Source: Mytilus edulis (Eukaryota). From it: 64,000 bases of DNA. The stretch spans positions 22,940,001 through 23,004,000 of the forward strand of contig NC_092354.1 of assembly GCF_963676685.1 (NCBI RefSeq), written 5' to 3'. The notes below the pieces were generated by a model, which worked only from the letters and a program-made list of their open reading frames with translations, had not been told where the DNA came from and did not search any database. Shown one piece after another: positions 1-64,000 of this stretch. The first letter of the stretch is position 1. Each line of letters starts with the position of its first letter. A program made the translations under genes and the position numbers.

Positions 1-780
1 ACTGATTCGGGTGTGTCTATTTTGTGTTGGTCTCAGCATTATGTATTCGGGTTTAGTTTTCTGTAATTAGTTAATACTTCAGTTTCATTATGTATATCTC
101 TTTAATATTCATTTGATAAAATTTACTGTTTGCAATAGCATGAATTGTTCTAAATAATAAGGATGTTCTTATCCCAAGCTTAAAAACAACGCCGTATTTG
201 GCACAACCTTTTTCAATTATTGATCTTCAGTGCTGTACAGTTTTGTACTTTTTTCACTTTTGATCTTTTATATCTGGTCGTCACTAGTGAGTCTTGTGTG
301 GACGAGGCGCGTTTTTTGGCGTATTGAATTTTAAACCTGATGCTTTTTGTTATCTATTAATCATGTGTATCTTTGTCTAATATGTTCTCCTATTTATTTG
401 TATTGTAGTCCTGTAATATTATGTTGTCATTTCAATGTTATATTTTACTTTGCCATTAAAGTGCGAGGTTTGGCATGCCACAAAACCAGGTTCAACCCAC
501 CATTTTTATTCCCCTTTAGAAATGTCCTGTACCAAGTCAGAAAGATGGCCATTGTAATATTATTGTTCGTTTCTGTGTGTGTTGCATTTTAACGTTGTGT
601 CGTTTGTTTTCTCTTATTTTTGAGATATTAAGACGTGGCACGGTACTTATGATATTATATTTGTTATTCTCGTAGTATTTTGTCTGATGCTTGATCCGTT
701 TCGGTGTTGTGTCGTTGTTCTCCTCTTATATGTAATGCGTTTGCCTCGGTTTTAGTTTGTTACCCCCATTTTGTTTTTTG
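1..780 (+). repeat. Interspersed repeat containing a degenerate hammerhead-like motif; related copy at 8725-9100
   Basis: 160-590 aligns by eye with 8730-9095 and with the hammerhead-bearing repeat at 53470-53668; core mutated (CTAGTGAG...GACGAGGCGCG at ~284-311). Confidence 0.65.
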
Positions 781-865
781 TTAAGAGGGGGGTAGGTCAG
801 TAAAAAAAACTATCTGAATTAAGTTTTTTGTCCTACATTTAACTTTTGATGTCGTCCCTAACTGT

Positions 866-1623
866 ACCTGTTGTTGGTTAGAGTTCCCTGAACTCTTAAT
901 CTCCATAACTGACAGATAAATACCAAATTGGACCAATCCATTTTCTATCTTGCCTATCTTGCAAACTTCTTTTAAATACTATCAAACATTGTTGGCAGGA
1001 GATAAAAATACCAACCGCTACTTCCTGGTACTGAATGGTTGTCTGTAGATAACGCCAACATTTCGTCATCTGTTAGCAGCATAATACTGGTCTTTGCTGA
1101 GAGAAAATGAAAGCTATCTAAAACGCTTGCCGAAGTGGGGCGTCCGTTTGGCTGTGCGGGATGTTTGTAGTCACGTCAGGTCAGAACGGGGACGTTAAAT
1201 CAAATCTCTCGTTTAAAGAGAGTGCCACGCTCTTTGCACGTAAAAAAACCTTGAACAACTCTGTGAGGGCCCGTAGGTGGCCTGTTGCAAGACAAAATTT
1301 CTGTCCTTATCAAATATGCTCTCATTTTCCAGTGGCATACCAAATTTCCCCGACCATCATCTCAAATGGCCTCTATTATGACAAGACCTACCTATTGTAT
1401 TTATTGTGAGCTTGTTTTCGTCCTGAATATACATGGAATATTTATCACTGGACGTTAAGCAACAAACAATCAATCAATCTGAATGGTTGGCTGTGGATGA
1501 CGCTCAAACTTCGTCATCTGTTAACAGCATAATACTGGTGTTTGATGAGAGAAAATGAAAGCTATCTTGATCTATTTCCACTCCATCCTCAGCTAGTACA
1601 AATCTCAGAAAATCTTTCTCGAC
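866..1623 (-). pseudogene. CIDE-N-like domain pseudo-exon, disrupted by a SINE
   Basis: After acceptor ttcatttag, minus strand reads VEKDFLRFVLAEDGVEIDQDSFHFLSSNTSIMLLTDDEV*, resembling CIDE-N (LVLxEDGTxVDxxxF...T.LMLL..GE.W); stop at the conserved W position. Confidence 0.5.
1119..1478 (+). mobile_element. SINE family A, 5'-truncated copy
   Basis: Matches 34777-35198 from AAAACGCTTGCCGAAG to the (CAAT)n tail; flanked by an ~88-bp direct duplication. Confidence 0.9.
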
Positions 1624-1727
1624 CTAAATGAAATAAAATATCTCGTTATTGGTCAAATGTGTGCCAACTAGATTGTCATCTTAGTATATCTTTTGTGATT
1701 GGTATAGTAGTTGCTTTTTAAATAGTT

Positions 1728-1818
1728 GTTGATTTGAAAATTGTGAAATATTTTATAGTTGATTTGAAAATTGTGAAATATTTTATTGTTGATTTGAAAA
1801 TTGTGAAATATTTTATTA
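1728..1818. repeat. 30-bp minisatellite x3
   Basis: GTTGATTTGAAAATTGTGAAATATTTTAT(A/T) repeated three times; ORF 1718-1921 shows the 10-aa period. Confidence 0.9.
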
Positions 1819-2129
1819 TGTTGTATGTTTTTATTACATAGGTTTTACTTCGGGTTTTATTTTTACAGTGTTGAAAGGTGGATTGAATAATTATGTCTTG
1901 CGCAACAAGAGCCTGAATCATTAATAGGACTAAACTTGTAAAACATTGTTGAAAAGAACATCAGATTTCCAAAGCGGTCGGATATATATTTACAAGCCCC
2001 TGACATCTAGGACGGTGTACTGTTATTGAAAAAAAAATCCCATTGAATAAATATGAATTCTGATTGGCCTCTCAACCTAATCCCTGGAGAGAGAAAAACC
2101 ACTCGGGGTATCTGTATACAATTATGACT

Positions 2130-2560
2130 TTTTTTGGTAAATTAAGGGGGTGGTAGGGTCACCCAAAATTTAATAAGTTCCGTAACTTGACCCACCTAGA
2201 CCTTGGGTTAAGGCAACCTTATGCAAGTGCCTATCATTTGTACCTAGAGGGGACAAAAGTTTTGTCGTAGGGATTTTTTTATGAATTAAATAAGGGAGAT
2301 GGTAGGGTCACCCTACCCCAACTTTGGACCTCAATTTAAAAGTTCCGTAACTTTACCCACCTAGGTCTTTGGGTCCAGGCAACCTTAGGCAAGTGCCTAT
2401 CAAATTTCTGAGTAAACTTTGTGTTGGTACTTCCTCAGAACCAACCTTTATTTACATTACAAACAACCATACCTTGTCAGAACTAAACTTTCTGAGTAAA
2501 CTGAATGCTGTAGCTCCTCACACCAACCTTAAGTAACAGTAAAGGCAACCATACCTTGTC
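2130..2560. repeat. Two adjacent tandem duplications (~165 bp x2 and ~84 bp x2)
   Basis: GGTAGGGTCACCC...GGCAACCTTA.GCAAGTGCCTATCA twice; TTTCTGAGTAAACT...CAACCATACCTTGTCA twice. Confidence 0.75.
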
Positions 2561-4249
2561 AAAAATTAAGTTAACAATAAATATAAAAGTTAGGTCTTGT
2601 AGTAGAATTTATCCGGGATGATGGTTAAAGCAATTGTAAGACAGACACACAAAGTTCAATAGAAAAAAAAGACACACCAACTATGACGGACATCACTACA
2701 GCAAGAAAAAACATCAGGCAGTCAGTTTTCTTTTTTGAATTGTTCTCACTTTTGTGATATTTGGCTCTTTTATGGCTCACTATTGCTATACGGCTTTAAC
2801 TCATTATGATGATTTTGAAAGGCCGCGCTACTGTTAATTCCCATTCCATTTCCACTCTTGTGATTTAAAACCCGTTTCATTTAAACTGATCTAAGGATTT
2901 TGCCCCAAAATGTTTTGAAATTACCAATAAGCATTAAAAATTTAAAAAAAGAAAAAAAACCAAACTTCAAGTGAAAGAAGTATTCAAAATACACAAAATT
3001 TGACATACCTGTGAGGTTGGTGGATTTCTCTAAAATCGGCCTCTAATTTAACCTTTTTCAAGAATAATGAAAGTAGTGAACGTCATGCTTTATAATACAA
3101 AGGTAAACACATTTAACTCTTATTCAACTCAAGAGTATGGTCGCTGATTTCCATTTCATTACAATAATTATTTAAGTGAATGGAAAAAGTCAATATGAAG
3201 TCACAATTGTTTTTTTTTCCCCGAGGACAGATCTAAGTAATCAAGACCTGACAGAAAGGCATTGGGAAAAAACCAGTGAATGTCCTTGTTATCATTGTCT
3301 TGCCTTTGGTGATTTGTCTTAATATACATGTCTAAGTTATCACCTGTGATCTTCATTTTTGGGGTTGTCTTTAATTTTCTCCTAACAGGTTCTTTGATGT
3401 TTCTCCAGCTTTTTCCAAATAACTTTGTTCAGTACATATACCATAATTTTTATCAAGTACAATTTCACTGTTTTAAGAAAGAAAAATTAAGCACTTTATT
3501 TATTGATTGAATCAGAAATCACTAGTTGATTGTAAGAAAATATTGCAGGCACAACATGGTGGTAATATCCTGAGAGGGTGTTCGATGATTTGTCATATAG
3601 CCCCTGGTCAACCACATTAACCCGTTAGTGTATATATAGACAAAAAGGGGAATAATATGGTACCTCATCACTTACATTACCAGCAACAGCTATCAACGCT
3701 GAGTTTTTGTTGTTTCTGGAGAACATTAAGACAATGTATGCTACTACCACACTGATTATATTTCTTATTTCTACAACAGACGGATTGTTTACAGAAACAT
3801 TTATCAGCAATTTCCGGGAAATTTTAAACCAGGACAGTCTGCTGCTTTGGGGTTTTTTTTTTGACAATTTATTTTCGCAACAAGTCGAAACAATTTTTTT
3901 CTTTCAATTTTAGCATTATATATAGTGGCAGCTGAGGGTGAAATGTTATGAAAGGATTTAGGACACTTTTAGAAATAATTAGAAATTGAAATAAAATAGA
4001 GCTTATTAAAACAAAAATTATATATTTCTAATTTATTAAGTCAGTTAAAAGTAAAAGAGAATATAAATGTCAAATAATTCATTGGCATAAGACAATGTAA
4101 AACAATTCAAACGAGAAAACTAACGGCCTTATTTGTGTCAGACAAAAAAAAATGAACCAAACACAAATATGTAACACATAAACAAACGACAACCACTGAA
4201 TTACAGACTCCTGACTTGGGACAGGCACATACATAAATAATGTGGCGGG

Positions 4250-4690
4250 GTATTTCAATGATAGACAATGTTCACCATGTCCTTCGGGATAATGTCCAAT
4301 CGTTATAATAGGAAGGTATCTTGTTATAGTATTACTTCCATCGGGCCTTAATAAAGTAGTCCCGTGGTTTAATGTGGAAACAATATCAATTTGAACATTA
4401 AACATATCTGATATAGTCTGTAAGGTGATCTGATCACCAAACTCTGTGTCTCTTGCCATTCTCAGTAAGTATTAGGACCTCGATTATATTATCATATTTG
4501 ACCAAAGAACTCTATTATTAGCTGATTGCCCAAGATAAGTAATGACTTCGCGTCGTAATGTTTCTGCCGATCGATAAATACCGAGTCTTTTCAACTGATG
4601 TAAAATGGCTGCAAATTGACAATTACCATCACCAGGTGGATTTAAAGCAACTGTTAATCTAAAATCAGATATAAGATTGTAAGTTTTATC
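4250..4690 (-). pseudogene. OTU-family cysteine protease (deubiquitinase) domain, disrupted
   Basis: PGDGNCQFAAI (OTU Cys motif), LRREVITYL, FGDQITLQ, IGHYPEGHGEHCLSL (His motif); stops separate ORFs 4484-4708 and 4079-4459. Confidence 0.8.
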
Positions 4691-4789
4691 TTTTGGGGTT
4701 AAAATCATGTTGTAAGGTGATTAATAATTTGAGTGTTTTTCAGTCTATTTTATCGCGGGAATACGCCTACTACAACGTTTACTGTATAA

Positions 4790-6665
4790 AGGAAGATTTG
4801 TCTTCAAACATACATAACAGTCAAGCCGAACAAATTGGGCAACAAAGCGTTCTTACCTTATTTAAAAATAAGAAGAATAAAAACAATTGCAATAGAAACA
4901 TTTAAAATAATTCACAAAAAAAGTCCGAGCTACCTTCAGGATTTGATTGATATCAAAACTAATAAGTATGATTCAAGATCACAGAAAAAAGCAGTTCGAA
5001 CTACTAAGTATGGCTTAAGCTCGTTTCGCTATAATGCTGCATAAATCTGGAATGAGCTACCGAACCATTGTCGAGTGGAAACATCTTTTGACCAATTCAA
5101 ACTAGAGGCTCTCAAGAGCCTGTGTCGCTCACCTGTTACTGTAGTTACTGATGTCGGCCATCTTGGTTGGTAGGCGAGGTCATTAGACTTTTTTTAAATA
5201 GATACTCTAGTAATGATTGTGGCCAAGTTTGGTTTAATTTGGCCCAGTTTTAGAAAAGAAGATTTTTGTACAAGTTACAAAAATGACGAAAAGTTGTTAA
5301 AAATTGACTATAAAGGGCAATTACTCCTTAAGGGGTCCTCTGACAATTTTGGTAATGTTAACTTATTTGTAGATCTTACTTTGCTGAACATTATTGCTGT
5401 TTACAGTTTATCTCTATCTATAATGGTATTCACGATTATAACCAAAAACTGCAAAATTTCCTTTAAATTACCAATTTTAGGCCAGCAACCCAACAACGGG
5501 TTGTGGGATTCATCTGAAAATTTATGAGGGGATATTTCTTATTCTGATGGACATTTAAATCTTGAAAGATTTGTTCTAAATGTCTTAGTTTCAAAGATAT
5601 ATAGCAAAAACAGCATTTTACCACTATGTTCTAATTTTAGCCATGTCGGCCATTTTGTTTGGTAGGCGAGGTCATCGGACACATTTTAAAAACTATATAC
5701 CACAATGATGATTGTGGCCAAGTTTAGTTCAATTTGGCTTAGTAGTTTCAGAGAAGAAGATTTTTGTACAAGTTACAAAAAAAAAACGAAAAGTTGTAAA
5801 AAATTGACTATAAAGGACAATAACTCCTTAAGGGGTTGACAATTATTTGTAGGTCTTACTCGGCTGAACATTATTGCTGTTTACAGTTTATCTCTATCTA
5901 TAATAGTATTCAAAATAATAACCAAAAGCTGCAAAATTTACTTAAAATTACCAATTCAGGGGCAGCAACCCATCAACAGGTTGTCCGAATCGTCTGAAAA
6001 TTTCAGGGCAGATAGGTCAGATTTGCTCTAAATGCTTTGGTTTCAAAGATATAAGCCAAAATATACATTTTACCCCTGTGTTCTATTTTTAGCCATGGCG
6101 GCCATCATGGTTTGATGGCCAGGTCACCGGACACATTTTTTAAATGTTTTTATTTTTAGAATTTTTTAGATACCCCAAGGATGATTGTGGCCAAGTTTGT
6201 TTAAGTTTGGCCCTGTAGTTTCAGAGGAGAAGATTTTTGTAAAAGTTTACAGACGACGGACGCCAAGTGATGAGAAAAGCTCACTTGACCTTTCAGGTCA
6301 GGTGAACTAAAAATTGGTACAAACATTGGATCCAAGTAAAAGCTCATGCCAGTGCAGTGCATGCATATAGAGTTTATGCCTGTTTTATTTTACTTCTATT
6401 TTCTGTGTGACTATATGATTTGTGCAATCTTATTATTAACTTGTGCTGTGTTTTAAGTGTACTATATGCTTTTAACTTATATATGTCATTTGTGGTATCT
6501 GACTATGCATTATATGTTTACAATTGTGTTCTTTTGATGACTTTTGTATTGTATTGTATTGTGTGTGTGTGTATTGTATTTTGTTATTAAGTCGATTTGA
6601 AAAGCTCACTAGAGCTTGTGTTATGTAGTTTATTGAATATCGACTCTTTGAATTGAATTGAATTT
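4790..6665 (+). mobile_element. CR1/L2-type LINE 3' end, interrupted by a HINE
   Basis: RIKTIAIETFKIIHKKSPSYL...TTKYGLSSFRY..IWNELP...FK resumes after the insert as KLVQTLDPSKSSCQCSAC; 3' UTR ends in (GAATT)n. Confidence 0.75.
5099..6310 (-). mobile_element. Non-autonomous Helentron-associated element (HINE; pearl/MgE-like), family 3
   Basis: Terminal hairpin GGCTCT-CA-AGAGCC, subTIRs GCTCACCTG / CAGGTGAAC, GACG microsatellite, ~490-bp internal repeats, inserted in an A/T run. Confidence 0.8.
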
Positions 6666-7093
6666 TCCGATTTGAAATTAACATTGCACGCAACAGTGAG
6701 TTTGAAAAAGAAAATCTTGGCTAACAGTTGATGTTGTACTAAACTTAACAAAATGAATGGAGCATATAGGTCACATTGTATGTACCTACAATTTTACAAA
6801 AGCGTTGTGCTGGCTTTCAACTTAAGGGCTCGTTGTATAGGTATGGTAGGCACGATAAGGAGTAACCGTAAATAATATCCCAAAACTATGCAAAGAAAGT
6901 AACAAATGTATTTGTATAAGGTGTAAGTTTTTCTCCATTGTTTCCTACCAGTAACTATTTGGTCAGCCGTAGCAACAGCGGGATGACGCCGAATTGATTT
7001 AGTAAAATATGACAAAATATTAACGTTTGTAAAATAAACTTAAATATATTTTTTTTTAATTGACACTTTGAAAAATACAACCTGGTCAGTCGA

Positions 7094-7487
7094 TTGATAG
7101 TTGGTTGCTTAACGTCCAGTGGCAAATATTTCATGCATATTCAGGACAAGAACAAGTTCACAATAAATATAATAGGTAGGTTGATACAATAGAGGCCATC
7201 TGGGATGATGGTCGGGCAAATTTGGACTGCCACTGGAAAATGAGGGTATATTGAATAGGGACAGAAATTTTGCCTTGCAACAGGCCACCTACGGACCCCT
7301 CAAACATTTGTTGCAAGGGTTCCTAACGTGCAAAGAGCGTGGCACTCTCTTTACACGAGGCATCGGACGTGACTGCAAACTTGATACTCCCGAACAGCCA
7401 AACGGACGCCCCACTTCGGCAAGCGTTTTACTGTTGGTGGGGAGAAGACCAAGTGCCCATACTTCTATACCCAAGTCACCCTTGGGG
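7094..7487 (-). mobile_element. SINE family A, full length
   Basis: Reverse complement of 34777-35198; degenerate 13-bp TSD CCTG(G/T)TCAGT(C/T)GA at 7081-7093 and 7491-7503. Confidence 0.9.
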
Positions 7488-8145
7488 TACCCTGTTCAGT
7501 TGAAAGTGATTGACAATACAACGACTCTAATATCGCGGAAATTCCCAGTGCTAAATTTCGATCAGTTCGTAGAAACTTAATTTTTACACCCATCAACAAA
7601 CAACAAACCGCAAGTAACCAAGAGCAAGGTGATTCAAATACATATTTTGTGTATGCATGAACAAAACAGATCACAAAGAAAGGTTTAAGAAGGATTGAAA
7701 ACAGGAGACCATGGTTGTCAATTGAAAAAAAAACAATTTGATTAGCTGTACGTGGTGTGAACAGCAATGGACCACTACAAAGCTTGAGACTTTGAAATCG
7801 CATGACACCAGTAATTCCCATATATAAAACAGGGATATTATAGCTGGGATATCAAAAGCAGCTGGTAATTTAGAAACAAGCAACGAAGTAAGTTGAATCA
7901 CTCAACATACCTGTAATTGATACATTGTCTTTATTGTTTATTGCTTTGTCTTTGTCCCTTTTCTTATTTTGAGTGGATGTCTAAACTAGATCAAATGAAA
8001 GGCCTAGATGTTGGGCCTACCTGAACAGGAAACGGGCAAAATAATTTACAGACTGCATTGCTTGAGTCCAGATGAACACCATCAAAGACAATATTCACAA
8101 GGCCAAATTTGTATGTATACTATCAGAAGGGAGCACGGATGCCAG

Positions 8146-8529
8146 TGTAACAGAAATTGAGATAATGTGAGGGTGTTTTAAGTAAATATGCATATTGAAT
8201 TATAGAGATGAAGTAATTAAACGCTTTGATAAGCTCAGTTGGTCAAGCTAATGTGTATCAGCTGTGATACTGTAAGGATGTTGTGTATTCCTTAAGCATG
8301 CTAAGTCTTGAATCAGTTAGATTCTGAAGGACTTGTATTTAAAGTTAATATGTGAAAACTTTGTAGCTAACTGTCAATAAGTCGACAGTAATGTACATTT
8401 GTTAATAAACTTGTTTATATAAATATCGTATTATTTAGTTACTGGGAATTTAGCACATAATATATTGTGCCATAGATGGTTATGTCCGTTCGTCTGTGTC
8501 GGTGTTGACCTCCCCTCGATCACGTTACA
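8146..8529 (+). mobile_element. Probable LTR (3' or solo LTR)
   Basis: TGTAAC...GTTACA inverted termini, AATAAA at ~8404, purine-rich tract shortly upstream; no TSD seen. Confidence 0.45.
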
Positions 8530-8724
8530 ATAAAATGAATGAATAAATATTTATTGCAAAAGCACAGACATTCTATGACAAAATTAACAACATTTTCTAC
8601 ATAATATAAAACACGAATAGACAGCAGAGAATAAAAGATTGAATAATACAATGACACTACATATAAAGTTATGAGACTATATATCTGATCGAATATTCCA
8701 TGTAGCTTTTAATTTTTTTTTTTA

Positions 8725-9100
8725 TCTTTTGGTCCTCGATGCTGTTCAACTTTGTACTTGTTTCGGCTTTCAAACTTTTGTATCTGGGCGTCACTAGTTG
8801 GTTTTGTGTGGACAAAATGCACTTCTGGCGTATCAACATTTTAACTTGTTGCCTTTTGTTGGCTGTTGTTCGTGTGATTCTTTGTCAATTGTGTTCTCCA
8901 ATTTATTTATATTGTAGTCCTGTGGTGTTGTGTTGTCATTTTGATGTTATATTTCACATGGCCAAATAAGTGCGAGGTTTGGCATGTCACAGAACCAGGT
9001 TCAACCCACCATTTTTTCCTTTAAAAATTACCTGTACCAAGTCAGGAATATGGCCATTTTTATAGTATAATTCGTTTCTGTGTGTGTGTTACATTTTATC
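8725..9100 (+). repeat. Second copy of the degenerate hammerhead-bearing repeat
   Basis: Colinear with 220-590; ORFs 347-592 and 8739-8969 share SPIYLYCSPV.LCCHF. Confidence 0.7.
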
Positions 9101-9227
9101 GTATGGGGTTATAGCATTTGTTCATGTGCACTGGCCTGGGTCCAGTATTCTCGTGTTTAGTCGTGATTTTTGCAGCACATATGTCTTTATTGAGAAGACA
9201 TAGTGCTGCCAACAAACAAACTCAAAG

Positions 9228-9482
9228 TCACTTTGGTGGTGGACCGAAAACACTGGCACACTCCTTCTGGAGTCTGACCGCGGAGATGATGTTGTTGCAG
9301 TACTCGTCCCTGGAAGCAAAAAGACGGCCCTTGGTCTGTGTTCTCTGCTTGCGCTGGTACCTTTGGGGCTTGCCTTCAGACACTAGCTTAAGCTGTAGAG
9401 GAATATCGAAGTCTTCCTTAAACAGTTCGATAACCAAGATATAGAAAGGCACTGGTCCTCTGGTGCAGACTGGTTTTGACAC
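9228..9482 (-). pseudogene. MULE-type transposase C-terminal fragment
   Basis: PFYILVIELFKE..IPLQLKLVSEGK.QRYQRK...GRLF resembles the C-terminus of invertebrate MULE transposases. Confidence 0.55.
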
Positions 9483-9889
9483 TGTTGTGCTACCCCTATT
9501 TCTATTTTCGGTCCCATGGAATTCATCACATACAACTATTTAGTCAACATTGTTTAGGATGGGTCCATTTTCACTAGTCAGTGCACCTACTGCTTAAGTA
9601 CTAGTTACATATATTTTTATCGAGAACATGTATATAATCCTAGACAATGTGATAAAAAGTGGAGCTTAAAAGGATTCCAGGGAACGATGTCTAATTTAGT
9701 TTGAACATCTAACATAACATTCTTTATTCCTGAGACGATTTGTTATATACATTAATCAAGAATAAATTATTACCCCACTTAACTGTCAATAGAGGTTTTT
9801 CTTTAAACTTTAAATATACCTTTATTTTATAAAGAATGAAATAGACCGATCATTAATGTCATCAGTACCATACCATTCAGTTCTTTCAG

Positions 9890-10006
9890 GAATAAGCCTG
9901 GCTTCAAACGGTACATGTGGAAGAAAAGGTTTTACATGTTATAAGAAGTTTGGGTCTGGATGGAAATATAATTGCAGCTGTTGTAATGACAGACCATGTT
10001 GCAAAT
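9890..10006 (+). CDS. Candidate phase-1/1 exon encoding a Cys-rich beta-defensin-like module
   Basis: Acceptor ttctttcag (AG 9888-9889), donor GTAAGC at 10007; 117 nt; ISLASNGTCGRKGFTCYKKFGSGWKYNCSCCNDRPCCK. Confidence 0.5.
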
Positions 10007-10250
10007 GTAAGCAGACATATAGAGCAAGCGATAGATTTTATCACTATTGAATGAATTGCATAGGAAATGATAAGGTTGAGAAAGAGCGTATCTAACTACA
10101 AAGGACAATACCTGTTTGTAAAAGTAGAGGGCACACAAACTTCTTAAATGATGCCTATAGTGACCCCCAATAAGATTGATCGATTGTTAGTTGCTAGGTG
10201 TACAGTGGCAAATATCTCATGCATGATCAGGACGAGCACAAGTTAACAAT

Positions 10251-10405
10251 TGGGGTTCGTGTTGTTTATTCTTTAGTTTTCTATGTTGTGTCATGTGTAC
10301 TATTGTTTTTCTGTTTGTCTTTTTCATTTTTAGCCATGGCGTTGTCAGTTTGTTTTAGATTTATGAGTTTGACTGTCCCTTTTGGTATCTTTCGTCCCTC
10401 TTTTA
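10251..10405 (+). mobile_element. 3' end fragment of the Penelope-like element, next to a SINE A tail fragment (10175-10230, minus)
   Basis: Near-identical to the reverse complement of 37543-37695. Confidence 0.85.
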
Positions 10406-11525
10406 AGTTATGCGGAACTGACAATTCTTAATGAAATCGTGTGATATACCTGGCATGACAATTATACTTTGTACGTCACACGTTAAAATAATAAAATGTG
10501 TCATTTATGGTATGGAGAGGTGCAATTAGGTAAACGGACAGAAAGTCACAGGACATCTCACATGGCAGGATTTTTAAAAGATCCAGTAGTTCTTAAAAAG
10601 TTTAAGGAGGTGGCACTGGAAAGAACAGTCAATTGTCATACTGCCTCAGATATATATGATACTTGGCACTTATGTTATATTGTTATACCTAAGCTATTTT
10701 TTTTTATATTTGAATGGTTTCTCTGCCTGTAGGAGAACACATAGTAAATAATATTTAGTGTTGCTTTTTGTTGTTAGTGTGATGAATTGTGATATTAAGA
10801 ATACTGTATAATAACTTCATATATTGTATGTAACCTTTAATCTTTGTCATTATTTTTAAATAACACAACCAACATTTGGTTGAACCTTTTTTATACTATA
10901 ATCCTGATAACAGTTTACTATTTTGTTGTGCCCTTTAAGAAACTGCAGCTGAACCTGAACCTTTTGAAATGCCGTACAGCAAACCGAATTCGTATACCTG
11001 TGATGTAGGTGTTTTTCTGCTGCCAGTTTCATTGGCAAGAGTGGGAATAAAAGATATTAATTAAGATAACATTTTAAGAGCAAAAATAACCTGAAGAATT
11101 GAATCACTTTCCACAAACAGGGACTATCTAATTTTAGGAAGCTGAATTCCTTTTACTATGTTTACCCTTCAATTTCTTTGCCAATTCTTGAGTAAGATTG
11201 GTGCTAGTTGGAGAGGTAGCCAATCAGCAAAACTGGTCAATCTGGAGCTAATTCCAAGTGTTAGATTTCATTTTTGTTTGTCTACGCATTTAGGCAGTAG
11301 CCATCAAAATAAAGCAACACAATTATTTTGTTATAATAAAACATGCAACCACGCATCCCATATTGCTGATAGGACCCGACACAAACATCAATTTCGTGTT
11401 TCAGTAGTTAAGCTTGGGATGGTCATTTTAAGATGCGTTATTTGAATATAATCAAATATGAAAATTATTCATGTTTATATTGATATATTTATATTTTAAA
11501 TTCTTCTTCAATATTAGGCATAGAC

Positions 11526-13094
11526 TTGTTAAATACATCTGAAGCTCAATTAAACATTTCAAAAGCCTTACTCATTATGCCAGATGAAACTGTAATAAAA
11601 TTAAAGAAAATACAAAGCAATAGTTGCGCTTTAATTAGATTAAAAGAAAGAATGTTAGTACCCGCTAATACTGAAACAGCTTTCAAAATTACAGTTCCAA
11701 CAAATATGAGGGAAAATAACATGTTAAAAGAACCTAATGCACATCTAGGAAAGCAAGGAATTTTAATATCCAATGCATTAGTAAATGCCAAAGATAATAA
11801 AGTTGTCATTTCTGCCCTTAATTGTACAGATTGGGATATAACACTGAAAAAAATAAAAGTGGTAGGAAATATTCAGTTTGTTAGTAAAATTTCTGAGTCT
11901 TTAGGGTGTAACAAATCAGATACTGAGGATTTAAAATGTATGCTTGAAAAGGTGTCCTCTAAACTTTCGAAAGAACAAAAAGAGAAAATAAAAAGGCTAA
12001 TTTTTAATTTTCAAGATATTTTTCTGGGACCCGAAGGGAAATTAGGTCGCACTGAACTTGTGAAACATACTATTGACACTGGTGATGCCAGGCCCATTAG
12101 AATTCCTCCGAGGAGAGTTGCTTTGGCTCAAAAAGACATTATAAGTCAGGAAATTGAAAAAATGTTAAAAGATGACATTATAGAGCCCAGCAATAGTCCA
12201 TGGAGTTCCCCTGTCTTGCTCTGTAAGAAAAAGGACCAGTCTTGGAGGTTCTGCATTGACTATAGAGGCCTTAACCTCTTGACCCGCAAGGATGCCTACC
12301 CTTTGCCCCGTATTGATACTTCTTTAGATTCATTGGGAGGAAATAAATGGTTTAGTACGATCGACCTAGCTTCCGGTTACTGGCAATGTTTAGTAGATGA
12401 AAAAGATAGACCAAAAACAGCCTTTTCTTGTCATCGTGGATTATTTCAATTTAAAGTAATGCCTTTTGGCCTGTGCAATGCACCTAGCTGTTTTGAGAGA
12501 CTTATGGAAATTGTATTACAAGGTTATCAGTGGGAAAGATGTTTATGTTATTTAGACGATGTTATCATTTTTGGACCTACTTTTGAAAAAGCACTTGAAA
12601 ATGTGGAATTTGTTTTTGAAAGATTTAGGCAAGCAAATTTAAAATTAAAACCCAAAAAGTGTTCTTTATTTCAACATCAAGTTTTATTTTTGGGACATTT
12701 AATTACGGACGAAGGCATTGCTTGTGATCCCTCAAAAATTGAAGCTGTACGTGATTGGCCTACCCCTAAAAATATCAATGAGGTTCGTAGCTTCTTAGGA
12801 CTAGCAGGATATTACAGACGTTTTATTCCTGAATTTTCGGAAATTGCCTCTACTCTCACTCATTTAACTAAAAAGGGGATACGGTTTGAATGGACCACAC
12901 AGTGTCAAGAGTCTTTTGAATGTCTAAAAGGCAAATTAATATCTGCTCCTATTTTAAATTATCCCTCAGAAACTGGTCAGTTTATTTTAGATACTGACGC
13001 CAGTGGACATGCCATTGGTGCAGTTCTTTCACAAATCCAAAATGGCGAAGAAAAAGTTCTTGCCTATGCCAGTAAAATGTTAAGTGACACCCAG
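11526..13094 (+). CDS. pol: Gypsy pol part 1: post-protease linker, reverse transcriptase, RNase H start
   Basis: SPWSSP, RFCIDYR, DAYPLP, DLASGYWQ, MPFGLCNAP, YLDD, FLGLAGYYRRFI, DTDAS; the last 30 aa of the listed ORF read into the HINE. Confidence 0.95.
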
Positions 13095-13868
13095 AACAAG
13101 AGGCTGTCACAACGACAGCAAACCGGATTTATTAATATTTATTTGTGTCCTGGCAATATCACAAGAACCATTACTGATGAATGGTGAAAGTGAAAATCGT
13201 CAATATCAAATTTGACCTCCATTTTGTCATCAGTATCAACATCTTAAAATTTGAAAAGCTTAGATTGAATGGTTCATTAGTAAATGCAACAACTTGAATG
13301 GAAACGCCATTTCACAATCTTTCAAGAACCATAACTCCTGAACAGTAAAAGTCAAAATCGTCATAATTGAACTTGACTTTTAATTTGCCATCAGTAACAA
13401 CATATAAAAATTTCAAAAGCTTTGGTTGAATGGTTCATGAGAAAATGCACGGACACGACTGGAAACACCATTTTTCAATCTTTCAAGAACCATAACTCCT
13501 GAACGGTAAAAGTCAAAATCGTCATTATTGAACTTGACCTCCATTTTGTCATCAGTAACAACATATTAAAATTTGGGAAGCTTAGGTAGAACAGTTCATG
13601 GGTAAATGCACGGACACGACTGTAAACTCCATTTTTCAATCTTTCAAGAACCATAACTCCTGAACGGTAAAAGTCAAAATCGCCATTATTGAACTTGACC
13701 TTCATTTAGTTGTCAGTAACAACATATTAAAAATTTAAAAGCTTTGGTTGAACGGTTCATGAGTTAATGCACGGACAACATTTGATTCCCAAACCGCCCG
13801 CCCGACCGACCGCCCGCCGTACATCCCCAAATCAATAACCGACATTTTTGTCACAAAAATCCGGTTAA
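13095..13868 (-). mobile_element. HINE family 1 inserted in Gypsy RNase H
   Basis: Hairpin GCTGTC-ACAAC-GACAGC, subTIRs AACCGGATTT / AAATCCGGTT, (CCGC)n microsatellite, 161-bp internal repeats; removal restores ...DTQKNYCTT. Confidence 0.92.
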
Positions 13869-15696
13869 AAACTATTGTACTACTTACGGGGAACTTTTGG
13901 CAGTATTAACCTTTGTGAAACATTTTAGACACTATCTGATAGGTCAAAATTTTAAAATAAGGAGTGATCATGCTTCCTTAAGATGGCTTAAGAATTTTAA
14001 AAATCCAGAGGGGATGGTGGCCCGTTGGATATCTGTTTTAGAATCCTATAATTTTATTATAGAACACAGAAAAGGCAGTCAACATACAAATGCTGATGCC
14101 TTATCTAGGAAACCATATCGACTTTGTAAAAGGGACGATTGTCCCGGATGTGATAAAGATAAAGATTGTGTAAAAGTTAACCCTTTAATGGCTGAAAATG
14201 ATCAGGATTTAGACAATACAATTCCGTATGAGGATAATTTAGAACAAAATGAAACAATACCCCATACTGAGGAGTCTGATGATATTAATGAAAGTCTAGA
14301 TTTTTCAAATTGGTTGAGAATATGGTCTAATGAAGAAATTAAATCATGGCAAGAAAAGGATTCAGATTTAATTAAAATAATTCAATTAAAAACTCAGTCT
14401 GATGAAAAACCTAGTCGTGAACAAGTGTCTGGTTCTACATATGAAATTAGGAAACTATGGAGTGGCTGGGAATTGCTAGAAATAGTAAATGGAATTTTGT
14501 ATAAACAATATGAAAAATCTAGTATAAATAGTCTGGTATTAGTAGTCCCCAAAGAATTAAGAGTTAAAATCATGAGGGAACTTCATAACAATAGAATAGC
14601 TGGTCATTTAGGTAGACACAGAACGTTAGAGTCCATTAGGCGAAGGTTCTATTGGCCTGGTATGTCTTCAGATGTAGGCTCATGGGTTAAGGAGTGTTCT
14701 ATTTGTGCCCGAGCAAAACGAGGTCCTGGGTTAGGTCGTTATCCACTTCAGCAATCTCAAGTTGGATTTCCTCTTGATAGAATAGGCATTGACATTGTTG
14801 GTCCTTGTCCTATAACAGAAAATGGAAATGAATATATAATAGTTGTTTCTGATTATTTTACTAAATGGTGTGAAGCATATGCCGTACCTAATCATCACGC
14901 ACTTACAGTGGCAGATAAACTAGTCCCTGAATTTTTCACTAGGTTTGGGATGCCAAAACAAATACATTCTGATCAGGGGAGAGAATTTGAATCTCTATTA
15001 TTTCAAGCTGTTTGTCAACTTTTAGGTATTGAGAAAACTAGAACAACCCCCTATAGACCCCAAAGTGATGGTTTAGTTGAGAGATTTAATAAAACTCTGC
15101 AAATCATGTTATCCTCCTTTGTTAATAAAAACAGGAATGATTGGGATGACCATTTACCCTATCTTCTCATGGCATATAGAGCAAGTGAGCATGATAGCAC
15201 AGGGGTTACCCCTTATAAAATGATGTTTGGACGGGAAATGGCCTATCCTTTAGATATCTTAGCAGGTAACCCAAAGTCTCGAGAAAATTTATGTCCTATT
15301 GAGTACGTTAGTTGGCTAAAACATAGTTTTGATATAACTTTTAATTTTGCAAAAGATAATTTGTCAAAAGCTGCCACTAGACAGAAAAATACTTATGATA
15401 GGGGCATTAAACCTAGAAACTATGAAATAGGAGATTTTGTGTGGAGATGGTATCCTCCTACTGCTCACATTAAATTGGGTTTAGGATGGATTGGGCCTTA
15501 TAAAGTTCTTCATAAATTTTCTGAAGTGACTTATAAAATTAAAGAGAACCCAAACAGTAGGGAAATAATAGTCCATGTAGATCACCTAAAACCTTATCTA
15601 GATAATACTATTTTTACAACCCCAATACCCCCTAGACAATCCAGGTGTGGTCGAGCCATTAAGAAGCCATTAAGGTACTCCCCAGATGTAATATAG
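13867..15696 (+). CDS. pol: Gypsy pol part 2: RNase H end and integrase (HHCC, DDE, GPY)
   Basis: YCTTYGELLAV, RSDH, NADALSR, H..AGHLG..CSIC, IGIDIVGP, HSDQG, GLVER, WIGPYKV. Confidence 0.95.
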   Translation, partial: KNYCTTYGELLAVLTFVKHFRHYLIGQNFKIRSDHASLRWLKNFKNPEGMVARWISVLESYNFIIEHRKGSQHTNADALSRKPYRLCKRDDCPGCDKDKDCVKVNPLMAENDQDLDNTIPYEDNLEQNETIPHTEESDDINESLDFSNWLRIWSNEEIKSWQEKDSDLIKIIQLKTQSDEKPSREQVSGSTYEIRKLWSGWELLEIVNGILYKQYEKSSINSLVLVVPKELRVKIMRELHNNRIAGHLGRHRTLESIRRRFYWPGMSSDVGSWVKECSICARAKRGPGLGRYPLQQSQVGFPLDRIGIDIVGPCPITENGNEYIIVVSDYFTKWCEAYAVPNHHALTVADKLVPEFFTRFGMPKQIHSDQGREFESLLFQAVCQLLGIEKTRTTPYRPQSDGLVERFNKTLQIMLSSFVNKNRNDWDDHLPYLLMAYRASEHDSTGVTPYKMMFGREMAYPLDILAGNPKSRENLCPIEYVSWLKHSFDITFNFAKDNLSKAATRQKNTYDRGIKPRNYEIGDFVWRWYPPTAHIKLGLGWIGPYKVLHKFSEVTYKIKENPNSREIIVHVDHLKPYLDNTIFTTPIPPRQSRCGRAIKKPLRYSPDVI

Positions 15697-16346
15697 TGTA
15701 AATAGTTTAATGTGTTAATCATAATAGACAGTGTATTTTATTATGATGAAATTGGTTTCTTTACAATTGAGTGGAGTTAATAAGAATGTAAGTTCTTGTC
15801 CATGTTTCTGGTATGTATTTCATTAATTTTTATTATGCTTATCTGAATTATAATTTATTAAGGGAAGAGAACAAATATTTTGATTTAATGCACCTACTGA
15901 GTCACTATGTTTACAATATATATATATATATAGGTTACAATTATACATGTATGTGTCGTGAATTAATATTCGTCAGCAGCATTATTTGCATTGTAAGAAT
16001 TTAGACTTTAAAAAATCTCTACATATACACTTCTTTAGTCTAGGAAAAAGACTATCATTATTTTAAAATATTGATTGAGGAATATATGAATTTGATGTTC
16101 ATTTGACCCATATAAAAGGGCTGTTATACATTTTTAACAGAACTCAAAATAAAAGTCGAGACAAGTCTTTAAACTGTTTAAACAGTTATTTCTTTACATA
16201 TGTAATTGTTTGTTGCGAGAAATATGCGAATTGTTCAAATAGAAAACACAACTATAATTTTTATTTATGTACTTTAAATATATACCTACAGTACTGTCAT
16301 TACTGTATTGTAACTTGGTGACTTAAGTTGCTGTTATTTTACAGAA

Positions 16347-16808
16347 ATGGAATCTCAGCAGGTGCCTATTACTGGAAGGATCCGTCCAATCTTCCATAAG
16401 GACTACTGTTGCCCTGTCATCAGCTGCGATGGTAGGAAATTTGTAAAATTTCATCAATATATGAGGCATTGGCGCAAGTTCCACACCAAAATATTGTCCG
16501 TTTTACCATGCACAGCTTGTGTGGATTATTCCAGCAAAACCAGGATGGAACTGAGGGAACATTTGTGCCATCACCACCATTTCAACGTGTATGCAGCAAA
16601 AAGAACTGCTGATGGTACCACCAGAAGGACCCTCATTAACCCTAGATACATGTCGCCAGGACTCCACATTCCACCCATTAAAGAAGAAGTATTTACAACA
16701 GAGGAAGCAGTTGTTGTAGAAGTAGGTGACAACATACCCAGAGATATGGACACGGACATGGTAGAACAGGATGGGAAACTGGTGTTAGTTGTAAAGAATC
16801 AAAACTAA
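16347..16808 (+). CDS. Gypsy ORF3, 153 aa, two atypical C2H2 zinc fingers
   Basis: CPVISC-x13-HWRKFH and CTAC-x13-HLCHHH; GC-richer than flanks; splice acceptor (AG 16343-16344) two nt before the ATG. Confidence 0.7.
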   Translation: MESQQVPITGRIRPIFHKDYCCPVISCDGRKFVKFHQYMRHWRKFHTKILSVLPCTACVDYSSKTRMELREHLCHHHHFNVYAAKRTADGTTRRTLINPRYMSPGLHIPPIKEEVFTTEEAVVVEVGDNIPRDMDTDMVEQDGKLVLVVKNQN

Positions 16809-16967
16809 ATGAACAGTTAGTTGACATTTGATTGTGACATTTGTTTAAATTTGATATATATATTTTATAGTTGTATACAGTTTAATATTATTGATCTGAT
16901 TAATTAATTTCTTGATTATTTTATATATGTGTTTGGTATAAACCAATACATATATATATATTGGTTT

Positions 16968-16979
16968 AGGTGGGGGGAA
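16968..16979 (+). promoter_or_regulatory. Polypurine tract of the Gypsy element
   Basis: AGGTGGGGGGAA immediately before TGTAGCGG. Confidence 0.8.
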
Positions 16980-17830
16980 TGTAGCGGAGACGCATATTTT
17001 TTTATAATTATCTCGACGTATTTGCCGGGAATTTCAAAACATATATTTTTCAAAATAGACCGAGGTTACTTACTCTGTGTCCTGTCAATTTCCCGTTTCA
17101 CTTTTATGAAATTAATTTACCCGGACATTGCTTGTCCCTTTGTAATACTTTTTAATTAACTTATTCGCCATAATTTACTGTATTTTCATGATGTTATTTA
17201 GAAATTCTTCTCGTTTGTAAATGGCTGCTATTTAAAGAGGTTCCGAATGTCGTATCTCGGAATTTTACATAGGCTAAGCTTGATTCGACTTTTAGGAGTA
17301 CGCCATTTTACATTTTAATAACAACTTAGTAAAGGTAAATTTAATTGGTTTGATTTCTAAACTTAAATCCTATTGGATATTATTCTGTTACTAAATTTAG
17401 GTGCTTTGGCACTATATATACAAACGTTTTACCCATTCAAATTGCTTAATCATTTAGAGAGCCACAGTCTGTTAAAGAGACTAACAAGGTAGGTGCATTT
17501 AAATGTAAGGGAGATAATTTGTCCCATTTGACTTAATTTTTACCTTTTTGGCTTCGCCACACCTCGGAAATAAAACCTGTTAATTTAATATGTAGGACTT
17601 AATATAAAGATAGGAATAGGATTTTACTTTACATTTAAATAAGGGTTAAGATTATAATTTTGCAAATGCAACTTAGGGGAATTTAGTTAAGGGAATAATT
17701 TGTTGTGAATATTGTATGTTGTGTTGTGTAGATATACTTGCGCAAATATATATGTTTTAGTGTAAATTAAAATATGAAAACTTTATCGTCTCATTGATTT
17801 AAGAAACAGAGACTCAGGTCCTAGAACCCG
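16980..17830 (+). repeat. Gypsy 3' LTR (right boundary uncertain)
   Basis: Starts TGTAGC after the PPT; TATA-like TATTTAAA ~17228; AATAAA ~17569; matching GCTACA end not found. Confidence 0.6.
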
Positions 17831-18842
17831 GAAGTAGTTGTTGTTATGTGGTCTTGGTATCTCTTGGTTTGATTTCGAATCTGTACTACTATATTGGTAT
17901 ATTGAATTTATTTCAAATATATGGGCATTACTTAGGCATCGTCGTTCAAAGAATCAGTCGACATTTCCGGATCTATCATAAAAACCTAGTTCATATATCG
18001 AAACACAGATTGAAACCAACAAACATGATTGCCTCCGGTTACAGGTGTTACGTGTTTGACCATGCCTTTAGTTATATCCTGCATAAGCTACCAACGAGAC
18101 ATTACAGATTAAATTATATGATTCCTTTTAATTTATGTGAAATCAGTATAATTGCACCTCTCAATACCATAAACGACAATTTCTTTTTTACCTGTACAAA
18201 ATATAATTGTCTTTTTCGGTATATCGAGACAAGTATCGCAAATATATAAGGCATTGCGACGTCCGCGTGGTACCACCTAGTTACTAATTGGAATTGTCTA
18301 TGGCATTGTGAATTGTTCACAACCGATTGAAAAAGTATTTTGAATTTGAATTCAAATCAAAAATCGAAAAATGTATGTAATGTTAGTGTTAATTTAGCTC
18401 ATATTTTGTCTGTTATTATGTATATTGCTTGCAGAATCAAAATAAAATTTTCTTACTTATTGACTTACTTAAAAGATCTTTGAAATGTTTAATGATTATG
18501 ACCCTTACTGTAGTATAGTGTATTACGTAATGTTCAGTTAAAGTGTCGACGTAAATATAGATCCAGCAAGGTTTACTCTACATTTTTCCACTTCAGAAAA
18601 TGCCTGTATCAAATATAGGAATATGGCTGATGTGTTCCGTTCGTTTGATGTGTTTCAGCTTTTGAAATTGCCATTTGATTAGGGACTCTGATTTCGAATT
18701 GTCACAGTATTATTGTGATTTCACTTTTGTGCAGGGAAATAAGTTGGACTCGTATGGCTCAAATGAATCTCTTGTTCATTTGCTATTGAGCCAGGTTTAA
18801 TTTAGTCCCCCCCCCCCCCAAATAAAAGTTGATACTTTCTTT

Positions 18843-19252
18843 CCCCCAAGGGTGACTGGGGTATAGAAATATGGTCACTTGGTCTTCTCCCGACCAAAAC
18901 GCTTGCCGAAGTGGGGAGTCCGTTTGGCTGTGAGGGATGTATCAAGTTCGCGGTCACGTCCGGTCAGAAGGGGGACGTTAAATCCGATGCCTCGTTTAAA
19001 GAGAGTGCCACGCTCTTTGCACGTTAAGAACCCTTGCAACAACTCTTTGAGGGGTCCGTAGGTGGCCTGTTGCAAGGCAAAATTTCTGTCCCTATCCAAT
19101 ATACCCTCTTTTCCAGTGGCAGTCCAAATTTCCCCGACCATCCTAGATGACCTCTATTACAACAACCTACCTAGTGTATTTATTGTTAACTTGTTCTCGT
19201 CCTGAATATGCATGAAATATTTGCCACTAGACGTTAAGCAATCAACAATCAA
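18843..19252 (+). mobile_element. SINE family A, full length
   Basis: 10-bp TSD TGATACTTTC at 18830-18839 and 19253-19262. Confidence 0.93.
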
Positions 19253-19370
19253 TGATACTTTCCTGATGGTTATTGGGTATCGGCTAATGTGCAATCAATG
19301 AAGAGTGGCAGCATTTGGATAAAAATGTTGTCCGAATAACATTTATATTTATTTTTTACCAAGATAAAGT

Positions 19371-19543
19371 TTATGCTGTTTTAAACCGACACTGTAGTAC
19401 AACAGAACTGGGTTCAGCATTTGTTTCAGTTGTCCTCACCATTGTCATTGGTATCATGAGTAACGGTATGGCTATGAAAGGAAAAGGAGGGAGTCTAAAA
19501 CTTGATCCTGTGCCTAATCCAGTACCATCCACAAATGAATTTT
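19371..19543 (-). CDS. Candidate host exon (Gly-rich, hydrophobic, then Thr-rich segment)
   Basis: Strong acceptor ttttttttgtttatcag; open frame NSFVDGTGLGTGSSFRLPPFPFIAIPLLMIPMTMVRTTETNAEPSSVVLQCRFKTA*. Confidence 0.35.
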
Positions 19544-19769
19544 CTGATAAACAAAAAAAAAGATGATATTTTATGTGATACCAAGATAAAATTTTAAAGT
19601 AGTACCACTAAAACTAGTCCCAATTTTCCCTACTATTTCTGTATACCTGGAAATATCCAATTTTTTCGCCTGGTTAAATGCGTGCATGTTGGTCTTCTTA
19701 TTTTACAAGTTTATCTTGAGCTAGTAAATTTATAAAGGTACCTTGCTAATAATTTGATACATATTTGAA

Positions 19770-20133
19770 GAGAGCCGCGGTGTAGTGGTTAGTGCATCGG
19801 ACTACTAACACAAAGGTTACTGGTTCGATTCCCGTTCGGGATGAATCTTTCAGGAACTCAATTTTCGGCTCTCCCTTGACACCATTTGCGAGTATGGTCT
19901 TAAGGAAACGATGATAGTCCGTCGGAAGGGGACGATAAATGGCTGACCCGTGTTAAGAGAGAGCCATATCTCTTGCACGCTAAAGACACCCTTGTAGATT
20001 TCGAAAAAGAGTAGGCTAATGCCGCTACAAGGCAGCACTCGCACCCGCAAAGTGGAAAGGGATTAATATAAGTTGCAAAAACTTGTTTCCCAATCCACTA
20101 TAAATAAATATGTTTAAACTAAACTAAACTAAA
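19770..20133 (+). mobile_element. tRNA-derived SINE family B with Deu/Nin-like core
   Basis: A box CGGTGTAGTGG, B box GGTTCGATTCCC, core GGAAGGGGACGATAAA...GCACGCTAAAGACACCC, (AAACT)n tail. Confidence 0.88.
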
Positions 20134-20214
20134 TGTACAAATTGGTTTTCCCCCTTTGTATTCTCCACATCTCGTGTCTTACATCCGGCAGTACAATGAT
20201 GAGTAGATTCTTAA

Positions 20215-20960
20215 TTTTTGGTCCCGTTTTCAAATTGGTCTATATTAAGGTCCTACGGGTACCAAATTAAACTTTTGATTTTAAGAAAAATTGAATTCTT
20301 GTGATTCTTTGATATGCTGATTCTAAACATGTACTTATATTTGGAATAAGGGCCCAGTTTTCAAGTGGGTTTAAATTAAACTTTGTTTGATTTCACCAAA
20401 AATTGAATCCTTGGAGTTCTTTGATATGCTGGATCTAAACATGTATTACGATGGTTTGCTTATCCAGTTTTCAAGTTGGTCCTTATCGTGGTCCAAAATT
20501 AAACTTTTTGATACATGTATCAACAAAAAATGAATCCTTTGGGTTCTTTCATGCGCTGAATCTTACCTTTTATTTAGATTTTAGATATTGGACCATAATG
20601 TATTTAAATTTATAATTTTAGGCCCAGTTTCAAAGTTGTTCCAAAATCCGGGTCCAAAATTAAGCTTTGTTTGATTTCAACTAAAATTGAATACATGGGT
20701 TCTTCGATGTATGCTAAAACAAACCATGTATTAAGATTTTTGATAATTGGGCCCGGTTTTCAAATTGGTCCACATTAAGGTCTCAAGGGTCCACAATTGA
20801 ACTTAAGTTGATTTCATCAAAAAATAAATTCTTGGACTTTTTTCATATGCTGAATCTAACCTTTTATTTAGATTTTAGATATTGGACCATAATAGGTAAA
20901 TGTCAATTTGATTTGTTTAAGTTCTTAGAGCACATTCATTCTGAGTCAGAAATATATGCT
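20215..20960. repeat. Degenerate satellite-like array (~120-140 bp units)
   Basis: Recurrent GGCCCAGTTTTCAAGTTGGTCC...AAATTAAACTTTG...TTCTTTGATATGCTGAATCTAA. Confidence 0.7.
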
Positions 20961-21417
20961 GTATCAATTATTTAATGTAGTTCGGGGGTTTAAATTTTCG
21001 CGCAGTCTGCGCATAAAGTTACGCATTGATATCGTTAGTGATGTACAGTGTCGTAATTTTCCATAACAATAAAATATGATCATTTAAAAAATCTTTTTCA
21101 TTCAAACGCACTGAGAAAGAGTTGAATAACTTTAAAATGCAATTTTAAAACTTAATCAAACTTATTTTTACAACTGTCATTGTTGAAATAGTAATTCCGT
21201 TTTAAAAAATAAATATGGAGCATGTTGACGAAGACAAGAATGAAGAGAGAATAACTCATATTTATCGCAAGCAACAAAGACATTGGTCATTCGAAACCGT
21301 CTCTGATTTAAAAGTGTTTAAAACATATTTGAGTATATTTTGAATTTCATATACTTTCTCTTCACTGGCTTTTTTTGGAAAATTTTGTAAGATTTAGAAG
21401 ATTTTCTTTGGATTTGA

Positions 21418-21447
21418 GCGTCACTGATGAGTCTTTTGTAGACGAAG
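21418..21447 (+). ncRNA. Truncated hammerhead ribozyme motif (non-functional)
   Basis: GCGTCA CTGATGA GTCTTTTGTAGAC GAAG; stem III and 3' stem I missing. Confidence 0.6.
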
Positions 21448-21636
21448 CCCATATACAAAATGTAGTCATAAGTCAGGAATCGGTTGTACAGCAATGTAAT
21501 TTATACGTGTTTCTCGTTTTTTTTATATAGATAAGAAAGCCGTTTGAATGGTTTACACTTAAGTCTAGTAATTTTGGGGCCCTATATAGCTTGTTGTTCG
21601 ATGTGAGCCGTACATTGACCTATAATGGTTTACTTT

Positions 21637-23559
21637 TTAAGGTCTTTCCCCTACGTGCGGAAAGACCTTATTGTTTTTCTAATGTTTTTTTTTCTTTTTT
21701 TTCCTTTTTTTCTTCCAACATTTTTTTGACATGCCCGCCTCTTGTTTCTGTTGAAGTTATTAGGACCAAATATGGACCATAGCTAGACCTCACCAAGATG
21801 TATTTCCAAATGACCCTGTTAAGAATTTCATCATCCCCTTTAGGAGTTATCTTCCTTTTATTGATTTTTTTCAACATGACCCCCCTCGTTGGTTTAAAAG
21901 ATATCATGACCTTAATTGGACATAATGTAGATCTCATAATGATGTATTACCATGTGAGGCTGATTAAGATTTCAGCGTCCCCTATGAGAGTTATATCCCT
22001 TTGAAACAATTTCTTTCTTTTGCATTTTTCACATAAAGTATAAGAGATAGAATCGATTTGAAAACGGCAACATGTACATGAACAGATGGCAATGCTAATA
22101 AACATGTACACTCGTTTTGTTATTAACCCTTATAAGGAGTTATTCCACTTGAAAAAATGTACATAATTTTAGAAAAACTGTATTTCGAGAACCAGAAGTC
22201 GTAGAGACTGGGGACCTTCACCAATAATCTTTAATTCATGTGACCTTTAATATACAATCAAGGTCAAAGGTCACTGAGTGCAAAAAAAAAAATTACGCTG
22301 CAATTTCAAGCTTACATATTAGTAAAACGATAAGACTTTGCTGCATACATATAGCATGTAAATTGTTCCTCTCGACGAGCTCTACATTTTATACAATAAG
22401 CCCAATAATGTCCGACCGTCTGTTCAAAAGTTACAACGGGATGATTCTTAAAAGTATAGTATTTTGTGTATATCTTTTAAAAGGTAACATATATCAACCT
22501 ACTATCAACTGCAAAGATGATCAGTATTTCAAGACCTTCAATTTGAGGTCAATGTCAGGTCATGATGAAATTTCACCTTGACCTTCACAGTATACTATGA
22601 CCTTGACCTTGTGATATTTGAAAGGTCAAGTGGTCCTGAGTTGAATGGTGGTAGTCCCATGTCTCCACGGCTTCTGGTTCTTAAGTTTGGTATTGCATCA
22701 TATATTTGATGATTAATTGTGACCTTGGTGAACTTTGAAATTGTCCCATTTCTTTTTCTATAGTGTTGTCCTTTAATTGCAGATCATTTACAATTTAACA
22801 GATTTGAGATATCTATTGTCGTTTTAGAGATAATGCAGTTTGAAATTTTTCGAGCGGCGGCAAGTATTTCTGAAACAACAACAGCTAACCACTTAAAATG
22901 TTTAAGAAATTGAAGAGATTGACATAGTTATATGTTTAACCAAATACCAAAAACATTCCATGGAAATGGGGTCATCTGATATATCAAATTGAAGGTCTCA
23001 ATAAACTCTACTTAAAAATGAAAATTTTAAACCTCTTTTTCATCCCAGGTGGAAGGGTGGGGTCATTTAGTGCAAAAATTCAAATTTCTCAGATGGTAAG
23101 GTTGTCGCATATCAAATGAAAGAACATAAAACGTACATTTCAAATTTCAAATTGATGTCCCCAAAAAATTGTTGGATGGGGTCATTGAGTGCAAAAAATT
23201 ATTTTTTTTACGATAGGGTTGTTGTATATCAAATGAAAGGTCATGATGTGTACATTTGAAATATCAAATTCCCAACCTCCAAAAATTGATTGGATGGGGT
23301 TATTAAGTGCAAAAATCAAACTTTTTAGAACATGGCGTTGTCGCTTATCAAATGAAAGCTCATCTTCCCTGTGTTACATATATCATACTTCCGATCTCAA
23401 AAATGTAGGCGGATGGGGTCATTAAGTGTAAAAAGCGAAAAGTTTCAGAAGGTATGCTTGTCGTATATCAAATGAAAGGTCATACAAAGAACATTACGAA
23501 AACATCACTTTTACAGGAAAGACCTTTCAATTGTTTTACAAACAATTGAGATACTAGTT
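21637..23559 (+). mobile_element. HINE family 2, full length
   Basis: 5' TAAGGTCTTTCC...GGAAAGACCTTA hairpin; 3' subTIR GGAAAGACCTT, hairpin TCAATTGTTT/AAACAATTGA, then CTAGTT; ~118-bp internal repeats; flanks rejoin in a T run. A minus-strand 5'-end fragment lies at 26070-26116. Confidence 0.85.
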
Positions 23560-26355
23560 TAAATTGTTATTTGGATGGAAATTTACAATTTTGGAATATT
23601 TGATAGATTTTTCATATTTAAGCTTGAATTAAAGCGTTTTTAGTGACTCAATCAGTTAAAATCTTTCACATATAGTAATGAATGAATTGAAAAAAGTAAA
23701 ATCACAAAAATACTGAACTCAGAGGAAAATCAATTCGGAAAGTCCATAATCACATGGCAAAACCAAATAACAAAACGCATTAAAAACGAATGGTCAAGAA
23801 CTGTCATATTCTGTATTTAAATAGACGTTTAAGTGTTTAAAAAGGGTCAAAAAACTTTTGTTTGATGAACCTGAAATTTGAGGCCAAAATCGGCCCTTAC
23901 CGGTCCGGACTACTGCTTCAAATTCTGACATTTATGGAGAATTCATTTTACTGATTTTGACCTTCATTATACCAGTACATTATTTGCTTGATTTGATCGA
24001 TTACATGTACTTTTCAATTCCAGTACTTTTACTTTGACCTTTTTCGAAAAAGCATAAATTTAAAATCAAATCAAAGCCAGGTTCTACCTAGAATTACAGA
24101 AAAAAGCTTTTCCACATATTGCAGACATCAGTCTGAACTTTAAGAAGAAGATTGGTAATAAATGCTGTATTATGCTTGCATTGTGTATGGTAAACAATGG
24201 GTATAGTGAATATTTTTTCATAATAGTAATCATGATTGTATGTAATATCCCTTTTATATCTCCAAATCTTTAAAGCATTCCCTTTGTTTATGCTATAATT
24301 TTCGACATTTGTTTCTACATTTAACGTTATGAGAGCATGCAATATGACGTCCTCGCTCTGGGTTGTAAGAATAAGATGATTATTCTGGTGTCTTTCAAGC
24401 ATTGTGACACTGCCACCGCTTCTCTTTTGTTCTTGAGCCCTAACCAAACCCATTAATTTCTGTATCTGCTGCTGCTCACCAATACTTTGCACATTAATTG
24501 ACGCTTGTTTCCTGAAAATGTAAGAATTATGAGAAATTTGTCAAAGTAACATTTATAACTTTAAGACATTGAATATATGTTTGCCTTTTTGAATTGTACA
24601 TATCATGCCTGAATCTAAATAAAATTTACTTAATTACTATGTAAGTGATATTCCAGATTATAACGCTGCATTAATTGTAACTTTCATCTTGTAAGTTTAC
24701 TGGTTGGAATATATAAGTTAATCTTAATCAGCTTAGTATAAGATTTGTGTAGGACTGATGGTTGACAACTAGCTGCTTTCATTCTTGTCCATTGGTTTCT
24801 GGTAAAACGAAGGCCTGTTTGTAATTATACCAAATTGAATTTTAAGTTTTACCTTCTTTACATTAAGCTTTTGAAAATTTAGCTAACACCGCAGGATTGC
24901 CCATGTTGAGCTTTCTGCACGGGTTGGAGGAAAACTAATAAATCTGCTACTTGTCAACTAACTAATGACTTATATTTAGAAGGCTAATTACAAAAATATT
25001 TTAAGCTATTCTAATATTAAAGGTGGCCATGCTGATTTCATTTTGAAGTTAAAATTGAGATCGGAAATGCGTCAAAGAAACAACAAGCTGACCAAAGAGC
25101 ATAAAACAGGATATGCATAAGCTTGAAATAAATAGAATTCAAATCAGTTGGTGCTATCATTAAATATTTCTGAGATTGAATACATGAATGAAGACTATAA
25201 TTATTATTCTTATTCTACTATATGTAACTTGACATAACATTATTATTTGCATTCCTGTCTACTATTTTGTGGACTTTGGACCTTGTGTTGTGGTTTAAAA
25301 GCTATTTATTTACATCTATACTGTTATATTTCATATATTCGCCAAATCAATCAATAAAATGTCGCGTAATTTTAATAAAGGTTTATTTTTATACATTCTC
25401 GGAGCTTTAGTTAGTGCATTTACTATTTTTTTGGTATTATATGCATTAAAATAAACACAACTGGTATGCTTTGTATATGACCTTTACTTCATTTCTTTGG
25501 ATCATGTCAAGTTAATGAGATAGTTGTAGTAAAGCTGAAAATTTATGACTATCAACATAATAGCAATGGTTAGTAAAGAAGGCGAGACATTTTAGTGTAT
25601 GCGCTCTTGTCTAATTCAGTTTGCTATTGGTCAACCATATTTAGTGTATGACAATATTTTCTGATGAACATGTCATTTGTTAATTGCTGTGTCATTTTGG
25701 TCTCTAATGAGGTTGTTTTATTGACGACCATACCAAATCGTCATGTTTTATATATCAGTCTAGTTGAACCTCATATTTACGTTTCATTGCTAAATACAAA
25801 GTTTTCATGGTTTGGTCTGGTTCTTGGAATATAGAAGCAATAGATCAACTATAAAACTTTTAAAGAGAATAACATTTATTAATTCCACATGATATTGTTT
25901 GAATAAATAAAATAAATACATCGTAGATATTTGCTAACAAATTTGTCACAAAAGCTGCTTTTAAACACAAGAACCTTAATCAAACATAAATTTATGATTA
26001 AATAATTTATCAAATCGTTTAACAGATTTGCTAACAAGCATTATCGGAACCAGTTAAAAAAAAATAAAACATTAGAAAAACAATAAGGTCTTTCCTCCCG
26101 TAGAGGAAAGACCTTCAAAATTAACGTATGTTAAAGTATGCAAGACTTGTATCGAAGTTAACTTATATGAATAGCGGGCCTGTTTCCAAATTACCTTTTT
26201 CGATAGACACAAACACAGTCCTTGGACAAGTCCGCTTTTCAACATAAGGACTCAACGTCCGATTCTATACACCTTGATTTCCTAATAATGCAATCAAACT
26301 TACATTTCCAAAAATTTTGGAAATTGAACTTTAAATTTTCAACACACTATAATAA

Positions 26356-26862
26356 GGTAAACGGACAGAAAGTCACAGGACAAAAAGTCACAGGACATAA
26401 AGTCACAAATTTTGTAGGACAAAAAGTCACAAATAATATGTTGACAATTGTTTGAATATGTAAGAGAAATATCTTGAAATATTTACTTTTTAATACATAT
26501 ATTCATATTAAAGTTTAGGAAATGTGTCATTATACTTGAAAAATAAAGATTTATTTAGTTTTAATCATGCAAAAGAAAGATTTATTGGCACCATGAAGCC
26601 ATTTAAGTGCCAAGCCACTTTGACATTTTGTTTTCTTAACAATTATTTAATCATCTTTGATATTTTTTTGATAAATTTTGTTTACAATGTTGGTTTATAT
26701 ACAATAGTTCAAGAAAAATACAAAAATATTTATGTAGAAATAAGCGTTTTTTATTCAAAGAAAATAATCAGAAAAAATGAATTGTGACTTTTTGTCCTGT
26801 GACTTTTTGTCCGTGACTTTTTGTCTGTGACTTTTTGTCCTGTGACTTTCTGTCCTACATTC
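26356..26862. mobile_element. Foldback/MULE-type MITE with 15-bp subterminal repeats
   Basis: (GGACAAAAAGTCACA)n left arm, inverted arrays on the right; TSD (C)TATAATAA, 8-9 bp. Confidence 0.88.
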
Positions 26863-27623
26863 TATAATAACTCATCTAAAATGAATGGAATGCAATAAAG
26901 AACCATGTCTGACATTGTGATTACAAAAGCTGATGAGAGCTATAATCTATAGTCTTACTTAAAAGTGATACATATTTATCCCAGTGTATTGTGCATATTG
27001 TTCTGGCAATCGTGTTCTTAAAAAAATGTCGTTCCCTTGTAGGAATGTTAGTGTTATACATTTAAAAACAAAAATATTATTAGCTGGTGGATTTCTTACT
27101 CTACTGATCACGTCATATTTATTTTACTATGCTAAATTAACTGAATAAATAGATCCTGGAACAGTGTATCTTTTGATATAGGTGTTCCTAATTGCCTTCT
27201 TAAAGAAACACGAATAATTAAAACTGGTTGAAACAGTCAATTATTATATTTAGAGAAAATAAGTCGGAAACGACGGTAATATGACAGGACTCATGGGATT
27301 TGAAATGTTTTTCGACGAATCACCTTATATGGCCATTCGTTATGTCAGTCGTGTATCAATTTTAGCTTCCATTAATCCTCTTAATGTAGAGTTTAGTTGA
27401 CATTATACGTCAACTTTACTTGAAAAAAAAAATAGTAATAACATTTCGTAGTGTTCCGGTAATTGTGTATTAGGGGAAATTGTCGATCCCTTAGAGGAAT
27501 GTATGTAAATGACAAAAATATTTAAAAAAAACTGATGGAATTGTTATTGTACCGATCACGTCAAATACATTTAACCATGATAAGTTCTTTGTTTGAAGCA
27601 GCAGAACGAGTATCTTTCGATGT

Positions 27624-28624
27624 GGTAAATGGACAGAGAATACCAGGACATAAAGTCTCAAAGGAGTAGGTCCAGTAAGACCCCGTTTTGGCCCCAAAAT
27701 ATAGCAGTTTTACAAAATTGTTAAAATGTAAACTTTTAGTTATTTATTGGACAGTAGAATGCTTCTGCTACATAAATATGGGCAGTTTTTGACAAAAGCA
27801 TGCACATATATCGGGTACTTGCACCATTAAGTCATGCTAAATTACTGAAATCTTCACAATTCTTGCATTTTAGTTAAATTTTAGACGGTTTTCGTGTTAA
27901 ACGGAAGTGGCCGCATTCGTGTTCATCCTTAATATTGAAATGCAAGTTGTATTTTATGATAATACATAACATATATGAAGGTTAAGGATGAACACGTATG
28001 CGGCCACTTTCAATTTTGACAAAAACCATCTGAAAAGTGACATTTTTCGGCATATTTGGTAGATTTTTCATATTTGAGCTTGAATCAGATCGTTTTTAAT
28101 GACTAAATCAGATAAAATCTTTCACATTAACTAATTGAATCAAATGAAATAGACACTTAAGTGTTTAAAAAGTGGTCAAAATCTTTCGTCAGATGAACCT
28201 GAAATTTGAGGCCAAAATCGGTCCTTACCGGACCTACTCCTTTGGTAGAACAAAAAGTCACAAATAATATTTTGATAATTGTTTGAATATACAAGAGAAA
28301 TATCTTGAAATCATTACTTTTAAATACTCACATTTTCATATTAAAGTTTAGGAAATGTGTCATTATACTCGAAACATGAAGATTTATTTAATTTTAATCA
28401 TTCAAAAAAAAAGATTTCTTGGCACCATTAAGCCACTTTGACATTTTGTTTTTTTTATCAATTATTTTATTTACTTTGCTATTTTTATTTCAAAATTTTG
28501 TTTACAAAGTTAGATTTTAAACAATAGTTCAAGAGAAGTACAAAAATATTTTTGTAGAAATAAGTGTTTTTTATTCAAAGAAAAAATGAATTGTGACTTT
28601 TGTCCTGTGACTGTTTTTCATTCC
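27624..28624. mobile_element. Second, more degenerate foldback MITE copy, interrupted by another MITE
   Basis: 28245-28615 colinear with 26410-26800. Confidence 0.8.
27659..28244. mobile_element. MITE with TIR AAGGAGTAGGTCCRGTAAG (partial copy at ~23590-23920)
   Basis: Inverted termini CAAAGGAGTAGGTCC / GGACCTACTCCTTTG. Confidence 0.85.
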
Positions 28625-28924
28625 ATTTTCTAATGCCTACCATCTGCTCTGCACCTCAGGTATCGGAAATGTGCTTCTGAATGCAATAAAAGTGCAAGTC
28701 CGGAAAGGTGCAAATTATACTTTGAGACTTGACGGTGCAAGCATCGAATCACTGAATTTATCATCTTTTTTTTGGCACATTTTCAAAAGTTTCAGGCGGA
28801 TTTAGGGATATTCTTTCGGACTCAAAACCACTTCAAATTTTAACACAGACAAACTGTATTGGAATTGTTTCGGCTACCATTGAAAATAATCTCATCATAG
28901 ATACCAGGACTAAATGTAGTATAT

Positions 28925-28968
28925 ACGCCAGACGCGCGTTTCGTTTATAAAAGACTCATCAGTGACGC
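28925..28968 (-). ncRNA. Minimal type I hammerhead ribozyme (family 1), within a retrozyme-like fragment ~28885-29070
   Basis: Minus strand GCGTCA CTGATGA GTCT-TTTAT-AAAC GAAA C GCGC G TC TGGCGT; one mismatch in stem II. Confidence 0.85.
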
Positions 28969-29069
28969 TCGAATCCCAAAAAGTTAAAAAGGCCAAATAT
29001 AGTACGAAGTTGAGGAGTGTTGAGGACCAAAATTACTAAAAGTTTTGTCAAATACAGCTCATTTCTACG

Positions 29070-30110
29070 TAAAGAAGATTGCATCGGATTAACAAGATTA
29101 CCTTTATTTTCCGAAAAAAAAGTTTATATTGATGTTGACCTAGACAAACACTTTTTAAACGTCTTTTTACTGTCTTCGTCAAGGTTATTAGAATTGATAC
29201 GAACGTATGTGAATAAAATACTATCAAAAGGTCCCAGCAAATACTCCTTAGATACATTAAAAGAAAGTAATGATTCGGATACAAGTGATGGGTTTGATCC
29301 CATATTTTTACAAATAATCGAGCTAGACAGTTGAGTCATCAATCTTGTCTGAAATCCGGAACTTAACCCCTCAATTAAATACTGCTTAAGGATGTACCTA
29401 GGGGATCTTAGATAAAATTAAATAAATCAAGAATCCAAAATTGAGACATTTAGCTGGAAGAGTATTGGTTAATGATCAAAATAAGCGAAAAAATGTATAG
29501 GTATTGGAACTCCTTTTCGAGACATTTTATTTATATAATATTGCGGGAAAAGGCTGAATGGGACTTTTACCTTACATTTGCATTGGTATTATTAGAGCCT
29601 CAAATCAAAAGAAAGAAAATCAAGAATCAGCTTAAATTTTGTCAAATGACTTTTTATGAGCTACCAAGTATTATATTAAAAGATAAACAGGTGTTATGGG
29701 CCAAAATATTTTACTTTGTATGGTATGGAAAACACCAAGTAGTCCGAACATCAGACACAATTTCCAAAACCTCACTTAAGTACATCCTTAAATTCATAGT
29801 CTTGATGATCAATCAAATGTTCTGATAAAATATCAACTCTGATGTAGGTATTGAAAAGTCAAAGTTGATTTGGGGATCTAAAATTTCTTTTGGTTGTGGG
29901 CCCGATCTTCTGAGGCCCATTGTTACCGTTTTTTGTCTGTATACACATTGCTTTTTGATGCTCCCCTTAACTTTCAAACACGTGTGATTATTGCGATATC
30001 TAATAGCTGCACACCATTTAATGCCGTTGAAATTGTTACAAATTTCCCGATCTAAATGAAACGATCTGTTTCTTCCATAGGAGTCCACAGATTCATAATT
30101 CCTTACTCTG
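29070..30110 (-). mobile_element. Degenerate DIRS/Ngaro-type retrotransposon fragment (gag zinc finger + RT N-terminus)
   Basis: DSYGRNRSFHLDREICNNFN..KWC....HTC (CCCH finger) then CKN...P.LVSE....VSKEYLLGPF...F...RI; interrupted by a MITE. Confidence 0.6.
29390..29787. mobile_element. TTAA-target MITE (Kolobok-like)
   Basis: TTAA|GGATGTACCTA ... TAAGTACATCC|TTAA. Confidence 0.85.
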
Positions 30111-30250
30111 TTTTCTAACTGTTTTGATTACAAAAAAAAACAGAAGTGTGAAAAGTGTATTTGCAAATATGTTACAAAAGAGAGTATTATTTCTTATAGA
30201 CCAGACCAATCGACTGCCATATTATTAAAACATGTAAGCTGCAGCATCTT

Positions 30251-30653
30251 ATTGATTGATTGTTGGTTGCTTAACATCCAGTGGCAAATATCTCATGCAT
30301 ATTTAGGACGAGAACAAGTTCACACTAAATACAATAGGTAGGTTGATACTATAGAGGCCATCTGGGATGATGGTCTGGAAAATGAGGGTATATTGGATAG
30401 GGACAGAAATTTTGCCTTGCAACAGGCCACCTACGGACTCCTCAAAGAGTTGTTGCAAGGGTTCTTAACGTGTAAAGTGCGTGACACTCTCTTTACACGA
30501 GGCATCGGATTTAACGTCCCCTTCTGATAGGACGTGACTGCAAACTTAATACATCCCGCACAGCCGAACGGATGCCCCACTTCGGCAAGAGTTTTACTGC
30601 CGGTCGGGAGAAGCCCAAGTGACCATATTTCTATACCCCAGTCACCTTTTGGG
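30251..30653 (-). mobile_element. SINE family A, full length
   Basis: TSD TGCAGCATCT at 30240-30249 and 30657-30666. Confidence 0.92.
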
Positions 30654-33600
30654 TGGTGCAGCATCTGAAGAAAATCTTTTGTTCAATGATTTTCATATTC
30701 GAAAAAAAATCAGATATTATTTATATTGCTTCGTCGGTGAAATGCTTACTAATACACAAATACTTTCACATGAGTGTCATGATGAAGAGAAACTCTAAAA
30801 AAATCCAAGAAAAATATGTATGCCACATTTGTAAGGCATTCCTTTTCATAAAACCAATGCTAAAAAGACACGAAGAACTGCAAATCAAAGGCATTATATA
30901 TCTTGCAGGCCAGTTTGTTGTTCCAGTTAGCTGGATAGGAAGGCAGACACCTTAGAAAAAAGAAACCAATCTAGGAAAACAGTTTAATTAGGAAAAAGCA
31001 AAACCGACTAATTTGGGAACGACAAAAGGAACAGTCACTTTTATGAGAAGAAGATAGAAGATCTTTAAAATCAGATACCAAAATAAAAGGAAGGTGACTG
31101 TTGACCTTAGATACCCTATAGGGGTTTGCCTATTTGGGAAACAATTTCAAGACGACTCAAGTCGATCATCTTCGTCATTGAACATGTAGGGCTACATCAG
31201 ATACAGTTGTTTTCGGTACTTATACATCTTCGAATTTCAAATGTATAGCTTTGAGCTTTCTTTGTGAAGGTAAATCCAGAAAAGCGCAATTTCGTGCCTT
31301 AAAGAGGAGAAAGCCCGTGCATCCTCCTCCGACTCATTACCTGATGAGCTATCAGTAGTTTCCTCAGGTACTTCTGCCACCACATGTCCGACCTCTATTG
31401 TTTTCGTGGCAGGTTTTCTTCGGCCAGCTCTGTCTTTCATTTGGGCAATTTCTTCCTGCTGCACTCTCTTGCCTTCTGTCCTGCTGGTCGTTCTTCTTGT
31501 ATTCCCCACGGCTCTTGATGGCGATCCTACGGCATTTCTCTTGTTAGGCATCTTCTTTTTGGATAGTTAAACTAATTTTCGTAACACCTGCTTTCTTGTC
31601 GACAGCAAATTAACATGTGCCCGATACGGGAATTCCAAAATTCTATTCAAGCTATTCTATAAATCAAAACACCAACTGACACCAACATATTTATCCAATC
31701 TTATTGTGCCTACAAGTAGTAAACAATCGTACAATACTCGACTTTCATCATCGGATAATTTTATTTTCTCTTGTTGATGATATATGTCACCATTGAATAA
31801 ATAGTGTTATCCTCCTGGTCTCCATACCTTCTAGACTCTTTTTTGGCAATTAATGTTATGCCAATTAGGTATTTAATGTCTTAAAAATATAGTAAATGTA
31901 GCCCACTACTGATGTATGTGTGTAACAGCGTATGCTACTAATTCTTTCGCAAAACTGCTATTGTCCTGTAAAACATTGCTCACTTGTGCCATTTCAACAC
32001 AGTATTTGCATGGCATTTGTCTTTGATCAAGCATTTTTATGCTGGTCATTTTGCCGATTTGATAATTGATTTTATTGATTAAAAATCAATCTCCGCAATC
32101 TTTTTCTCAAAATCAGAAACGGCAGCACCCCGATTTTTGTGATACATTTTCTTTGAAATGTGTTGTTGTAATGGCTTTAATTTAGAACTTCCCAAACTAG
32201 GAACGTTATCAAATGATGTGCTTGTTTGATTGCTGCGTAATTTAAACGGACTTGTCTCAGTCATTTGCATATAATGCATCGACACATTAGTTTTCTAGTT
32301 ATGTGATTAAATTACACGTGTATAAAGTATGTAACTTCCTACTCATTATAAAAATAATTTTTGAATCTTAGAGCAAAACTTTAACACTTATTCTTGCATT
32401 TTCATAATTAATATTACATTTTTGAAAAATGTACATTAAATTAAAAGAATCTATATTCACAAAGCCAGCCAATTTTAGTAGATCAATTATTTCAATAATA
32501 CTTGGCCATTTAGTGTCTGAGGCGTTTGCCCGTCTGTTAATGAAGCATAAGGCCTTTAATGAAAAATCGGATAAATCACAATGTGTCCCCCAAAACGAAT
32601 CACTCCCTGAAATGTGGGAGAAATCTGTGTGCAAGCCGACGTTGCACACACTGTTCTTTTAATGTAATCTTCATTTCTAAAAATTAAATGAAGTTCATAA
32701 AAATTTTGTATATCTTAAAAAGAAATCAAAAAGGAAAATTATTTTGTGAATATTAAAACTTATTGAAACTATAATTTTCTGGCAGTAGCATTCCTTATCC
32801 TTTCAATACGACTGCGAACCATGTCCATGTGCTTCTTCAATGTCGGCCGTGTTTCAACATAATGTTCGTCGGCTAAATTACCAGACGTACTATTGTCTTC
32901 TAATGAAACCTCGTCATCTTTTAACTTACTCATGACGACATTTCCATATAAAATCCCGGTGAAAAAAAAAAATCCCTAGATCCACTAAAGTAAAACAACA
33001 AAAAGATTTTGTCAATTAGCATTGAATTTCTTGGAGCTCTTCACTCGACGTTAGCCAGTAAGAGAATGAGCAAATGCACGTGGAGGTTTAAAGCACAAAT
33101 AAATGTTACCGTTGGATTCGGTCGTTGTTAAGTTATATGCATATTCTCACTCACATACTTAACAAAGCAATACATGTGTCAGTTAAAAAAGCATATTAAC
33201 AAATGTTAATAACACATTTTAAGACAACAAAAATTAAAGAAAAATCCAAAATGTTGATAGTTTACAAAATTTAAATTTGAAATGTTTTTATTTATTACAG
33301 TTCTTCTACATCTGGCTTTGGCACAGTCGTCCTCCTATTTTGGTTGATTGTATGTTAATAAATTTGATTTTGCATATCCCGAAAAAAGTCATTCCAATAC
33401 TTTGGGGGTCTTCGCATCCAGTGAAGGGAAACTTCTGCTGTGTCCATACTTGTTTAACTCGTTTGCTAATTTCTCCTGCGGTTCTTGTAGAGAGAAGGAT
33501 GTCTTAATGCCTTGGAACCACTTGTTGTTATTGACTGTCTTGGCAGCGAGGGTGGTATTCGCGACTTCCGATTCTTTTTAATCGAACAATACAAAAGAAA

Positions 33601-34051
33601 TAATTTTTGCTGGTAGTAATCTGATGTTTTGATTATACTTTCGTTTCGTTTCCTTTCTTTTTAATCAAAATAACTTACTTTCATTTGTTTTTACTTAAGT
33701 TAAGGAGTCCAAATCTTTATTTAACATCATACCGGTCATCAAATATATCTTCTAATGCCCGTTCCTTGATGGTTACCTGCTGCTCATGTTTGTAATATTT
33801 CTTCATCTGCAACAATTGAAAATTAAGTATCTTAAGAAACAAGAATAAAAATAATTAATTAGTTATCAAGGAATATGAAGAATCATTAACATCTTTAGTT
33901 ATTATATGCTATCCCTTAAAATTACTACTGATTTAACATAATCACTGAACATTTTAATCATTATTCTACAAATTCCCTTATATGATTTTAGGGATTAAAA
34001 CATTTTTTTTGTTATGACATCAAAATTATCAAATAAATAAAAAGTACTTAA

Positions 34052-34300
34052 GGTGGTACCTAACACTACAGGGAGATAACTCTGTAAAGTCAGCTAAACG
34101 TTTTAATAATGTTGTGTTGTAAAAGGAATATTTAGCTTCTCAATGATCAAAATTGGTAGTTTTTAAATTGCTATATAAGCAGTGTAATTTTTCTGACAAA
34201 ACGGTTGGTTCAAAATTTTTTTAATTTTTATGTTTTTGTTTAAACATTTTATGAAAATTAAACGAGCAAATTAATTTTAGTGAAAGTGTTGGGTACCACC
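34052..34300. mobile_element. TTAA-target MITE (Kolobok-like); partial copy at ~52270-52504
   Basis: TTAA|GGTGGTACCTAACACT ... AGTGTTGGGTACCACC|TTAA. Confidence 0.9.
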
Positions 34301-34776
34301 TTAAGATATCCTTGTACAAAGATAATATCCGCAACGAATCTTTATCTTTAGATTGTTTTAACTAATTAATCTTGGCAAGAGGTTTAAAAAAAAATCTTTA
34401 TCAAGTTAAACAACGTAATTAATGCTGTTCATGAATGTTAAATTTGAACTACATAATTAAGTGCACTTTTCACCTGATTTGATAGGATGAACTGAACAGT
34501 TTATTTTTATTTTTTGCATACAACTATAATGCTTTTATCTATTCTCTTGAAGAAGGGTCGAGGCTTTAGCAGAAAACAATTTATGGTCATCGCAGAACTT
34601 AATTTTACAAAATATTTTAACTACTGGACCAAGTTCATTATAGATAAAGATAATTGGAAGCAGCAAGAATGTTCAGTAAAGTAAGATCTACAAACACATC
34701 ACCATCACCAAGAGACAATTTTGTCATGAATCCATCTGTCCTTGCATTGATTTATGATATGCACAAATACCAAGGT

Positions 34777-35198
34777 CCCCAAGAGTGACTGGGGTATAGA
34801 AATATGGTCACTTGGTCTTCTCCCGACCGACAGTAAAACGCTTGCCGAAGTGGGGCGTCCGTTTGGCTGTGCGGGATGTATCAAGTTCGCAGTCTTGTCC
34901 GTCAGAAGGGGACGTTAAATCCGATGCCTCGTGTAAAGAGATTGCCACGCTCTTTGCACGTTAAGAACCCTTGCAACAACTCTTTGAGGGGTCCGTAGGT
35001 GGCCTGTTGCAAGGCAAAATTTCTGTCCCTATCCAATATACCCTCATTTTCCAGTGGCAGTCCAAATTTCCCCGACCATCATCCTAGATGGCCTCTATTA
35101 CAACAACCTACCTATTGTATTTATTGTGAACTTGTTCTCGTCCTGAATATGCATGAAATATTTGCCACTGGACGTTAAGCAACCAACAATCAATCAAT
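34777..35198 (+). mobile_element. SINE family A, full length, inserted in a HINE-3 end
   Basis: 13-bp TSD CAAATACCAAGGT at 34764-34776 and 35199-35211. Confidence 0.95.
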
Positions 35199-36479
35199 CA
35201 AATACCAAGGTGAGCGACATATGATCTTTAGAGCCTCTTAAATTTTTTATCTTTTGGTTCCTTTAATAACCCCTATCAATATATACTAGTGTTAAGAAAA
35301 GCTTGTTATTTTGAAACTGAGTTGCGAACTTCCTTAAGGAAAAGTTTCAGTCAATAAACCATGACTGAGGGTGTTTGACCAAGTAATCACCATGGAAATG
35401 ATATGTGTCAATTCTTATGTAACTGTATACTAAATATCATTGACCTACCACTAGTTCCCCAATAACTGACCTAATCGCAAACTTATACATTTGTGTACAT
35501 GCTAACTATGCAAAACAATCAGTTATTAAATAGACTATGAATGAGGGGGAATAACAAAATAATTTCTACGGAAATGAGATGTGCTAATGCTAGTACAACT
35601 GCATACCTAATGTCATTGACCTACCAATAGTGGTTCCACACAAAACTGAGTAATCGCAAACCAATATATTGTTGACTCCGCTCGAAACAGCGGACCTACA
35701 TTGTATGTCTAGCTTCTTGACTTGGTCAAGGCGAGACAAAAACATAGTGGATATCAATGCAAACCCATTCACAATGAATTTTGGTGGGTCTTTTTTACCT
35801 TAAAAATTAATGACAAAATCTAGCAGTTGATGTTTCTGGGTGCCAGAGAAATACCTGTGTTTATCAACTTTTCATAAACTTTTATACTAGATTAAGGCAA
35901 TTCAAATACTAAGTTCTGGAGTAGAATTTTTTACCATGCATTATTACCAATATTATGAATTTTTCAGCAATTTTTTTAATTTAAAGGGAGTAACTCTAAT
36001 GGAAATATGTTTCCAAGTTTTTCAGCCTAATGACTACATACAGACAACTGTGGGATGTCTAAAAATATGCAAACTTGTTGTTAACAAAGTTAGGGCTTAA
36101 AAAAATTGGCTATATAAATATAGACTTACTTATTGAATGGAAGTAAAATTTTACATAAGTATGATGAATCTTCTAATTTTATTTTAGGAAACCAGTTATG
36201 AGCATTTTTCACATTTTTGTTATTATTGATCAAGTTGATTAATAAATTGCAATGTATCGAGATAATTTGACATTCCAAAGTCATTTCTGTCCAAAAGAGG
36301 ATCAATCTGCCTCTTGGTTCATTCAAATTTTCTGGTGGAATTGTAAAGTTTGTGGTATGTACATTTACTTTTTAGTTTATTTTTATTTTATTTATGAAAT
36401 GCACATTTATACCCCTGGGGGTTGAAGGCATATACAAGCAATACAATACAATATACACAATTGAAGAAGCAGATAGTGA

Positions 36480-38303
36480 GCCTGCAAATATTGAGACCAC
36501 GCTTGTTAATTATGACTTTGAACAACGTAATAAGTACTTTACGGATGTATGTAGCACTGTCGTTCAAAGATTATGGCATACACTGAACACCAATGCTCTC
36601 ACAGTGGACAATGGGACTGGACCAGCCGTATTTTGTTGTGGAGAAGATTTGGAAGACGACACAATTGCATGCTCTGCAGGAACAAACTGTACACATGGAG
36701 AAGTTTTCCATTACATGTGTGCAGATATCGATCAGAACAACCTACCCGAAAACTGGCACTGCAGTGAAGAATGCAGAAACCGTACTAATTTGTACGCGTT
36801 TTGCCATTGCAGACAAAACTTGGGAAATGAATAGCAGATGATAGGTTGTGCGGCTGGATCTGCTTGTACAAACAGAGAATGGTATCATATGAAATGTGTC
36901 CATATCAATTCTGAAAATGTTCCAAAAGGCGACTGGTTTTGTCATGATGCCTGTAAAACAGCTAAGAGAGGCATGAGAAAGCGAGGAAAGAAACGTGTTG
37001 ACAAACCAAAACAGGTTTCGGATCATATTTACAACTATAGTCGTTCAATGGCCTGGCTTGGTTTGAATTATTGTGTAGACGAGATGCAGTACGGGGAGCA
37101 GATGGTAATGCAATGATTACACATTGGAAATTAGATCTTGTTCATTTCTTTGCCTCAAAACATCCAAAATATCTTATTCTGGCGCATATGTTACTGGCAT
37201 CAGTACATGGCTGGCTACCGGAGAAGTTACGGGAGGATATCATCCACAATCGGACAGTGAATTACGATGGTGGCATAGGGCGGAATTTGCCGATGGATTT
37301 CATAAATGAGATATTGAATAGACTGTTTAGCTGAGTTGTGCAAAAGGGCAGTACACTTGTGCAACCATACAACGTTGTAGTTACTTTAAGAGGCTTTAGA
37401 TACCGTGTTCGATTCACAAGTGGTGGAAAACGAATTGTACAGACATAGACGTAGGAGTGGTAACCGCGATGAAAATGTCAAACAATTAATTTCAGTCCTA
37501 CAAAATGATAAGTTGTTTGCATTTACAGTTGGTCGCAATCATAAAAGAGGGACGAAAGATACCAAAGGGACAGTCAAACTCATAAATCTAAAACAAACTG
37601 ACAACTCCATGGCTAAAAATGAAAAAGACAAACAGAAAAACAATAGTACACACGACACAACATAGAAAACTAAAGAATAAACAACACGAACCCCACCAAA
37701 AACTAGGGGTGATCTCAGGTGCTCCGGAAGGGTAAGCAGATCCTGCTCCACATGTGGCACCCGTCGTGTTGCTTATGTGATTACAAATCCGGTAAATAGT
37801 CTAATTCGGTAGGTCATATTCATGAAAGGGAAGGGGATCGTAGTTACGACGTAAGGAACATATCCGATATCATTTGTGAAACGGTTATTCCATAACGGTC
37901 AACCAACTCGTGATGGCGTCCGTAAAATTTACGAAGGGATGATTTCAACTTTACTATTTGGAACTCTTGGTTTAATAGCTTCCTTGTGAGCAGCAAACCT
38001 CTATCAAGAAAATCATGATAGGAAATTCAAGCACGGGAATATCGTATCAATTGGGAGATATATACCCCGTATGCAGGTGCTGCTGGAATGTTGCTACTTA
38101 GAAATGGAAAGTTCACAATTGGAAAGCTGAAATCATCTCTTTTGTCGTAAAGTTTTGTTTTCAACCGACCTAAGACATAAGGCGTTTCCTGATTTTCAGT
38201 TCAGCGAAAATCCCCGCAATCCTGGACAGTTTCAGCAGAAAATGATTCAACTATATAAAAAAAACTTGACAAAAGGAGACGAGTTAATTTAAATGATAAT
38301 TAA
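36480..38303 (+). pseudogene. Two PHD fingers fused to a DUF6589-like domain; frameshifted and interrupted by a Penelope-like element
   Basis: CC..IAC..C..FHYMC..WHC..C and CHC..MIGC..C..WYHMKC..WFC..C; RRDAVRGADG...HWK...F...HPKY...NRTVN..GG.GRNLPMD..NE.LN; reading resumes HKAFPDF at 38176. Confidence 0.7.
37545..38175 (-). mobile_element. Penelope-like retroelement 3' fragment (RT thumb + 3' UTR; probably an N-terminal-endonuclease type such as Naiad)
   Basis: GRLKTKLYDKRDDFSFPIVNFPFLSSNIPAAPAYGVYISQLIRYSRA*...; ORF ends at 37844 with no C-terminal GIY-YIG; CATAA duplication at 37540-37544 and 38176-38180. Confidence 0.85.
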
Positions 38304-38483
38304 AAGCTTATTTTCAACGGTCAATTTTGACGAGGTGTATTATTTTACATTGTTACAGTTTATTGATTAAAGGCGGGAAACTTTATCACGTGATATAGGA
38401 ACAACGTGTACAAAAATGTCCCTCAGCAATTTATAGAAACAATTGGATCGTTTTTAAGATGAAGTTTTCTTTGATCGTTTTCA

Positions 38484-39124
38484 ATGAAGGAAAGCTTTTC
38501 TGTTAACAGACAGCAAGGGTCGTTACCTAAAAGATGTTGTTCAGCCGCTGGACATATAGTGAATATTGTGTATAAGGGCGGGGCGAAATAGATGATGCGG
38601 TTTTATACCAGGATCTAAGACAGAAAATTACAGGTCTAGACGACCCATTAATTTTAATTTGGCTGGGAACTTGTGAGTTTACTAGAAAGACTGGAAGATA
38701 CATTTCCATCAATACAGAAAAATTCAGTATCCGATGTGCTAAATAAACTAGGTAACTTGAAAGAAAAATTCTAGCTGTGAACTCATCGGCTGAAATTATA
38801 ATTTTAAAGTGTACATCTTATTCGATTCAACATTACAATAAATATCATCACCATCCCGACAGTGAGTCGTTTCACGACGATGACTCCATTTTACAAGACA
38901 AAATTCAAGATTTAAACGACAAAATAGTTAATTTGAACACAAACTTTCCGGGACCTAATTTTTCATTGGATCTGTTAAAGAATACAAAAGTAAATAAAGG
39001 ACGGCGTTCAAAATATGTCTTTATGTTTAAAGACTTGTATAAAGATGGAATACATACATGTCCAACACTTTCAATGGTTTGGTTGAGAAAAATTCAGAAG
39101 ATAGTCTGTAAATTGTGTTTTTAG
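38484..39124 (+). pseudogene. SGNH/GDSL hydrolase-like ORF, frameshifted
   Basis: TDSKGRYL (block I), IWLGTCE (block III), DGIH (block V). Confidence 0.65.
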
Positions 39125-39159
39125 TTTTCAGGGGAAATATTTCCAACAACATTTCATAC

Positions 39160-39502
39160 GGGTGAATGAGGATTGGCTCGCTCACCCCCGCTGTATGAAC
39201 TCGTATGTCGAAATAAATTTATCGCCTCACCCGCTCTTACAACTAGAAATATATTGCTGCTGATGCTTAACAATGTGACAAGAAAATTTTTTGTTGAATG
39301 AGAATTGGCTCGCTCACCCCCGTTGTATGAACTCGTATTTTGAAATAAATTTATCACCTCGCCCGCTCTTACACCTAGAAATATATTGCTGCTGATGCTT
39401 AACAATGTGACGAGAGAACTTTTTGGTGAATTGAGAATTGGCTCGCTCACCCCCGTTGTATGAACTCGTATTTTGAAAGACATTTATCGCCTCGCTCGCT
39501 CT
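39160..39502. repeat. 132-bp tandem repeat x2.6
   Basis: ATTGGCTCGCTCACCCCCG at 39172, 39304 and 39437. Confidence 0.9.
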
Positions 39503-39689
39503 TGATCAATTGTCTGTTAGCGATGTGCCGACGTATAGTCATCAATGTGCTGATGGTTCGTCGTACAATGTAGATGTAGGAGAAATCGTAAGCTGTACCT
39601 CTTTATACAGTAAACGACAGATTTATTTTTCATAACCTGTGTGACGTAAAAAAACAATTTGTCATTTCATATCCTGTAAATTTCTGTGT

Positions 39690-41010
39690 TTAATAATTTC
39701 GATAAGATAATGGTCACTTATTGCATATGTACACACATGCGATTCCTCTAACCATATTTGGATTATTGACATCAATACGATCAATCAGTGTACTAGTATC
39801 TTTTGTTACCCGTGTGGCCTCTTGAGTCAGTTATTCAGCCATTTTTTAGGAGGTTTGTTTGGTGCTTTAAAATTAAAATCAACCATAATTGTTTTATCTG
39901 AATTCATTGTCATTGTCACTCTTATTTCTTCTTCAAAATTATCAACCAAATCTATCTATGGTGGCCCATACATAAAACATAATAAAAAAGTTTAATTTTT
40001 GTAATCTGATTTAATTTCAAACTACATTGTTTCTGTACCCCTTATTTCTATGTTGTTTTTTCTTAAAAATGTAATAGTTTCTGAAAAGTAAACAAATACA
40101 CCACCCTGACCTTGGGAAGTTCTGTCCTTTCTTTCAAATGCATAACCAGGTACTTGTAATTCATTATCAGGGGTGTGTTTTGTTAAAAATGTTTCACACA
40201 ATCCTAATACATCAAGTTGGTTATCAGAAAACAAGGTTATGTTTAATTTCTTCCTATTTACTTTCAAACCTATTAACATTGTAAGAACAAATCATAATAC
40301 CTTTTGATATACTAAAACCATAAGAATTAAAAATCTTATCATTAGCTGTCAATGCATGGTTTTCTAAATTGATTATATAATTTATACAAAGACTAATTGT
40401 TAAAATAAGCACAGAGGATGTTTTATGGTTAAGTTCACCACAGTTATCACATTCATCATGTGTATTGCTTATTCCTATTATGTTATCGATTGTTTTGATG
40501 TATCTTGATGTTCCTCTTGAATTGAAATGATTACCATTATGAACATAGAAATTATTGTTTTGATTGAAGCTGTCACGCATAAACATAAAGACAACAGTAG
40601 TATACCGCTGTTCAACACTCATAAATCCATGGACAAAAAACTTGTCCAAGGTGTTGACATAATCTTTCTAAAGCTACATTTGCCCTGTAAACATTTACAT
40701 CAATCCTGGGAGGGAGTCCTGAGACTATGTTATAGTCAGAGTTACTACAACTACGAGCTGCTAGAAGCAAAATTTCAAATTCAATTTCAAAATCATTCAA
40801 GGATTTTCCACCAGTTATATCGTTTCAACCAATTTGAAGAATAATATATTCTTATAAGCTTTCAAATCCATATTCATAATTTCCTTTGTTATTTTATCAA
40901 TGTGTGCCCATCTGAATGTTCTTATGTTTATTTTTGATAGGCCAGAAGATCTAATCCCTTTAAGAATTGATGATCCAATGATGAAATTTTCTCTGGACTG
41001 GTTGTTGCTA
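39690..41010 (-). mobile_element. Degenerate CR1-type LINE: esterase-like ORF1 end + APE endonuclease
   Basis: IIGSSILKGI, VSGLPPR; then CSYNVN, DVLGLCETFL, GYAFERKDR..GGVFVY, ATRVT...TLID. Confidence 0.75.
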
Positions 41011-41054
41011 GTTTTTGGATTTATTTAAAAATTGCCAAATTTTCCTGTAATTTG

Positions 41055-41662
41055 TACCTATTTTTCGGTATTCATTCTGATGTTACCTTTACTGATAATT
41101 TTTCACATTTTACTGTCAATTTTATTTGTTTATTGTTGTAATGATGTTACATTCTATCGGTCATTTGATCAAGATAATTTTTCAATATGTATTGACAATA
41201 GTATTAGAAGTTAACAGCTTAATTTGAACCAACCACAGCTTTATTTAAAAAGTGCAACATTTTTCTGTAAATTTTGCCACTTTTTGGATGATTCAGAAAT
41301 TACCTTCAAGATACTTTTTTCACATTTTACTGTCAATTTGACAATTTTTTTAATTGTAATGATGTAACTTTAAATCGGTCATTTGATCAAGATAATTGTC
41401 TAATAGGCATAGAAAATTGTATTAGAAGTAAACCAACCACAGCTTTATTTAAAAATTGCAACATTTGTCAGTAAATTTTACCTCTTTTTGGATTTTCATT
41501 CTGATGTAACCTTTACTGATAATTTTTTTCACATTTAACTGTCAATTTGACTTTTTTGATAATTGTAATGATATTACATTAAATCGGTCATTTGATCAAG
41601 ATAATTTTGCAATATGTATTGACAATATTATTAGAAGTAATCTTGAACCAACCACAGCTTTT
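41055..41662. repeat. ~213-bp tandem repeat x3
   Basis: TTTCACATTT(T/A)ACTGTCAATTT at ~41101, 41318 and 41527. Confidence 0.85.
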
Positions 41663-41673
41663 TCATTCGGATG

Positions 41674-42083
41674 TTCCACAGACGTTTGAAGCGTGGACTT
41701 CAATATGCTATCAAACTAAAAGCCCATTCAGATAATCCTGCCTACAGCTGTGTTTTTAATCCGATTTATGAAGATATTTTTGCAAAACATGAAAATAAAA
41801 TTCCTCCGTTAGGTATACGTTTAAAACCACATTTAGCTTCTTTTGATTTAAAATCTGTTGCTCAAGTTAAAACTTGCAAATGTCCTCCATGGGAACTTCC
41901 CAAACCAAAAATGATACTTAATCTCCGTGAACACAATAAAAATAAAACAAATCCTCTTTTAATTCAGCAACACTATGCTGAAATTAAAGCCGATTATCTA
42001 GATTTTTCAACTGTCTATACTGATGGATCAAAAGATGGTGATAAAGTTGCATCTGCTGCTGTCTTCAGGGACAGAGCTGCAAC
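41674..42083 (+). mobile_element. I/Nimb-clade LINE internal fragment (RT C-terminus to RNase H start)
   Basis: HRRLK.GLQY..KL....NPAY, PPWELP, VYTDGSKDGDKVASAAVFRDRAAT. Confidence 0.85.
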
Positions 42084-44423
42084 GGGGGCTTTTATAGCTG
42101 ACTTTGTGGTATTGGCTTTGCTTATTGTTGAAGGCCATACGGTGAGCTATATTTGTTAAGGTCTGTGTTATTTTGATCTCTTGTGGACGGTTGTCTCATT
42201 GGCAATCATACCGCATCTTCTTTTTTATATCAATTCAAACGAGAAAATTAACGGCCTTATTTATATAAAAAAAAGGAATGTTTTTCGAATTTTATTAAAA
42301 ATCTTTTATGGGGTTTCTTTATATAAGATACGGACTTGAACTTTGCATTATATGGGGGCACCCATCAGGTATTTCCAACCGTGACCCTCAAAACCAATTG
42401 TTAAACTTTTCTAAAATTGCTCCATTTTTAATCAATTAATGTATTATGGAGCTTCTATTTCGAATTGTTGGTAAAAATATTTTTGATGTTTCTATATCTT
42501 AAATACGGAATTGGTCATAACCTTATATTGGGCGTACCTATTTTATATCCACAACTTCCTTCAGACAAGTGTCATAACTTAATGAATCTTTTTTCAGATT
42601 CCTTATCATTTAATTCGATTGTGTACCTCTTATTTGGTTTTTCGAAAAATCATCTGTTTTTTATTTCCATGATAAGGACTTTTCCACTACCTTATCGGGT
42701 GGTACCCGTTTACTATACGCAACTTTCAAAAACTTACCATAAATTATACTAGTATTAATAAAACTTCCTCATATTCGTTATTAAATGATGCCCCTGTGCA
42801 CCTATAATTTAGTTTTTATGGTAGTTTATTTTATTCCAAAACATGGACTATAGAAGTGGCGGGGTATAATTTCGTTAATTATTTCCTCAATATCCAAAGT
42901 TTTTAAACTAAGTTTTCTCTATCTATTGTTTGTCATTTTAAAAGAGACAGGCTTGATGTCATTTTAAAAGAGACAGGCTTGATGTATGTTATCATCAATT
43001 GGTCAACGGCAGACGGTGTAAATAGTCTTTAAAAATGTAATAGTTAAACAGATAACTGCAACGACACACTAGTACAAAGTCCACAAGCGAATCATGTATT
43101 GCTTTTTATGCATTTGATTATAAGAAAGACTGATGGAAAAAAATATGATTATTTTGCCGTCTACAAAAATCATCAGAAATATTTTTGTATTGTCTGATGA
43201 AAGAAATTACGTTATAGTTCCAGAGACACAATCATAATTTCACATAGACACGTATACACCTTCAAAATGCCGTTGTTTTCATTCAAGGTCGTTAAAAACT
43301 TCCCTTTGTTGTTGTGATTTTTCTTCAAAATCACTACTGGTCATACAGACAAAAAATCGCTACTAGAATACAGTCAGTTTAAGACTGATCGTACAGTAAT
43401 TTATTTTGGGATCCTCAAGGAAAGCATATTTTTTATTTGAAATACGAACATTCTACTAAAATACGATAGGAATATTGAAACAGTATATATTTAACTGTAA
43501 ACTGATGCAAATATTTGCAATAAAGGATAATTTGCTTTGTATTACGAGAGCAAAATTGTCAATCGATTTCACTTTTTTCTATGAAGTTGGTGTGATGCAC
43601 ACGTATATTTTATATTCTACTGCATGTTTTTGTTACAGTTACTCATATTTATGATGCTATACATACACTTAAGATGTGCAGAGCACTTTATAGATATAGG
43701 AGTAAACAAATGATGAGAAAAAGCACAAAAACAAAACCGTTCTGTTAGCCAGTTTGAAATCCTCGCTTCGAAAATCGCGACTTCCGGATAGCGTACAGAA
43801 TAGTATCAACACTGGTTATTGTTTGAATGAAGTGAGTCAATTGGTTGAAGAACAGTTAGTTCTGTAAAATTTGATAGAGGATTTGTAGAAGTATATGTTG
43901 AATTAATGGAAGCTGGTATGTCATTATTGCTCATTATAACAGGTCTTGAGGTAGATGTGTCAACATGCATGTACGAAGACTGCTGACTATTAGTTGACAT
44001 ATGCAAGGGTGACACAAAGTAATGAGAACCCAATGTGAGAGGTGGAAGAAATGATGGAACATAACTATTAGATGCTGAGAATTGCTTTTCATGCTGATTG
44101 CGATAATGATGCAACGGCTCTGCTGTTTAGGGCAAGGGTACTGAACAGGAAACATGGGCATTAACAAGTGGAGTGTAAGTAGGTTGCTGACTAGTAGTTG
44201 CTATGTAAGGAACGGGTGCAGAAGAGGTTACATGTGTGTTAACTAAGCCAGGATAATATTTTCTTGGTGGTATATTCCATAAACGTGTACGAATAGTACT
44301 GCGCACAGTGACCTGGACTGTTTATGCATCCATCACCTACAAATATTAATATAAATGTTGATTTTGTTTTCGATTTCTCTTATTTATATTGCACTGGTAG
44401 TTAATTAATATTGTTGGTGTAGT

Positions 44424-44553
44424 GAGAGCCTTGGTGTAGTGGTTTGTGCATCGGACTACTATCACAAAGGTTCCTGGTTCGATTCCCGTTCGGGAAGAAA
44501 ATTTCAGGAACTCGATTTTTGGCTCTCCCTTGACACCATTTGCGAGTATGGTC
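44424..44553 (+). mobile_element. SINE family B, 3'-truncated (tRNA head only)
   Basis: Near-identical to 19770-19900. Confidence 0.88.
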
Positions 44554-44579
44554 TACCTTTTAAATGCAACGATATCATC

Positions 44580-44907
44580 ACTGAAGTATGAAGTATGGCA
44601 TGTCAGATTGTCTGAAAAAACTGCCAGGGTTGATGGTAATCTCTGACATCTTCTGTATACCAACGTTTTTCTTATGCACTGGATACGTGTCAACGTGCTT
44701 CGCTAGTTCCTCTTGTGTGTCAAACCTGTAGTCACACAAGGTGCACCAATATGATCACTGTGTAGCTAGTAAATTTTCTTTCCTTATGTGGTTGACCACA
44801 TATTTGTAGGAGTTTATTACTGGTTTGCTCGTCTGGCACCTAACACACCCATAGGCATTCCCCCTCTTTGAAACCGGTGCTTTAGCATTCAGGATATTTG
44901 AAGCCAT
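44580..44907 (-). pseudogene. Double atypical C2H2 zinc-finger ORF with an internal stop
   Basis: Acceptor tgtttttcag directly before ATG; YGCVRC...NHIRKEN..*SYWCTLCDYRFDTQEELAKHVDTYPVH. Confidence 0.5.
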
Positions 44908-46692
44908 CTGAAAAACATAAGTTACCAACAATCAATCAATCATTTTTCGTCCATGTGACTGTGTGTATTCATTAATGGCCTAGTCCGGATATCTTCATTA
45001 CATCTACTTACACATCTCTCATGTAATAATTGTTGACCCTCTGCTTCTAAAGGTGTTCTTGTCTTGAGCCTCTCAGTACTATACATCCAGATTCTTCTGT
45101 AATTGTTTGGAGACCTCCTGCCGCTATTGAACTGTTGCTTAATTCCACTAGTACTGTCATGACAGTCCCGTTTATAGGTGTTGATATTTCACGTCTATAA
45201 ATAGCGTTGTCCGACCTTGCTGTGAAATCTTTAAGTTGCCGGTTTTCTCTTTATCGGCATTTTCTTCATGACCCTCATTCCTTCTTTCCAGGATATTTGC
45301 CGTAGGTTGATTGATTTCTTCATCAGCATAATCCTCGTCTTTATGGTTCACATATCTCCATTTCTGAAATGTATCTTTATCTTTTTGTAACCCTTGCTGG
45401 CTTTTTTTTTACCCTTGCTGGCTTTTGTTTTCCCGTGTTTTCGTAATTCATGCACGTTTAACAATAGAATTTCTTTCTATCTTTTCTTCAAAACCGATTC
45501 GTTTTTTTTTAATTAACTTGAGAAAATCATGTTCACGTAAACTAATAATTCTACTTCTAAAAGTTTGAATCTAAAACATTAAAAATTCAAAATCGCTTGA
45601 AAATTTATAACAGTACAGTTCACTAAATTTTATTCATCAGGCTGTATAGTTCGATCTCACGAAATAACTCGCAAGTTTAATAAACGAAGCTATATCGCAC
45701 CGCCAGCCACCACTCTATATGTCACGGGTTGGGTAGCATGTACGTGACACATTTAACTCTACTAATAAAAACGAGGTTGTTGTTCATGGGATTGGGAAAA
45801 TATACGTTAATCAAATCGAGAAATAATGTAATACATGTATACAATCAATGATTTATTGAAATTGTTGCTATTTTTTATTACAGGATTTCCAAGTGTTACA
45901 ATAAAGTTAATTTGTTCTTTAGTTGTCTTTTTCTTTACTTTAACTTCATCAACCAAACTTTTTGTCTTCTGTGTACGCTTAAACGTGTAACATGAAAATA
46001 ATGCCAGATTTATATAAATTTCATACTTTTGATTTATATTAAATGTAAATTTACAGAACATCACGTGTACTACTAATGAAAAGTTCGATCATGTTAGTAC
46101 AAATAGGTTTTAAGTTACCGCTGTTAGTTACCAACTATCACAGTAAGGTATCAAACACCGCAGTTACAATACCAAATTTATGTACAGAAAATTTCAAGTT
46201 TGAGAAGAGAAGTTGCGTATGTTTTGCACAGAATGTTCCAGATTTATATCTAATTCAATACTACCTACACATGTACCAGAAAATCATGCTTTTACACACA
46301 CCCACTCACACACAATTAGAGAACATCTATGTAACATTTAAATAATAGAATGCATTTACAAAACAATGCTATACAACAAATTATGAATAAATTAACAACA
46401 AATTAGCCCTTTAAAGAGATGTGTGGCATTAATTGTTTCAAATGTTTTCTTTTATACAAATTAAAGTTGAGACCTTTTGTTTCGATCATTAAAACTAAGT
46501 ATATAATTGTACATCTACATGCCGAAGAAAATCTAATAAAATATATCTCAATCAATAATAACAATGACACATTTTTTAAGCGTATCAACTGTGAATGAAA
46601 TTGCAGTAAATTGCAAATAAAATGTAACATATTCTATAATTGAACACGGATCAGTGTCTATACTAAGTATAATTGCTGCAACCAACATAAAA

Positions 46693-47500
46693 CTAACTGC
46701 TGTCCATCGTATGATCGAGGCTAAAACACTTATTGTGGAACCATAATTCACATCGGTCGCACTTTATCATGTCACTGAATACCTCTGGCATGTTACAAAT
46801 GCAGTGCAGCCTCAGTTGGATATCTTTGCATCCTACATTAGACCGAAGTTTATGTGCAATTTGCGGAAAAGATGTAATATCGCCTTTCCCAAAAGAGCGC
46901 AACAAGTGAGAGCGAATTTGGCTTAGATTGAAGTTAGCAGAAAGGACACCTTGGTGTCCCTTTTCACAAACTCTACCAAGAATGCAATACACATTACACC
47001 ACAATCAACACTGTTTCTTTGCTGCTGAATAAATGGCATGTTAATATTGAGTAGATTATCCGTGTGACCGTATACCGCTGCAAGTTGTATTTGCAAGGAT
47101 TGCGATAAGGCCTCGCGTGCACTTCGCATGCTGTCAATAAGGTATAACGATTGACTGTCAACTGACTTGTATGACAAGACCCAATGACCTTTTCCTGTGT
47201 GGCGTATTTGAGCTGATGGTGGATATGCATGTTGGAACTTTTTTTCTTCGTAATAATGCCATATGTTGGCTTTTTCTTCGAAGTACGGAGCAAGGACGGT
47301 TGCCTCAAGACCATCCATTCCCACATACTTGTCATCGATCAGTTTCAGTGCATTGTTCATAACATCAGATTTTAGGCTTTGTCCATAATTAAGATCACCA
47401 AAATCATCAGTTTGGATAAAGAAATCGGTGGGTGGACACCAGAGTGGAGATGAGGCAGGGCTTTGGTGGAAGCGTTCTTCAGTGCTTTCTGACATTATCT
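46693..47500 (-). pseudogene. Ulp1/C48 SUMO-protease domain + C-terminal PHD finger, frameshifted
   Basis: HWVL (His), IDSM (Asp), QQRNSVDCG (Gln/Cys); CIC...MIKCDRCELWFHNKC. Confidence 0.8.
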
Positions 47501-47689
47501 CTTCTATTTTCTCTGCCGATTCTGTTGTTTTTCGTTAAGGTGTTGGGTGGAAAGAGGGCAGAGTGAGTGTGACCCTCTTTCTTCTTTTTCTTTCAATCTG
47601 TTTTGATCCAAACTTTGGCGAAACTGATGCTTCGGGAACAGGTGGTAACGTATCATTAGTTTCTTTGATCTTTATATACATTGTCAGAA

Positions 47690-48215
47690 CATAAGGATTT
47701 TGTATATATGGCACATCCGTAAAAGGGAGGACCATTTTGACTTGTGCTATCATATCTTATCATATTGAAACCTGAAATAATGTAGGTTTGATCATCATCA
47801 CTTCCTTGCAAGCGTGTCTCTGATAATGCAATAACATCTGCTTCTAATATATTTTATTCTTTACGAAGCTCATCAATATGTAAGTGTAAAGATCTGGTAT
47901 TATGGAAGACAATAGTGAGTTTGGATATACTATTGCTAATGATATTCTGTCAGACTTAATTGAGCATCTTCTCTCATTCTTTCCATTTCGAATATGACTT
48001 CTGGACTAACAGCTAATTTCTCTTCATTAAGTGCAAGAATATTTAACCCAGACATATTTTTTTTGCTCTGCTTATACCGACTTAATGCATGTGCTGATTT
48101 CGTCTGCTTCCAAAGTGGACTGCAACAGTTTCAAGAGTTGAACCCTGTGATTTGTGAATGGTTTTAGCTGTTGACAGTCTTATCGGAAACTGTCTCCTTA
48201 GAAATGTGTATTCCT
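47690..48215 (-). mobile_element. Helentron (Helitron2) RepHel remnant: PIF1 helicase C-terminus fused to APE endonuclease
   Basis: RRQFPIRLSTAKTIHKSQGSTL, VGISRAK (PIF1 motifs V/VI) then FHNTRSLHLHI, ADVIALSET, GF..IRYD, YGCAIYTK. Confidence 0.85.
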
Positions 48216-48983
48216 GATTGTTGACTACACAACATTTCCATGAAATCTCAAATATAGGAGTACATTCTGTTGATATGCCGCAGAGGTCGACTTGGGGCTA
48301 GTATGGACACAACATTCAAACTGAATACAGCTCTGAATTTGGATTGTGATTAAATATAGTTGACACAGCAATGGTTTCTGACACAATGAATGTGGTCTAA
48401 TGAACTTAATTTTAGTTGTTGCTTTTAAGCAATTCAGTATGCTGTTGAATATCAATCCTTTGATATTTGAAGAAATTTTCTTTTTCATTTCTGAGATCTC
48501 AGGTGCTCCGGAAGGGTAAGCAGATTCTGATCCACATAAAATGTTTTGGAGTTAAGCATGACGTCCATTTTCACTGTCAAACTAGTTCACATTTACGTTT
48601 AGGGGCAATCTGGAGACCTCCTCCGGGTGCATGTTTTTATGATGACCCATTGGTGGTCTTTATCTGTTTTCTGCATTTTGTAGGGTTGTTGTCTCTTTGA
48701 CACATTCCCCATTTCCATTCTCAATTACATTTGTAAAGTTTTGTCAAATAACTAATTAAAATGATGATACGCAGCTTTTTATCTCACCCAATAGAGAATT
48801 AAGAAAGTTCAGGCTCCAATTATGCATGCTTTTAACTCGATTTGTATGCTTGGTTCAGTGTACAGAATTATTGTGAGAAGAACATACGTTTAGTTTGTCT
48901 TTAAGCAACTGTGTTTGTACTTAATTAAATAGTGAATTATTCAACTCTTAAGATCGTGGGAAAACTGGTAAACCAAATATAAC

Positions 48984-49086
48984 TTTGTAAAGTTTGGCGC
49001 GTTCTTCGTAAGGTATCTGTTTGAGTGTACGAGTTCACGACAACAGCAAATGTGCTTGTAAATAGAAACAATGAATACAGGTACAT
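48984..49086 (-). CDS. Candidate first coding exon of a secreted precursor (signal peptide + RxxR site)
   Basis: MYLYSLFLFTSTFAVVVNS-YTQTDTLRRTRQTLQ; only a weak donor GTTATA. Confidence 0.35.
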
Positions 49087-49695
49087 TCTTGTGACAGTGT
49101 CAATGTCAAGAGAAGAAGTCGAACTGGTTGCTAAAGTTATTTTCAAGGCGCCTGTTTGCTTGAGTCCTACCCATAAGTCGTGTTAAAGAGAAACACAAAT
49201 GAAAATACTTTAATACAGAAACAAATAATATTGTTGTATCATGAATGTGAAATTACAAATATAATCGCTTATTTAAGTAGAACAAATGTATACAAGGCTA
49301 TTTTTAAATGATTGGTAGTTAGTTATTTGTTTGTATTATGTCCAGTGGCAAATGTTTCATGACTTTATTAATAGGAAACTTCGATGAAAATGGATGTACC
49401 ACCAGAATGATATCGAACTTAGTATTTTCGAATTATTCTTAAATCACATTTTGTCCATTTTTATCGAAGTTTTAAACTAACAAAAGTCCTTTTAACATAA
49501 AAATAATTATCACTGATTGAACAATTTTACTTTATATATCAATAATATAAACTTAAACTCGCCAATTTTCGAGTTTTATTTAAAAATTTAATGCTTCTTT
49601 TTGTAACTTCATATTGGGGTGTACAGTTTTGATTGTATCCGTAACCTCAATACGTGAACATTATTCTGTTTGATGAGAGACTGCCCTGCTGTTGA

Positions 49696-51899
49696 TTGAT
49701 TTATTGATTGTTGGTTGCTTTACGCCGCATTAGCACAAAGAGGCTATATCGCGGCGAGAGCTAATTCAAATATTTTTACAATTTAAAGCATACTTTTAAA
49801 ATAAGACAAAAAGTCCTTCAATATACTAAAATTCTAGACTAAAGCAAAATGATTATATACAAATAAAAATCAACAGTAAAATAACGTGATAAAAATTAAA
49901 AACGATTTAAATATCATAACATTTTCATATTCTATAATAAATTCCAATTTCTTTTAAAAATGCAACAATATTTGTAAATGGAACATTATTGAATAAATCA
50001 TACATATTATTGACATTGAAATGCTTCTTACGAATATCAGCAAAGTCAATACAATTAATTAAAACATGTTTAATAGTATACTTGCAGTTGCAAGGAACAC
50101 ATTGTGGTTCATCTTCATTTTTAACCGGATTTTTGTGACAAAAATGTCGGTTATTGATTTGGGGATGTACGGCGGGCGGCCGGGCGGTCGGGCGGGCGGG
50201 CGGGCGGCAATCAAATGTTGTCCGTGCATTAACTCATGAACCGTTCAACCAAAGCTTTTAAAATTTTAATATGTTATTACTGACAACTATACGAAGGTCA
50301 AGTTCAATAATGGCGATTTTGACTTTTACCGTTCAGGAGTTATGGTTCTTGAAAGGCGGCAATCAAATGTTGTCCGTGCATTAACTCATGAACCGTTCAA
50401 CCAAAGCTTTTAAAATTTTAATATGTTAATACTGACAACTATACGAAGGTCAAGTTCAATAATGGCGATTTTGACTTTTACCGTTCAGGAGTTATGGTTC
50501 TTGAAAGGCGGCAATCAAATGTTGTCCGTGCATTAACTCATGAACCGTTCAACCAAAGCTTTTAAAATTTTAATATGTTATTACTGACAACTATACGGAG
50601 GTCAAGTTCAATAATTGCGATTTTGACTTTTACCGTTCAGGAGTTATGGTTCTTGAAAGATTGAAAAATGGAGTTTTCAGTCGTGTCCGTGCATTTACTC
50701 ATGAACTGTTCTACCAAAGCTTCCCAAATTTTAATATGTTGTTACTGATGACAGAATGGAGGTCAAGTTTAATAATGACGATTTTGACTTTTACCGTTCA
50801 GGAGTTATGGTTCTTGAAAGATTGAAAAATGGAGTTTCCAGTCGTGTCCGTGCATTTATGCATGAACTGTTCTACCAAAGCTTCCGAAATTTTAATATGC
50901 TGTTACTGATGACAAAATGGAGGTCAAGTTCAATAATGACGATTTTGACTTTTACCGTTCAGGAGTTATGGTTCTTGAAAGATTGAAAAATGGTGTTTCC
51001 CGTCGTGTCCATGCATTTTCTCATGAACCATTCAACCAAAGCTTTTGAAATTTTAATATGTTGTTACTGATGACAAAATAGAGGTCAAGTTCCATAATGA
51101 CGATTTTGACTTTTACTGTTCAGGAGTTATGGTTCTTGAAAGATCGTAAAATGGCGTTTCCATTCACGTTGTTGCATTTACTCATAAACCATTCAATCTA
51201 AGCTTTTCAAATATTATTATTTCAAAATGTTGATACTGATGACAAAATAGAGGTCAAATTTGATATTGATGATTTTCACTTTCACCATTCATCAGTAATG
51301 ATATCATCTGATATTGCCAGGACACAAATAAATGTAAATAAATCCGGTTTGCTGTCGTTGTGACAGCCTCTTGTTTAAAAGATACTCGTGTGTTATTCTA
51401 GTATGACCAATACGACATCTAGTAATAACACACTGATCTTTTCTGCACATAATATTATTAAAAGGTTTGCCTAAATTAGGTTTAATTTCATGCAATTTAT
51501 TATCATCTTTTTTACTCCATTTATTTTTCAATATATTGAAAACATATTCTCTAATATTAGATTTAAAATCAGTATATGGTATATCACAGTTAGATAGAGG
51601 GTCACCCAGGGCATTCTTTGCCTCAAGGTCTACAGCTGTGTTTCCAAGGATTCCAACATGACTCGGAACCCATAGAAATATTATTTCTTTCAGAAGAATT
51701 TTTAAATTCCTCATTACATACAAAATTTTGAGAATTGTTGGGTTTTTAATTTTAGTATTTCGTATAGCTTGTAAGCATGAAAGTGAATCCGAACATATAA
51801 TAAATTTTGATTTATCTGAAGAAGCAATAAATTTCAAAGCCAAAATTATTGCTTCTGCTTCAGCAGTAAAGATGGATGCATCAGATGGCAAACGGAGAG
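49696..51899 (-). mobile_element. 5'-truncated I/Nimb-clade LINE (RNase H + CCHC) with TSD, interrupted by HINE-1
   Basis: SIFTAE, SDSLS, WVPSHVGILGN, RCRIGHT, CVPC..TIKHVLINC, stop at 49925; (CAAT)n tail; 13-bp TSD GCCCTGCTGTTGA at 49683-49695 and 51900-51912. Confidence 0.93.
50121..51375 (+). mobile_element. HINE family 1, second copy with expanded internal array
   Basis: Same termini as 13095-13868; removal restores HEYLL-KNEDEPQC. Confidence 0.93.
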
Positions 51900-53039
51900 G
51901 CCCTGCTGTTGACATTTCCTCTTTAGTATTATCTGTTTCTGTAATAAACTCAACAGAAAGAGTTACTGTAGTTCAAATAACTCGTCAACTGAACGATACT
52001 ACGAATCAGTGTCAAATGAGTGTCGGAATTAGGGCAGGAGGGAAGGAGGTATATTTGCATCCATTTGCCCTATGGTTTGTACTTTTTGTCCATTACTCCC
52101 TCCATAATATTACTATTTTAGCACCTCATTTTTGGCCCATTTTTCTATTATTTATACTTTGGCCATTATTCTCTTGTTCTGTAAACCTCAATTCACACAG
52201 ACCAATGGGAAATGGGTTGTCGGACCAATGGGTAATCGGGGGTGTCGGACCAATGGATAACAACTGGATAAAAACGTGTTAATGACGTTGTGTTGTAAAA
52301 GCAATATAAAGCTTCTCAATGATCAAAATTGGTGTTTGTCAAACTGCTATATAACCAGTGTAATTTTTCTGACAAAACGGTTGGTTCAAAATTTTTCAAA
52401 TTTTTATAGTTTTGTTAAAGGGTCAAAGTAAATACTTTGACAAAATTTTATGAAAATTAAACGAGCCAAATTAATTTTAGTGAAATAGGTGGGTACCACC
52501 TTAAAGTGAGTCCAACAATTATTTCATGATCTATCTTTATATCTGAATATCGGACCCATTTGCTTAATTTATAAATGTGACAATTTTTAAAATTTCCCTT
52601 ACATATATACTGTACTGTCATAGATATAAGAAGATAGGGTGTGTTCCATTCAATAACAATTTATAAAACTCAACCATTATAACCCCATGTCAAACACTCC
52701 AACCTAGAGGGCCAGTTCATTTGTAGTCCAGGTTTCCATCCTCTAGAAGGGCTGCTGTCGTGAGCTTTTGAATCCATTCTATCCAGGTTTGTTTTCGAAG
52801 TTTACCATCTCCTAGATTAGTTGCCTTACTAGGCTACGACTCTCATCTAACCGCCTATTTACCTATAGCTGAACAAGGTTGATGAGTGCTAGGGTATGTC
52901 CACACAACTGTGGGTCTACACACTGCATCTCTAGGGCCCTTGCTGCTCCGAGATCTCCTGCAGTTTAGCCTGAGGTACTAAGACCCCAGTTTACGTGCAC
53001 TATCGCGGGAGTCTTGATAGTGTAGAAGCTATGTACTGG

Positions 53040-53430
53040 CAGGAAAGACTTGCACACTCGGCTTTCTTTTCGAACATCATGTATGCAAGCCAGCGGTAGT
53101 TGACAAATTAATGAATTTTAACCACACTTGACGCATATCACTATCTTGTGGAATAAACACCTAGCGCACATCATGGGAAAAAGAAATAACCACCAGATGG
53201 TTTTGTTAAAGAAAGCAAAACTGGTGCCATCCCAATCAACTTTTCAACATCAGACCACTGAAGCTGATTGATGTAACAACTGTATCAATAGTTCTTCGGT
53301 TAGTGCATGTTACACTTGATTGTGAGGGTGGTAAATGTTCTTTCAGTATCAAGCAAAGTTTAACAAAATGTGAAATGCCAGTTCATCAAACACTCAACTG
53401 TTCACAATATTTTCATTGTCAATATGGGGC
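53040..53430 (-). pseudogene. Possible THAP-domain remnant
   Basis: FIPQDSDMRQVWLKFIN followed by a frameshifted ESRVC-like motif. Confidence 0.35.
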
Positions 53431-53589
53431 ATTCATGTACTTTAAACTTTTAATTTATCAAAAAACGAAGGATTTTCTTATCCAAGGCATAGATTAAGAT
53501 AGCCGTTTTTGGCACAACTTTTTGGAATTTTAGGTTCTCAATGCTCTTCAACTTTGTACTAGTTTGGCTTTATGGATATTTTGATATGA

Positions 53590-53633
53590 GCGTCACTGAT
53601 GAGTCTTATGAAGACGAAACGCGCGTCTGGCGT
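53590..53633 (+). ncRNA. Minimal type I hammerhead ribozyme (family 1), intact, within a retrozyme-like fragment ~53468-53668
   Basis: Stem I GCGTCA/TGGCGT, CTGATGA, stem II GTCTT/AAGAC, GAAA, C-GCGC-G, GTC cleavage after 53627. Confidence 0.92.
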
Positions 53634-54329
53634 ACTAAATTATAATCCTGGTACCTTTGATAACTATTTGCATACTTAGAATTACAAAAAGGCAAAACAT
53701 ATCATTATGATAACAAGTTTTTTAAATACTTGTTTAAATATTTATATTTCTAATTTAAGAACATGTACATCAAAAGGATCAAGGTGTGACAAAAGAAAAA
53801 AGGTTTGCATTTAAAACTGACAGAAACAACTGAAGAAGAGATAGATACCTCAAACCAAGAACAGCCGAAGTACCACTGGAAGTTGCAGAAAGTGCATAAC
53901 ATGATGCAATCATCATTCCCACAGGAGCAGATAGAACTTTCATGACTGAGGAAATAATTACTGAGGACAAAGTCTTGAAAACAGCAGATATGTCGAAGAA
54001 GGGTGTAAAAACGAGAGCTGAAAATAAGGAGATCTTAAGAAAACCAGATAAAATATCGGAAAAATTGACAATAGAGTTTGATGATGGGACAAGAGGGGGA
54101 AAAAGTTCCAGAACAGAAGAAAATAGGTAAGAATTAACTAAGGTATCAATGTATCAATATTTATTCATGCTGTTTTATAAATGTAAGAATTAATGGTATG
54201 ATTGTTGATGATAAAACTCTACCAGAGAACTCATGACATATAAAAGTTGATTTAAGAAAAATATATACTCTCTTTCCAAAATATTTCAGAGGTCAGTCAA
54301 AATGAGGTTCGTATCAGTATTTAGAAAGC

Positions 54330-54730
54330 CATAACCTCATAATAAGAAAGGAACATTCAGGCTATGTTTGATTTCATTGAAAAGTCCCCCACTGGCGGTC
54401 ATCTTGGATGATGGATCAGCTACAAAGTAACATCACTTGGTCAGCACCTCATAAGGAACATTCATGCCATGTTTGAATTCATTCCATTCAGTTGTTATCT
54501 CAAATAAGTCATTGTTATGCATTTCCCATAGGGTCCTATGTTTAACTAAGTCCCCCATGTTTGGTTTCATTCCATTCAGTGGTTCTCTAGAAGAAGTTCA
54601 AAATGTAAAACGTTAACGACGACGACGACGGACGCCAAGTGGTGAGAAAAGCTCACGAAGGGGCAGGTGAGATTAACTAGAGGCTCTAAAGAGCCTGTGT
54701 CACTCACCTTGGTCTATGTGAATATTAAAA
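54330..54730 (-). mobile_element. HINE-3-type fragments joined head to tail
   Basis: GACG microsatellite and GCTCAC..CAGGTGAG end directly followed by AACTAGAGGCTCTAAAGAGCC. Confidence 0.7.
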
Positions 54731-54814
54731 GTAAACTTTATTTATATAAGAATCTTAAACAAAATTTACGTTTTGAAGACTATTTGAGAACATCAAACTT
54801 TACATATAGAAAAT

Positions 54815-56317
54815 TAATAATAATAGTTTACTATCCACGGCGGTTACTGAGTTTATTATATAGAGAGGGTCTATATAATATGTCAATGACCGCCGTGGAT
54901 CGATTAGTAAATTGAGAGTTGATAGTAAAAAGGAAATACCAGGGGCGGATCCAGCCATTTTAAAAAGAGGGGATCCCAACACAGGTTAAAATCAATGACC
55001 GCCGTGGATCGATTAGTAAATTGAGAGTTGATAGTAAAAAGGAAATACCAGGGGCGGATCCAGCCATTTTAAAAAGAGGGGATCCCAACACAGGTTAAAG
55101 GGTGTGTGGGGGGGGGGGGGGGGGGGGGGGGGTGGGGAGTTCCATCTATATTTTCAAGTTTACTATCCACGGCGGTCACTGAGTTTATTATATAGAGAGG
55201 GTCTATATAATATGTCAATGACCGCCGTGGATCGGTTAGTAAATTGAGAGTTGATAGTAAAAAGCAAATACCAGGGGCGGATCCAGGCATTTTAAAAAGA
55301 AGGGGGGCGGATCGAGCCATTTTAAAAAGAGGGGATCCCAACACAGGTTAAAGGGTGGAGGGGGTTCCTGCATTGATCGGTGAAAAAAGGGGGGTTCCAA
55401 CCCCCGGACCCCCCATTTGGATCCGCCGATGAATACACTTTATTTACATTAATGTATGTTCATAATATACAGATTAATGCTAACATTATTAAAATCAATA
55501 GATAAAAAAAATATAGGAGTTTTGGAGGGGAAAAAAATAGGAGCCGGGCTAGAAAAACAATTGTCATTTCCCAAAGTACAAAATGTACCTATAACTTTTG
55601 ATACCTTTTCTGAAATTCTTAAATAGAGGGGTCTATATAATATCAATGACCGCCGCGTATTGATTAGGTAACTGATAATTGATAGTAAAAAGAAAACACA
55701 CTTTATTTATAGTACTGTATGTTTATAACAGACTAAACGTATGCTCATATTGTAATAAATAGAAAGAAAAAAAAAAAAGACTTTTTGAGAAATATAAGAC
55801 TGCCCTTTAGGCCTGTTTTGAAATTAAACATAATTTGCATAAGTACTTGGGACAGAACAATTGTTTTTTGAGTTTTTTTCTGTATACTATGATCATACAT
55901 ATACTATAGATAAATTGTATTTGCTATTAATATATATTATCAATTCCAATATAATTTTCTATCAACAGCGGTCACTGAAATATTTCTGTATACTACATAC
56001 ATATATACTATGAATAAAGTGCATTAATTTGCTATAATTAACTATAAATTCCAATAGTTTGCTGGGGTGACTTTAAATATATCAGTGACCGTTTTATATA
56101 GTAATTATAGTATATATATATACATGCATGTTCATAGTATACAGAAAAACAGAAAGAATAAAAATCGGTATTTGGATAAAAGGGGGAGGGCAAAACAAAT
56201 GTGCCCAGTTCCCAAGTACCTTTGACTTTTGATACCTCTCCCGGAATTCTGCAGTTACAATTAATTTTACAGTTTACATGCGCTCTATTTCCCCGCGATT
56301 TCGCGGGTGTGTTCTAG
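54815..56317 (+). mobile_element. Non-autonomous Helitron with internal tandem repeats and a captured GGGGCGGATCC MITE
   Basis: 3' hairpin CCCGCGA-TT-TCGCGGG (56292-56307) then CTAG|T; repeated palindrome ATCCACGGCGG..CCGCCGTGGAT; 5' end approximate. Confidence 0.65.
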
Positions 56318-57155
56318 TACATATTTAATATAGGTTTATATTTCACATTCACTTTTTAAATCTGATTACAACAGTTTATTTAAAATAGAGATCTTTTACC
56401 CCCCCCCCCCCCCCCCCCTTCCTTTTTTTTCGATATTAACCTTTGTATTATAAAGAAAATATCTGATTCAGAGTTAAAATCTATTTTTATCTCTGATCAT
56501 GTTTCATCGAATGAGGCTGTGTACCTAGCAGTATGGGGTTAATATAAATGACATGTTAATTTGAAGTTATGCAGTTAACTGATAAAAATACTCATAAGGT
56601 GCCTAGTCAAATCGACAAGGTTTCACTGGCTTATCGCGTAAACCCCTTATTGATAACAAAATAATTTATTCATGTAGTAATTTTTTTTGTTTTTTATTCT
56701 CAGAGCAACTTCCCCAACTGGTGAATCCAAGACCAAGGCCAGTTAATTATAACCAACAAGAAAGCTTTTATACAATAGATCAACAATGGTATTACCATGT
56801 TCCAAGGGAATACATTGAAAGACAGAGGTATCATTCACCTATCCAGAACCAATGGTACCAGACACCAGTGCCTCAGAGACCGTATCCTACTCACCGGTAT
56901 CCTGTTCACCAGCACCCCATTGCAGCCATTATATTTTAAACATGAAACCCAAACAGACGAAGAACCTGTTAGAAAGCATCAGAAGTTTATGTTTACACAG
57001 CAGACTGAAGTGTGTATGTCCTCGGTAATTGCCATAGAGAAAGATGCCTCACCAAATTCCAAAAAGAGAATAAGAGTAGAGAAAAACAAAATGAATGTAA
57101 GTACAGTATATTTGTAATGTTTGTATTTGAAATGTGCATTTCATTTATATGATTA

Positions 57156-57361
57156 CTGTGGATTCATTAATATTCGTTGGATACCAATTTTCATGGATTT
57201 CGTGGGTACAGGAGAACCACGAATTCCAATGTTCAACGAAATACAAATTTTGTAAAGGAATGAGTGTAGACCTTGCCAAAACCATATTTAAATATCCACG
57301 AATATGCAAGTTTTCCTCAAACCACGAAAATTGGTACCCATGAAAATAAATGAATCCACAG
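57156..57361. mobile_element. TA-target MITE (Tc1/mariner-like)
   Basis: TA|CTGTGGATTCATT ... AATGAATCCACAG|TA. Confidence 0.9.
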
Positions 57362-57764
57362 TACCTGATAATATAATTGTTATCCAAAGTCTTGACTTAA
57401 GGGCATACGATACAGTTTCGATCCTGTATTTACAAGTTCAAGAAAATTTGCATATAGGCTATTTTTTACCTGACTAAATCAAATATGTAAGAAAAAATAT
57501 ACCTTCATGTGCTACTTTTTGAGTAAAATGAGGTCGAAATTTTGTATATTTGCTCAAAATTCAGATTTGTGGCCGTAATTTCTTTTTCGAAAGAAAGACA
57601 TAACTTTTTTGTTATAAAAGATAAACTCAAATTGGTTTTTGTTAAATAATCAGTAATTTCTGTATTTTATAAGTATCCTAAAAAAATATGCAATTTTTTA
57701 TTCAGTAATAACTTACATTTTACTGTAAATTTGACCACTTTTTTTATATTTGTAATTGATGTAA

Positions 57765-58038
57765 TCTTAAATCTGTCATTTGACCAAGACAACTTTCTAA
57801 TATGTATTGATAATTGTATTTGATGTTACCTTAAATCGGTCATTTGACCAAGAAAACTTTCTAATATTTATGATAATTGTATTTGATGTTACCTTAAATC
57901 GGTCGTTTGAACAAGACAACTTTCTATTATGTATTAATAATTGTATTTGATGTTACCTTAAATCGGTCATTTGACCAAGACAACTTTCTAATATGTATTG
58001 ATAATTGTATTTGATGTTACCTTAAATCGGTCATTTGA
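57765..58038. repeat. 64-bp tandem repeat x4.3
   Basis: TTAAATCGGTC at 57831, 57894, 57958 and 58022. Confidence 0.92.
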
Positions 58039-60320
58039 GCACTATACCACTTTTTCATAGAGAGGGTGGAAAAAAACTTCAAAATGTATAATAGACGTGC
58101 AGTTACATTTATTGGTGTAACTCACCATGCTAACAGATGACCCAGAGTCAGTAATGTGTTTATGCATACATTGTAAAGGTTTATTTGTTTCAAAAGATGA
58201 ATGTACAAAATATTTACTTTAGGTAAAGAACTAAAATCCCCTGTTGAAAAAGCAAAAGAAAAAAGGAAAGAAATAAAAAAAATATATGGTGAACTACAAG
58301 CCTTGAAAATCATTGCTAAAAGTAGGAGATATCATAGTGGAGGAATATGTCGATACCACTAAAGGCATCTCAGAAGAGGACAGAGATGATTTAACAGCGT
58401 ATCTGTGCACTTTCGAGGAATTAAATTTTACTTTCTTGGATATACTATCAATGGTGCATGACACAATTTCCTTTATTATTCATCACTCAGACTCAGATAG
58501 AAAAGGTACAACTCCAGTTTATATTGTAAACTTTAATATACAAATGTCCTTGTGTAACAAACAACATATCTTATCAAAATTCTTAATCAATTACATGAAC
58601 AACTTTGTTAATTGTCAAGCCTGCAACTTTTGTCGCAGAAAGATGACAGATAGTGATCTGGCAGTGGCAGCTGTTTTAACTAACTTCTACAAATGCTTTT
58701 ATTTAGAAGGTTGAAGACCTGATTGCTTTATATACTTTGTATATAGCCGGTGCCGTATGTTTTCGTCTGTCACATGTCCATAGTTCCGGACCTCATTTTT
58801 TGTGGTTCAGTCACTACTTGAAAGAAAAGTCAGAAATTTATTATGTTAATTTCTCTCTTATTATTAGTAAAACTATATTTCAAGGTCCTCATTCCCCTCA
58901 GACAGATTTCACTCGATGTCAACCTCAATGATCAGTGTCATCAGAAATTGACCTCATTTTCATGGTTCAGTAGTTATAGTTACGTTTTTTTGTGTCTGTT
59001 TTTCTTTCACCTTTTGCACAAGGGGTATATTTGGTGCATGGGCTGATTGTAAGGTGTACATGTTCATCTGGCAGGTGTCTTCTGACCTTTGCCTAATTTT
59101 CAAAGATCAGTGGTTACAGTTATTTTTTTTAGATTTTTTTTTATACTATATTTAAAATGTCAACTATGTTTGGTGTATTGAAATATCTTATGAACATGCC
59201 AGTCTTGCAGGTTTTATTTGACTGTGACCTCATTTTCACAGTATTTTTTTTTTTTTTTTATCTATTTTCTTAAACTAAATGCACTAGATTAACTGTATGT
59301 GTTGTACAAAAGGGATGTAAAAGGGTTACCTCATCATCCTGTCACGAATGTAAACAAACCAGGAAAAGTACGGGTAGTTTTTGACTGCGCAGCTAAATAT
59401 CAAAGAATATCACTCAACAGTAAACTCTTACAAGGACCTGATCTCATTAACAGTTTGGTTGGTGTTTTAATTAGATTTAGACAGGAGCAGATAGCCTTAT
59501 CAGCCGACATCGAAGCTATGTTCCATCATGTTCGTGTGCAAGAGGAGGACTGTGATGCCTTGCTTTTTCTAAAGTGGCCTAACGGTGACTTAAACCAGAA
59601 ACCCAGAAGTTATTGCATGCAGGTACATTTGTTTGGTGCTACATCGTCACCAAGTTGTGCAGGATATGCATTAAAACGGACAGCAAGAGATTATTCCCAT
59701 CTTTTTTATCCGGAAGTATCTACTACAGTAGAGACATTTTTTAATGTTGACGATTGTCTGAAGTCTGTGTCATCCGAGCAGGCAGCTATTTAACTCGCTA
59801 TTGACTAAGAGTCACTTATGAAAATGTTACCTTATGGGTGGGTTCCGACTAACACAATTGGTCAGTAATAGTAGAGATGTATTAAAAGCTATACCAGAGT
59901 CTGCACTTGCTCCTGCTGTAGTAAATCTTGGCCCTGGAGATGTGCTGCCGAACGATAAGGCCCTTGGTGTAATTTGGGATGTCAATGAAGATAAAATTAG
60001 GTTAAAGGTAAAATTAACAGATAAACCGTTAACTAGACGTGGTATATTGTCAATTGTAAGTTCAATATTTGATCTGTATTGAAAGTTTGTCTGTGAATCG
60101 CTGTTTTCGACCAGAGGAATTTCAACACATTAAGAACGCTCAATTGCACCTTTTCAACGATGGGATATAACTTGGTTATGGAGCGTGTGCCTATCTGAGA
60201 CTAGTTGATGGCAATGACAAAATTACTTGCTCTTTAATCTTAGAAAGGCACGACTAGCATCAATTAAACAGATGTCAATACCAAGACTTGAATTATCAGG
60301 AGCTGTCACTGCATGCCGCT

Positions 60321-60702
60321 TGCAACAAAATTGGTACCGTTGATTTTATTACTACCACTGGGTCGATGCCTCTGCTGGTGGACTATTAGTCCCCGAGGGT
60401 ATCACCAGCCCAGTAGCCAGTACTTCGGTACTGGCATGAAAATACGGATTTTTTTGTGTAATTAAAATTTGCTGTTACAAAATATTAAAAATTATTATAA
60501 ATTAAGGAATGTATCTCCCTCGTGCACAGCTCTGATTCCTTTCACGAATTTGGCTATACTTTTTGGACCTTTTGGATTATAGCTCTTCATCTTTTATATA
60601 AGCTTTGGATTTCAAATATTTTGGCCACGAGCATCACTGAAGAGACATGTATTGTCGAAATGCGCATCTGGTGCAACAAAATTGGTACCGTTGATTTTAT
60701 TA
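60321..60702 (+). mobile_element. Non-LTR retrozyme insertion (351-nt unit + 31-nt terminal redundancy)
   Basis: Direct repeat TGCAACAAAATTGGTACCGTTGATTTTATTA at 60321-60351 and 60672-60702; removal restores Pao GAVTACRL-YQILNDE. Confidence 0.9.
60631..60674 (+). ncRNA. Minimal type I hammerhead ribozyme (family 2), intact
   Basis: Stem I GCATCA/TGGTGC, CTGAAGA, stem II GACA/TGTC, GAAA, T-GCGC-A, ATC cleavage after 60668. Confidence 0.92.
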
Positions 60703-62379
60703 TACCAAATCCTGAATGATGAACTTGAAATAAAGGTTGATAACGTTACCTTCTGGACAGACTCGATTGTAGTGTTGGGCTACATTAGAAATACATCACG
60801 GCGATTCAAAACCTTTGTAGGTAATAGATTAAGCATAATTCACAATACAACTAGTGTATACCAATGGCGTCACGTATATTCGCCTTCGAATCCCGCGGAC
60901 ATAGCATCAAGAGGAATAGACGCTGTTGATAGTAAGAAACTAAATATATACTTAAATGGTCCAAATTTTCTCTTGGAAGATTCAAAATACTGGCCACAAG
61001 ACTTACGCAATGAGCTACAAGAGGTAACTGAAAATGACACCGAACTTAAGAATGAGGTGGTGATCCATGCTATGACAAACAACACCACTGATTATCTAAT
61101 GAACTATTTCTTCGACTGGACAAAACTACTACGAACAACGGCGTGGTTGATTAGGTTCAAGTTTTATTGCAGACAACGATACCTAAATCATTAAGTTCAG
61201 TGCAGAACTGGTGATCTCACTTTGTCAGAACTGAAAATGGCTACCAATGTAATATCAGTCAATGTACATTCAACTTACTTCAAACACGAAATAATCAAAT
61301 TGAAGAAGGATACGCCCGTGAAAAAAGACAGCCGTATTGCTTCTCTTAATCCTGTACTCGATAATGAGCTTATCCGAGCAAAAGGACGCTTAAGTACCTC
61401 TAACCATGATGAATACCCCATAATCCTTCCCGATAATCATTATGTTACTTCGTTAATTGTTCGTTTCTATCACGAAAATCAGGGTCACGTAGGAAGACAA
61501 CAGGTGCTTGCAGCCACACGTATGAAATACAGGATTTTAAAAGGACCTAGTCTTGTTAAGAAAGTAATCGGATGCTGTATTCCATGTAAACGTCAACACC
61601 GTCCACTCTGCGTACAACAGATGGCACCTCTTCTTGATGAACAGATAACTGCTGAAAACCCCCGTTAACATTTGTCGGAAACGACTATTTTTGGGACCCC
61701 TTTTGGTAAAGTTAGGTCGTTCACACGTAAAAAAGATATGGTTGCCTATTTACATGTCTCACAACCAGAGCAGTGCATCTAGAAGTGGCCCACACCTTAA
61801 CCATGAAGTCATTTTTATCCGCTTTTCAACGCTTTATAAGCCGACGAGGTGTACCAAAAAAGATGTACAGCGATAATGGAACTAATCTTGTAAGCAGAGA
61901 CAGTGAGCTACGTAAATCAATTAAAGAATGGAACCTATCAAAAATTGGAAGACAACAGGAGATAGAATGGCGTTTTAATCCACCTTTAGCAAGTCACATG
62001 GGTGGTTCATAGAAAATTGAAATCGTGATTTTGTCGTCATATGTTTCACCATATTATTGTATTTCATTAAAGGGATCAGAAGTTAAATGGTAGTTCCTGC
62101 GAGAAATTTATGTGATATACATCAAATAACAAAAATATCACATAGTGACTGAATTGCTACTATACAGATCACCACAAAAATAGTTTATGATAAAAAGTTC
62201 TTTATTTTCGGGTTGAAATGAGAGTATGAATCATGTAATTCAAGATGTTCACGATCAAATTCAACTGCAGTCAATAAATAGCCAATTATTTTAATGCAAA
62301 AGAAAGAATTAATCGGTAAGGATTTTTGAAAGCTATCTAATTAGAGTTATGTTCGTCACCGAATTTCCTTATTACTTAA

Positions 62380-63112
62380 GGTTTATGTACCCTTCTGTAG
62401 CCATTTTTGTACGAATTTTTCAAACCTCAATTGTATCAAAACTAAAGATATAATAAATAATAGAGATAGGCCATTTAGTACATGTTCCAAGGGGAAACTT
62501 GATGTAAAGCATTATATTTTACTGTTTCATTGCATTTGATAGAAAAAGAGGACTTTGTGGCAAATAAATCAAGAATTTTATAGAAAATCCACAGCCTTTA
62601 ATACAGAGATTTTTGTTATAAAATTTGAAACATAAATTACTCACTTGATTTTCTATGATGTGCTAGTGTTTATTTTTTACAAAAAGTTCTAAGTAACCTG
62701 TAAATTCCAAAACACCTCGTGCTGAGTCATTAAAGTCGAGCGCACCCTAAAAGGTGTACTTGATTTTGGCCATATTTATACTTGTCTTAACCAATTTACT
62801 ACATTTATAAACTTGTTTTAAGAAAATCAATGCTAGCACTGCATGCAATAATCCTATATCTATCAGTCATCAAATTGCCAAATATGAGAGTGCAAGGATA
62901 AAGGCTGTGGATTTTCTATAAAAATCTTGATTTATTTGCCACAAAGTCCTCTTTTTCTATTAAATGCAATGGAACAGTAAAAAATAATGCTTTGCATCAA
63001 GTTTCCCCTTGGAATATGTACAAAATGGCCTATCTCTATTATTTATTATATCTTTAGTTTTGATACAATTGAGGTTTGAAAAATTCGTACAAAAATGGCT
63101 ACAGAAGGGTAC
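62380..63112. mobile_element. Element with ~213-bp inverted repeats; TTAA at the left end, right tip lost
   Basis: 62387-62600 is the reverse complement of 62899-63112. Confidence 0.85.
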
Positions 63113-63114
63113 CG

Positions 63115-63480
63115 AACTGACGTTCAAGGTTCTCTTTACCTCCCTTGTTTTTGTGTTAAACCACATTCTTGACGATGACTTTCGTTCTCTGGACAGCCAT
63201 TCTAATCTATCAACACCACTTTTTTTTCAACTACATTTCCTGGGAATTTCGTTTTACATTTGTTGCCACCTGATGTTGCTGCATGTCCACACAGCTTTCT
63301 ACTAGCAGGAATGTCACATCCAACACGTACGAGTGCAAATTTAAAGCATTTCAATATGAATGATGGCTTATTTGAAAACAATCTGACCAAGACTTCTCTA
63401 TTTCTTTTAAGAGGTGTAACAAAGGTATTTGTCTTAAGACTCTTCAGATGAGGTTCTTTATACATGTATCAAGCCATTTT
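63115..63480 (-). pseudogene. CACTA/EnSpm-like transposase fragment
   Basis: ALVRVGCDIPASRKLCGHAATSGGNKC..KFP matches the CDIPAxRKxxGFxGH...GCxKC motif. Confidence 0.65.
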
Positions 63481-64000
63481 TGCTAAGGAAAATGGTTTAA
63501 AATTTTATTTTATTTTGTAGTAGAACTTTCACTAAAAGATTAATTACAAATAACTGGATATTCATCCTTACATCTGTCTGTGTCCGAGGTGTCTAGACTC
63601 ACTTTTTGTGCTGACATGAATTGTCATCGATATCGTTATATTTATAAATTTACTGTTCAGAATTTTTTGAGGTCAGGTGGCATGTGATAAACTATCAACA
63701 TTGAATTATGTTTTTTTATATAAAAAGTGCCATTTTTAGTTATATCTTAAATTATATCTAACATTGATTAAATACAAATATTTATTGAGATTATATAAAA
63801 AAGAGAAAATCATATAAAACTAAACTAAAGAAGAAAGCATGATGAATCAAATATGAATCAAGTTAAATGGTTAAAAACCTTAAATCAAGCAACTAATGAA
63901 TATATATTAACAGATTTTCAGGTTCTAAAAATACTGAAATGTCTAGTAATTTGTACCAAAAACAGTTTTTATTAAAACTTACAATAGCTGGAAAATCCAT

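What the first reader, a model, noticed from the sequence alone, without database searches (positions are those of the whole stretch)
41674..51912. One LINE RNA apparently split between two sites ~7.6 kb apart, in opposite orientations
The plus piece (41674-42083) stops at ...GCT GCA AC (FRDRAAT). The minus piece starts at 51899 with CT CTC CGT TTG (LRLPSD). Joined over a 1-nt overlap they give an uninterrupted RNase H with normal spacing: YTDGSKDGDKVASAAVFRDRAATLRLPSDASIFTAE. The minus piece has its own perfect 13-bp TSD, which argues against a later inversion. Inference: distal twin priming, in which a second DNA end annealed internally on the same RNA, copied the upstream ~410 nt and blocked the first cDNA, with each end resolved locally.
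Basis: partly seen in the sequence, partly recalled or inferred. Interest (0 to 1): 0.75.

Follow-up and report, generated by a model that had tools for sequence, protein, structure and literature searches.

The report
Two LINE copies meeting at hairpin
Two dead pieces of one jumping-gene family, 10 kb apart and pointing at each other, end and begin at the same base, likely because they are two separate insertions that both stopped at a strong hairpin inside the element, not one RNA split between two sites.

Summary
In intact copies the plus piece (41678-42083) and minus piece (from 51899) abut, sharing one C that may belong to the flank. The 13-bp TSD is real (9 of 9 paralogous empty sites carry it once), so a later inversion is out. 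(1) The shared base lies in a strong hairpin of the RNase H coding region (RNA z -6.1), where other copies also truncate (three independent starts at -3, one at +3). (2) Lineage markers disagree: the plus-piece haplotype occurs in 8 of 45 'CG' copies and 0 of 43 copies of the minus piece's 'TC' group. In a tree test the pair behaves like mismatched pairs, not like 18 split intact copies, but AU does not reject one origin (p 0.18). The plus site is a repaired break (147-bp fold-back, at least 1.17 kb lost). No second case in 30 screened neighbourhoods. Best reading: two independent insertions (0.6, plus 0.14 for a pairing-guided variant). One RNA split: 0.2. The scan found ordinary twin priming on other DNA before; it found no distal split.

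The parts
41020..41677 (+). Left flank: about 210-bp satellite-like tandem array, cut off at the LINE junction; its last 17 bp resemble a later part of the unit
   Evidence: sequence
41678..42083 (+). Plus LINE piece, 406 nt (positions 1501-1906 of copy L004), no tail, no TSD; haplotype of the CG group
42022..42083 (+). 5' arm, loop and first bases of the 3' arm of the internal hairpin (L004 1845-1906)
42083..42083 (+). The shared C: fits the LINE and the flank repeat (1-nt microhomology)
42084..42230 (-). 147-bp segment of transposon E, inverted in place (fold-back); the next 16-17 bp of E are lost
42231..43814 (+). Right 1.58 kb of a 2.9-kb non-autonomous element E with CACAGTG-type terminal inverted repeats; its left 1.17 kb is missing
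48278..49682 (.). Repeat that was the target of the minus insertion (left part); colinear with paralogues across the site
49683..49695 (-). TSD copy at the tail end
49696..50122 (-). Minus LINE piece: end of ORF2, 3' UTR and (CAAT)n tail
50123..51370 (-). 1.25-kb insertion with 152/161-bp internal tandem repeats; the same family sits at 13095-13871
51371..51899 (-). Minus LINE piece, 5' part (L004 1906-2434): rest of RNase H; TC group; starts in the hairpin's 3' arm
51900..51912 (-). TSD copy at the 5' end
51913..52277 (.). Target repeat, right part

Best explanation
The two pieces likely come from two separate insertions of one young I-group LINE family, and they likely meet at the same base because that base lies in a strong hairpin where copying tends to stall and DNA tends to break. 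Shown: the minus piece is a clean target-primed insertion (tail, 13-bp TSD, intact target), 5'-truncated in the 3' arm of a roughly 90-nt hairpin; other copies truncate within a few bases of it. Shown: the plus piece is tail-less and sits in a junction with a 147-bp fold-back inversion and a deletion of at least 1.17 kb. Inferred: reverse transcriptase stalled at the hairpin to give the minus copy. Inferred: a double-strand break beside the plus copy was resected; the right end was hairpin-capped and reopened (the fold-back); the left end was trimmed back to the LINE's own hairpin and joined over 1 nt. A sub-route I cannot separate: the plus piece was a tail-less patch copied from another RNA of the family into that break. 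The match to the exact base is then a coincidence, made a few times likelier by the hairpin.
For: Lineage (137 of 138 de-duplicated loci gave a row): at site 42042, 41 nt before the join, the minus piece's TC group has C in 51 of 54 copies that cover it and the CG group has T in 47 of 50; the plus piece has T. Its four-site haplotype is in 8 of 45 CG copies and 0 of 43 TC copies. Tree of 78 copies: plus piece inside a 43-row clade (SH-aLRT 95), minus piece outside. Calibration: holding the window pieces together costs +8.3 lnL; 18 of 18 intact copies cut at the same base cost at most +0.1; 6 of 8 deliberately mismatched pairs cost +3.3 to +13.1. Hairpin: RNA -62.1 kcal/mol, z -6.1; DNA -23.4, z -5.1; the base pairs with 1869, where two other copies start. 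Independent starts at 1903 (three events with TSDs) and 1909, 1914, 1921, 1923: 4 in 1901-1909 against 0.68 expected (P 0.005). DNA-level breaks in the hairpin: 9 ends of 7 events against 3.2 expected (P 0.006 by ends, 0.046 by events). 3'-broken pieces with an opposite-strand neighbour are common, and none of those over 1 kb apart abuts in 30 neighbourhoods. Fold-back plus deletion matches DSB-end remodelling in bioRxiv 2024.12.14.628481 (section 9 read).
Against: It needs a base-exact coincidence; my rough estimate is 0.2-0.5% per such pair. No other fetched copy starts or breaks at exactly 1906 (contig C1497 ends at 1907). The AU test does not reject a common origin (p 0.18 and 0.19), and the quick tree searches are noisy. 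An earlier nearest-neighbour test was inconclusive: 2 to 6 of 18 intact TC copies looked as discordant as the window pair. Copy L109 is TC, shares a rare base (51721 G) with the minus piece and matches the plus haplotype where it covers it; it failed the coverage filter and is not in the trees. Both pieces have equal end branches. Hotspot counts are hand-picked from a non-random sample with post-hoc windows, and the baseline ignores the natural rise of truncations towards the 3' end. The hairpin window has the lowest energy of 36 windows but not the lowest z.
Confidence: 0.6

Rival explanations
1. One RNA or cDNA split between two sites. Target-primed copying stalled at the hairpin and was closed with a normal TSD. 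The remodelled right end of a nearby double-strand break (3' end ...CCCCCG on the minus strand) then primed on the leftover RNA at that base, or took up the broken-off cDNA, and the 406-nt piece patched the break.
For: Zero-gap, 0-1-nt join. Polarity fits: the flank's 3' end runs into antisense LINE at the shared base. One tail for two pieces. Equal divergence. Canonical twin priming exists in the family (L119). Human precedents of one L1 'sawed in half' with a shared breakpoint (bioRxiv 2024.08.27.596794, section 8 and passages). L109 shows a compatible haplotype can exist.
Against: Lineage mismatch. Only 1 nt of primer match. In human twin priming 66% of joins have a deletion and 17% a duplication. 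In the precedents I read, the pieces bridge rearranged partners; here the TSD is intact on one piece. 0 of 10 other hairpin-truncated copies have an orphan upstream piece within 10 kb.
Confidence: 0.2
2. Two independent copies, but the deletion was steered by pairing between them. A full-length-3' plus copy and the minus copy were inverted repeats whose homology began exactly at the minus copy's first base, so a stalled fork or a flap cut at the stem base would end the plus copy there.
For: Explains the exact base and the lineage mismatch together. Homeology can direct end-joining near direct Alu repeats (PMC4356517, abstract and passages).
Against: Needs a loop of more than 10 kb. That paper has no occurrence of 'inverted'. 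Two other facing pairs break 153 and 212 nt away from the homology boundary.
Confidence: 0.14
3. Assembly or chimeric-read artefact at the plus junction.
For: No listed contig from 8 public runs bridges the junction (tables cut, so weak). The duplicate contig C1387 starts at 43586 and does not cover it.
Against: The plus piece has private bases found nowhere else in the genome. The inverted 147 bp is not duplicated, as a fold-back chimera would leave it. There is only 1 nt of overlap to mis-join on.
Confidence: 0.05
4. One intact insertion broken by a later inversion of 42084-51899.
For: The geometry alone fits.
Against: The TSD flanks only the minus piece, and paralogues are colinear across 48278-52277.
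Confidence: 0.01

Closest known systems
Twin-primed (5'-inverted) L1 insertions (Ostertag and Kazazian 2001; not read, seen as described in PMC4245944 and bioRxiv 2024.08.27.596794)
   Same: Two pieces in opposite orientation, contiguous in the element, one tail.
   Different: There both pieces lie side by side inside one TSD. Here the TSD encloses only the tailed piece and the other lies 7.6 kb from the tail. L119 in this family is the true equivalent.
Single-L1 bridges of reciprocal translocations, inversions and complex events (bioRxiv 2024.08.27.596794, Figs 5f-g, 6d-f as described in text and legends)
   Same: Shared breakpoint, one tail, a tail-less fragment at a second junction, use of pre-existing breaks.
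   Different: There the halves join exchanged partners. Here the target is restored with both TSD copies, it is germline in an invertebrate, and the pieces differ in lineage markers.
DSB-end remodelling beside L1 insertions (bioRxiv 2024.12.14.628481, Fig. 4)
   Same: Short local inversion plus deletion next to a LINE sequence; non-polyadenylated pieces at junctions.
   Different: There the break is the insertion site itself. Here the remodelled end is 7.6 kb from the tailed insertion and may post-date it.
Non-classical, endonuclease-independent L1 insertions (Sen et al. 2007, PMC1920257, abstract only)
   Same: A LINE fragment without signs of target priming, with loss of target DNA.
   Different: Those were checked against ancestral loci. 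Here no pre-insertion allele was seen, so later truncation cannot be told from capture.
Nimb-clade, I-group LINEs (Nimb-2_DR in PMC4245944; bivalve Nimb in PMC11481361; passages)
   Same: RT followed by RNase H, TSD of 10-15 bp, rare 5' inversion (1 Nimb-2_DR insert in that study).
   Different: Clade placement was not tested by phylogeny here.

Membership tests
I-group LINE (Nimb-like) | RT domain followed by RNase H in ORF2 | tested here: met
   Intact copy L093: RVT_1 E 1.4e-31, RNase_H E 1.7e-9
I-group LINE (Nimb-like) | TSD of 10-15 bp and a short-repeat tail | tested here: met
   13-bp TSD and (CAAT)n tail; Nimb-2_DR TSD peak 12-13 bp
I-group LINE (Nimb-like) | C-terminal Cys/His knuckle | tested here: inconclusive
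   A Cys/His pattern is visible at the ORF2 end; the motif is recalled, and Pfam gave no hit
I-group LINE (Nimb-like) | APE endonuclease, ORF1 and RT-tree placement in the Nimb clade | not tested
   Only the last 2.7 kb of the element was examined
Twin priming | Both pieces adjacent inside one TSD | tested here: not met
   TSD encloses only the minus piece
Twin priming | Pieces contiguous in element coordinates, opposite orientation | tested here: met
Twin priming | Microcomplementarity of the internal primer | tested here: inconclusive
   1 nt
Twin priming | Both pieces from one source RNA | tested here: inconclusive
   Markers and calibrated tree lean against; AU p 0.18; inconclusive
Single-L1 'sawed in half' rearrangement | One tail and a shared breakpoint | tested here: met
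Single-L1 'sawed in half' rearrangement | Target-site halves joined to exchanged partners | tested here: not met
   Target colinear with paralogues, both TSD copies in place
Non-classical (endonuclease-independent) insertion | No tail, no TSD, target DNA lost | tested here: met
   Plus piece; at least 1.17 kb of E missing
Non-classical (endonuclease-independent) insertion | Ancestral locus lacks the LINE sequence | not testable with these tools
   No relatives held; public contigs too short

The most novel reading that the evidence does not exclude
One germline LINE RNA was shared between two sites 8-10 kb apart: copying stalled at an internal hairpin and closed as a normal TSD-flanked insertion, while the leftover upstream RNA patched a nearby double-strand break, leaving the DNA between them unrearranged. 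Such tail-less 'orphan' patches would then be by-products of ordinary truncated insertions.
Probability: 0.2. Interest if true: 0.65.

Novelty: new member of a known kind. Interest (0 to 1): 0.3.

Why it matters
On the best reading this is ordinary element decay, with two useful lessons. A shared breakpoint is the usual evidence that two LINE pieces come from one event, and it can mislead where the element has a structural hotspot. And a coding-region hairpin seems to set where this LINE's copies are cut short, which bears on the open question of what causes 5' truncation and can be tested by primer extension. If the one-RNA reading were true, it would show where the uncopied part of a truncated LINE RNA can go, and would extend tumour-type split insertions to an invertebrate germline without a rearrangement at the target.

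Tried and rejected
Later simple inversion: rejected by the TSD and colinear paralogues. Chance TSD: rejected. A copy sharing the plus piece's private bases: the motif occurs only in the window. Nearest-neighbour and rank-correlation lineage test on 58 copies: inconclusive. Public runs: Logan contigs of 8 of the 24 listed runs were laid; repeats swamped the tables and no listed contig bridges either plus junction, which proves nothing. Duplicate contig C1387: does not reach the plus site. A local template for the 17 bp before the plus piece: no second match within 3 edits was printed for the window. The missing left part of E or the rest of the satellite nearby: no E-type left arm above about 89% identity in 464 kb. 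Recurrence screen of 30 neighbourhoods (20 3'-broken copies, 10 hairpin-truncated): abutting pairs over 1 kb apart were all same-strand splits by insertions; the reference covers only the last 2.7 kb of the element. The Fisher value for the four-site haplotype used a wrong cell (43 for 45) and is not quoted. Paper searches listed no TSD-intact insertion with a distal abutting orphan, and no report of this hairpin; I read only the listings and the passages cited, and bioRxiv supplements were closed, which may hide similar cases.
Full report
Setting. The window is G000:C11:22940001-23004000 of a 1.37-Gb genome. Earlier scan notes call the host a mussel; I did not test this. Both pieces belong to a young LINE family: 254 and 385 candidates in the two DNA searches, best hits 98-99% identical. 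An intact copy has RT followed by RNase H, a (CAAT)n tail and TSDs of about 10-15 bp, like I-group, Nimb-type elements (PMC4245944 passages). Clade placement was not tested.

Observation. The plus piece is 41678-42083 and the minus piece starts at 51899. In intact copies both bases map to position 1906 of reference copy L004. The shared C also fits the flank repeat, so the join has 0-1 nt overlap and no gap. The minus piece is about 950 nt of LINE interrupted by a 1.25-kb insertion. Its 13-bp TSD is genuine: 9 of 9 paralogous sites printed carry the 13-mer once, and a paralogue is colinear over 48278-52277.

The plus site. The right flank is part of a 2.9-kb element E with terminal inverted repeats. 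Against intact E copies, 42084-42230 is inverted in place, the next 16-17 bp are lost, and the left 1.17 kb of E is absent. The left flank is a satellite cut mid-unit. There is no tail and no TSD. This is the deletion-plus-short-inversion pattern that bioRxiv 2024.12.14.628481 ascribes to resection, self-annealing and cleavage of a DSB end (section 9 read). So the site is a repaired break, whichever way the LINE piece got there (inference).

The shared base is a hotspot. It lies in the 3' arm of a long hairpin in the RNase H coding sequence: RNA -62.1 kcal/mol, z -6.1; DNA -23.4, z -5.1, 0 of 200 shuffles as good in each. It pairs with position 1869. Among fetched copies, independent 5' ends fall at 1903 (three events with TSDs: L124/L125 counted once, L202, L211), 1909, 1914, 1921, 1923, and at 1867, 1869 twice, 1883 and 1889. 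That is 4 starts in 1901-1909 against 0.68 expected and 13 in 1845-1935 (P 0.005 and 0.02). Deletion, inversion and 3'-break ends also gather there: 9 ends of 7 events against 3.2 expected. These are hand counts on a non-random sample with windows chosen after the fold was seen. No other copy starts or breaks at exactly 1906. A hotspot for starts alone does not raise the chance of a match; only the roughly threefold excess of DNA breaks does.

Lineage. The minus piece carries 51733T and 51730C (TC group). At site 42042, 41 nt upstream of the join, TC copies have C in 51 of 54 and CG copies have T in 47 of 50; the plus piece has T. Its four-site haplotype occurs in 8 of 45 CG copies and 0 of 43 TC copies (137 of 138 loci gave a row, ten duplicates removed). 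In a tree of 78 well-covered copies the plus piece falls in a 43-row CG clade (SH-aLRT 95) and the minus piece outside it; forcing them together costs 7.1 lnL, AU p 0.18. On a 60-copy subset (18 near-identical young copies dropped) the cost is 8.3. All 18 intact copies cut at the same base cost at most 0.1, while 8 mismatched pairs of the same type gave -7.9, -1.1, 3.3, 5.2, 5.3, 9.7, 9.7 and 13.1. Against this: the searches are quick and noisy; an earlier nearest-neighbour test found 2-6 of 18 intact TC copies as discordant; recombinant haplotypes exist; and L109, left out for coverage, is TC, shares 51721G with the minus piece and fits the plus haplotype, though its 3' end groups elsewhere. 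End branches are equal, 0.013 and 0.012. I weigh the lineage evidence at about 3-6 to 1 against one RNA (my estimate).

Base rate. 3'-broken pieces are common. In 30 neighbourhoods of +/-10 kb, opposite-strand pairs over 1 kb apart missed each other by 212 nt or more, and 0 of 10 hairpin-truncated copies had an orphan piece ending at their start. Canonical twin priming does occur: L119 has an inverted 1230-2213 segment joined to 2234-tail, between copies of a 13-bp perfect TSD, one case among roughly 130 copies looked at. My rough arithmetic gives 0.03-0.1 chance matches for this family genome-wide and more over all families. That is comparable to what a distal variant of twin priming would give at one in a thousand insertions or fewer, so prior odds are near even at best and the lineage data tip them.

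Mechanism. Most likely: two insertions; the minus copy truncated by a stall at the hairpin; the plus copy cut back at the same hairpin during repair of a break, or captured as a tail-less patch from another RNA (0.6). A variant in which pairing of the two inverted copies set the break would explain the exact base, but needs a loop over 10 kb and has no support in two other facing pairs (0.14). One RNA split between the insertion site and the break remains possible (0.2). Artefact 0.05; later inversion 0.01.

Known systems. One L1 'sawed in half', with one tail and a shared breakpoint, is described in tumours: 3 of 13 reciprocal translocations, and a complex event in which twin-primed cDNA ends repaired two existing breaks (bioRxiv 2024.08.27.596794, section 8 whole and passages). 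There the pieces bridge exchanged partners; here the target is restored. The plus piece alone resembles non-classical L1 insertions (PMC1920257, abstract). PMC4356517, PMC11481361, PMC7204232 and PMC10830420 were seen as passages. The scan's notes hold 62 findings with the words twin, priming and LINE, the 8 shown all on other genomes, none with all the words for a distal split, and no look-alike of this sequence.

Verdict. A real and tidy coincidence-or-split, more likely ordinary decay at a structural hotspot. Interest 0.3; novelty: new member of a known kind. Haplotype data would settle it.

Noticed in passing
L119 (G000:C8:2835862-2838881), 408-1665: Canonical twin-primed copy of this I-group LINE: inverted 1230-2213 segment joined to 2234-tail with a 20-nt gap, inside a 13-bp perfect TSD (15-16 bp with one homopolymer difference).
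   Followed up: partly
L004 1845-1934 (window 42022-42083 and 51899-51871): Strong hairpin inside the RNase H coding sequence; 5' truncations and deletions cluster there. Whether it has a function in the RNA was not tested.
   Followed up: partly
window 42231-43814; L070 4840-7717: 2.9-kb non-autonomous element with roughly 60-bp inverted termini starting CACAGTG (the RSS heptamer) and a 5-bp TSD in one of two copies checked (the other fits with a 1-bp shift): resembles Transib/RAG-like elements, known from bivalves (PMC7204232 passages). No transposase was sought.
   Followed up: partly
window 50123-51370 and 13095-13871: Two copies, on opposite strands, of an element with 152/161-bp internal tandem repeats; one interrupts the LINE, one an LTR-type pol region. 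Looks like a Helentron-associated non-autonomous element (label recalled, not tested).
   Followed up: no
contig C1387 vs window 43586-64000: A 24-kb contig duplicates the right third of the window at 99.3-99.98%: likely an unpurged haplotig or a very recent duplication.
   Followed up: partly
G000:C11:23163150-23165501 (L196, L197): Another facing pair of this family: a plus fragment ending at 1936 (hairpin base) and a minus copy with an internal inverted match at 1874-1965; they overlap by 153 nt in element coordinates.
   Followed up: partly
L013 (contig C1497 end): A contig ends at element position 1907, one base past the shared base and at a polymorphic site.
   Followed up: no
The family is strongly concentrated on C11 and near 78.7-79.9 Mb of C8; head-to-tail copies occur (L016, L129/L220).
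   Followed up: no
window 46693-47534 (-): Broken ORFs with a weak Ulp1-type peptidase hit (E 0.004, below cut-off) and a PHD finger (E 3e-6), probably a transposon remnant.
   Followed up: no
window 11484-15696 and 59293-61668: Interrupted LTR-retrotransposon pol-like frames (Gypsy-like and BEL/Pao-like by recalled motifs; not scanned).
   Followed up: no

What the first reader, a model, noticed from the sequence alone, without database searches (positions are those of the whole stretch)
60321..60702. Hammerhead retrozyme inserted as a 1.09-mer inside a Bel/Pao pol gene, starting at the ribozyme cut site
Seen: a non-coding 382-bp insert interrupts Pao pol (CRL|YQIL). It has a 31-nt terminal direct repeat with a 351-nt period, and that repeat is element sequence, not target sequence. 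It carries an intact minimal type I hammerhead (60631-60674). Its 5' end maps 3 nt downstream of the position equivalent to the cleavage site (60668/9). Known: non-LTR retrozymes are non-autonomous hammerhead-bearing retroelements that yield small circular RNAs, and have been reported in mussels. Inference: this records reverse transcription that ran more than one unit length and ended near a ribozyme-made 5' end, either around a circle or along a partly cleaved multimer.
Basis: partly seen in the sequence, partly recalled or inferred. Interest (0 to 1): 0.85.

Follow-up and report, generated by a model that had tools for sequence, protein, structure and literature searches.

The report
Ordinary mussel hammerhead retrozyme insertion
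A 380-base copy of a known mussel "retrozyme" (a small mobile repeat that carries a self-cutting hammerhead RNA) sits in a dead Pao retrotransposon; its start beside the ribozyme cut site looks like chance, because genome-wide these copies share one fixed end and have scattered starts.

Summary
Window 60321-60702 is a non-coding insert in a degenerate Pao pol. Six empty paralogous Pao copies read ...GCCGCT|TATACC (C R L Y Q I L), so the net insert is 380 bp with a 0-2 bp duplication. The exact 31-nt terminal repeat (period 351) is element sequence. The hammerhead (60631-60674, cut 60668/9) is intact. It differs from the experimentally cleaving mussel retrozyme Mg353 family by four compensatory pair changes and has an unchanged core.

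The special reading, a 5' end set by the ribozyme cut, is not supported.
- All 20 other arrays fetched, and 180 genome-wide pattern matches, end at one site (...GATTTTATT[A]). This is 33-34 nt past the cut and directly before a conserved 58-nt hairpin.
- The 5' ends of 35 arrays are spread evenly over the unit.
- The 7-phase window at the cut site holds 4 true 5' ends, against 3, about 10 and about 27 in three control windows.

The pattern fits Penelope-like target-primed reverse transcription with a fixed internal start. Array-wide private variants indicate that each array was copied from a single unit, as expected for a circular template.

The element is a member of a published class. The insertion itself is ordinary. 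Another window of this genome had already noted the hairpin.

The parts
60321..60700 (+). Retrozyme insertion, 1.08-1.09 units of a 351-nt repeat (boundaries uncertain by 1-2 nt: 60321-60700 or 60322-60701)
   Evidence: Empty Pao paralogues. Genome-wide tandem copies. The unit is 38% GC with no open frame over 79 aa in a dimer.
60321..60351 (+). 5' copy of the terminal redundancy (unit phases 1-31): the tail between the hammerhead and the hairpin, reached on the second pass of reverse transcription
   Evidence: Absent from empty sites.
60672..60702 (+). 3' copy of the terminal redundancy. Its end (...GATTTTATT[A], phases 29-31) is the fixed 3' terminus shared by all insertions, taken here as the start site of reverse transcription
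   Evidence: 20 of 20 other arrays end at phase 30-35. 180 genome-wide matches of this end followed by non-element sequence. Homologous end in family A copies.
60631..60674 (+). Type I hammerhead core; predicted cut between C60668 and T60669. Helix I may extend to about 60619-60681 through an internal loop
   Evidence: Motif scan. Four compensatory pair changes against family A with an invariant core. Family A (Mg353) self-cleaves in vitro at the homologous GUC|UGG (PMC7229834). The dimer fold forms an 8-bp helix III through the palindrome.
60357..60414 (+). Conserved 58-nt hairpin just 3' of the fixed end (preceded by AC-rich ACUACCAC, 60351-60358). Candidate binding site for the reverse transcriptase
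Evidence: Only strong stem in the centroid fold. The tail-plus-hairpin module is the only part retained at 76-88% identity in the divergent family.
60415..60434 (+). Second small hairpin (CCAGUAC-UUCG-GUACUGG). Its loop and 3' arm (phases 100-107) are a hot spot of 5' ends genome-wide
59900..60320 (+). Host: degenerate Bel/Pao pol upstream of the insert (in-frame stops; about 136 nt missing near 60074 relative to paralogues)
60701..61194 (+). Host: Pao pol downstream of the insert (YQILNDEL...FWTDS...)

Best explanation
The insert is one young copy of a mussel non-LTR hammerhead retrozyme, the class described in Mytilus galloprovincialis by Cervera and de la Pena (2020). It was made by target-primed reverse transcription of the Penelope-like kind. 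The enzyme starts cDNA synthesis at a fixed internal site of the retrozyme RNA (U30/A31 of the unit). That site is 33-34 nt downstream of the hammerhead cut and directly upstream of an AC-rich stretch and a conserved 58-nt hairpin. It copies back through the hammerhead and the body and stops at a variable point. In this copy it went once round the unit plus about 30 nt, so the tail is present at both ends. It stopped 3-4 nt short of meeting the cut site a second time, which I take as chance. Because the template must be continuous across the cut site, it was a religated circle or an uncut multimer. Array-wide private variants in longer arrays favour one monomeric circle copied round and round. 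Shown here: the insert, its limits, the fixed 3' end, the scattered 5' ends, hammerhead covariation, and the single-unit ancestry of arrays. Inferred: which enzyme does it (a Penelope-like element), that the hairpin is its binding site, and that the template is circular.
For: Insert limits come from six empty Pao paralogues. The unit is 100% identical over 382 nt to copies on two other chromosomes, so the insertion is recent. All 20 other arrays fetched (409-7554 bp, 1.2-21.5 units) end at phase 30-35, while 5' phases run from 26 to 343. Genome-wide there are 180 matches of the 3' end followed by non-element letters and 370 internal junctions, with reversed-pattern controls at 0. Five copies of two other retrozyme subfamilies end at the homologous ...ATT(T/A) just before the hairpin. 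5' phases of 35 arrays are uniform, with no excess at the cut site. In nine arrays with 3 or more units, 72 variant columns split into 47 singletons, 23 present in all units and 2 doubletons, and some array-wide variants are private (14/14, 18/18, 6/6). No poly(A) or microsatellite tail is present. Direct repeats abutting both junctions appear in only 2 of 20 arrays, and the duplication in the window is 0-2 bp. Published parallels: a Penelope-like reverse transcriptase starts internally in an AC-rich stem-loop downstream of its hammerhead, gives 5' truncations and tandem copies, and does not need ribozyme cleavage (PMC11167929). Circle-templated multimeric cDNA and Penelope-like helpers have been proposed for retrozymes (PMC7229834, PMC7761336). 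Penelope-type GIY-YIG frames are abundant here, several inside open frames of 700-1053 aa. RNA reads run unbroken across the cut site.
Against: A fixed 3' end with 5' truncation is also what stringent LINE/SINE pairs give. Insertion flanks are no more AT-rich than the genome (31-33% against 34% GC), and only a few of the listed 3' flanks are (TA)n, unlike the bias reported for Naiads. The 35-array sample comes from the 40 best-scoring candidates out of 1453 and holds only copies of 382 bp or more. The pattern counts use filters whose pass rates I estimated, and I judged true ends by eye from the matched strings. Short reads cannot tell circles from tandem transcripts, and no read pile-up marks either the cut site or the start site. 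Single-unit ancestry of arrays could also come from rapid local amplification after a 1.x-unit insertion.
Confidence: 0.7

Rival explanations
1. One reading: the template was a dimeric transcript cut at its upstream hammerhead but not at the internal one. The enzyme ran off that ribozyme-made 5' end, and 3-4 nt were lost on joining. The 5' end of this copy would then record ribozyme cleavage.
For: The 5' end lies 3 nt from the cut, which has a prior chance of about 1-3% for one copy. A few other copies start at or next to the cut. These are C7:75711375 (7.1 units, phase 349), C7:54702545 (phase 349), C3:101945312 (4.09 units, phase 1) and a 35-nt tail-only copy at C2:2599929-2599968. All were found by cross-matching the coordinates.
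Against: Such starts occur at background frequency: 4 true ends in the 7-phase cut-site window, against 3, about 10 and about 27 in control windows. None of the 20 other fetched arrays starts within 5 nt of the cut. Run-off normally reaches the last template base. In the one Penelope-like system tested in vitro, ribozyme cleavage was not needed and uncut RNA was the main substrate (PMC11167929).
Confidence: 0.1
2. The retrozyme is mobilised as a SINE-like passenger of a stringent-type LINE that recognises its 3' tail. The fixed 3' end is then the RNA's real 3' end, not an internal start.
For: A fixed 3' end with variable 5' truncation is the classic LINE signature. LINE-type fragments occur in the window (RNase H/RVT_3 frame at 51304-51915). 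PMC7229834 leaves LINEs open as helpers.
Against: There is no A-rich or simple-repeat tail, and target duplications are absent or very short. Head-to-tail multimers of up to 21 units here, and about 46 at C3:46034027-46050148, share the same end, so the template continued past that site. RNA reads show no pile-up of 3' ends at phase 30/31. Hammerheads and tandem insertion are hallmarks of Penelope-like elements.
Confidence: 0.15
3. A DNA-level event: a piece of a retrozyme satellite array was captured at a break in the Pao copy, or moved by recombination, with no reverse transcription at this site.
For: The element exists as long satellite-like arrays. The junctions have only 0-2 nt of homology.
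Against: A random array fragment would not end at the same nucleotide as about 180 or more other dispersed copies.
Confidence: 0.03

Closest known systems
Non-LTR hammerhead retrozymes of Mytilus galloprovincialis (clone Mg353; Cervera and de la Pena, Nucleic Acids Res 2020, PMC7229834)
   Same: Host group, unit size (351 against about 350-390 bp), low GC and head-to-tail arrays all match. The hammerhead has the same layout, with a 6-nt palindrome as helix III. The tail-plus-hairpin block is shared (ACCACTGGGTCGATGCC...CCAGCCCAGTAG). Family A copies matching Mg353 lie in this window and inside arrays of this family.
   Different: The hammerhead sequence differs at 4 base pairs (all compensatory) and in CUGAAGA against CUGAUGA, and the body is only about 74% identical. 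I could not tell whether this subfamily is one of the two hammerhead consensus types counted in that paper. Self-cleavage and circles were shown for Mg353-type repeats, not for this subfamily.
Internal initiation by a Penelope-like element (Poseidon of Anolis; Frangieh et al., Mob DNA 2024, PMC11167929), and the Penelope 'tail' and pseudo-LTR structures (Craig et al. 2021, PMC8557442)
   Same: A fixed cDNA start lies inside the RNA, downstream of a hammerhead and beside an AC-rich stem-loop. Copies show 5' truncation, partial tandems that create terminal repeats, and a terminal redundancy of about 30 nt. Cleavage is not required.
   Different: This element has no ORF. The start is 33-34 nt past the cut, against roughly 85-92 nt in Poseidon. 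Only one cluster of start sites was seen (phases 30-33). Adjacent inverted copies were not looked for systematically. No enzyme or shared sequence with an autonomous element was shown here.
Hammerhead satellite repeats of newts and salamanders (satellite 2) and other metazoan type I hammerhead repeats
   Same: Tandem repeats of about 330-350 bp carry a type I hammerhead with a very weak helix III that can pair between two copies (general knowledge and PMC7229834; dimer fold).
   Different: Different hosts and unrelated sequence. Here the dispersed insertions have a defined 3' end, which lets them be read as retrotransposition events.
SINEs mobilised by LINEs
   Same: Short, non-coding and non-autonomous, with a fixed 3' end and 5' truncation.
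   Different: This element has no tRNA/5S/7SL head, no A-rich or simple-repeat tail and hardly any target duplication. It forms multimeric insertions and carries a ribozyme.

Membership tests
Metazoan non-LTR retrozyme | Type I hammerhead with the conserved core (CUGANGA, GAAA, UH) and three helices | tested here: met
   Four compensatory pair changes against family A, 98.6% of cells paired, core invariant.
Metazoan non-LTR retrozyme | Head-to-tail repeats of 150-450 bp with low GC and no LTR, PBS, PPT or coding capacity | tested here: met
   351-nt period in dozens of arrays. 38% GC and longest open stretch 79 aa in a dimer. PBS and PPT were not searched for explicitly.
Metazoan non-LTR retrozyme | Self-cleavage at the predicted site | not testable with these tools
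   Shown in vitro only for the related Mg353 repeat (PMC7229834). RNA reads show no pile-up of ends at the cut site.
Metazoan non-LTR retrozyme | Expressed as monomeric circular RNA | tested here: inconclusive
   Transcribed in three RNA runs of a sister species label, sense-biased in one, with reads unbroken across the cut site. Short reads cannot separate circles from tandem transcripts.
Rfam Hammerhead_1 (RF00163) and other Rfam hammerhead models | Score at or above the family's gathering threshold | tested here: not met
   No hammerhead match at gathering score in the window, or at E<=10 in 60200-60800. The near-absent helix III (2 bp plus GCGC, or intermolecular) is the likely reason.
Non-autonomous passenger of a Penelope-like element | Fixed 3' end from an internal start beside a stem-loop, 5' truncation, partial or multiple tandems | tested here: met
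Non-autonomous passenger of a Penelope-like element | Sequence shared with an autonomous Penelope-like element at the recognition module | not tested
GIY-YIG frames are abundant (858 candidates) but their DNA could not be fetched.
Non-autonomous passenger of a Penelope-like element | AT-rich or (TA)n target preference | tested here: inconclusive
   Flanks are 31-33% GC against 34% for the window. A few (TA)n flanks appear among 100 listed ends. The window target is CT|TATA.
LINE-dependent SINE | A-rich or simple-repeat 3' tail and target duplications of about 5-20 bp | tested here: not met
   Ends are ...GATTTTATT[A] followed directly by flank. The duplication is 0-2 bp in the window, and 5-7 bp repeats abut both junctions in only 2 of 20 arrays.

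The most novel reading that the evidence does not exclude
The genomic footprints of this family would be the first sequence-level link between animal retrozymes and the Penelope-type mechanism. On this reading, a reverse transcriptase binds the conserved hairpin, starts just upstream of it on a single circular RNA, and goes round it. That would give arrays whose units all descend from one monomer. Roughly a third of events would stop at the 3' edge of the hairpin module on first meeting it.
Probability: 0.4. Interest if true: 0.6.

Novelty: new member of a known kind. Interest (0 to 1): 0.38.

Why it matters
The insertion itself is routine. It is one of about 300 or more dispersed copies of a retrozyme subfamily, in a host group where retrozymes, their self-cleavage and their circular RNAs are already published.

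The family-wide pattern found while checking it is more useful. The 2020 review states that metazoan retrozymes show no conserved motif that points to their helper. Here, three subfamilies share one cDNA start site, placed directly before a conserved hairpin. Arrays carry array-wide private variants.

Both results are what the published circle-templated, Penelope-like model predicts. They also give concrete substrates for an in vitro test: a defined start nucleotide, the hairpin, and circular against linear RNA.

Tried and rejected
1. Rfam covariance models gave no hammerhead hit. I relied instead on a motif scan, covariation and homology to the published Mg353 ribozyme.

2. A whole-unit fold is not more stable than shuffles (z -1.1). 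Only the two hairpins stand out.

3. RNA reads show no pile-up of starts or ends at the cut site or at the start site. Circles cannot be told from tandem transcripts, and most reads came from related subfamilies (90-99% alike). One DNA contig skipping the L069 array did not match the array limits and was not used.

4. The helper search failed. No Penelope-like copy could be read, and neither the window nor the held flanks contain one.

5. Target duplications: a scan of 21 junction pairs found only two convincing short repeats.

6. The search of earlier findings by sequence was blank.

7. The idea that divergent hairpin hits mark autonomous elements was rejected. They are family A retrozyme copies.

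8. In scripts I used an in-memory majority reference of retrozyme units only to count variants. It was neither printed nor saved. No consensus of the Pao element was made.

Full report
**What is at the coordinates**

Window 60321-60702 carries an exact 31-nt direct repeat at its two ends, 60321-60351 and 60672-60702, spaced 351 nt apart.

The flanks belong to a Bel/Pao pol:
- The 32 residues before the insert match Pfam PF05380, Pao retrotransposon peptidase.
- The frame resumes after the insert as YQILNDEL...FWTDS.
- The host copy is dead. It has in-frame stops and lacks about 136 nt near 60074 that the paralogues have.

Six paralogous Pao copies elsewhere in the genome are empty. They read ...GCATGCCGCT|TATACCAAATCC, that is C R L Y Q I L without interruption. 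From this:
- The 31-nt repeat is not target sequence.
- The net insertion is 380 bp (60321-60700 or 60322-60701).
- At most two T's are duplicated.
- An unplaced contig (C1387) repeats the filled locus at 100% identity and is probably the same locus assembled twice.

**What the insert is**

The 382-nt stretch finds 1453 candidate places in the 1.37-Gb genome. The 40 that were scored gave 147 matches at 97-100% identity, nearly all of them head-to-tail arrays with a 350-351-nt period on every chromosome. Two copies on other chromosomes are identical over all 382 nt, so the insertion is young.

The unit is 38% GC and has no meaningful open frame.

The genome has 14 large scaffolds, and the repeat matches the published Mytilus retrozymes. 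Cervera and de la Pena (PMC7229834) report:
- about 5000 type I hammerheads in 350-390-bp tandem repeats;
- self-cleavage of clone Mg353 in vitro (kobs about 0.1 per min);
- abundant circular RNA.

Mg353 and this unit share the hammerhead layout and the block ACCACTGGGTCGATGCC...CCAGCCCAGTAG. Their bodies differ: a divergent unit inside one array is 74% identical. I call the Mg353-like repeats family A and the present repeats family B.

**The hammerhead**

Rfam finds nothing. A motif scan finds two complete hammerheads in the window: 60631-60674 (family B) and 53590-53633 (family A).

On an alignment of ten distinct variants from both families, the three-helix model pairs 98.6% of cells. Four pairs change on both sides: one in helix I, two in helix II and one in helix III. 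CUGANGA, GAAA and UC never vary, and slid controls collapse to 12-49% paired. These are two lineages, so this amounts to four compensatory events rather than many.

Helix III is a 6-nt palindrome. It folds poorly alone but gives an 8-bp intermolecular helix in a dimer, as in other animal hammerhead repeats.

I fetched 20 other arrays with flanks.
- Every one ends at unit phase 30-35: ...GGTACCGTTGATTTTATT[A], followed by unrelated sequence. This is the same end as the window copy.
- Lengths run from 409 to 7554 bp.
- The 5' ends fall at phases 26, 53, 59, 91, 121, 140, 193, 203, 208, 209, 225, 256, 276, 289, 294, 322, 324, 330, 335 and 343.

Adding the 5' ends readable gives 35 arrays. Their distribution cannot be told from uniform (Rayleigh p 0.40, chi-square p 0.87, KS p 0.39). 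Apart from the window copy, none starts within 5 nt of the cut (phase 348/349).

Genome-wide pattern counts agree:

| Pattern | Matches |
|---|---|
| 3' end followed by non-element letters | 180 (reversed control 0) |
| Internal junctions | 370 |
| Start exactly at the cut | 1 |

I then used 32-nt patterns that accept a 5' end anywhere in a 7-phase window:

| Window (phases) | Matches | True ends |
|---|---|---|
| Cut site, 347-3 | 6 | 4 (2 are indel variants) |
| 205-211 | 3 | 3 |
| 256-262 | 26 | about 10 |
| 100-106 | 31 | about 27 |

True ends were judged by eye from the matched strings. Filter pass rates, about 0.2-0.33, are my estimates.

The fixed landmark is the 3' end, 33-34 nt past the cut. 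The start of this copy 3 nt past the cut is one draw from a broad distribution.

A few copies do start at or beside the cut:
- a 7.1-unit array at C7:75711375;
- a 4.09-unit array at C3:101945312, with the window's phase;
- a 35-nt tail-only copy at C2:2599929-2599968.

They occur at background frequency (coordinates cross-matched).

**The 3' end is conserved across subfamilies**

Five family A copies also stop at the homologous ...ATT(T/A), directly before the hairpin. They are window 53469-53671, a minus-strand copy near window 28884-28990, and copies in L085, L003 and L078.

In the RNA, the sequence after this point is AC-rich (ACUACCAC), followed by a 58-nt hairpin (60357-60414). That hairpin is the only strong stem in the centroid fold. 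The tail-plus-hairpin module is the part kept in the divergent family.

This mirrors the one Penelope-like element studied in vitro (PMC11167929):
- reverse transcription starts inside the RNA, in an AC-rich stem-loop downstream of the hammerhead;
- the RNA 3' of the start is needed;
- 5' truncation occurs;
- multi-copy RNA is the template;
- ribozyme cleavage is dispensable.

Partial tandems and a 30-40-bp terminal extension are the usual look of Penelope-like insertions (PMC8557442).

I could not test that, because no further genome letters could be fetched. The flanks show no marked AT or (TA)n bias. The clade of the helper therefore stays open.

**Circle or multimer**

A copy longer than 34 nt must have been templated by RNA that is continuous across the cut site. 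A cleaved monomer is therefore excluded for this insert.

In the nine arrays with three or more complete units, 72 variant columns split as follows:
- 47 are present in one unit;
- 23 are present in all units;
- 2 are present in two units.

Some all-unit variants are private to one array: 14/14 in L068, 18/18 in L072, 6/6 in L082 and 3/3 in L071. Each array thus descends from a single unit.

This is what repeated copying of one monomeric circle predicts, and it matches the model drawn by Cervera and de la Pena. Rapid local amplification of a fresh 1.x-unit insert would look similar, so this is support, not proof.

**Expression**

Three raw RNA runs from a sister species label lay 775-2257 reads on a 1.49-unit copy. 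One stranded library is sense-biased, and coverage is unbroken across the cut site. No pile-up of ends occurs at the cut or at the start site. Loose ends begin just behind phase 31, as expected for read-through from other arrays with the same end. Word shares of 0.89-0.97 in DNA runs under three species labels show that the subfamily is shared among them.

**Verdict**

The general reading (a retrozyme, with reverse transcription of more than one unit) is right. The special claim that the ribozyme cut defines the 5' end is not supported.

The element is a further subfamily of a published class, and the insertion is ordinary. The fixed start beside the hairpin, the single-unit ancestry of arrays and the phase 100-107 hot spot are modest new support for the published circle-plus-Penelope model. 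They suggest a direct biochemical test.

Noticed in passing
window 53469-53671 (+): A second retrozyme fragment of the Mg353-like family A, about 0.57 unit, with a complete hammerhead at 53590-53633. It ends at ...GATAACTATTT, homologous to the fixed end of family B.
   Followed up: yes
window about 28884-28990 (-): A third hammerhead-bearing retrozyme fragment (Mg353 subtype; helix II degraded to GTCTTTTATAAAC; cut after 28931 on the minus strand). It also ends at ...GAGATTATTT, before where the hairpin would start.
   Followed up: partly
genome-wide; unit phases 100-107 = window 60420-60427: A hot spot of 5' ends: 31 pattern matches, about 27 with unrelated upstream sequence, against 3-10 in other 7-phase windows. 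It lies in the loop and 3' arm of the small hairpin, just past the conserved hairpin module. None of the 35 arrays of 382 bp or more starts there. Two matches pair with a 3' end about 280 nt downstream (C8:16833462/16833727 and C7:85242648/85242914), so at least some are 0.8-unit copies. The cause could be a block at the enzyme's own binding site or a transcript start; it is unexplained.
   Followed up: partly
L072:4145-4835 and L085 around 1325 (locus coordinates): Hybrid arrays. Family A units sit inside a 21-unit family B array, with the A-to-B joint at the shared start-site sequence (..CTATTA|TTACTACC..). L085 has an A hammerhead joined to a B tail with part of both tails missing. This could be template switching or recombination between subfamilies.
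   Followed up: partly
G000:C2:2599929-2599968: A 35-nt copy consisting only of the tail (phase 347/349 to 30). This is the product expected if the enzyme copies a ribozyme-cleaved linear monomer and runs off its 5' end. Only this single case was seen.
   Followed up: no
G000:C3:46034027-46050148: The longest array noticed: about 46 regularly spaced units (350 nt apart), ending at the canonical 3' end.
   Followed up: no
window about 60074; G000:C1387:16381-17479: The host Pao copy lacks about 136 nt that five paralogues have. The whole filled locus is repeated at 100% identity on an unplaced contig, probably a duplicate assembly of the same locus.
   Followed up: partly
window 11526-15696 (+): Two long open frames (553 and 599 aa) of a Ty3/Gypsy-type pol: RVT_1, RNase H, integrase zinc-binding domain and core, and the p58 C-terminal domain.
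   Followed up: no
L069:853/854 (unit phase 110/111): In two RNA runs, 17 molecules begin and 31 end at this point. It may be a homology boundary with family A transcripts or a real RNA end; not resolved.
   Followed up: no
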